The position numbers and the translations under genes were made by a program. From Campylobacteraceae bacterium (GTDB lineage Bacteria; Campylobacterota; Campylobacteria; Campylobacterales; JALSKU01): a stretch of 36,703 nucleotides of DNA. Below, piece after piece: positions 1 through 36,703 of this stretch. The notes beneath the pieces are model-generated. The model was not told the origin of the DNA and made no database searches. It was given only the letters and a program-made list of their open reading frames with translations. The stretch is from positions 1 to 36,703 of the forward strand of contig WFMT01000186.1 of assembly GCA_015488975.1 (NCBI GenBank), read 5' to 3'. Position 1 is the first letter of the stretch. Every line of letters starts with the position of its first letter.

Positions 1-86
1 AATTCATACTAATGTCTCCTTTTCAAAAATGTAAAATCTTTGAAAATTCCTTGAACTATTGCTACGCCTATCGGCGAGAATGAATG
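1..86 (-). repeat. Intergenic repeat family A, copy 1 (first unit of an 86-bp tandem duplication). Bases 5-7 (cat) are the probable ATG of a minus-strand gene that runs off the left edge.
   Basis: Near-identical to 87-172. Core is CTCC(16-19)-TTTTCAAAAAT(20-30)-GTAAA-ATCTTTGAAAA(36-46)-TTCC...CGCC-TATC-GGCG(65-76). Same core occurs at 16208-16290 and 33202-33280. GGAG on the minus strand lies 8 nt before the ATG at 7..5. Confidence 0.8.
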
Positions 87-172
87 AATTCATACTAATG
101 TCTCCTTTTCAAAAATGTAAAATCTTTGAAAATTCCTTGAACTAAAGATATGCCTATCGGTAAGGATGAACA
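87..172 (-). repeat. Intergenic repeat family A, copy 2 (second unit of the tandem duplication).
   Basis: Bases 87-143 are identical to 1-57, including the duplicated SD and the ATGAATT start-codon region. The 3' part has diverged (TGCC-TATC-GGTA at 151-162). It begins 2 nt after the stop of the 175-1041 ORF. Confidence 0.8.
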
Positions 173-174
173 CT

Positions 175-1041
175 TCACTTATGCTCTTTTATATATTTTT
201 GCATTTGATAAATTTTAGTGTATTCTTGATTGGAAGGTTTTATAAACCTCTCAATATTTAAATGATTTAGTATCTCTTTTCCTATTTTTGTTTTATTCAT
301 GTTCAAAAACAAATCTTGAAGTTTTTTAAACTCTTTTTTATTGATATTATATCTTATTACTATAGGAGAAATGGTAAAAGGTCCCAACTTTTGAACAATT
401 CTTAACTTTTTTGCAGCACTTGGATGTTTTTTAATATACTGTGCATAAACCAAACTATCCACACTTGCCCCATCTACAAAACCGTCTATTACTGCTTTTA
501 TAGATTCGCCATGGTCATAAGTATAAACTAAGTTTCTAAAAAAAGTATTTACCTTGTATCCTTTTTTTAACAAAAAATAAGTTGGAGCTATAGCTCCTGA
601 GTTAGATCCTGGATCAGTAAAAGCATATATTTTTCCTTTAAAATCAAGCAAGCTTTTATATTTACTTTTTTTTAGAGCAATAACATAAGAGTAGTACTTA
701 TCTTTACCGTTTATTATAGGAATTGCCAATAATCTTGCATTTTTTTTATCTCTTAGAATCATATAGGTTGAACTACATACATAAGCAATATCGGTTTTTT
801 CATCTTTTATACTTGATATAACTTCTGCATAAGTTCTAGCAAATTTTATCCCTATATCAAAATGAGAATTTTTTTCCAAATATTTTTGCCACAAAAGATA
901 AGTTTTTAAATCTTCTTTCAAAGTGGTACCTGTAAAAGCAAATGTAACTTTTTTTGCGTAAACTGATGAAGAAAGCATAAAAAGCATAATCAAAGTGGTA
1001 AAAATTTTACCACCTGTGGAAAATTTTTGTCCAAAAATCAT
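175..1041 (-). CDS. Periplasmic PhnD-family (phosphonate/phosphate ABC-type) substrate-binding protein, stand-alone, with a signal peptide.
   Basis: 288-aa ORF. N-terminal signal peptide (LIMLFMLSSSVYA/KK). PhnD-like signatures: YAEVISSIKDEKTDIAYV, FTDPGSNSGAIAPTYFLLKKG, VDGASVDS. Divergent from the ttrB-like gene. Confidence 0.7.
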   Translation of the reverse strand: MIFGQKFSTGGKIFTTLIMLFMLSSSVYAKKVTFAFTGTTLKEDLKTYLLWQKYLEKNSHFDIGIKFARTYAEVISSIKDEKTDIAYVCSSTYMILRDKKNARLLAIPIINGKDKYYSYVIALKKSKYKSLLDFKGKIYAFTDPGSNSGAIAPTYFLLKKGYKVNTFFRNLVYTYDHGESIKAVIDGFVDGASVDSLVYAQYIKKHPSAAKKLRIVQKLGPFTISPIVIRYNINKKEFKKLQDLFLNMNKTKIGKEILNHLNIERFIKPSNQEYTKIYQMQKYIKEHK

Positions 1042-1096
1042 TTTAAAATCCTTTAAAAAAATTTAGAAAGCCTAAATACAGGCATTCTATAAAATA

Positions 1097-1112
1097 TGGA
1101 ACAGTTATTGCA
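1097..1112 (+). promoter_or_regulatory. Candidate sigma54 (RpoN) -24/-12 promoter for the ttrBCA-like operon.
   Basis: TGGAACAGTTATTGCA against consensus TGGCACG-N4-TTGCW. GG (1098-1099) and GC (1110-1111) have exact consensus spacing, and the TTGCA -12 element is intact. It lies 72 nt upstream of the ATG at 1184. Confidence 0.5.
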
Positions 1113-1183
1113 CCATATAGGTCAGTTATAGTTGAACTTCAATTATATACAGTTATTTTGAAATCTGCTTTAAAGGAGTTGCC

Positions 1184-2140
1184 ATGAGCAAAGAAGAGCT
1201 TTCAAAAGTTAGCGAAGAGTTGACTTTGGAAACAGATAGTTCCAGAAGAGAATTTCTGGAAAAGTTTAGCAAAGGCGTATTTGGTGGATTGGTTGCAACG
1301 GGAGTTATTAGTGCATTAGCTCCTACTTCAGCCAAAGCAAAAGAAGATGGAAGCAACCTAAATGTTGCTTTACCATTTGAACCATTTGAATTACCGCCAC
1401 AACAACCTGGTGAAGATGCAATACTAAGAATGATGAGAGATATGCAAAGAGCACTCAAAAAACCAATAGAACAAAGAAAATGGAATATGGTTATAGATTT
1501 AAGAAAATGTGTTGGTTGTGATGCATGTTCTGTCTCTTGTGCTGCTGAAAATAAATTGCCACCGGGAGTTATATACAGACCCGTAATACAAGGGGAAGTG
1601 GGAACATATCCAAATGTAGGACATGTAACTTTGCCTCGTCCTTGTATGCAGTGTGATGAACCTCCTTGTGTTCCTGTTTGTCCAGCTGTTGCTACCTGGA
1701 AAAGACCAGATGGTATTGTGGTAATTGATTATGATCAATGTATCGGTTGTAGATATTGTATCAATGCATGTCCTTATAATGCGAGAACATTTGACTTTGG
1801 TTTGGAATATATTGATGACGCTGCTGATGCACCAGAGTCATTATTGGGTAAAGCCAAAGCTATAAAATATGAAAACGAAGCTTCATTTGAGTATGCAAAA
1901 GATTGGAAAAGAGAAAAAGATAAATCTCCCATAGGTAATGCCAGAAAATGTCACTTTTGTATCCCAAGAATTGATAAAGGAATGCTTCCTGAATGTGTTG
2001 TAACTTGTATAGGAAGAGCTACATATTTTGGAGATGGCAGTGATCCTGAAAGTTTAGTGGCAGAGTTAATCGCTCTACCAAATGCTTTTAGACTCAAAGA
2101 AGAAGAAGGCACACACCCAAGTGTGTATTATATTAAGTAG
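1184..2140 (+). CDS. ttrB: Tetrathionate-reductase-type molybdoenzyme, 4Fe-4S electron-transfer subunit (TtrB-like) with a Tat signal.
   Basis: Twin-arginine motif SRREFLEK followed by a hydrophobic stretch and AKA. Four ferredoxin Cys groups: [41 protein letters not shown]...CVVTC. First gene in a B-C-A order. SD AAAGGAG precedes the ATG. Confidence 0.7.
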
Positions 2141-2149
2141 GAGGATGAA

Positions 2150-3322
2150 ATGACAAGAAATAAAATAGGAAATATAATCACTTGGATTTTAATTATCGGT
2201 TTTGGAGCATGGGGAATTCCAGGTTTTATAGATAGATTAGTAAATGGTCATATTCATACAAACTATGGTTCATACATTCCTTGGGGTCTTTGGATTTCAT
2301 CTTATATTTGGCTTATAGGTTTATCAGCAGGAGCTTTAATGATATCTGTTATGACTTATGTTTTCCACATAAAAGCCGTTAAAACCGTTGGGAAAATGGC
2401 TTTATTAGTAGCCATTGCAACTTTAGTCGGTGCTATGATTTCAGTTGGAATTGATCTCGGGCATCCATTAAGAGCTTTTAGTCTTATACTTGATCCAAAT
2501 CTCCACTCAATGATGGGTTGGATGGCTGTTTTATACAGTGCGTACTTTGTAACTCTTTGTATAGAATTATATTTTGCCATTAGGCACGAACAAGTTACAG
2601 GAGAAAAACGAAAAACTATTAAAAATATTCTTATAGCACTTGGTATTTGGAGCGTTCCTTTGGCATTTGCATTTCACGGAGGTGTCGGTGGTGTTTTCTC
2701 AAACCTGATATCAAAACCTTATTGGTATGGACCAATGTTGCCGGTTGTATTTTTAGCCGGAGCATTTTTAAGCGGCGGTGCACTTTTTTGTACAGTTGCA
2801 TATATTTGGAGGCCGAAACTTTCAAAAGATGATTTTGTAAAAATGATGATATTTTTGGGAAAAACAACCTTGGCACTTTTGATTTTAGATGAAATTTTAG
2901 AATTATCAGAAGTATATATGGGTACTTTTTATTCTCAATTTGGAGAAGGACACATTTGGTCACAAATTTTATTTGGACATTATTGGTATACATTTTGGAT
3001 AGTTCACTTATTAATCGGTGTAGTAATTCCAGGAATTTTACTAATATTCAAATCAAAATCACCAGGTGCTATCGCACTTGCCGGGCTACTCATAGCAGGT
3101 AGTTTTTTAGCAGTAAGATTAAATATTGTAATTCCCGGTATGATTGAACCGGAAATAAAAGGTATCGCTGGTGCTTGGGTGAATAGCAGACTAACATTTA
3201 GCTATCTGCCATCAATTATGGAATGGCAAGTAGTGTCATTTATCATAGCTGTTGTCATGTTAGTATTTATGATAGGTAAAGCAATTTTACCAATATATCA
3301 AACAGCAGGAGAGGAAAAATGA
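2150..3322 (+). CDS. ttrC: NrfD/PsrC-family integral membrane quinol-interacting anchor subunit (TtrC-like).
   Basis: 390-aa highly hydrophobic ORF with multiple TM helices. SD AGGAGGA lies just upstream. Positioned between the FeS and catalytic subunits. Its stop overlaps the ttrA start (ATGA at 3319-3322). Confidence 0.7.
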   Translation: MTRNKIGNIITWILIIGFGAWGIPGFIDRLVNGHIHTNYGSYIPWGLWISSYIWLIGLSAGALMISVMTYVFHIKAVKTVGKMALLVAIATLVGAMISVGIDLGHPLRAFSLILDPNLHSMMGWMAVLYSAYFVTLCIELYFAIRHEQVTGEKRKTIKNILIALGIWSVPLAFAFHGGVGGVFSNLISKPYWYGPMLPVVFLAGAFLSGGALFCTVAYIWRPKLSKDDFVKMMIFLGKTTLALLILDEILELSEVYMGTFYSQFGEGHIWSQILFGHYWYTFWIVHLLIGVVIPGILLIFKSKSPGAIALAGLLIAGSFLAVRLNIVIPGMIEPEIKGIAGAWVNSRLTFSYLPSIMEWQVVSFIIAVVMLVFMIGKAILPIYQTAGEEK

Positions 3323-6300
3323 AAAGTAAAAATATAGAAAACAAAACAATAAACAGAAGAGCTTTTTTAAAGACTTCTGCTTTACTGGGTGGGTCTGTTG
3401 CATGTTTGAATGCCATTGAAACGGTAAAAACTTCTGGTTTTGGAAGAAGTCATATCGACTATCCTTTAAATGATGCTGAAAATGTTATTTATTCTGTTTG
3501 TCTCCAGTGTCATACGGATTGTCCTATCAAAGTTAAGATTGAAGATGGAGTTGCAGTTAAGATTGATGGCAATCCCTACTCAATTCAAAACTTAAATTCC
3601 CCGATTCCAACATCAACTGATGTTCAAGTCGGAGCGAAGATCGATGCCGGAATCTGCCCTAAAGGACAAGCTGGTATCCAAACCATGTATGATCCCTACA
3701 GAGTAGTAAAAGTTTTAAAAAGAGACGGCAAAAGAGGTGAAAACAAATGGAAAGTTATACCATTTGATCAAGCTGTCACAGAAGTAGTCGAAGGTGGTAA
3801 ACTTTTTGCCAATGTCCCAGGTGAAGAAAACAGAGTTGTAGAAGGACTTCGACAAGTGAGAGCTTTAAAAGATCCTAAAATAGCAAAAGAGATGGCAGAA
3901 GATGCCATGAATGTTGGAAAAGGCAAAATGAGCCTTAGTGCTTTCAAAGCAAAACATAAAGATAATTTACATTATTTGATAAATCCAGACCAACCCGACC
4001 ATGGTCCAAAAAATAACCAGTGCCTGATGCTTGCTGGAAGAATGGAACACGGAAGAAAAGAGTTTGCAAAAAGATGGCAACAAGCTGCTTATGGCAGTAT
4101 AAATTTTATGGAACACACAACAGTTTGCGAACAGTCTCACCATATAGCATACAAGCAAGTTACAAGTCAATATCTTGGTGGCGGAAAATGGAAACCTGCC
4201 AGTGAACAGTTAAAGCCTGATTTTAGAAATTCAAGATTTGTAATATATTTTGGAACAGGTGCAGTTGAGGCAAATTTTGGACCTCCTGTAATGGCAAATC
4301 TTATGACAAATGCCATTATAAAAGATGGATACAAGATAGCTGTCGTAGATCCGAGATTTTCCAAAACAGCTGCTAAAGCCTGGAAATGGGTTCCGGTCCG
4401 TCCAGGTGGCGACGCTGCTCTTATCTATGGTATGATAAGATGGATGTTTGAAAATAATAGGATAAGAAAATCTTTCTTGGAAAATTCAAATGTGGCAGCT
4501 GCTCATAAAAATAAAGAACTTAGTTGGACAAGTGCAACACACTTGATAAAATTTGATAAAGATGGTCCGGGTAAAAAACTAAGAGCAAGCGATCTTGGAA
4601 TGGGAAGCAGTGATGAGTTTGTAACTACTAAAAACGGTAAACCTATAGCATTCAATACTAATGATAAACTAAATCCTGTTGTTGGAGACCTCTTTTTCTC
4701 AGGTGAGTTAAATGGCATAAAAGTTAAGTCTGAACTACAGATGGTTAAAGAGTATGCTATGAGTAAATCCATACAAGAGTGGGCAAAGGAAGCTGGGGTA
4801 AGCGCTAAAGAGATTATTGAATTAGTTAGAGAATATACCAAATATGAAAAATACGGAAGACAAGTCGGTGCTGAGATGTATAGGGGTGTTGTCCAGCATA
4901 CAAACGGATATTTTAACGGTATGGCTGTAATATATTTAAATATGTTAGTTGGAAACATTGATTATAACGGCGGGTTAATGTCCGGTGGCGGTCACTATCA
5001 CGAAGATGGAAGTAAAGGTGGTCCATTTAATCTTAAAAAAGATGCATTCCCTGGAAAAACCAAGTCATTTGGTCATAAAATAACCAGAGAAGGCTCATAC
5101 TATGAAAATAGTACGGATTTTCAAAAAAATGGCTATCCTGCTAAAAGACCTTGGTTTCCTCATACTGGAAATGTTTATCAAGAGGCAATCCCTTCTTTTG
5201 ATGATGCCTATCCATACGGAATCAAGATTTTAATGACTGTTATGGGTACTCCTTTATTGTCAAATCCGGCAGCACATATGTCAATGGAGACAATACTTGA
5301 TTTTAAGAAGACTCCTCTTTATGTTGCAAATGATGTAACTATTGGTGAAAGTAGCATGTATGCCGATTATATTTTTCCTGATTATGCAATTTGGGAAAGA
5401 TGGGGGACACCACACACTACGGTAGTGGCAGTTACAAAAATGTCAAAAATGAGACAACCTACAATTGAGCCTTTAACCGAGACTGTTCAAATATTTGGTG
5501 AGAAACAACATGCAGGCTATGAATCAATGTTATTGGCATTTGCTGAAAAGTTAAAGCTTCCTGGATATGGGGATAATGTTTTTGAAGGTAAAAAACCACT
5601 TAAAAGAGTGGAAGATTGGTTTCTTAAAATGGCTGCAAATATGGCTGCAGGAGATCACAAAGGTGATGATTTACCTGAAGCTGATGATAAAGAGATGGCC
5701 ATATTTAAAAAAGCAAGAAGACATATGACTCCGGCCACATTTGATATAGCAAAATGGGAAAAAGCCTGTATAGATTCAAATGGCAAGAATTGGTTTAAAA
5801 AGGTAGTCTATTTGCTAAATCGTGGTGTTAGAGGAGAAGATTATTCAAATTATACTAAAAATGTAGAAAATAGTGTTTATATTTTACATAAATTTGGAAA
5901 ACAGTTTAACTTTTACAGTGAGCCAGTCGGAACCACTAGACACTCTTTTACAGGTAAGAAATTTAGTGGTATAAGCAAGTATCATCCTGCGGTTGATTAT
6001 GGTGGAAAACCAGTAACTGGAAGTTCTGCTTATCCACTTCGTCTTATAACCTATAAGCCAATAACAGGTGGCCAGTCAAGAACTCAAGCTGTTGATTATT
6101 GGTTGCAAGCTGTAATGCCTGAAAATACTATTGTGCTAAACAGTCAAACAGCACTTAGCATGGGCTTCAAAAACGGAGATAAAGCAAAAATTGTTTCTGC
6201 TGATAATCCAAGCGGAAATTGGGATTTGGGAAATGGTAAAACTAAACCAATGATAGGTAAAGTTGAAGTTGTCGAGGGACTAAGACCTGGAGTTATAAAT

Positions 6301-6510
6301 GTTTCCTGGAGTTTTGGTCACTGGGCTTATGGTGCCAGAGATGTTATGATCGATGGTAAAGTTATAAAAGGTGAGAAAGCAAGAGAAAGCGGACTATGTC
6401 CAAATGCGTCAATGAAAGTTGATACGGCTTTAAAAAATTCTACGATTGAAGATTTAGTAGGCGGTTCAGCAGTTTTCTATGATTCATTTGTAGGGCTAGT
6501 TAAAGCTTAG
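3319..6510 (+). CDS. ttrA: Molybdopterin (bis-MGD) oxidoreductase catalytic subunit, tetrathionate reductase TtrA-like, Tat-exported.
   Basis: 1063 aa. Tat motif NRRAFLKTSALLGGSVA. N-terminal FS0 motif CLQCHTDC...CPKG. Several blocks resemble my memory of Salmonella TtrA: GKRGENKWKVIPFDQAVTEVVEGGKLF, GMIRWMFENN, SWTSATHL. Size and B-C-A gene order are typical of Ttr rather than Psr/Phs. Confidence 0.7.
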   Translation: MKSKNIENKTINRRAFLKTSALLGGSVACLNAIETVKTSGFGRSHIDYPLNDAENVIYSVCLQCHTDCPIKVKIEDGVAVKIDGNPYSIQNLNSPIPTSTDVQVGAKIDAGICPKGQAGIQTMYDPYRVVKVLKRDGKRGENKWKVIPFDQAVTEVVEGGKLFANVPGEENRVVEGLRQVRALKDPKIAKEMAEDAMNVGKGKMSLSAFKAKHKDNLHYLINPDQPDHGPKNNQCLMLAGRMEHGRKEFAKRWQQAAYGSINFMEHTTVCEQSHHIAYKQVTSQYLGGGKWKPASEQLKPDFRNSRFVIYFGTGAVEANFGPPVMANLMTNAIIKDGYKIAVVDPRFSKTAAKAWKWVPVRPGGDAALIYGMIRWMFENNRIRKSFLENSNVAAAHKNKELSWTSATHLIKFDKDGPGKKLRASDLGMGSSDEFVTTKNGKPIAFNTNDKLNPVVGDLFFSGELNGIKVKSELQMVKEYAMSKSIQEWAKEAGVSAKEIIELVREYTKYEKYGRQVGAEMYRGVVQHTNGYFNGMAVIYLNMLVGNIDYNGGLMSGGGHYHEDGSKGGPFNLKKDAFPGKTKSFGHKITREGSYYENSTDFQKNGYPAKRPWFPHTGNVYQEAIPSFDDAYPYGIKILMTVMGTPLLSNPAAHMSMETILDFKKTPLYVANDVTIGESSMYADYIFPDYAIWERWGTPHTTVVAVTKMSKMRQPTIEPLTETVQIFGEKQHAGYESMLLAFAEKLKLPGYGDNVFEGKKPLKRVEDWFLKMAANMAAGDHKGDDLPEADDKEMAIFKKARRHMTPATFDIAKWEKACIDSNGKNWFKKVVYLLNRGVRGEDYSNYTKNVENSVYILHKFGKQFNFYSEPVGTTRHSFTGKKFSGISKYHPAVDYGGKPVTGSSAYPLRLITYKPITGGQSRTQAVDYWLQAVMPENTIVLNSQTALSMGFKNGDKAKIVSADNPSGNWDLGNGKTKPMIGKVEVVEGLRPGVINVSWSFGHWAYGARDVMIDGKVIKGEKARESGLCPNASMKVDTALKNSTIEDLVGGSAVFYDSFVGLVKA

Positions 6511-6519
6511 ATTTTTTCA

Positions 6520-6560
6520 GTGCCTGCCAAAAGTTATCCTTCTTTTCTTTTGGCAGGCAC
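6520..6560 (+). other. Perfect 14-bp stem-loop directly after the ttrA stop (possible processing, stabiliser or partial terminator element).
   Basis: GTGCCTGCCAAAAG (6520-6533), a 13-nt loop, then CTTTTGGCAGGCAC (6547-6560). No U-tract follows on either strand. A TATAAT lies at 6563-6568. Confidence 0.5.
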
Positions 6561-6581
6561 ACTATAATAGAAAGATTTACT

Positions 6582-6872
6582 ATGTTAAAAGATTTTATGA
6601 AAAAGATTTTTATAATACTTTTTTTGATAAGTTTGAATTCTATCTTTGCTAAAGAGTTATCTATTCCTAAAATTATTAAATCAAGTATTATAAAACAGTA
6701 TAAAAATAAAAAAATCTCTTTTATTTCAATTAAAAAATTAAAAACCGGAAAATATCTTGTAAAAGTAAAATTTAACCAAGAGCATGATAAGGTGATAATA
6801 GATAAAAAAGGAAAAATCTACAGCATTGTCAATGATTTGTCCTTTAGCGATAATGTCGGAAACGGGTGTTGA
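6582..6872 (+). CDS. Small secreted PepSY-like protein with a single C-terminal cysteine (tail ...DNVGNGC), paralog 1.
   Basis: 96 aa. Signal peptide ending SIFA/KE. Pattern IP..I.SSIIKQY...KY.V.V....DKVII.KKGKI.SI fits one PepSY-like module. The only Cys is the last residue. About 50% identical to the next ORF. Confidence 0.65.
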   Translation: MLKDFMKKIFIILFLISLNSIFAKELSIPKIIKSSIIKQYKNKKISFISIKKLKTGKYLVKVKFNQEHDKVIIDKKGKIYSIVNDLSFSDNVGNGC

Positions 6873-6893
6873 TAAAATTTTGAGGAGTTTGTT

Positions 6894-7184
6894 GTGTTTA
6901 AAAGATTTATAAATATTTTTATTTTAACTATTTTACTGATTAGCTCAAGTGCTTTGTTGGCAAAAGAGAATATTCAAGTACCTCCTGTTATAATATCAAG
7001 TATTATAAAACAGTATGGACAAGCCAAAATAAAAATTTTGTCTATAAAGAAGATTAAATCAAAAAAATACCAAGTCATTGTAAAAACAGATACCGGAAAA
7101 GATAAAGTTATTATCACAAAAAAAGGAAAAATTTTAAGTATTAGTGATTATCTTGTTGGAATGGAGCCATCAGGTGGCTGCTAG
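6894..7184 (+). CDS. Small secreted PepSY-like protein with a single C-terminal cysteine (tail ...MEPSGGC), paralog 2.
   Basis: 96 aa. GTG start preceded by GAGGAG. Signal peptide ending ALLA/KE. Same length and architecture as 6582-6872. The only Cys is the terminal residue. Confidence 0.65.
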   Translation: MFKRFINIFILTILLISSSALLAKENIQVPPVIISSIIKQYGQAKIKILSIKKIKSKKYQVIVKTDTGKDKVIITKKGKILSISDYLVGMEPSGGC

Positions 7185-7470
7185 TAGAGTCTTTTTCATA
7201 AAGTCAATATTTAAAATTTCTTTTACTTTAGTTGTGCTTTGTGCACCCTCTTTTTCCTCAATCATTTCCGTTTGCAAGAATTGCCATGGGAAAAATTTTG
7301 AAAAAAGAGCATTGGGTAGGTCCGAGATAGTAAGAAATATGAGCAAACAAGAAATTATAAATGCATTAGAAAGATTTAAAAAATCAAAATCAAATTCTAT
7401 AATGAGAGGATTTGCTTCTAGACTAAGCGATAAACAAATCGAACAGATAGGCAAGGTAATAGGTAAATAG
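7174..7470 (+). CDS. Small monohaem c-type cytochrome (c553-like); start uncertain (GTG 7174 preferred, the ORF track gives 7144).
   Basis: Single CKNCH haem-binding motif with a downstream Met candidate ligand (NSIMRG). GGAG at 7163-7166 lies 7 nt before the in-frame GTG at 7174. That start gives a signal-peptide-like N-terminus, MAASRVFFIKSIFKISFTLVVLCAPSFSS. It overlaps the end of the preceding gene. Confidence 0.6.
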   Translation: MAASRVFFIKSIFKISFTLVVLCAPSFSSIISVCKNCHGKNFEKRALGRSEIVRNMSKQEIINALERFKKSKSNSIMRGFASRLSDKQIEQIGKVIGK

Positions 7471-7477
7471 TTTTAAT

Positions 7478-9046
7478 TTACCTTGCATATCCAACGGCTC
7501 TTAGCTCTCTTATAACATTTACTTTTATTTCACCAGGATATTGTACTTTTTCTTCTATCTCTTTTGCTATCTCTTTAGATATCAAGACAGCTTCATCATC
7601 ATTTACAAGTTTTGCATTGGCAATAACCCTCACTTCTCTTCCGGCGTTTATAGCATAGGCTTGTTTTATACCGTTTTTAGAAGTTGCTATCTCTTCTATC
7701 TCTTGAACTCTTTTTAAGAAGCTCTCAAGCACTTCTCTTCTAGCTCCAGGCCTTGCCGCACTTAAGGTATCTGCTGCACAAACTGCTGCTGCTTCTATAC
7801 TTTTTGGTTCTTCATGTCCGTGGTGGGCATATATGGCATTTATCACAACAGGATGCTCTTTATATCTTTTACACAAATCCGCACCTAAATCTACATGACT
7901 ACCTGCAAAATCGTGAGTTAATGCTTTACCGATATCATGAAGCAATCCTGCTCTTTTAGCAAGTTGTTCATCTCCTCCGAGTTCTGCTGCGATAATACCG
8001 GCTAAATGTGCAACTTCAAGAGAATGTCCAAGTGCATTTTGTCCATAGCTTGCACGAAATTTTAATCTCCCTATAAGTTTTACTATTTCCGGATGTATTT
8101 TATTGAGTCCCATATCTATAACAATATTTTGCCCTTCTTCCAATAAACTTTGCTCAAATTCAGCTTTAACTTTTTTGTAAATATCTTCTATTCTTGCCGG
8201 CTGAATCCTACCGTCTTCAACCAATAATTCTATAACTTTAGTAGCTATTGCTCTTCTATAGAGATTGAAACTGCTCAATATAATGGCTTGAGGTGTATCA
8301 TCTATGATAACATCAACTCCCAAAAGCATTTCAAGAGTTTTTATATTTCTCCCCTCTTTGCCGATAATCCTTCCTTTTAATTCATCATTTGGAAGATTGA
8401 CCACATTGATAAGCCTTTCTGCAGCAAAATCACCAGCAAATCTCGTAGTAGCTTGAGCTAAAATAAAATTGGCTTTTTTCTTTCCTTCTTGCTTAGCCTG
8501 CTCTTCATATTTTCTAACTATATGAGCTATCTCATCACGAGATTTCTCTTCAACTTTTTTAAGTACAATATTCTTTGCTTCTTTTTCAGTTAGGCCGGCT
8601 GATTGTTCAAGAACTGCTAATGCTTCCGCAATTTTTGCCCTATATTCTTGTTTAAGATCTTTAGCTTCTGATACTTTTTGCTCTACCTCTTTTTTGATAT
8701 TTTTGATTTCATCTTTTTCTTTAGTTATATTTTTCAATTCATCTTTAAATAATTCATTTAGAGTTTCATCTTTTTTCTCAAGTTGAATCATTTTAAGCTC
8801 ATACTCTTTTTTTAAGTTTATGTTTTGCTCTTCAAATTTATTTTTCGCTTCCAACTCCAAATCTTTTGCTTGCAAAGTTGCATTTCTAAGTATGATTTCT
8901 GCTTCATGTTCAATCGCTTTTGCTTTTGCTTTTGCTCCCGCTTCATAAACCTCAAATTTTGAAGCTTCCAACTGCTTTTGTATTAATGCACCTATTACTC
9001 CTCCTATGAGTACACTTGCGGCGGCTATAGAAATCTCTATTAACAT
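7478..9046 (-). CDS. rny: Ribonuclease Y.
   Basis: 522 aa. N-terminal TM helix, long charged coiled-coil, KH domain (GKEGRNIKTLEMLLGVDVIIDDTP) and HD domain (HSLEVAHLAGIIAAELG...LLHDIGK). Confidence 0.9.
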   Translation of the reverse strand: MLIEISIAAASVLIGGVIGALIQKQLEASKFEVYEAGAKAKAKAIEHEAEIILRNATLQAKDLELEAKNKFEEQNINLKKEYELKMIQLEKKDETLNELFKDELKNITKEKDEIKNIKKEVEQKVSEAKDLKQEYRAKIAEALAVLEQSAGLTEKEAKNIVLKKVEEKSRDEIAHIVRKYEEQAKQEGKKKANFILAQATTRFAGDFAAERLINVVNLPNDELKGRIIGKEGRNIKTLEMLLGVDVIIDDTPQAIILSSFNLYRRAIATKVIELLVEDGRIQPARIEDIYKKVKAEFEQSLLEEGQNIVIDMGLNKIHPEIVKLIGRLKFRASYGQNALGHSLEVAHLAGIIAAELGGDEQLAKRAGLLHDIGKALTHDFAGSHVDLGADLCKRYKEHPVVINAIYAHHGHEEPKSIEAAAVCAADTLSAARPGARREVLESFLKRVQEIEEIATSKNGIKQAYAINAGREVRVIANAKLVNDDEAVLISKEIAKEIEEKVQYPGEIKVNVIRELRAVGYAR

Positions 9047-9605
9047 ACTGCTTTCCCCTTGTAATATAAATTTTTTCAGGAGTTACATAAAAATCAGATT
9101 GTATATCGTATGTGTTTGTGATAACTTTTTTATTAAAACATTTTTCAATCTGAACAAAAATTATTATCGGCTTATACTCAAGACTCGCAAAAAACCTATC
9201 ATACATGCCTTTGCCAAAACCAACTCTTTTATAGTTCGCACCAACTCCTAAAACAGGAACTATAGCTATATCAATTCTTTTATTTTTAAAAAAAGAATTA
9301 TTTGGCTCTTTTATAGAAAATCTTTTCTTTTTCAATGGCAGTCTGTATTTTACAATTTTAAAACTGACACCTTCCATAAATGGCACGAAAATGTTACATG
9401 ATTTACGCATTTTTTTTATAAAATCATTTATGTTTACTTCAAAACCCATAGGTAAATACAATAAAATATTTTGAACTTTTATACTTTTTATAATCTCATA
9501 AAGCTTATTTTGAACTTTTTTATCTTTGTATATTTTTGCAATTTTAGCACTTTTTTCAAGTTTCTTTTTACATTCTTGTCTAAAAACTTTCTTTTTTACA
9601 AACAT
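8952..9605 (-). CDS. 5-formyltetrahydrofolate cyclo-ligase family protein; its 3' end reads 95 nt into rny.
   Basis: 217 aa. The family-like C-terminal core is GFGKGMYDRF...YDIQSDFYVTPEKIY. The ORF has no stop until 8952, which is inside the rny coding region. Confidence 0.6.
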   Translation of the reverse strand: MFVKKKVFRQECKKKLEKSAKIAKIYKDKKVQNKLYEIIKSIKVQNILLYLPMGFEVNINDFIKKMRKSCNIFVPFMEGVSFKIVKYRLPLKKKRFSIKEPNNSFFKNKRIDIAIVPVLGVGANYKRVGFGKGMYDRFFASLEYKPIIIFVQIEKCFNKKVITNTYDIQSDFYVTPEKIYITRGKQYVNRDFYSRRKCTHRRSNRCINTKAVGSFKI

Positions 9606-9639
9606 AATTCATATCCTTTGGTCATTTTTTATTTTATAT

Positions 9640-9648
9640 TGGTATAAT
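9640..9648 (+). promoter_or_regulatory. Extended -10 promoter (TGGTATAAT) for the tlpA-like/ftsY/radA gene string.
   Basis: TGnTATAAT match at 9640-9648, 30 nt upstream of the ATG at 9678, within an AT-rich divergent intergenic region. Confidence 0.45.
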
Positions 9649-9677
9649 ATCGAAATATTTTACACATAAGGTTACCA

Positions 9678-10250
9678 ATGAAACAAATTTCATTTATTAT
9701 TATATTGATGAGTATTTTAGTTTTTAGCGGCTGTGAAAACCATAAAAATAATACCGACAATACAAAAAAAGCAAAAAACTCAACTGTGGCCAAACAAACT
9801 AAACTTAATAATTCGAATCAAATAACACTTCATTCAGTTGACGGCAATGACTTAACGCTTATAAAAGATGGCAATAATTTAAAAATAAAAGGGATGAAAA
9901 ATAAAGTAATTTTATTGGATTTTTTTGCTACTTGGTGTCCTCCATGCAAAGCTGAAATACCGCATCTGGTGAATTTACAAAAAAAATATAAAAATAAATT
10001 ACAAGTCATATCTGTTTTATTAGAAAATAATAAACCAGACAGTGAAATCAAAAGCTTCATAAAATATAACTCCATAAATTACATCATAACAAACGGCCCG
10101 AACAATTATAAACTTTCATCAATGATGGGAGAAGTTCAAAATATTCCATTTATGATTTTGTATAATAAAAAAGGGAATATTGTCACTCACTATCTTGGAG
10201 CTATTCCCGAAGAGATGATAAATTCTGATTTGGAAAAGGTTATAAAATAG
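9678..10250 (+). CDS. TlpA/ResA-like periplasmic thiol:disulfide oxidoreductase (thioredoxin fold), probable lipoprotein.
   Basis: 190 aa. Signal peptide with lipobox-like VFSGC. Thioredoxin active site WCPPC. AhpC/TSA-like surroundings (VILLDFFATWCPPCKAEIPHL). Confidence 0.8.
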   Translation: MKQISFIIILMSILVFSGCENHKNNTDNTKKAKNSTVAKQTKLNNSNQITLHSVDGNDLTLIKDGNNLKIKGMKNKVILLDFFATWCPPCKAEIPHLVNLQKKYKNKLQVISVLLENNKPDSEIKSFIKYNSINYIITNGPNNYKLSSMMGEVQNIPFMILYNKKGNIVTHYLGAIPEEMINSDLEKVIK

Positions 10251-11137
10251 TGTTTAACTTTATAAAAAAATCTTTAGGTAAAACTATTGATGCTATCAAG
10301 AATATTGCACCAGAAAAAAAAGAAAAAATTCCAAAAGATGAAATAGAAGATATTTTACTTGAAGCTGATGTAACATACGAGGTAGTAGAAAAAGTTTTAT
10401 ATTATCTGCCACCTTCAAATCTTATCGAACGAAGTGATTTAAAAAGAGTCTTATTGTCTTTTTTTATTGAAAATACAAAGATAAAAAACATAGAGCAAAA
10501 ACCTTTTGTTGAGTTGATACTTGGAGTAAACGGAGCCGGGAAAACAACAACTATCGCCAAATTGGCAAAATTATACAAAAATGAAAATAAAAAAGTTATT
10601 TTAGGGGCGGCTGATACTTTTAGGGCTGCCGCAGTTGAACAACTTAGAAGATGGGCTGCAAAACTTAACATCCCAATAGTTGCAACAAAACAAGGTCATG
10701 ACCCTTCAGCTGTAGCTTTTGATACTATTAAATCAGCTATTGCGAAAAATTTTGATAATGTTTTGATAGACACTGCCGGGAGGCTTCACAACCAAACAAA
10801 TCTCTCAAATGAGATAAAAAAAATAGTTAGAATTTGCGATAAAGCAAAAAGCGGAACTCCTCACAGAAAGATTTTGATTTTAGACGGAACACAAGGAAAC
10901 TCTGCAATTTCTCAAGCAAAAGCTTTTAAAGAGATAGTAGGTATAGATGCCATTATAATAACAAAACTAGACGGTACAGCAAAAGGAGGAGCACTTTTTA
11001 GTATTGCCAATGAATTAAAACTTCCAATACTTTATATTGGAGTCGGGGAGAAAGAGGATGATTTAGTAAAATTTGACGCCGAAGAATATATAGATAGCTT
11101 GCTTGATTCATTTTACCTGAGCGAAACAGATGGCTAA
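10250..11137 (+). CDS. ftsY: Signal recognition particle receptor FtsY (short form, NG domain only).
   Basis: 295 aa with a GTG start overlapping the upstream stop. SRP GTPase motifs GVNGAGKTTTIAKLA, DTAGR, TKLDGTAKGG. Confidence 0.9.
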   Translation: MFNFIKKSLGKTIDAIKNIAPEKKEKIPKDEIEDILLEADVTYEVVEKVLYYLPPSNLIERSDLKRVLLSFFIENTKIKNIEQKPFVELILGVNGAGKTTTIAKLAKLYKNENKKVILGAADTFRAAAVEQLRRWAAKLNIPIVATKQGHDPSAVAFDTIKSAIAKNFDNVLIDTAGRLHNQTNLSNEIKKIVRICDKAKSGTPHRKILILDGTQGNSAISQAKAFKEIVGIDAIIITKLDGTAKGGALFSIANELKLPILYIGVGEKEDDLVKFDAEEYIDSLLDSFYLSETDG

Positions 11138-12479
11138 ATCAAAACAACTTTTTGAATGTCAAGCTTGTGGATATCAAACATCAAAATGGATGGGTAAATG
11201 TCCAAATTGTGGTACTTGGGAACAAATAATTGAGCTTAATAAAACACAAATAGAAGTTTTGAAACAGATGAGCACTGCTACGGCAAACTATGAAAAAGCT
11301 CAATCATTAGCAAAAATTAAAGAAGATGTGATACAGAGATATTCATCTCATTCAAAAGAGTTAGATTTAGTGCTTGGCGGCGGCATAGTTCCTGGAAGTT
11401 TAGTGCTCATTGGCGGAAGCCCCGGAGTAGGTAAATCCACACTTCTCTTAAAAATAGCTGGAAATTTGGCAAACTCAGAGAAGAAAGTACTTTACATAAG
11501 CGGAGAAGAATCAAAATCACAATTAAAACTAAGAGCAAATAGATTGGAAGTCAACCACTCAGATATATTTTTGTTAACAGAAATAAAACTGGAAAATATC
11601 TTAGCAGAATGTCATAATAGTGATTATGCTGTTATCATAGTGGATTCGATACAGACAATATATTCTGAAAAATTGACCGCAGCACCAGGAAGCGTATCTC
11701 AAGTAAGAGAAATTACTTTTGAACTTATGAGATACGCGAAAGAGAAAAATATCGCTATTTTTATCATAGGACATATCACAAAAGATGGTGCAATAGCCGG
11801 TCCTAGGATATTAGAGCATATGGTTGATACTGTTTTGTATTTTGAAGGAGATGCATCAAAAGAGTTAAGGCTTTTAAGAGGTTTTAAAAACAGATTTGGA
11901 TCAACTAGTGAAATTGGAATATTTGAAATGAGTCAAAAAGGCTTAATAAGTGCAAATGATATCTCTAAAAAATTTTTTACAAGAGAAAATTCATCACCTG
12001 GTTCAGCTATAACAGTCGCGATGGAGGGGACAAGACCTATTATACTTGAAATTCAGGCTTTAGTGAGTGAAAGCAACTTTCCAAACCCAAAAAGAAGTGC
12101 AACTGGCTTTGAATTGAACAGGCTAAACATGCTTTTAGCATTACTGGAAAAAAAAATAGAACTTCCGTTTAATCATTATGATGTTTTTATAAATGTTTCA
12201 GGAGGCATTAAAATAAATGAGACAGCATGCGATCTTGCCGTAGTGGCTGCAATACTTAGCAGCTTCAACAATAGACCGCTCAGCAAAGATACAATCTTTT
12301 TAGGAGAAATTACTCTTATAGGCAATATTAGAGATATTTTCAATCTTGACTTAAGACTAAAAGAAGCAAAAATGCAAAATTTTAAAAAAGCGATAGTACC
12401 TAAAAAGCCTATTAGTAATATCAGTGAACTAAAATGCTATGAAGTAAATGAAGTTTCAAAGCTGATTGACTGGATGTAG
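11130..12479 (+). CDS. radA: DNA repair protein RadA/Sms.
   Basis: 449 aa. N-terminal zinc finger CQACGYQTSKWMGKCPNCGTW, Walker A GGSPGVGKST, KNRFG motif, and a Lon-like C-terminal domain. Overlaps ftsY by 8 nt. Confidence 0.9.
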   Translation: MAKSKQLFECQACGYQTSKWMGKCPNCGTWEQIIELNKTQIEVLKQMSTATANYEKAQSLAKIKEDVIQRYSSHSKELDLVLGGGIVPGSLVLIGGSPGVGKSTLLLKIAGNLANSEKKVLYISGEESKSQLKLRANRLEVNHSDIFLLTEIKLENILAECHNSDYAVIIVDSIQTIYSEKLTAAPGSVSQVREITFELMRYAKEKNIAIFIIGHITKDGAIAGPRILEHMVDTVLYFEGDASKELRLLRGFKNRFGSTSEIGIFEMSQKGLISANDISKKFFTRENSSPGSAITVAMEGTRPIILEIQALVSESNFPNPKRSATGFELNRLNMLLALLEKKIELPFNHYDVFINVSGGIKINETACDLAVVAAILSSFNNRPLSKDTIFLGEITLIGNIRDIFNLDLRLKEAKMQNFKKAIVPKKPISNISELKCYEVNEVSKLIDWM

Positions 12480-12546
12480 ATTTTATACAATCATATATTT
12501 TAATCGTATAATTAAAGATAATTTTATAGCTTATTTTAAATTATTT

Positions 12547-12555
12547 TGATATAAT
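12547..12555 (+). promoter_or_regulatory. Extended -10 promoter (TGATATAAT) upstream of the 96-aa ORF/fliL/acpS string.
   Basis: TGnTATAAT match, with TATAAT at 12550-12555, about 50 nt upstream of the ATG at 12606. Confidence 0.4.
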
Positions 12556-12605
12556 TTTTGTACGATTTATTTTGCAATAAGGTTAATTAACAACAAAGGT
12601 TAAAA

Positions 12606-12896
12606 ATGAGTAAGAAAAAAGCTTGTATGAGAGCTTATCATGAAATGGAAGAAAGATATGCTATGCTTGAAATTAAGTATTTTAATGAAGAGCAAAGCAA
12701 AGAAATCAACAGTGTTGTAACAAAAGCAATTAAGCATTTTGAGGTTTCTCCGGATATTATGATTGAACATGATGATGACAATAATGATGAAGGTGTTTTT
12801 ATCTTAGAATTTCATGATGATTATGATAAAGAATCGGGAGCTTTTTTTGAATCAATAATTAAAGAGTTAAATATAGATAAATGCTCTATTGACTAA
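12606..12896 (+). CDS. Hypothetical small acidic protein.
   Basis: 96-aa ORF with an AAAGG SD. Very acidic central run (EHDDDNNDEGVFILEFHDDYDKE). No motif I recognise. Sits upstream of fliL. Confidence 0.45.
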   Translation: MSKKKACMRAYHEMEERYAMLEIKYFNEEQSKEINSVVTKAIKHFEVSPDIMIEHDDDNNDEGVFILEFHDDYDKESGAFFESIIKELNIDKCSID

Positions 12897-12943
12897 TTTA
12901 TAAAACATCCGATATAACTGTATATATCAAGTAAAGGAATTTT

Positions 12944-13471
12944 ATGGCTGAAGAAAAAAAAGTTGATGAAGAACCAAAGAAATCAGGATCTAAATTAGTA
13001 TTAATCATTATAATTATACTTTTGGTACTAATTTTAGTAGGAGGTGGGATAGCTGCTTATTTTTTACTTTCAGACAATACTCAACCGCCAGTAAACAATG
13101 CACCACAAGCTCAGGCTCGGACTAATAATCAAAATAGAGTTACGAGCAGAAATTCTGATTTAACCCAAATAGGACCTGTATATCCGCTTGATCAGTTTAT
13201 TGTAAACTTACTGAGTCAAAATGGATCAAGATTTTTAAAAGTAAAGATGGATTTAGAACTCAGTGATGCCAAACTAACAGCTGAACTTGATAAAAAAAAG
13301 CCTTTGATACGCGATATAGTTATACGAACTTTAACATCTAAAACATATCAAGAAGTTAGCACAGGCAGAGGAAAAGAGAAACTAAAAGATGAGCTTGTTG
13401 ACAGAATAAACAGTGTTTTAGCAGATGGAAGTATAAAAAATATATATTTTACAGAATTTGTTGTCCAGTAG
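12944..13471 (+). CDS. fliL: Flagellar basal-body-associated protein FliL.
   Basis: 175 aa. Charged N-terminus, a single TM helix (LVLIIIIILLVLILVGGGIAAYFLL), and a FliL core (YPLDQFIVNL...RFLKVKMDLELSD...IRDIVIRTL). Followed directly by acpS, as in Helicobacter/Campylobacter. Confidence 0.8.
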   Translation: MAEEKKVDEEPKKSGSKLVLIIIIILLVLILVGGGIAAYFLLSDNTQPPVNNAPQAQARTNNQNRVTSRNSDLTQIGPVYPLDQFIVNLLSQNGSRFLKVKMDLELSDAKLTAELDKKKPLIRDIVIRTLTSKTYQEVSTGRGKEKLKDELVDRINSVLADGSIKNIYFTEFVVQ

Positions 13472-13849
13472 ATGGTTGGAATTGATATAGTTGATATCGA
13501 AAGATTTGATCAATTTTATAAAAAATTTAAAGATAAAGCACTTGAGAGATTTTTAAATCAAAATGAAATAAATCTTTCGAAAAAAAAGATACAAACAATA
13601 GCCGGTTTTTTTGCAAGCAAAGAAGCCATCTCAAAAGCTCTTGGAACAGGAATTGGAAAAGAGCTTTCTTTTCATGATATACAAATCCATAAAACAAAAC
13701 AAAACGCACCCTACTTCACCCTTCCAAAACAAATCATTGATAAATACTCAATCACCGAAACTTCACTCTCAATAACGCACGAAAAAAAATATGCCATAGC
13801 TGTTGCATCAATAAAAAGTGACAAACATTTTCATACACTTTATCACTAA
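13472..13849 (+). CDS. acpS: Holo-[acyl-carrier-protein] synthase.
   Basis: 125 aa. MVGIDIVDIERF N-terminus, FASKEAISKALGTG, SLSITHEKKYAIAVA. Its ATG immediately follows the fliL stop. Confidence 0.85.
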   Translation: MVGIDIVDIERFDQFYKKFKDKALERFLNQNEINLSKKKIQTIAGFFASKEAISKALGTGIGKELSFHDIQIHKTKQNAPYFTLPKQIIDKYSITETSLSITHEKKYAIAVASIKSDKHFHTLYH

Positions 13850-15115
13850 CTAATGCATTTTTATCCTTTGTTGAACTTGTTGGTGATAAGATTCCATCAC
13901 ATCAGTACTATGTTTTGTAATATCCAACTTACACATTGGCTTAAATGGTTTTATAACAGGAGGAGGTGTATTTTTTAGGATATATCTATCTATATTTTTA
14001 TCCATTTTTTCTTTATAAGCAATGAAAGATTTTTTTGCTTTTCCCCAAAGTCTTTTTGTTGCTTTTTGCACAACAAGCTCTGGATTGATAGCTCTGCCAT
14101 ATCTGTAAACTCCAAAATGTAAATGAGGCCCGGTAGAGAGTCCTGTAACACCTACATAACCTATAATCTGTCCCTGTTTTACATATTTACCTACTCTTAT
14201 GCCTCTTTTAAAGCGTTTTTGATGAGCATACAAAGTTACATAGCCATCGCCATTTGATATTTTTATGACATTTCCGTATCCTCTTATCCATCCGGCATAA
14301 ATAATCTTTCCAGATGCTGCCGCATGTATAGGAGTGCCTATCACTACGGCATAATCAACACCAAAATGTGGTCTGTAAATATGTAAAATAGGTTGCCATC
14401 TTCTAAGTGAAAAAGTTGAACTTATCCAACCACCTTTTACCGGCCTTATAAAAATAAATCCTTGCAGCTGGTGTCCTCTGCTATCATAATATCTTCCGTG
14501 AAAATTATATACATAATGTTTAGTTTTACCTGTTTGCACCATTGCTGCTAAAAGCTTTGGCATGGAGAAAACATGACCGAAACGATACTTTTGATCGTAA
14601 ACCATTACAACTTTATCGCCTTTGTGAATATCTCTTTTAAAATTTATAGATTTTTTAAAACTATCAAGAAATATTGAAGCTAAACTTCTGGAATTTGTAT
14701 CTTTTAAAATATCATAATATGGTGAATTGTTGATATGTAGGACAAAACCTTCTTGTTTTGTTGTACTTATGATAGGTATCAGCTTAAAGGTTGAATGTAT
14801 ATTATTTTTAACTATATGTATCTGAAGTTCATCACTTATAGGTATCAAAACCTGTTCTACAGTACCGTTAGAGTCTTTTAAAACTTGATAATGAGTTCCT
14901 TTTTGTATTTCAGCTATAGCTCGTTGATTATCGCCACTTAAGTTATAATATAATTGTTTTAAAGGTAAATGATTTTCCTGTAAAAATTTAAGATATGAGT
15001 TTCCATCCCACCTTAAGTACTGCACTTGCGATGCAAATGCTATAATAGGCAAAATCAAAATAATTAAAAATCGAATCATTACACTATCCTTAAAAAATTT
15101 TATCATTATATCCAA
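13850..15115 (-). CDS. M23 family metallopeptidase (peptidoglycan endopeptidase) with a signal peptide.
   Basis: 421 aa. Motifs HFGVDYA (HxxxD) and TGPHLHFGV (HxH). N-terminal hydrophobic leader. Confidence 0.8.
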   Translation of the reverse strand: MDIMIKFFKDSVMIRFLIILILPIIAFASQVQYLRWDGNSYLKFLQENHLPLKQLYYNLSGDNQRAIAEIQKGTHYQVLKDSNGTVEQVLIPISDELQIHIVKNNIHSTFKLIPIISTTKQEGFVLHINNSPYYDILKDTNSRSLASIFLDSFKKSINFKRDIHKGDKVVMVYDQKYRFGHVFSMPKLLAAMVQTGKTKHYVYNFHGRYYDSRGHQLQGFIFIRPVKGGWISSTFSLRRWQPILHIYRPHFGVDYAVVIGTPIHAAASGKIIYAGWIRGYGNVIKISNGDGYVTLYAHQKRFKRGIRVGKYVKQGQIIGYVGVTGLSTGPHLHFGVYRYGRAINPELVVQKATKRLWGKAKKSFIAYKEKMDKNIDRYILKNTPPPVIKPFKPMCKLDITKHSTDVMESYHQQVQQRIKMH

Positions 15116-15181
15116 GATAAGCTAACACAATGTTTTAGTAAAAAATCAATTATTTTTAGAAAGTTGGCTAAAAGGGACAGA

Positions 15182-16207
15182 TTATTTTCTAAAAATTATA
15201 CACTTAAATCTCTCTCCCAAAAAAGCTGGATCTATAAGCAGTTTGACTTTATTTAGTTCATTTAAGTAAACTTTTTCGCCGCTGTTTTGTTTTAATAGTT
15301 CAAGCAATTCTATAAGTCCAAATTCCACCAATGCTTTCATTTGAGTCATATAGTCTGTATTTTTTATATCTGTATTTTTAAAAGCGTCTATCAAGTGGGT
15401 AAAGTGTACATCATGCGTTATATCGCTTTTTTTGTATAGTGACTTTAAATCAATTCCATTATGCTCAAGTTTATCATCTCTTGCAAATTTTGTGAGTGAA
15501 AAAAAAGGATAAACCTTGTGTTTATCATAAACTCTGAGTGAAAAATCACTTCTTGCTTCTTTTTCTCCATAATCAAACGCAACAAATTCAAATCTCTTTA
15601 TACTTTTAGATAAATTTTTTGCAAATTCTTCATATCCGACACTTATCTCACCATTTTCAATACCGTATCTTTTTGATAAATTTTTTGTAAATAGTGAAAG
15701 CTTATCAAAATAAGGATCCAAATCATCATTTACATAAAGCATTTTATCATCTTTAACAACCTCACAAGCAAACGCATCAAATATCTCATTTGCAACTACA
15801 AAAGAAGACTCTAAGGTTATCTCATCAAAGGATGAAAAAAAGTCAAACTTTATCATATCACCAAATGACTCTCTTAAATATCTTTTTTGAATTTCCTGAA
15901 GTTTGTATTGTGGCTCTAAAATAGCAAATTTTAAAGTTTGTATAAGCTTTGGCTCAAGAGTAAATATAAACTGGACAATATCAGCCAAAAGATATCCTTT
16001 ATGAGCACCTATCTCCAAAACAGTTGAATTTTCAGTCAAAAAACCTTCTTTTATAGTTTTAAGAAGCTTTTTTGCAATACTTCCTCCAAAAAACATACTA
16101 CTGCTGACTGATGTATAAAAATCTCCTTTTTTACCTATCTCTTTGTATTGTGCATAATACCCATCTTTATCATAAAGCCATTTTTCCATAAATTCACTAA
16201 ATTTCAT
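15182..16207 (-). CDS. SAM-dependent methyltransferase, MidA/NDUFAF7-like (COG1565/DUF185) family.
   Basis: 341 aa. N-terminal F..FM..WLY...GYY......G..GDFYTS signature and VLEIGAHKGYLLADI. Confidence 0.6.
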   Translation of the reverse strand: MKFSEFMEKWLYDKDGYYAQYKEIGKKGDFYTSVSSSMFFGGSIAKKLLKTIKEGFLTENSTVLEIGAHKGYLLADIVQFIFTLEPKLIQTLKFAILEPQYKLQEIQKRYLRESFGDMIKFDFFSSFDEITLESSFVVANEIFDAFACEVVKDDKMLYVNDDLDPYFDKLSLFTKNLSKRYGIENGEISVGYEEFAKNLSKSIKRFEFVAFDYGEKEARSDFSLRVYDKHKVYPFFSLTKFARDDKLEHNGIDLKSLYKKSDITHDVHFTHLIDAFKNTDIKNTDYMTQMKALVEFGLIELLELLKQNSGEKVYLNELNKVKLLIDPAFLGERFKCIIFRK

Positions 16208-16290
16208 ATTTATTTCTCCTTTTCAAAGATGTAAAATCTTTGAAAATTCCTCTCACTAAAGCTTTGCCTATCGGCAAGAGTATAAAAATC
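16208..16290 (-). repeat. Intergenic repeat family A, copy 3.
   Basis: CTCC(16216-16219)-TTTTCAAAGAT(16220-16230)-GTAAA-ATCTTTGAAAA(16236-16246)-TTCCTCT...TTGCC-TATC-GGCAA(16264-16277). Fills the gap between the TolC-like stop and the methyltransferase ATG. The SD lies 8 nt from the ATG. Confidence 0.8.
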
Positions 16291-16297
16291 ATAATTT

Positions 16298-17506
16298 TTA
16301 TTTATCATCAATATGTGCATATAAACTAAGCAACAATAAATCAATATCATTTTTATAAATATATTTTTCAATCTTTGTGCTTCTTAATGAATTTTGCATA
16401 GTATCCACATCATATACAGTTTTTTCACCTGCTTTATATAAATCTTTTGTGCTACTAAGCAACGAAGCATAAAGGCGTTCTTGTTTCTTTGCCAATGCTA
16501 TCTTTTTATAATATATTTTAATTTTTTCAACTATTGATTTGTATAACTCTTTTTCTTGATGTTTTTTGTCAATCATTTCAAGTTTTGATTTTAAGTATTT
16601 CAACTTTTGTAATTGTATATTTTTACCTCTGTTTATATCAAATAAAGGCATAGATATATTTACACCATATTGTTTGTAACTATCACGAACAGTTCCTATG
16701 TAGCTAATTCTACTGCTATTGTAGTTAGCAAAAAGCGAAACAGTTGGTAAATACTTTGATATAGTCATTTTTTTAAGATAATTTGTCTGTTTTATATTGG
16801 CCATTGAGTCTTTAAGAACTAAGTTGGATTTCAAAAATTTAGATAAATTTATCAGTTTTAAATGTGGCAGCTTTATAGTTTTATAATTAAGTGAGCTTAT
16901 CACTTTAAATTGTTTTTCCAAATCAACCTTAGAAGATTGCATATTTAAAAGCCCTATATCAAGGGAATTTTTATTGAGTATTGCATTATCTAAAAAACTG
17001 CTGTCGATTAAACCTTTGAGGTATTGTTCTTTTTTTACAGTTATATTTATCGCTGCATTCTTAATCAATAATTTTTGTTTTTCTATACTTAAATCAAGGT
17101 TTTTTAAATTCAAAAGTATTGTATAAGCATTGGTTAAAAGTGATTTTTCACTTAAAGAAGTTGCAAATTTAAGAAATTCTCTATTCGCATTTGCATACTT
17201 TATAGCATAATATATCCCTCCGCTTCTAAAAATAGGTTGATTTAAAGATATAGAAAGATTATCAATAGTTTGACTTGGTGAAGTTTGTGTACTAATAGTA
17301 TGAGAGTAAGATCCAGTTATTGGATTAATCCAGTCAAATTTTAAAATATCACTATTTTTTTTATTTTGCTTTTTTTCGTTTTCTATAATACCTCTTTTTG
17401 TTTTTGACAATATATCATACTGAGCTGCATTCAAAAAAACAGCACTAACAGCAATACTAAGAAATATTTTTAAAAGCATTTTCAAGTCTTTCAAATCCCA
17501 AATCAA
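16298..17506 (-). CDS. TolC-family outer membrane efflux protein. The true start is probably the internal Met at 17479, which gives the signal peptide MLLKIFLSIAVSAVFLNA.
   Basis: 402 aa. Signal peptide and two repeated coiled/helical halves typical of OEP family proteins. Overlaps the argD 3' end. Confidence 0.65.
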   Translation of the reverse strand: MIWDLKDLKMLLKIFLSIAVSAVFLNAAQYDILSKTKRGIIENEKKQNKKNSDILKFDWINPITGSYSHTISTQTSPSQTIDNLSISLNQPIFRSGGIYYAIKYANANREFLKFATSLSEKSLLTNAYTILLNLKNLDLSIEKQKLLIKNAAINITVKKEQYLKGLIDSSFLDNAILNKNSLDIGLLNMQSSKVDLEKQFKVISSLNYKTIKLPHLKLINLSKFLKSNLVLKDSMANIKQTNYLKKMTISKYLPTVSLFANYNSSRISYIGTVRDSYKQYGVNISMPLFDINRGKNIQLQKLKYLKSKLEMIDKKHQEKELYKSIVEKIKIYYKKIALAKKQERLYASLLSSTKDLYKAGEKTVYDVDTMQNSLRSTKIEKYIYKNDIDLLLLSLYAHIDDK

Positions 17507-18638
17507 TCTCTTCTTGACTTATAGTAAGAGGCGGTAAAAATCTTAAAGTATTTCGTCCAGCTTTTAAAAGTAAAACTCCTTCTTGAAAGCTTTCATTGAT
17601 TATTTTTGTCAAATTATCACTACTGTTTATCCTAAGTCCTCTCATAAGTCCAAGCCCAACAACTTTATTTATAAATTCTTTATGATTTTTTGCAAATTTA
17701 TTTAATTTATCACTAAAATAAAGCATTCTCTCATCAAGTTTACCACTTGTTTTATCGTTTTCCAAAATTTTTAAAACCGCATTTGCTGCAGCACTTGAAA
17801 GGTAATTGCCGCCAAATGTGCTTCCATGGTCTCCTGGAGAAAAAATATCTTTTAGATTAGTCATAACAGCTCCAATAGGAACTCCGCCTGCTAACCCTTT
17901 TGCAACAGTTATAATATCAGGCTCTATCTCATATAAATTTGAAGCAAAAAATTCACCGGTTCTATAAATACCTGTTTGAACTTCATCAACTATAAGCAAA
18001 ATATCTTTTTCTTTCAAACGCTTAGCTAAATGCTGTATTTTTTCTTTATCTTGCGGTTCAACTCCTCCCTCGCCTTGAACAAGCTCCAGCATAACAGCTA
18101 CACATTTATCGTCACAAAGCCCAAGCACTTCATCCATATCCTTTGCATATACAAAGCCATCTGGAAATGGACCGAAGAAGTTATGCATTTTTTCTTGTCC
18201 GGTTGCCTTTAATGCAGTTATGGTTCTTCCGTGAAAAGAATTTTCTAAAGTAATGATTTTGTATCTTTTAGGCTCACCCTCAACTTCTCCATATTTTCTT
18301 GCTATTTTTATAGCCCCTTCATTAGCCTCAGCTCCACTGTTTGCAAAAAAAACTCTCATATCAAACCCGCAAAGTTCAACCATTTTTTTAGCAAGTTCAG
18401 CCTGTGGCTCTATCAAAAACAGATTTGAAACATGTATAATATTTTTAGCTTGTGTACATATCGCATTTGAGAGAATATCATTGCTATGTCCGATACTCAC
18501 TACACCAATACCACTTGTAAAGTCTATATAATCTTTATTGTTTTCATCATATAAAGTTGCATTTTTCCCATGTTTAAAATTGACATAATTTCTTCCGTAA
18601 GTATGCAAGACATACTCTTTATCCATTTGTTCCAACAT
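17457..18638 (-). CDS. argD: Acetylornithine aminotransferase (class III PLP aminotransferase).
   Basis: 393 aa. Motifs SGIGVVSIGHSN, NSGAEANEGAIKIAR, DEVQTGIYRTGEFFA, and VAKGLAGGVPIGA (PLP Lys). Confidence 0.8.
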   Translation of the reverse strand: MLEQMDKEYVLHTYGRNYVNFKHGKNATLYDENNKDYIDFTSGIGVVSIGHSNDILSNAICTQAKNIIHVSNLFLIEPQAELAKKMVELCGFDMRVFFANSGAEANEGAIKIARKYGEVEGEPKRYKIITLENSFHGRTITALKATGQEKMHNFFGPFPDGFVYAKDMDEVLGLCDDKCVAVMLELVQGEGGVEPQDKEKIQHLAKRLKEKDILLIVDEVQTGIYRTGEFFASNLYEIEPDIITVAKGLAGGVPIGAVMTNLKDIFSPGDHGSTFGGNYLSSAAANAVLKILENDKTSGKLDERMLYFSDKLNKFAKNHKEFINKVVGLGLMRGLRINSSDNLTKIINESFQEGVLLLKAGRNTLRFLPPLTISQEEIDLGFERLENAFKNIS

Positions 18639-18646
18639 TATATCTC

Positions 18647-19285
18647 CTATAAGTTTTCATTATCCTCAGTACCAAATATCCTATCTCCGGCATCACCAAG
18701 ACCTGGCACTATATAGCCTTTATCGTTCAATCTATCATCAAGTGCGGCTGCATATATCTCAATATAGGGATATTTATTATTTATAGCTTTTATACCCTCT
18801 GGTGCTGCGACTAAACATATAAAAGTTATATCTTTAACACCTTTTTCTACCAAAAAGTCTATGGCATTAAGTGCTGAACCACCAGTAGCAAGCATCGGGT
18901 CAATCAATAAAACTTTATTTTTAAGTGCCTGCATTGGAATTTTATCATAATAACTCCTTGGCTGTAAAGTTACCTCATCTCTATCCATCCCTAAAAATCC
19001 CACTTTAGAGTTTGGCATAAGTTTCATAAATGGATCAAGAAGCCCAAGCCCGGCTCTTAAAATAGTTACCAATATAGGATGATTTTCCAATTTTTTGGCT
19101 TTTGTTGCAGCTACTGGAGTTTTTACAACCGTCTCCTCAAGATTTAAGTTCCTTGTTACCTCATATACCATCAAAAAGCCTATCTCATCCAGTAGCATTT
19201 TGAACTCAGGCATCCTTCTTTTTTCATCTCTTAATAGTGCCATTTTATGATCTATTAACGGGTGATTTAAAATATGTGCATTCAT
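18647..19285 (-). CDS. upp: Uracil phosphoribosyltransferase.
   Basis: 212 aa. Motifs LRAGLGLL, the PRPP loop LLIDPMLATGGSA, and the C-terminal YIVPGLGDAGDRIFGT. Confidence 0.9.
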   Translation of the reverse strand: MNAHILNHPLIDHKMALLRDEKRRMPEFKMLLDEIGFLMVYEVTRNLNLEETVVKTPVAATKAKKLENHPILVTILRAGLGLLDPFMKLMPNSKVGFLGMDRDEVTLQPRSYYDKIPMQALKNKVLLIDPMLATGGSALNAIDFLVEKGVKDITFICLVAAPEGIKAINNKYPYIEIYAAALDDRLNDKGYIVPGLGDAGDRIFGTEDNENL

Positions 19286-19404
19286 TTTTACAACTCCAAA
19301 TTATAATAGCATCATTATCTCTAAAAATCGTTTACATATTGATAAAAATATAATATTCATTATTGTATAATCTTAAAATTTAAAATTATTTTGAGGAGAT
19401 CTCT

Positions 19405-20685
19405 TTGAAGCCAACTGACTATCATTTTAAACTAAAGGATTGGGTTGTAGGTTTGCAATTTTTATTTGTTGCGTTTGGGGCATTGGTTTTAGTTCCTATT
19501 CTTACAGGATTAAACAGTAATGTCGCTCTTTTTACAGCAGGGCTTGGAACTTTGATATTTCAAATCATAAACAGAAAAAATGTTCCACCAATATTTTTAG
19601 CCTCTTCTTTTGCTTTTATAGCACCTATAATATATGGTGTTCAAAAGTGGGGAGTAGCTGGAACTCTAAGTGGATTGGCTGCTGCTGGAATTGTTTATGT
19701 TGTTCTTAGTATTCTTATTAGAATAAAAGGAAGTGCTTTTATACACAAACTTTTGCCTCCTATTGTAGTAGGACCTGTTATCATGACCATCGGTCTTATC
19801 TTAGCTCCTGTGGCTGTTCACATGGCAACCGGACACACAGGAGATGGAAAAATACAGCTTGTTCCTTTTAATACAGCTATTATTATATCCATGATTTCAC
19901 TTATAGCTACAATATTAGCAACTTTGCTTGGAAAAGGCATGATAAGACTTTTACCAATACTAATAGGTGTTGTAGTAGGGTATACGACATCTTTATTCTT
20001 TGGAATTATTGATTTTCATACACTCTCAAAAGCTCCTCTTTTTGCAGTCCCTGATTTTGTATTTCCAAAATTAAACTGGGAAGCTATCATATATATCTTA
20101 CCTATTGCCATAGCCCCTGCGGTTGAGCATGTAGGCGATATACTAGCAATTTCTCATGTTGCAAAAGAGGATTATCTAAAAAATCCGGGATTACAAAATA
20201 CACTTTTAGGTGATGGTTTAGCCACAAGCGCGGCTGCCTTTTTGGGAGGTCCTCCAAATACAACTTACTCGGAAGTAACAGGCGCTGTAACTATAACTAA
20301 GTCTTACAATCCCGCTATTATGACTTGGGCAGCTATATTTGCTATAGTTTTAGCATTTTTTGGAAAATTGGGTGGGTTTTTACAAACCATTCCTGTTCCT
20401 GTAATGGGTGGAATATTATTACTTCTTTTTGGTATCATAGCTTCAGTTGGAATGGCAACTTTGGCAAACTCAAAAACCGATCTCTCCTGTCCTAGAAATA
20501 TGATAATACTTTCAATTATACTTGTTTTTGCTATAGGAGGGATGAGCTTTAACTTTGGTGGTGTTGGATTTAGCGGTATAGGACTTGGTGCGATAGTAGG
20601 AATCATACTAAACCTCATCCTGCCTCAACCTAGACTTGATGATACTGAAAATGACACTATCAGTGGTGAATTATTAGATATTTGA
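19405..20685 (+). CDS. uraA: Uracil/xanthine permease (NCS2 family).
   Basis: 426 aa with about 12 TM helices. TTG start 6 nt after GAGGAG. NCS2-like blocks (GGPPNTTYSEVTGAVTITK). Divergent from upp. Confidence 0.75.
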   Translation: MKPTDYHFKLKDWVVGLQFLFVAFGALVLVPILTGLNSNVALFTAGLGTLIFQIINRKNVPPIFLASSFAFIAPIIYGVQKWGVAGTLSGLAAAGIVYVVLSILIRIKGSAFIHKLLPPIVVGPVIMTIGLILAPVAVHMATGHTGDGKIQLVPFNTAIIISMISLIATILATLLGKGMIRLLPILIGVVVGYTTSLFFGIIDFHTLSKAPLFAVPDFVFPKLNWEAIIYILPIAIAPAVEHVGDILAISHVAKEDYLKNPGLQNTLLGDGLATSAAAFLGGPPNTTYSEVTGAVTITKSYNPAIMTWAAIFAIVLAFFGKLGGFLQTIPVPVMGGILLLLFGIIASVGMATLANSKTDLSCPRNMIILSIILVFAIGGMSFNFGGVGFSGIGLGAIVGIILNLILPQPRLDDTENDTISGELLDI

Positions 20686-20721
20686 CATGGCGGATTCCTC
20701 CTCCATGCCTTTATAAAAAAT

Positions 20722-21627
20722 ATGGCTAATATACTTATAATATTTATCTCTTTTACCCTTGGATTTACTTTAAAATTTGTAAAGTTTGGACAGTTTAATT
20801 TTGCAAAAACTTTAAATATTCTTATAATTTATATCTCTTTGCCATCACTAATATTACTTAAGATACCACATCTGCATATATCAAACGATACTTTAGCGCC
20901 TATTGTTTTGCCATGGATCATAACATTTATCACATCCATTGCTATCATATTTATCGCTAAAAAATATAATTTAAAAAAAGAAGAAACAGGAAGTTTGCTT
21001 TTAGTTGGCATACTTGGCAATACTTCCTTTTTAGGAGTACCATTTATCCAACTTTTTTTTGGAGAAAGATATGTTTCGTATGCACTTATTTATGATCAGT
21101 TGGGCTCTTTTTTAATACTTTCTACCTACGGTTCTATTGTTGTTGCTTTATATTCGCAAAACAGTATATTTAATTTCAAAGAAATCATCAAAAAAATTAT
21201 ATTATTTCCTCCGTTTTTATCTTTACTCATAGCATTTATTATAAAAGGTATCGAGTACAATAGTATAATCATCTTTTTACTTCAAAACTTAAGTAAAACT
21301 CTTGTTCCTTTTGCACTACTTTCAGTAGGATTTCAACTCCATCTAAAAGTTCCAAAAGATGAAAGAAAACCACTTTTTATAGCTATTCTTATGAAAACAG
21401 TATTTGCTCCGTTAATTGCACTGATAATTTGTTTGATTTTTACAGATATGAATAATATAGTAAAAGTCAGTATTTTAGAAGCCGGGATGGGACCTATGAT
21501 AACTGCTGGCATCATGGCAAACATAGCAAATCTTTCTCCAAGACTAACAAATGCCATAGTAGGTTATGGTATTCTTTTTTCTTTTATAACACTACCTGTT
21601 TTTTATCTTTTGATTTCAAATTTGTAA
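20722..21627 (+). CDS. AEC (auxin efflux carrier) family transporter.
   Basis: 301-aa polytopic membrane protein. Two-halves architecture with blocks such as LGNTSFLGVPF and EAGMGPMITAG, typical of the AEC/membrane transport family. Confidence 0.6.
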   Translation: MANILIIFISFTLGFTLKFVKFGQFNFAKTLNILIIYISLPSLILLKIPHLHISNDTLAPIVLPWIITFITSIAIIFIAKKYNLKKEETGSLLLVGILGNTSFLGVPFIQLFFGERYVSYALIYDQLGSFLILSTYGSIVVALYSQNSIFNFKEIIKKIILFPPFLSLLIAFIIKGIEYNSIIIFLLQNLSKTLVPFALLSVGFQLHLKVPKDERKPLFIAILMKTVFAPLIALIICLIFTDMNNIVKVSILEAGMGPMITAGIMANIANLSPRLTNAIVGYGILFSFITLPVFYLLISNL

Positions 21628-21657
21628 TAGATAATGGTACTTTTAGTCAATATCTAC

Positions 21658-22389
21658 TCAAAGAAGATCGTAACTCATTTTAATTGCTAAAATATACAAT
21701 ATAAAAGCAACAAGTTTTCTAATGTGGTCTGATGATAATTTAAAATACATCATAGAATTTCCGATTATGCCTCCTATCACAGCACCTAAAGATACTGCTG
21801 CTATCAAAAGCCAATCGATATGCACAAAAGTCATATAACTTATAAACGATACAGTTGCAGAGAGTGGTATGGCAAAACTAGCTGTCACTGCCGCTTTTTT
21901 TGCATCAACACCTAAAAGAATCAGCACAGGAAGCAAAATATTGCCACCACCTAATCCTAACATACCTGCCATAAAGCCTACACCAACTCCTATAAGTGCA
22001 AAAATCCATACTTTTTCTATATTGACATTCAACTCTTTTTTTGCAAACATCATCATCGAACCACTGAAGATTAAAAATATGATAAAAATGCCTTTGACAA
22101 CATTGATATCAAGATAACGCGAAAACTGTGCACCAAGAGGTGAGAAAAGAAGCATTCCAAATGCTATGGGGAGAGAAAATCTGATATCTATAATTTTGTG
22201 TTTTAAATTTAAAGCCGTAGAAGTCGTTGAGGTACATAATCCGGCAAACAATCCAGATGCTTTGGCTAGATTGAAACCAACGCCAAGCATCCCGAGTGAT
22301 GGGATAATTGCTGCTGCTGCTCCAGTGCCAGCCATCGACAGCAGTGAAGAAAAAAACAGTGCTACTCCAAAGTATTCTAAATATTCCAT
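21658..22389 (-). CDS. TauE/SafE (TSUP, DUF81) family anion/sulfite exporter.
   Basis: 243 aa with 7-8 TM helices. Internally repeated GxGGG-type motifs (GMLGLGGGNILLPVLILLG). Confidence 0.65.
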   Translation of the reverse strand: MEYLEYFGVALFFSSLLSMAGTGAAAAIIPSLGMLGVGFNLAKASGLFAGLCTSTTSTALNLKHKIIDIRFSLPIAFGMLLFSPLGAQFSRYLDINVVKGIFIIFLIFSGSMMMFAKKELNVNIEKVWIFALIGVGVGFMAGMLGLGGGNILLPVLILLGVDAKKAAVTASFAIPLSATVSFISYMTFVHIDWLLIAAVSLGAVIGGIIGNSMMYFKLSSDHIRKLVAFILYILAIKMSYDLL

Positions 22390-22409
22390 TTGGCATTATA
22401 TCTTATTTT

Positions 22410-22532
22410 AACTGACTTTTACGCACCATAATGAGCAAAGCTCGTTATAGTGGCAGGAACTCAAGGTCCCTACAACCCTTTGAAGCTTACGAAAAGTAAG
22501 ACTTTTCAAGAAAAAATTGTGTAAGGTCAGTT
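22410..22532. repeat. Structured ~120-nt repeat family B, copy 1 (MITE-like or small structured RNA).
   Basis: About 80% identical to 27857-27975. Termini AACTGACTTTTACGCAC ... GTGTAAGGTCAGTT are inverted repeats. Internal hairpins at 22428-22448, about 22453-22473 (imperfect) and about 22491-22508. Confidence 0.75.
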
Positions 22533-22582
22533 ATTTTAACTTCTATGTATTGATTAAATAGCAGGATAATTTAAGTTTCACT

Positions 22583-22927
22583 TCAGTGTTTGCCTAATTC
22601 TCCATTCTCCTTGACATATTCCTCTCCCCATTCATACATATTCATTAATACAGGTTTTAGTTTTTGTCCTATTGGCGTCAAAGAATAAACAACTTTAGGG
22701 GGTACTTGAGCAAAAACTTCTCTATGAATTATATTTTTTTCTTCTAATTCTTTTAGTTTGACAGTAAGTGTTTTTTGACTTATTTCACTAATATCATTAC
22801 TTAATTCTTTAAATCTTTTTTTACTTTTTAAAAGATACCAAATAACAGACAATTTCCATCTGTCATTAAAAATATCAAGTGTTATAGATACGGGGCAAGA
22901 GTACTCTTTCTTATTTATAAAATACAT
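22583..22927 (-). CDS. HxlR-family winged-helix transcriptional regulator.
   Basis: 114 aa. Signature CPVSITLDIFNDRWKLSVIWYLL...RFKEL......ISQKTLTVKLKELEEKNIIHR. Divergent from a nitroreductase gene, which is a common pairing. Confidence 0.85.
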   Translation of the reverse strand: MYFINKKEYSCPVSITLDIFNDRWKLSVIWYLLKSKKRFKELSNDISEISQKTLTVKLKELEEKNIIHREVFAQVPPKVVYSLTPIGQKLKPVLMNMYEWGEEYVKENGELGKH

Positions 22928-22937
22928 ATTAATCCTT

Positions 22938-22982
22938 GTAAGTAATATTATAACATATTAAACTTTATTTTGTATTACTTAC
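22938..22982. promoter_or_regulatory. Perfect 10-bp inverted repeat in the HxlR/nitroreductase divergent intergenic region (candidate operator).
   Basis: GTAAGTAATA (22938-22947) and TATTACTTAC (22973-22982). A related TGTAAGGGTTATTA follows at about 22992. Confidence 0.35.
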
Positions 22983-23056
22983 CTAAAATACTGTAAGGGT
23001 TATTAAAGTTTATTACAGTTATAATTTTTAAATCAATTTAAATAAAAGGGATAAGA

Positions 23057-23686
23057 ATGCAAAACAAATTTATGGATGCAATGGATTTTAGACATGCTTG
23101 CAAAGTTTTTGATGAGACTAAAAAAATATCTGATGAGGATATGCACTACATACTTGAAATTGGGAGAAAATCTCCATCATCATTTGGTATGGAAGCTTGG
23201 AAATTTTTAGTTATTACAAATGATGAATTAAAAGCAGAACTTAGACCGGCATGTTGGGATCAAGTACAAATTACTTCTTGTTCACACCTTGTAATTGTTT
23301 TAGCTGGGATTGAAAGTGTTAAAATAGAATCAGGCGAAGTTGAGAAAAGATTTAAAAGACGAGATATGCCAAAAAAATCACTTCAGATATATATGCAGCG
23401 ATATGCCAGCCATTTGAAAAAAACATTAAGTAGTGATGAAAATATATATTGTTGGACTGCAAGACAAGCATACATAGCAGCAGCAAATATGATGAGTGGT
23501 GCTGCTTTTATAGGGATAGATTCTTGCCCTATAGAAGGATTTGAAAAAGAAAAAGTTGAGGAAATTTTAAAGCTTGATACAAAAAAATTCCAAGTTGCAA
23601 TGGTACTTCCTTTTGGATACAGACTAAATCCTCAGCCAAAAAAATTAAGACTTCCTTTTGATAAAGTGGTTGAATTTATAAAATAA
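23057..23686 (+). CDS. NAD(P)H-dependent FMN nitroreductase family protein.
   Basis: 209 aa. N-terminal FRHACKVFDE..ISDED...ILEIGRKSPSSFGMEAWKFLVI, which is typical of the NfsB/RdxA-like nitroreductase fold. Confidence 0.8.
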   Translation: MQNKFMDAMDFRHACKVFDETKKISDEDMHYILEIGRKSPSSFGMEAWKFLVITNDELKAELRPACWDQVQITSCSHLVIVLAGIESVKIESGEVEKRFKRRDMPKKSLQIYMQRYASHLKKTLSSDENIYCWTARQAYIAAANMMSGAAFIGIDSCPIEGFEKEKVEEILKLDTKKFQVAMVLPFGYRLNPQPKKLRLPFDKVVEFIK

Positions 23687-23731
23687 TTGTATTGAATTGG
23701 TGTAAATTAACGGCTTTAAAACTTAATAACC

Positions 23732-23769
23732 GACTTTGCTTGTTATATTAGTACATAACAAGTAAAGTC
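23732..23769. terminator. 15-bp stem-loop between convergent genes (probable bidirectional terminator).
   Basis: GACTTTGCTTGTTAT (23732-23746), loop ATTAGTAC, then ATAACAAGTAAAGTC (23755-23769), with one G.U position. T/A-rich flanks. Lies between the nitroreductase stop and the dehydrogenase stop. Confidence 0.45.
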
Positions 23770-23789
23770 TATTTATAAATTTACAATAT

Positions 23790-26669
23790 TTAGGCTCTAT
23801 TTGCTCTTGTACATTTCTCTACCAAATAAAATATTGAGTTATACTGAATCCCTGAATGTTCACTTAATCCAATTTCGCATGTTATGCTCGTTGAATACCC
23901 TTTTTGTGCCTTATTGCCAAGATTTGGTTTTAGCCATCTTAATGCCGAAGCATTGAGTTTGGGATGCGTAAAACCTCTATCACCGGCAAAGCCACAACAT
24001 GTTACATCTTTTGGAATTATAACATCATCACTGCACATTTTTGCTAATTCCAAAAACTTCTCTTTTAAACCCATTTTTATAGTAGAACAAGTTGAGTGGA
24101 TGGCGATACTCTTAGAAATCTTTTTAAACTTCAATTTTGGAGAAAGAAATTTTAAGGTAAATTCTATAGGCTCATATACTTTTAATTTACTTTTAAACCC
24201 TTGTATCATAGCTTTTACACAAGGAGATGTTTCACAAAGTATAGGAAGTTTCCCTCTTTCGCTTGCATCAAAAAGGGCATTTTCCAAATTTTTCAATTGT
24301 AAATTTGCTTCCTCTTTATAGCCTTTTGAGCTAAAAGGAGTTCCGCAGCAAAGATTTTCTATATTTTTAGGGATAATTATCTCATAACCAGCTCTGTTTA
24401 TCAATGTATTTATCACTTCATAAAGTTCAAGCTTCTCATCACTGTCTTTTTGATTGCCAAAAGTCCTGCATATACAAGATGTAAAATATACTACTTTTTC
24501 ACCGCCTCTGTTTTTTAAAAATTTATTGGCTGAAAAATGTGATCTTTTTGGGATATATGGAGAATATTTTGGAACTTTATCATGTGTTGCTTCCCTTAAA
24601 AAATCCATACTTTTTTGCATAATTCTCTCACCAAATACAAAACTACTCAATGAATTTACATCAAGAGCAAATTTAGCTATATTCAAAGTAGTATTATAAT
24701 GATTTGCTATATTTTTTGCTATATTTTTAGAAAATTTTCCTATATTTTTTTCTCTTAACTCTTTTGTCAAATTTGCAACATCTATCTCAACCGGACAACT
24801 TGTCGAGCAAAGCGAACAAGTAGCACATGTTTGCTCGCCATCATACTTATACAGTTTTTGCAGTATTTCAAGCGTATTGCTGTCTTTACTTTTGTGAGTT
24901 AACCTACTCATCTCTCTGTTAGCAACTATCCTTTGTCTTGGAGTAAGAGTTAAAGCATTTGAAGGACAGACAGGCTCACAAAAACCACACTCTATACACT
25001 TATCAACCAAAGGATTTGTAGGATATAGTGGTTTTAGATTTTTAAGATATATATCTTTATCATTATTTATCAAAACACCCGGATTTAAAAGATTTTTAGA
25101 ATCAAATATATCTTTTATTTTTTTCATAATATCGTATGCTTTTCTACCCCATTCAAGCTCAACAAAAGGAGCCATATTTCTCCCTGTTCCATGTTCTGCT
25201 TTCAAACTTCCTTTATAATCAACCGCTACCATGTCTGTAACTTCTTGCATAAAATTTTTATATCTTAAAACCTCTTGTGGCATAGAAAAATCCTGCGTAA
25301 AAACAAAGTGCAAGTTGCTATCAAGTGCATGTCCAAAAATGATGGCTTCGTCATAATCATACTTTTTAAACAATGCTTGAAGCTTTAAAGTGGCAACATC
25401 AAGTTTTTCCATAGGAAAGGCAATATCTTCTATGACAGCAGTGGTGCCTTGTTTTCTCATAGCTCCGATTTCAGGAAATAACCCTTTTCTTATATTCCAG
25501 TATTTCTGGTAGATTTTTATATCATCACTAAAAATTATAGGTTTGATTGTTGGCAAGCCTTTTAAAATATTGATAATTTTATTCATTTGCAGTTGTAAGT
25601 CTGATTTTTGAGTCGCTCTTGTCTCTACCAACAAAGCAGCCACTTTTTCATCCAAGCTTTTTAAAAATTCCAAACCCTGTTTGTTTTGGACGCTTCTTAA
25701 GGATGCTCTGTCCATAAGTTCAGCCGCAGGAACTTCACTTCGAGGAATTTTTTTGAGTCTTTGTACGGCATTTGCAGCAGTTTTTATATCTTTAAAGAGC
25801 ATTAAAGAGCTAGCCTTAAAAGGAAGATCTTCGACTGTATTATAAGTAACTTCTTCAATAAATCCGAGAGTTCCTTCACTCCCTACCATCAGATGCAAAA
25901 GTATATCAACAGGATCATCAAAATCAATCAATGCATTTATACTGTATCCACAAGTATTTTTTATTTTATATTTTCTTTTGATAAGTTTAACTAGTTTTTT
26001 ATCTCTTAAAATCTCATCTCTTAAGTGAAGCAATTTTTCACAAAATTCATAATGAGTATTTAAAAATTTATTTCTACTTACTTCATCAGATGTATCCAAT
26101 CTTGTCCCGTCTTGCAGTATAATTTTCATATTTTTAAGCGTTTTGTATGAATTTTGATCTACTCCACAACACATACCACTTGCATTATTGGCCACTATTC
26201 CTCCAATCATGCATGATTTTATGGATGCAGGATCAGGTCCTATCTTTTTACAAAATTTACTTAAAGCTATATTTGCACTATCTCCTGTAACAGAAGGTGA
26301 AAGCGTAATAGTTGTAGCCTTCTCACCAACTCTTATATCTTTCCAATCTCTTGAGGTTACAATTAAAACACTATCGCTTATAGCTTGTCCGGAAAGTGAA
26401 GTACCGGCGGCTCTAAAAACAATAGGAATATTTAATACATCTGATATCTTTAATATCTCTTGAACTTCATCTGATTTTTTTACAAATATAACAATTTTAG
26501 GAATCATCCTGTAAAATGATGCATCACTTCCATAAGTCAAAGTATGCAAAGCATCCGTAAATACTCTTTTTTTCGGTAAGATACTTGTAATGACTTCGTA
26601 AAACTCACGATATTTCTCACTTAGATATATCATCTTTAATTCTCCATTTAAACGATAAACTCTTTTCAA
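23790..26669 (-). CDS. Fused FAD-binding (GlcD-like), 4Fe-4S dicluster and CCG-domain (GlcF-like) oxidoreductase, putative D-lactate/2-hydroxyacid dehydrogenase (YdiJ/Cj1585c-like). The start may be the Met at 26633.
   Basis: 959 aa. N-terminal PCMH-type FAD domain (FRAAGTSLSGQA), CIECGFCEPVCPS and CATCSLCSTSCPV clusters, and C-terminal CCG motifs (LCCGTPF, TCCGFAGD). GGAGAA lies 7 nt before the internal ATG at 26633. Confidence 0.75.
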   Translation of the reverse strand: MKRVYRLNGELKMIYLSEKYREFYEVITSILPKKRVFTDALHTLTYGSDASFYRMIPKIVIFVKKSDEVQEILKISDVLNIPIVFRAAGTSLSGQAISDSVLIVTSRDWKDIRVGEKATTITLSPSVTGDSANIALSKFCKKIGPDPASIKSCMIGGIVANNASGMCCGVDQNSYKTLKNMKIILQDGTRLDTSDEVSRNKFLNTHYEFCEKLLHLRDEILRDKKLVKLIKRKYKIKNTCGYSINALIDFDDPVDILLHLMVGSEGTLGFIEEVTYNTVEDLPFKASSLMLFKDIKTAANAVQRLKKIPRSEVPAAELMDRASLRSVQNKQGLEFLKSLDEKVAALLVETRATQKSDLQLQMNKIINILKGLPTIKPIIFSDDIKIYQKYWNIRKGLFPEIGAMRKQGTTAVIEDIAFPMEKLDVATLKLQALFKKYDYDEAIIFGHALDSNLHFVFTQDFSMPQEVLRYKNFMQEVTDMVAVDYKGSLKAEHGTGRNMAPFVELEWGRKAYDIMKKIKDIFDSKNLLNPGVLINNDKDIYLKNLKPLYPTNPLVDKCIECGFCEPVCPSNALTLTPRQRIVANREMSRLTHKSKDSNTLEILQKLYKYDGEQTCATCSLCSTSCPVEIDVANLTKELREKNIGKFSKNIAKNIANHYNTTLNIAKFALDVNSLSSFVFGERIMQKSMDFLREATHDKVPKYSPYIPKRSHFSANKFLKNRGGEKVVYFTSCICRTFGNQKDSDEKLELYEVINTLINRAGYEIIIPKNIENLCCGTPFSSKGYKEEANLQLKNLENALFDASERGKLPILCETSPCVKAMIQGFKSKLKVYEPIEFTLKFLSPKLKFKKISKSIAIHSTCSTIKMGLKEKFLELAKMCSDDVIIPKDVTCCGFAGDRGFTHPKLNASALRWLKPNLGNKAQKGYSTSITCEIGLSEHSGIQYNSIFYLVEKCTRANRA

Positions 26670-26843
26670 ACTTCTTGTATTATTGTACCATTTGTTAAAT
26701 TCTATCTAAAGTTTAGTATTTTTACAGTAAAATACTCTATGCAAAATATAAAAAATAATTTTAAGCTTTATGATAACTTAAAATCATAAAATCACTTTAG
26801 GAAAATGTAATGCTTTTTAATATAAAAGATTTTAAAAGGTTAA

Positions 26844-27860
26844 ATGATGATTGATAAAAAAATGCTTGAAAGCTTGGATACAAAAGAAAAAGAATTCTTT
26901 AAACAAACTTTAGAAGGACTAATAGAGCAAACTTATGCGGTGGAAAAAGAGTACAAAGAGTTAAGTAATTCATATAATAATCTTCAAAATTTCTTAAAAC
27001 AAATAGTAGAATCTTTGCCAAATGCAATATGGGTTATAGAAGATAGCGGTGATATTTTTTTACAAAATTCAGAGGCAAAAAAAAGTAAAGGACTTATAAA
27101 TCATCTTGATATTAATAAAAAAAATTATGAAATAGAGTATAATAATATTTATTATCTTATCAAGATAAATAGTGCCTATGGTAAAAAAATTATTAGTGCT
27201 ACTGATATAACACAGGAAAAAAGAAGTGAAAGATTAGCTTCAATGGGGCAAATAGCTGCCCACCTCTCACATGAGATAAGAAATCCGATTGGCTCAGTAT
27301 CTCTTATCGCATCAACTCTTTATAAAAAAGTAGAAGAAAAGAATAAGCCTTTGGTTTCTGAGATTAGAAAAGCTATTTGGAGGGTTGAGCGAATTATAAA
27401 AGCAACCTTGCTTTTTACCAAGGGAGTAAGTATAAATAAAAGTAAATTTTTTATTGATTCTTTGGTTGACGATTTAAATTTGGCAATATCATACTATAGT
27501 TATTCAAAAAATATAAAAATTGATTTTGATTTTCCCAAAATTGTGATTGAAGCTGACTTTGATCTTTTATCTATAGTTTTACAAAACTTTATTTTCAATG
27601 CTATTGATGCTATTGAGGATGATAAGAGTGAAAATGGCTTTATAACATTAAGTTTTAAACAAGAAAGCACAAAAAATATCTTTGAGATATTGGACTCAGC
27701 ACCACAAATAGAAAATAAAAATATACTTTATGAGCCGTTTAAAACAACAAAAACTAAAGGTCATGGCTTAGGCTTAGCCCTTTCTTTAGAAATTATAAAA
27801 GCACATAATGCAGATATTGTGCTTTTAGATAATAAAAAAGGGTTCAATATTATTTTCTGA
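26844..27860 (+). CDS. Cytoplasmic orphan sensor histidine kinase (possibly the flagellar kinase FlgS).
   Basis: 338 aa with no TM segment. H-box HLSHEIRNPIG, N-box QNFIFNAIDA, G2 box GHGLGLALS. No response regulator gene is adjacent. Size and architecture match epsilonproteobacterial FlgS. Confidence 0.75.
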   Translation: MMIDKKMLESLDTKEKEFFKQTLEGLIEQTYAVEKEYKELSNSYNNLQNFLKQIVESLPNAIWVIEDSGDIFLQNSEAKKSKGLINHLDINKKNYEIEYNNIYYLIKINSAYGKKIISATDITQEKRSERLASMGQIAAHLSHEIRNPIGSVSLIASTLYKKVEEKNKPLVSEIRKAIWRVERIIKATLLFTKGVSINKSKFFIDSLVDDLNLAISYYSYSKNIKIDFDFPKIVIEADFDLLSIVLQNFIFNAIDAIEDDKSENGFITLSFKQESTKNIFEILDSAPQIENKNILYEPFKTTKTKGHGLGLALSLEIIKAHNADIVLLDNKKGFNIIF

Positions 27861-27975
27861 CCTTACGCACCATAATGAGAAAAGTTTTCTATAATTGCAG
27901 GGACTAAAAGTCCCTGCAATCCACTAAAGCTTGCGAAAAGTAAGACTTTTCGAGAAAAAAGTGTATAAAATCAGT
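27857..27975. repeat. Structured ~120-nt repeat family B, copy 2.
   Basis: Aligns with 22410-22532. Perfect hairpins GCAGGGACT-aaa-AGTCCCTGC (27897-27917) and CGAAAAGT-aag-ACTTTTCG (27934-27952). Termini CTGACCTTACGCAC ... GTGTATAAAATCAG are imperfect inverted repeats. Its first bases include the kinase stop codon (27858-27860). Confidence 0.75.
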
Positions 27976-27981
27976 TATGAT

Positions 27982-30900
27982 CTAAGCGACCTCTTCAATT
28001 TCAGTAATTTTTGATAATTCATTTATAATAGATTCATTAACCCTATCACTTAGATTTAGTACTACATCTTGTCTTTTTGAACTAATGACAAGTCTTAACT
28101 CTCTGTTTCCTTGATTGTTTCTTATTATGCTATAAAGTCTATCTAATATATCAAGCTCATGGGAAAGTTTTATTTTTATAAAGATAGGCTCTTTTGGTTT
28201 TTCTACTATTTTTGTATGTATATTCTCTTTTTTTGACTCTTCCAAACTCATAAGTTTCAAAACTCTTATTCTTGTAAATCTTTCATCTTTATTTACTTGA
28301 ACTTTAAAAGCCATAGGATCATTTAAGTCCATATCTTCAATCTTATTTAACATTTTTTCAAATACGGTAATCTCTATATTACCATGAAAATCCATAATAT
28401 TTAAAATGCCGAATTTATTACCTTTTTTACTTATCTTAACAGTAACATCTTCAACTTTTCCTATAAAAAGAGCTTTAGAACCGTCGGCGATAGTATCAAT
28501 CTCACTTGAGAGTACATGAGGGATTTTGCTTATCTCTTCTCTGTAACTATCAAGTGGATGACCGGATATATAAAAGCCCATAGTCTCTTTTTCAAGATCC
28601 AATATATCTCTTGGATTAAACTCTGTAAGATTTTCTATCTCCAATCTTGCAGTTACCATCTCTTTACTGTCTCCAAAAAGAGAATTTTCTGCCATTTTTT
28701 TAGCTCTTGCGCATTCAGCTCCGGCATTTACAATATTTTCGATATTATCAAGCAATGCTCTTCTTGAGTATTGAAAGCTGTCAAAGCTTCCTGATTTTAT
28801 AAGAGATTCTAAAACTTTTTTATTAACTTTACCGGTATCTACTCTTGAGATAAAATCATTCAAGCTTTCAAATTGTTTCTCTTCTCTTGCTTCAATAATA
28901 CTTTTTATGGCAGTCTTACCAACGCCTTTTATAGCACCAAGTCCAAAAAGCACAACCTCTTCACCATCCTCTTTTATAGCTGAAAATTCTACAAAACTCT
29001 TTTTTACATCAGGAGGGGAAAGTTTTATGCCAAGTCTCTTAACTTCATCTACATATTTAACTATCTTATCAGTATTATCTTGTTCACTTGTTAAAAGTGC
29101 CGCCATAAACTCTTGTGGAAAATAAGCCTTTAAATAACTCGTCTGAAATGTTATCATAGCATAAGCAGCTGAGTGGGACTTGTTAAATCCGTATCCTGCA
29201 AATTTAACAATCAAATCAAAAAGTTCTTCCGATTTTTTTCTGTCAAATCCCTTTTTAACCGCGCCATTTGCAAATTCATCTTTTAGTCTATCCATTTCAG
29301 ATTTTATCTTTTTACCCATCGCCCGTCTTACCACATCCGCCCCGCCAAGAGAAAATCCGCCAATAGTTTGAACTATTTGCATAACTTGCTCTTGGTAAAC
29401 TATGACACCATAAGTCGGCTTAAGTATCGGTTCAAGTTCAGGAAATTCATAAAGTATAGGAGCTCTCCCATGCTTTCTTTCAACAAAATCATCAAGCATC
29501 CCACTCTCCATAGGACCTGGTCTGTAAAGAGCTAAAACAGCTATAATGTCTTCAAAAGTAGTAGGCTGGAGTCGCTCGTTCAACTGCTTCATTCCACTTG
29601 ATTCTATCTGAAAAAGACCCAAAGTGTTACCGCTTTGTATAAGTTTATAAACCTCTTCATCATTCATGTCTATTGTAGAAAAATTTATATCCTTGTTATA
29701 TCTTTTTTTTATGAGTTTTAGTGCATTATCAATAACAGTTAAAGTTTTAAGTCCCAAAAAGTCAAATTTTATCAAATCCACATCTTCAAGATATTTCAAT
29801 GAATATTGAGTTATCAAAGTTTCTTCACCTGATGGTTTATATAAAGGAGTTTTGTTCCACAACTCTTCATTGCTAAGGACTACACCAGCTGCATGCATAC
29901 CTGCATTTCTATTTAACCCTTCCAAAGAAAGTGCAAACTTCCAAACTCTTGCTGCTGATGAATCATTTTCCACAAGTTCTTTTAGTTTCGGCTCCTTTTT
30001 GTAAGCTTTTTCCAGTGTTATACCAAGCTCATCAGGAATCAATTTAGCCATTTTATCAGCTTCGCTGTAAGGCATTCCTAGAACTCTTGCTGTATCTCTT
30101 ATAACTCCTTTTGCTAAAAGTTTACCAAATGTTATAACTTGAGCTACATTATACCTGCCATACTTTTCAACAACATAGTTTATGATCTCCCCTCGCCTTG
30201 CCTGACAAAAATCAACATCAATATCAGGCATACTTACTCTTTCAGGATTTAAAAATCTCTCAAAAAGCAGATTGTATTTCATAGGATCTATATCAGTTAT
30301 AAAAAGAGAAAAAGCTACCAAGCTTCCAGCTGCCGAACCTCGCCCAGGACCCACAGGAACTCCTCTTTTTTTTGCTTCTCTTATAAAATCCCAAACTATA
30401 AGCATATATCCTGGAAATTTCATAGAATTTATGATATCAATCTCAACTTTGAGTCTATCTTTGTATCTTTGGTGCTCTTTTTTTGGCACATATTTAAATC
30501 TCTCTTGCAATCCTTGCCAGCACTTATATGTAAAATATTCATCATCACTATGAAAGTCGAGACCCTCTGCTTTTGCATACTCTTGTGTAAATTTAAATTT
30601 AGGGGGAGTAGGATTACCCAAATGAAGCTTTAAATTACATTTTTCTACTATTTCAGCAGTGTTTTCTATGGCTTCAGGTATATCACTAAATAGTTTGCTC
30701 ATCTCTTCGGGAGATTTAAGATAAAACTCATGAACTGAATGCCTAAGCCTTTTAGGATCATCAAACTCTTTATTCATAGCAATACACATAAAAGCCTCAT
30801 GTGCATCAGCCTCTTCTTGCCTTAAATAGTGAGTATCGTTTGTAGCTATTATCTTGATACCGCTCTCAAGTGAAAGTTTTATAACTTGCTCATCTATATA

Positions 30901-31479
30901 TAATTGATCATTTATACCATGTCTCATCAATTCAAGATAAAAATCATCGCCAAATATCTCTTTATATTCAAGTGCCACTTCTTTTGCTTTTTCGTAACCC
31001 TTTGCACCAAATTTCTTATTTTTTTCACTATTTGTATTTAATTGCCAATTTACCTCACCCTGAAGACATGCAGATGAACAAATAAGCCCCTCACTATGCT
31101 CTTTAAGTAATTTTTTATTGATACGAGGATAATAATAAAATCCATTGATATAACTTTGAGAACTTAGATACATAAGGTTTTTATAACCAATTTCATTTTT
31201 AGCAAACAAACAAAGATGAAACCTTTGCCTTGTACTTTTATCGGATATATCTTCACTGTTATGAATATATGCTTCCATTCCAATTATAGGTTTTATGCCT
31301 TCGGCATTCATAGTTTTATAAAAATCAAGTGCACCAAACATGTTGCCGTGATCAGTTATGGCAACACTTTTAACACCTTGTTTTTTCAATGTTTTAGCCA
31401 AAAGCTTTATTTTATTTGCACCATCAAGAAGTGAGTATTCTGTATGTAGATGAAGATGAGTGAATTGAACCTGGCTCAT
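27982..31479 (-). CDS. dnaE: DNA polymerase III alpha subunit.
   Basis: 1165 aa. N-terminal PHP domain (FTHLHLHTEYSLLDGA), polymerase core (GPGRGSAAGSLVAFSLFITDIDP, PDIDVDF), and a C-terminal OB fold. Confidence 0.95.
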   Translation of the reverse strand: MSQVQFTHLHLHTEYSLLDGANKIKLLAKTLKKQGVKSVAITDHGNMFGALDFYKTMNAEGIKPIIGMEAYIHNSEDISDKSTRQRFHLCLFAKNEIGYKNLMYLSSQSYINGFYYYPRINKKLLKEHSEGLICSSACLQGEVNWQLNTNSEKNKKFGAKGYEKAKEVALEYKEIFGDDFYLELMRHGINDQLYIDEQVIKLSLESGIKIIATNDTHYLRQEEADAHEAFMCIAMNKEFDDPKRLRHSVHEFYLKSPEEMSKLFSDIPEAIENTAEIVEKCNLKLHLGNPTPPKFKFTQEYAKAEGLDFHSDDEYFTYKCWQGLQERFKYVPKKEHQRYKDRLKVEIDIINSMKFPGYMLIVWDFIREAKKRGVPVGPGRGSAAGSLVAFSLFITDIDPMKYNLLFERFLNPERVSMPDIDVDFCQARRGEIINYVVEKYGRYNVAQVITFGKLLAKGVIRDTARVLGMPYSEADKMAKLIPDELGITLEKAYKKEPKLKELVENDSSAARVWKFALSLEGLNRNAGMHAAGVVLSNEELWNKTPLYKPSGEETLITQYSLKYLEDVDLIKFDFLGLKTLTVIDNALKLIKKRYNKDINFSTIDMNDEEVYKLIQSGNTLGLFQIESSGMKQLNERLQPTTFEDIIAVLALYRPGPMESGMLDDFVERKHGRAPILYEFPELEPILKPTYGVIVYQEQVMQIVQTIGGFSLGGADVVRRAMGKKIKSEMDRLKDEFANGAVKKGFDRKKSEELFDLIVKFAGYGFNKSHSAAYAMITFQTSYLKAYFPQEFMAALLTSEQDNTDKIVKYVDEVKRLGIKLSPPDVKKSFVEFSAIKEDGEEVVLFGLGAIKGVGKTAIKSIIEAREEKQFESLNDFISRVDTGKVNKKVLESLIKSGSFDSFQYSRRALLDNIENIVNAGAECARAKKMAENSLFGDSKEMVTARLEIENLTEFNPRDILDLEKETMGFYISGHPLDSYREEISKIPHVLSSEIDTIADGSKALFIGKVEDVTVKISKKGNKFGILNIMDFHGNIEITVFEKMLNKIEDMDLNDPMAFKVQVNKDERFTRIRVLKLMSLEESKKENIHTKIVEKPKEPIFIKIKLSHELDILDRLYSIIRNNQGNRELRLVISSKRQDVVLNLSDRVNESIINELSKITEIEEVA

Positions 31480-31533
31480 AGTTTCCCCTGTAATATTTTA
31501 CAATATTATACAAAAATGATATAAAAAAGCCGA

Positions 31534-33201
31534 TTAAGTAAGCATTTTAACTTCTATATTTTCTTCATCAAAATCTTCATAGTCTACTTTTGAATTTTTT
31601 AATGATTTTGTAGTTTTAGCCCCTAATTTTTTTAAATTTTCCACTCGTTTTAAAACATTACCACTACCTTTAGCAAGTTGTGTATTTGCTGTTTCAAAGC
31701 TGTTTTGCAAAGTTTGGATTTGATTTCCTATCTTTCCAAAACTATCACTAAATCCAACCATTTTATCATAAAGTTTACCTGCTTCATCAAATAGCTTTAT
31801 TGCCAAAGAGGTTGACTGTTCGCTTTGCCAATAAAGATATATAGTTCTAAGTGAAATTGTAAGAGTTGATGGCGTAACGATGGCTATATGTTTTCTAAGA
31901 GCATATTCGTACAATCCAGGATCATTTTGAACAGCCGTTGCAAATGCACCCTCAATCGGAACAAACATAAAGATATATTGTAAAGTTCCTATTTTATAAT
32001 GAGCATAATCCTTTGAATTGAGTGTATCTATATGATTTTTAAAAGCTATTGAAATATTTTTTGCATAAAATATTTTTTTCTCATCGCTTTCAGCTTTTAT
32101 GTAATTATCATAATCATTTAAAGAAACTTTAGAATCTATTATAATACTCCTGTTTTGCGGCAATTTAATAATCACATCAGGTCTTTTTAATTCCTTTTTT
32201 TCATCCCTGTAACTCTCTTGCTTATCATAATGAACGCCCTTTAAAAGACCTGAATATTCAAGCACACTATCAAGTATCATTTCACCCCAGCTGCCTTGGG
32301 CTTGTTTTTTCCCTTTTAATGCTTGAGTTAAATTTTGTGCTTCATTTGATATATTTATACCAGCTTTAGTAACCATTTCAATCTCTTTTGAAAGTTCTGC
32401 AAATTTTTTGGTACTATTTTCTTGAGAATCCCTAATTTGTTTTTGAAACGAATCCATATTATTTTTAAACGGTTTTAAAATATTATCAAGCGACTTCATA
32501 GATGTTTCATCAAATTTTTTAATTTTACTATCTATTGTTTGTTGCATAATTTCATTTAGTTTTAATTCTAACTTTTTACTTTGGTTATCAAAATCATCTT
32601 GAAGTTTTTTATTATTTTCTCTCAAAGAAAGTAAATTTGCCTCAAACTTTGATTTTTCCTGTATAAGTATATTTTTTTCTTTTGTTAGCTTATCATTAAT
32701 AACTTTTATTTCATGCATTTCATTTTTTAAATAACTTAATTGTTCGCTTAATTGCTTATTTTTATTATCTGTTTTTTCAACTATTATTTTAAAATCTGAT
32801 ATTTTATCTTTTAAAATATCTATATTATTATTTAATTCATGATTTTCAACTTTTAGTTTTTGCAGAATACTTTCTTTTTCATTTATACTCAACAGGTAGC
32901 TTTGTTTATCTTTTTCATTTTCAGCAATTATAACTTCTTTTTGAGATAATTTATCTTTTAAGCTGTTTAGGGTATCATTTAATAAGTTTTTTTCATGTTT
33001 TAAATTTTCAATATTATCATTTAAGAATGGTATTTGAGCTGCTAACTCTTTTTTTTCATTTAATTCTTTTTCAACTTCATTTAATTTATCACCCAAGTGT
33101 ATTTTAAAAATATTTCGTATCCAAAAACCAAGAGCAACAAAGCAAATGATAACTATAAAGATTATTGCTATAACTTCATAGTCAATATTTATACTATTCA
33201 T
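31534..33201 (-). CDS. rmuC: DNA recombination protein RmuC with a long N-terminal coiled-coil.
   Basis: 555 aa. N-terminal TM helix, about 250 aa of heptad-like K/E/N/L-rich sequence, and a C-terminal RmuC core (GSWGEMILDSVLE...PDVIIKLP...IIIDSKVSL...FMFVPIEGAF). Confidence 0.85.
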   Translation of the reverse strand: MNSINIDYEVIAIIFIVIICFVALGFWIRNIFKIHLGDKLNEVEKELNEKKELAAQIPFLNDNIENLKHEKNLLNDTLNSLKDKLSQKEVIIAENEKDKQSYLLSINEKESILQKLKVENHELNNNIDILKDKISDFKIIVEKTDNKNKQLSEQLSYLKNEMHEIKVINDKLTKEKNILIQEKSKFEANLLSLRENNKKLQDDFDNQSKKLELKLNEIMQQTIDSKIKKFDETSMKSLDNILKPFKNNMDSFQKQIRDSQENSTKKFAELSKEIEMVTKAGINISNEAQNLTQALKGKKQAQGSWGEMILDSVLEYSGLLKGVHYDKQESYRDEKKELKRPDVIIKLPQNRSIIIDSKVSLNDYDNYIKAESDEKKIFYAKNISIAFKNHIDTLNSKDYAHYKIGTLQYIFMFVPIEGAFATAVQNDPGLYEYALRKHIAIVTPSTLTISLRTIYLYWQSEQSTSLAIKLFDEAGKLYDKMVGFSDSFGKIGNQIQTLQNSFETANTQLAKGSGNVLKRVENLKKLGAKTTKSLKNSKVDYEDFDEENIEVKMLT

Positions 33202-33280
33202 CCTAAAATCTCCTTTTCAAAGATATAAATCTTTGAAAATTCCTCTTTGAAGCTTTGTATGTCGGCAAGATGAAATATTC
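33202..33280 (-). repeat. Intergenic repeat family A, copy 4.
   Basis: CTCC(33210-33213)-TTTTCAAAGAT(33214-33224)-ATAA-ATCTTTGAAAA(33229-33239)-TTCCTCT...GTCGGCAAG. Fills the gap upstream of rmuC. The SD lies 8 nt from the ATG at 33201. Confidence 0.8.
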
Positions 33281-33323
33281 AAGATTCTTATTCTATATTT
33301 TGGCTAAAATTAGTGAATATTTA

Positions 33324-33881
33324 TCAACAAAAATCAACTAATAATCCCTCTTTTAACTGATTGTACGCATCATCTCCTTGAAGTATTTTTACAATCTCCA
33401 AAGCAAAACAAATAGCAGTACCGGGACCTCTTGAAGTTATAATATTACCATCTTTTACAACTTTTTGAGTATCGATATACCCTTCAACTCCCGTATGACT
33501 TTCAAAACCGGGATAGTTTGTATGTTTTTTCCCCTCAAGGACACCTGCTTCTTTTAATGCCCAAGGTGCTGCACAAATAGCACCAATTGGTTTATTTTTA
33601 TCTGAGAGTTCTTTAATGATACTTTTTACTTTCTTACTTTTAGCCAAGTATTCAGCTCCGGGTAAACCTCCCGGTAAAACTATCATATCAAGCTTTTTTA
33701 CATCAACTTCATCAAGCACAGTATGAGCTATAAATTTCATACCGGTATTTGCACCCTCAACTTCTCTTTTTTCAAGTCCTGCAACAATAACATCAACCCC
33801 GCCTCTGCTTAAAACATCGATAATGCTCATAGCCTCAATCTCTTCAAATCCATTTGCCAACGGAACTAATACCTTTGCCAT
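33324..33881 (-). CDS. DJ-1/PfpI (ThiJ) family protein.
   Basis: 185 aa. Nucleophile-elbow motif IGAICAAPWAL and a conserved VLPGG block. Confidence 0.85.
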   Translation of the reverse strand: MAKVLVPLANGFEEIEAMSIIDVLSRGGVDVIVAGLEKREVEGANTGMKFIAHTVLDEVDVKKLDMIVLPGGLPGAEYLAKSKKVKSIIKELSDKNKPIGAICAAPWALKEAGVLEGKKHTNYPGFESHTGVEGYIDTQKVVKDGNIITSRGPGTAICFALEIVKILQGDDAYNQLKEGLLVDFC

Positions 33882-33913
33882 GGTCTCTCCTTTTAGTGAT
33901 TTTATGCTTTTGC

Positions 33914-34486
33914 TTATTTTTTGTCCTCAACTCTACTTAGATACTCTCCCTTTGCAGTATCTACTCTTATGGTATCACCCTCAAGTATATGATATGGTAT
34001 TTGTACTACCGCACCGCTTTCAAGAGTAGCCGGCTTCTTACCGCCTTGTGAATCACCTTTGAAATTTGGTGGAGTTTGTACTATCTTAAGCTCAACCACT
34101 GAAGCTACTTCAACACCGATGGCACTTCCATTGTAAAAAAGTATATCTACATTCATTCCATCAATCAACCATTGATTTGCATCGCCTACTTGATCTTCAC
34201 TTAATGCAATCTGCTCATAAGTAGTCGTATCCATAAAATGCAACATTTCTCCATCATTATAAAGATATTGCATTGTCTTATCTTCAAGGTCAGGTGATTT
34301 ACATTTATCCCCGGCATGAAATGTTTTATCAATTACTTTGCCATTAACAAAAGATTTCATTTTTACTCTTACAAATGCCGCCCCTTTTCCAGGCTTTACA
34401 TGTTGATAATCTACTATTTTATATGGTACATTGTTTAATTCTATTTTCAAACCTTTTCTTAAATCACCCATTGAATATGTTGCCAT
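33914..34486 (-). CDS. efp: Translation elongation factor P.
   Basis: 190 aa. [38 protein letters not shown] and a three-domain length. Confidence 0.95.
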
Positions 34487-34494
34487 TTTTTCTC

Positions 34495-36168
34495 CTAAAT
34501 TGCTTTTGTATTATCCATTAAAATCGGAACAAATATTAACGATACTATAACTGCGGCAATAGTACCAAATATAAGAGCAACCCCTAAGCCACCAAATATT
34601 GGATCACCTGCAAGTAAAATACTCGCCAATATTATCGCTGCTGCTGTTAACATGATAGGCTTTGCTCTTGTTGCCGCAGCAACTGCTATAGCTTCTCTTT
34701 TTTCGATACCTTTTTTCATCAATGATTTTGCAAAATCTATCAGTAAAAGTGAATTTCTCGAACTTATACCCATAAGAGCAATAAATCCTATCAATGAAGT
34801 TGCCGTGAGATAAAATGTATCTCTGGTAAAAAGATTCATTACCCAGTGGCCAAAAATTACACCTATGATAGATAAAAAACTACCAAATAAAATTATACCA
34901 CTTATTCTAAAACTTTCATAGTAAACAACCAATAATAAAAATATCAAAACAAGTGCAGCTATAAATGCAAGTCCTAAATCTCTAAAAGTATCAAGCGTAA
35001 CTTTCATTTCTCCATTCCAAACCAAATCAAATTTTTCACCTGTTTTTTTATTTGTCAAATGCAAATCAAACATATGTGTAAAATTAGCAATACTCTCCTT
35101 TTTAATATAATAATCTTTAGAAAATTCTTTGATTATTTTATCTCTTGCATCAATCAAAGGATAAACTTGTGAAACTTCGTCAGTCTCAGCAGTAATATTT
35201 GTCATCCTTCTTAAATCTTTTTGCATTATACTAGGTTTACTTTTTACCTCTTTTATAGAAACTACTTCACTAAGAGGTATCATCATGCCTCTTTTATTCA
35301 TAAGTTTCAATGAACTCAGCTTTGCAAGCAATTCATTTTTACTAAATTTTTTAAGTTTCTTTGTCTTTCCGCTTAAAACTTCAAAAAGAGGGATCTGGTC
35401 AGGTGTGTCAGGGCTATTTTTAACTGTAACTTCTACACCTTGAAAAGCAAGATAGAGTATTTTATTTATCTGCTCTATTGACAAACCGGATCTTAAAACT
35501 TTATTTTTATTTATGATTATACTAAATCTGTTATAAATATCATCTTCCATGATATCAACATCGACCAATCCTTTTGTGCTTTTCAATACTTTGGCTATTC
35601 TTTTTGCCATTTTTCTATCATCATGTATATTATGATTGTAAAGCTCAACAACTATGGAGGCAAGAGTAGGGGGACCAGCTGGCATCTGAATCATTTTGAT
35701 ATGAGTACCCGGTATGAGGTTTTGACATTTTTTTTGTATAACCGGCCTTAATCTATGAACCATGTCATAAGATTTTTCCTCTCTTTTATGTTTATCAGTT
35801 AGGTTAATAACCATCTCTGCAACATTTTCACCTCTTTTGAAAGCTGAACCTTTCACAAGTCCGGCATAATTAAGTGGTGCACCCTGACCTAAATAAACTT
35901 CCATATTCGTAATATATTTTTCATGTCTCAAAATACCAGTTACGCATTGTGTTATACTTTTAGTCTGTTCTACTGAACTTCCAGTTGGTGTATTTACATA
36001 TATAGAGTAAGTGTTTGCACTTTTTCCAGGTAGCATTTTTGCTAAAACCATTTTAGTAGGAAGCATCATAATAGTCCCTATCAATGAGGCAAAAATCAAT
36101 ACAAATACAATAGTTTTTTTAATCTTGCTACTAAGTATGGAATAAATTAATTTTTCAAATAATTTCAT
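34495..36168 (-). CDS. RND efflux permease, C-terminal half (TM7, second periplasmic loop, TM8-12), encoded as a separate ORF.
   Basis: 557 aa. Starts with a TM helix ([19 protein letters not shown]), then a ~330-aa periplasmic-loop-like region, then a five-TM bundle ([23 protein letters not shown]...). GGAG lies 7 nt upstream of the ATG. The ATG overlaps the upstream stop (ATGA). Confidence 0.75.
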
Positions 36169-36701
36169 TGTTTGTCTCCATTTTCACTTTGATTTTTATC
36201 AAAATGATGGTGGTGATGATGCAACTTTGGCTTTTTAAGCAGCAATCTTGAAAGGTATGGGGTAAAAATATATGCAATAACTAAAGAAGCCACTAAAGCA
36301 ACAGGTACATTTTGGGGTATCGGCTTCATAAACTGTCCCATCATTTGACCAACAAAAGCCATTGGAATCATTGTTAAAATGATAGCAAATGTTGCAATAT
36401 TTGTAGGAGGACCTATCTCATCTGTAGCTTCAATTAAAATTTCATCCAAATCTTTATCGACTGAGTCATGTGAGTGCAAATGTCTATGAATATTTTCTAT
36501 AACTATAATAGCTGCATCTACCAATAAGCCTAGACTTAACAAAAAGGCAAATAGAGTTATTCTGTTAATTGTCTGACCTGTTAGGTAAGCAATAAACAAG
36601 GTAATAGCAAAAATAGCCGGAACCGTAAAAGTAACAATTATCGACTCTCTCCATCCAAGTACAAATATAAGAAGAACTGCTATAATCACGATAGAAATCA
36701 A
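36165..36701 (-). CDS. RND efflux permease, N-terminal half (5'-truncated by the window edge; TM2-TM6 are visible), ending in a His6-containing tail.
   Basis: The TM4-like motif GLLVDAAIIVIENIHRHL and the TM6-like IFTPYLSRLLLKKP correspond to AcrB/CzcA residues around 400-500. The ORF then terminates after [20 protein letters not shown]. Confidence 0.75.
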   Translation of the reverse strand: MISIVIIAVLLIFVLGWRESIIVTFTVPAIFAITLFIAYLTGQTINRITLFAFLLSLGLLVDAAIIVIENIHRHLHSHDSVDKDLDEILIEATDEIGPPTNIATFAIILTMIPMAFVGQMMGQFMKPIPQNVPVALVASLVIAYIFTPYLSRLLLKKPKLHHHHHHFDKNQSENGDKQ

Positions 36702-36703
36702 AA

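Follow-up and report, generated by a model that had tools for sequence, protein, structure and literature searches.

Tandem cysteine-tipped mini-proteins behind a probable arsenic-type molybdoenzyme operon in a Campylobacteraceae bacterium: candidate thiol-arm shuttles

Organisation of the locus

The window analysed here, the whole 36,703-nucleotide stretch of contig WFMT01000186.1 from a Campylobacteraceae bacterium, contains a molybdoenzyme operon followed directly by two small genes for predicted secreted proteins. The operon opens with a B subunit (positions 1184-2140, forward strand), a four-cluster ferredoxin in whose translation we read its own TAT motif, SRREFLEK, and whose NCBIfam matches are TtrB/DsrO/ArrB-like and all below cutoffs. 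It continues with a C subunit (2150-3322, forward), an NrfD/PsrC-type membrane quinol anchor (Pfam NrfD, 5e-30) in which a simple hydropathy scan marked overlapping segments, too crude for a helix count to set beside the nine helices of a true Ttr membrane subunit. The A subunit (3319-6510, forward) is a 1063-amino acid Mo-bisPGD catalytic protein of the Ttr-like clade, with the TAT motif NRRAFLK. Divergent from these genes lies a PhnD-fold periplasmic sensor (175-1041, reverse strand; Pfam Phosphonate-bd) of the ArrX/AioX arsenic-oxyanion subfamily.

Two tandem ORFs of 96 amino acids each stand directly 3' of the operon, where the original prediction had placed them, and its BCA architecture is confirmed as well; their identity, predicted at about 50%, is 47% over the full length. 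ORF1 (6582-6872, forward), a type-II-like variant, starts at an ATG, with its second Met (6597), the start used by its L001 relative, as an alternative. ORF2 (6894-7184, forward), of type I, starts at a GTG with GAGGAG 7 nt upstream. Each combines a signal-like N-terminal segment, predicted to end at SIFA/KE in ORF1 and ALLA/KE in ORF2, with a putative PepSY_like module and a short tail, which comprises 14 residues in ORF1 (VNDLSFSDNVGNGC; 6828-6869, forward) and 13 in ORF2 (SDYLVGMEPSGGC; 7143-7181, forward). The last residue of the tail is the only cysteine of the chain in both proteins, which end in NVGNGC and EPSGGC, and the claim of secreted mini-proteins with a sole, terminal cysteine is borne out for the two ORFs. 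Selenocysteine read-through was considered and rejected, as the genes end in TGT TGA TAA (ORF1) and TGC TAG TAG (ORF2), homologues swap TAA, TAG and TGA, and there is no sign of recoding.

An intercistronic RNA hairpin is predicted between A and ORF1 (6520-6560, forward), with a 14-bp perfect stem and a minimum free energy of -26.9 kcal/mol (z = -4.7). It recurs in the same place in 10 loci, where double changes keep 9 of 12 pairs; with no T-run and no terminator call, it was rejected as an intrinsic terminator. Downstream of ORF2 lies a gene for a small mono-haem cytochrome c (7174-7470, forward) with a CKNCH motif and weak Pfam Cytochrome_CBB3 matches, with an uncertain start: a GTG at 7174, used here, falls within the end of ORF2, and the mechanical ORF opens further upstream, at 7144. 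This gene is conserved downstream in 13 of 19 loci and absent from L001, L020, L021 and L023, all of which keep the mini-protein. It is therefore no obligatory partner, and the role originally offered to it is weakened. Neighbours beyond B-C-A vary among loci. Arsenic genes adjoin in some loci only (aioXSR-aioBA in L003, arsR-arsB in L016), a gene for a periplasmic rhodanese/SoxH-like metallo-hydrolase lies downstream in the same direction in three (L003, L004 and L018), and the neighbour in L010 is a CDF transporter.

The mini-protein family and its linkage to the enzyme

The two proteins belong to a small, unannotated family in which the terminal cysteine is present in 74 of 74 members and is the sole cysteine of the mature chain in 71 of them. 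In a 26-sequence alignment it forms one of only four invariant columns. Since just 2.4% of short ORFs in control loci end in cysteine (n = 4716), the terminal cysteine of this family is far beyond chance. The selection on the terminal cysteine that had been argued from two paralogs is thus strong and extends to an invariant terminal Gly-Cys, and the proposed survey of homologs upheld the cysteine as last residue throughout. Tail length is fixed as well, at 13 residues in 38 of 38 type I and 14 in 31 of 31 type II proteins. The tails are acidic and Gly-rich, with ends such as GGC and EEGC, and the modules to which they are attached are basic, giving the proteins a charge dipole (net charge -3.1 or -7.0 for the tail, +8.7 or +5.6 for the module). 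Several genomes hold one paralog only, and one family member, P0033, is a natural two-module fusion that keeps a single arm. At a further locus, L051, a 50%-identical A subunit is followed by an unrelated-looking secreted ORF that ends in EEEEDFGC, which suggests that it is the acidic Gly-Cys end that functions.

An AF2 model of the mini-protein comprises a confident module of one helix and four strands and a low-confidence tail (pLDDT about 55), in agreement with the flexible tail that structure prediction had been expected to reveal. Pfam returned no match for ORF1 or ORF2, PF11396 included, and the relative P0019 matched PF11396 at an E-value of 0.087 only. Searches with the family profile extend to PepSY_like proteins of PF11396, with E-values of 1e-6 to 6e-4, and to P0082 (2.7e-4). 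In structural comparison the best matches of the two-module fusion were DUF2874/BLIP-like proteins (E 1.4e-3), with low TM-scores of 0.34-0.48, and the best matches of the single module were DsbG/DsbC-type dimerisation domains, which are not significant (E 0.01-0.07). Taken together, the profile and the model lend the predicted PepSY-like beta-module remote support, as a putative distant PepSY_like/BLIP-like fold. The DUF2874 proteins (PF11396; PDB 4k61, 4fr9 and 4hbr) would have the helix and four-strand module in common with the mini-proteins; unlike them, they carry at least two repeats and have neither a Cys-tipped tail nor a link to a Mo enzyme. MAFFT placed all single-module sequences on the second module of P0033, and we therefore regard the inter-module packing in the model of this fusion as unreliable and have not used it.

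The original prediction likened the mini-proteins to SoxY. SoxY is periplasmic, serves redox enzymes and bears its cargo on one cysteine that follows Gly-Gly in a flexible arm at the C-terminus, and SoxYZ consists of two related small subunits, a pairing that resembles the tandem paralogs seen here. SoxY is a beta-sandwich with its cysteine inside GGCGG and a sox gene context, whereas the mini-proteins place the cysteine last on a PepSY_like module, both paralogs carry it, and their neighbours are Fer4-NrfD-Mo and cytochrome c genes with no sox genes. Sud of Wolinella succinogenes, likewise small, periplasmic and endowed with a single cysteine, forms a covalent bond with its substrate and delivers it to a Mo enzyme of the Psr/Ttr/Arr superclade; its cysteine lies in the active-site loop of a rhodanese fold. 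Size, location, the single cysteine and the link to an enzyme of the same superclade are thus common to Sud and the mini-proteins, whereas the fold differs, as does the cargo, polysulfide for Sud and probably arsenic here. The window mini-proteins have no Pfam or NCBIfam match to SoxY at E-values up to 10, the family profile returned no SoxY from all PDB sequences, and Foldseek against the PDB gave no SoxY, SoxZ, rhodanese or Sud match. Homology to SoxY or Sud was rejected on these searches, and the "swinging arm" likeness is one of analogy only.

The gene lies directly 3' of a 1057-1063-amino acid Mo subunit, in a Fer4-NrfD-Mo operon, in every locus recovered via the mini-protein. L023, whose lineage is deeply divergent and whose regulator is of another type, has it in the same position 3' of A. 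When the search was reversed and started from the Mo subunit, the mini-protein turned up in 10 of the 11 loci with at least 58% identity and in 0 of the 69 with less, so that the proposed association with the adjacent enzyme proves exclusive and also holds when approached from the enzyme. L030, although a close enzyme relative, lacks the mini-protein, which is therefore dispensable in at least one lineage; the distant arsenic-type homologues (the C. arsenatis plasmid and 69 metagenome loci) are without it as well. A search of A for a clade-specific partner cysteine found none. Cys817 at first appeared clade-specific (11 of 12 against 0 of 55), but it is present in L030 and replaced by Leu in the L023-type lineage that has the mini-protein. 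It was accordingly rejected as a disulfide partner and is a lineage marker that does not track the mini-protein. A Mo ligand donated in trans by the mini-protein cysteine was also rejected, as A has its own ligand cysteine in an ArrA-like motif.

Substrate class of the enzyme and its sensor

The adjacent operon had been read as ttrBCA. It does possess the Ttr architecture, in that the genes run B-C-A and both A and B bear TAT signals, which are criteria for TtrBCA (PMC2500031, PMC12949373). Salmonella-type TtrRS-TtrBCA has these features as well, together with an anchor of the NrfD type and a sensory domain of PhnD fold, as here. Against this reading, the equivalog scores fall far short, with 456 bits against a cutoff of 1750 for TtrA (NF011567), 178 against 416 for TtrB and 35 against 314 for TtrC. 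We compared A with a bona fide control (the ttrRS-ttrBCA locus NZ_CP025944.3) and also aligned it to ArrA and PsrA. The Gly-Arg motif of A (LMLAGRMEHGR, residues 236-246) and its Cys ligand motif (EHTTVCEQSHH, ligand Cys270) align to LLRGRYSH and SHSSVCAEAH of ArrA, and both are kept in 21 of 21 related A subunits. The H-x-x-V-C-E and GR motifs are common to A, ArrA and the C. arsenatis arsenic-island enzyme, whereas the control TtrA lacks both: T-N stands in place of G-R, and its ligand motif is another one. As a marker of substrate, the Gly-Arg motif, which TtrA is expected to lack, rests on one paper's alignment (PMC12949373). In overall identity, A is closer to the C. arsenatis enzyme (36.0%) than to true TtrA (29.5%), and the control locus has no mini-protein after ttrA.

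Respiratory arsenate reductases of the Ttr-like kind, in Anaeromyxobacter sp. PSR-1 and in Pyrobaculum aerophilum (PMC12949373, PMC11462812) likewise have BCA order, a TtrA-like catalytic subunit and the GR motif. The enterobacterial homologue on the C. arsenatis plasmid, at about 36% identity to the window enzyme, stands in an arsenic-linked context. The window operon differs from the distant Ttr-like arsenic homologues examined in that none of these has a mini-protein.

The sensor points the same way. Its best PDB matches are ArrX (3.6e-36) and AioX (1.2e-30), with PhnD at about 1e-16, and the AioX/ArrX pocket residues are present at 7 of 7 positions, against 0 of 7 in the periplasmic domain of a bona fide TtrS. 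The arsenic-pocket residues are described for AioX, which binds arsenite through a single cysteine, Cys106, with a Kd of 177 nM (PMC5908839). The sensor is a separate SBP, and the partner regulators of its relatives are a histidine kinase and a sigma54 response regulator, which L001, L003 and L020 would place past the window edge.

On these sequence signatures the enzyme is probably arsenic-handling and not a tetrathionate reductase, the label "ttrBCA" is misleading, and the premise of a tetrathionate reductase is not supported. As the signatures of enzyme and sensor are not Ttr-type, the rationale that tetrathionate would charge the terminal thiol as an S-thiosulfonate is left without a basis, and a chemistry of arsenic and thiols is no less likely.

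A candidate thiol-arm shuttle and its alternatives

A carrier or shuttle arm, as originally suggested, remains the best mechanistic model for these proteins, and the arms probably serve to bring arsenic or sulfur to the active site of the enzyme or to take it away. We tentatively favour an arsenic over a sulfur cargo, and propose as a possible, though not yet probable, account that ORF1 and ORF2 form a periplasmic thiol-arm shuttle for a molybdoenzyme of Ttr architecture and arsenic type. In this model the modules would probably pair, by analogy with the two-repeat relatives, the natural fusion and the tandem paralogs, and the basic PepSY_like module would dock on the enzyme. The arm could then enter the cationic substrate funnel of A chain end first, so that the thiolate of the terminal cysteine comes close to the Mo site together with the free carboxylate. 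It is plausible that the thiol forms a transient covalent adduct with a thiophilic substrate or product and ferries it in or out, much as Sud serves polysulfide reductase and SoxY the Sox pathway. The favoured adduct would be an As-S bond to As(III), comparable to that of the single Cys106 of AioX. AioX and ArsD hold As(III) by cysteine sulfur (PMC5908839 for AioX), a likeness to the proposed arm, whereas their cysteines belong to folded pockets and that of the mini-proteins tips a flexible arm, and neither is homologous to the mini-proteins. A literature search for a periplasmic arsenite chaperone with a C-terminal cysteine gave nothing relevant. Two considerations weigh against an arsenic shuttle: a protein that binds arsenite stoichiometrically seems poorly suited to a respiratory enzyme that works fast, and As(OH)3, being neutral, should need no help to exit the funnel. 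A bolder reading, which we consider doubtful at present, is that these proteins represent a new class of periplasmic chain-end carriers, in which an acidic arm of fixed length, tipped by Gly-Cys-COOH, threads into the funnel of a molybdoenzyme and arsenic, and not only sulfur, is held as a covalent protein-S-As adduct. The true substrate of the enzyme could then be a protein-bound (thio)arsenate ester, the S-As bond being cleaved as Ttr and Psr cleave S-S bonds.

All features of the arm would fit equally well a carrier of sulfur, in which the terminal cysteine holds sulfane sulfur or an S-thiosulfonate (persulfide, polysulfide or -S-SO3-) and the Mo enzyme cleaves the S-S bond as in the Sud-Psr and SoxY systems. 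Cleavage of S-S bonds is typical of the Psr/Phs/Ttr/Arr superclade (PMC2500031, PMC7331816), the hosts are vent sulfur bacteria (PMC11406935), and the BCA order and TAT signals are those of Ttr. The downstream rhodanese/SoxH-like fusion also points to a sulfur cargo, but it is found in a minority of loci only. We nevertheless consider this explanation unlikely, given that enzyme and sensor match arsenic-type proteins and not the ttrRS-ttrBCA control, that similarity to SoxY, SoxZ or Sud is absent in sequence and fold, and that AioX/ArxX bound arsenite only among oxyanions that included tetrathionate and thiosulfate (PMC5908839).

A less probable role is that of a pseudo-substrate plug, in which the acidic Cys tail would sit in the anion funnel and ligate or shield Mo, as a reversible inhibitor or a protectant (against sulfide or oxygen, for example), until displaced by substrate. 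The fixed length and strong negative charge of the arm could mimic an anionic substrate, a chain-terminal position suits insertion into a narrow funnel, and the conserved hairpin between A and the mini-protein genes could set a defined stoichiometry. The different tail charges of the diverged paralogs (-3 and -7) are hard to explain in this way, however, L030 and all distant homologues do without the protein, and we know of no precedent for a plug-type protein in the DMSO reductase family.

Slightly more improbable again is a thiol-redox helper, whose modules would dimerise like the N-terminal domains of DsbC/DsbG and whose two arms would form reversible inter-chain or mixed disulfides, keeping the enzyme, the cytochrome c or other periplasmic thiols clear of As(III) or sulfur adducts. 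The non-significant DsbG/DsbC-type fold matches, the automatic JGI name "protein-disulfide isomerase" for P0001, and the tandem paralogs and two-module fusion are consistent with such a role, but the fusion has one arm and several genomes one paralog, there is no thioredoxin domain or CxxC motif, the operon encodes no dedicated reductant, and Cys817 of A does not follow the distribution of the mini-protein. The least probable of these roles is a metal- or cofactor-binding or purely structural subunit with no substrate chemistry, the cysteine and carboxylate chelating a metal, ligating the cytochrome c haem or tethering the complex: an acidic tail with a thiolate is a plausible cation site, the cytochrome c is usually next downstream and a CDF transporter adjoins in L010, yet the mini-protein persists where the cytochrome c is gone, and neighbours other than B-C-A differ by locus.

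To our knowledge, no such accessory protein has been described for Mo-bisPGD enzymes of the Arr/Ttr/Psr superclade, Sud for polysulfide reductase excepted. A dedicated arm with an invariant cysteine tip, confined to one subclade, would imply either that certain of these enzymes take up or give off substrate bound to a protein, or that they require a thiol partner in vent habitats that are sulfidic and rich in arsenic. If confirmed, a chain-end arsenic carrier would be the first shuttle in respiration to bear arsenic on a protein. The mini-protein family is tiny and unannotated and easily testable, as an isolate exists; in Sulfurospirillum sp. 1612 (MCCC 1K08293) the operon lies at about 211-217 kb of CP140614. 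More broadly, "Ttr" annotations in vent Campylobacterota, among them that of this cultured strain 1612 (PMC11406935), probably stand for enzymes of the arsenic type, and re-reading them as such would alter metabolic reconstructions.

Tandem mini-proteins ending in cysteine

Two adjacent forward-strand genes, ORF1 (6582-6872, ATG start) and ORF2 (6894-7184, GTG start with GAGGAG upstream), each encode a 96-aa mini-protein. The products are 47% identical over their full length, begin with signal-peptide-like segments (..SIFA/KE and ..ALLA/KE), and each contain a sole Cys as the final residue (..NVGNGC and ..EPSGGC), so that the original prediction had described the pair accurately in coordinates, length, identity, signal segments and single terminal Cys. 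The second Met of ORF1 (6597) may be an alternative start. No Pfam or NCBIfam model matched either ORF, and the public names for these mini-proteins, ‘hypothetical’ or an automatic ‘protein-disulfide isomerase’, are uninformative.

The family is very small: out of 1.84 billion 50%-clusters, word-indexed and exhaustive searches recovered 20 representatives, and a 90%-clustered collection contained 67 sequences. All 74 members examined end in Cys, and 71 of these have no further Cys beyond the signal peptide, against a control frequency of only 2.4% Cys-terminated proteins among short ORFs (n = 4716). In a 26-sequence alignment spanning the diversity of the family, the only invariant columns are G78, I80, I83 and the terminal C96. 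Two paralog types can be distinguished by their C-termini, DYLxGME(P/A)(S/T)GGC in type I, which includes ORF2, and DDLSxxDEVEEGC in type II, with ORF1 a type-II-like variant that has a GNGC end. Tail length, counted from the end of the last strand, is fixed within each type, at 13 residues in 38/38 type I proteins and 14 in 31/31 type II proteins; the tail has a net charge of about -3 or -7, and the globular part one of about +9 or +6.

The AF2 model of ORF2 (pLDDT 79) comprises a signal helix, one further helix and four strands, with a low-confidence tail from residue 86. Foldseek returned no significant PDB match for this model, the top non-significant matches being DsbG/DsbC-type N-terminal dimerisation domains and BLIP-like/DUF2874 proteins. 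A natural fusion, P0033 (159 aa; L021:10001-10480 and L022:7379-7858), joins a type I module without its Cys tail to a complete type II protein; its two-module model is confident (pLDDT 85.6) and best matches two-repeat DUF2874/BLIP-like proteins (E 1.4e-3). The weak tail of the family profile search consists of multi-repeat PF11396 PepSY_like proteins without a Cys tail. The earlier description of the module as PepSY-like is therefore right as a remote relationship, while the SoxY-like arm suggested there found no counterpart in the profile and fold checks, which returned no SoxY, SoxZ or Sud.

Linkage to one molybdoenzyme subclade

The mini-protein gene sits immediately 3' of a gene for a 1057-1063-aa molybdenum subunit (A; 3319-6510 in the window), both in the window and in all loci found by way of the mini-protein (L001-L024). 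The operon consists of Fer4 (~318 aa), NrfD (~390 aa) and Mo subunit genes, and is divergent from genes for a PhnD-fold binding protein, a histidine kinase and a response regulator. The usual order is A, type I, type II, cytochrome c, with the paralogs swapped in the window, L005 and L026, and a single paralog kept elsewhere (type I only in L001, L011 and L015-17; type II only in L020, an isolate genome related to the P0033 loci). The single L001 gene looks like a recombination product, its N-terminus resembling ORF1 and its C-terminus ORF2. One deeply divergent member (..PPEMGC) comes after an A of 63% identity; its genome is unrelated, has 41% GC and uses a HisKA_3/GerE regulator pair.

Because L001-L024 had been chosen via the mini-protein, we ran the reverse test on 80 metagenome loci fetched by the C-terminal third of A (99% to 44% identity). 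A family member was found after A in 10/11 loci with an A of at least 58% identity, and in 0/69 at 57% or below. The exception is the one close relative (L030:2586-2858, 76% identity) where the cytochrome c gene directly follows A. The association is thus exclusive and restricted to one enzyme subclade. Cytochrome c is not an obligatory partner, since its gene is missing from L001, L020, L021 and L023. In the window, its likely GTG start at 7174 lies within the last codons of ORF2, an overlap that suggests translational coupling; the mechanical ORF of the cytochrome runs from 7144.

Other arrangements were also seen. One MAG (M10_metabat2_scaf2bin.049; L016 and L017) carries an A-mini-protein pair on each of two contigs, one followed by cytochrome c-arsR-arsB and the other by a PstS-family protein, an MCP and cytochrome c, reflecting either two operon copies or strain heterogeneity. 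In three enzyme relatives without the mini-protein (L038:5402-5713, L039:5404-5715, L064:5364-5690), A is followed instead by a CMD/AhpD-like protein (carboxymuconolactone-decarboxylase, PF02627) of ~103-108 aa with no signal peptide.

The gap separating the A stop codon from the first mini-protein gene contains a hairpin (6520-6560, + strand) with a 14-bp perfect stem (z = -4.7) and no T-run after it. It occurs at the same position in all Campylobacterota loci examined (L001, L003, L005, L006, L008, L010, L012, L018 and L020), with 9/12 pairs kept via double, compensatory changes, and L023 has a different hairpin in the same place. A role in mRNA processing or stability, uncoupling enzyme from mini-protein expression, is possible. 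The remaining window holds housekeeping genes and gave no Rfam matches.

Substrate type of the enzyme

The pair had been placed downstream of ttrBCA, and both this position and the Ttr-clade architecture hold, with the genes in BCA order and a TAT signal on each of A and B (PMC2500031, PMC12949373). The identity as tetrathionate reductase probably does not: the TtrA model scores window A at 456 bits against a cutoff of 1750, and both a Gly-Arg motif and an AioX-type binding protein point elsewhere. The clade is treated in the literature as TtrA/SrdA/archaeal arsenate reductase (PMC7331816); As(V) reductases are reported among Ttr homologues, and a Gly-Arg motif, its Arg being equivalent to ArrA R165, is said to separate these from bona fide Ttr (PMC12949373). 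In window A, LMLAGRMEHGR aligns with ArrA LLRGRYSH and the ligand motif EHTTVCEQSHH with SHSSVCAEAH, both motifs being kept in 21/21 related A subunits. As a negative control, TtrA from a PGAP-annotated ttrRS-ttrBCA locus on an E. coli plasmid carries T-N in place of GR, and its ligand motif differs. A Citrobacter arsenatis plasmid homologue, back-to-back with arsRDABC, has GR and EHTNICELSHH, and window A is 36.0% identical to this arsenic-island enzyme compared to 29.5% to true TtrA.

The window binding protein (175-1041, - strand) is nearest to ArrX (3.6e-36) and AioX (1.2e-30), with PhnD at ~1e-16. It keeps 7/7 AioX pocket residues, including the arsenite-binding Cys106, and the TtrS periplasmic domain keeps 0/7; of the oxyanions tested, including tetrathionate and thiosulfate, AioX and ArxX bound arsenite alone (PMC5908839). 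Arsenic genes adjoin the operon in some genomes, with aioXSR-aioBA in L003 (AioA 1002 bits) and arsR-arsB in L016 (ArsB 584 bits). We consider it probable on these signatures that the enzyme is Ttr-like but of arsenic type, most likely an arsenate reductase, possibly an arsenite oxidase or an enzyme of another thiophilic oxyanion, and probably not a tetrathionate reductase.

The arsenite oxidase locus of L003 (L003:13041-20029; also in L004) is complete, with ~3 kb separating it from the Ttr-like operon upstream. Its binding-protein paralog is 44% identical and has Val at AioX lid position 56, where the operon proteins have Thr-Thr. Within A, Cys817 (KWEKACID; ~5767-5769) is conserved in all Campylobacterota-type subunits and absent from 55/55 more distant ones and the L023 type. 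Cys29 (~3403-3405) lies near the TAT signal end (GGSVAC). A canonical lipobox (LAGC) occurs near this position in some distant homologues, so that A may in certain lineages be a TAT lipoprotein.

A possible role for the arm

The analysis demonstrates that the mini-proteins are secreted, that their PepSY_like module is basic, that the Gly-rich arm is acidic, fixed in length and by prediction flexible, that the chain invariably ends in Gly-Cys, and that synteny is exclusive to one subclade of periplasmic anion-reducing molybdoenzyme. Docking of the module on the enzyme is plausible and would probably involve a pair of modules, an arrangement hinted at by the two repeats of its relatives, the tandem occurrence of the paralogs and the single arm left in P0033. 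In this model, the arm would enter the cationic substrate funnel chain-end first, as a narrow funnel is reachable only by a chain terminus with small residues, and its fixed length would fix the distance from dock to target. The thiolate and the neighbouring free carboxylate could then form a transient covalent adduct with substrate or product, serving substrate capture and delivery or product removal. Since the signatures are of arsenic type and As(III) is thiophilic, we favour an As-S adduct, with AioX a precedent for single-Cys As(III) binding.

The main rival is the persulfide or thiosulfonate cargo originally proposed for the terminal Cys. In its favour, a periplasmic fusion of a secreted rhodanese and a SoxH-related metallo-beta-lactamase is encoded after cytochrome c and in the same orientation in three loci (L003:10893-12209, L004:5822-7138, L018:10915-11724). 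It is the only sulfur-type neighbour and is apparently truncated in L018. Against a shuttle, L030 and all distant homologues lack the mini-protein, no partner Cys in A co-varies with it, and a stoichiometric binder is poorly matched to a fast respiratory enzyme; contact between arm and enzyme is putative.

A high-GC metagenome contig (L051:5256-5528, + strand) encodes a 90-aa ORF 71 nt past a 50%-identical A. This ORF combines a signal peptide and low-complexity sequence with an acidic tail (..DDGEEEEDFGC at its end); it has no PepSY module and no HMM or Pfam match. It may be an analogous Cys-tipped arm, or, as a single case, a spurious ORF; if genuine, it suggests that the functional element is the acidic Gly-Cys end. 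The operon, with one type II gene, is present in the cultured isolate Sulfurospirillum sp. 1612 (L020; PMC11406935), making the question directly testable.

As far as our literature searches show, this fold has not been described in combination with a chain-terminal Cys on a fixed-length arm and a genomic link solely to a Ttr-like enzyme of arsenic type. The nearest functional precedents are Sud, which serves Psr, and SoxY; the likeness would be one of function, as our tests for homology found none, whereas the PepSY_like proteins are remote structural kin. Something categorically new, in which arsenic bound to a protein would act as a substrate or shuttle in respiration, seems unlikely. By analogy, the mini-proteins would represent a kind of single-Cys periplasmic carrier for a molybdoenzyme.
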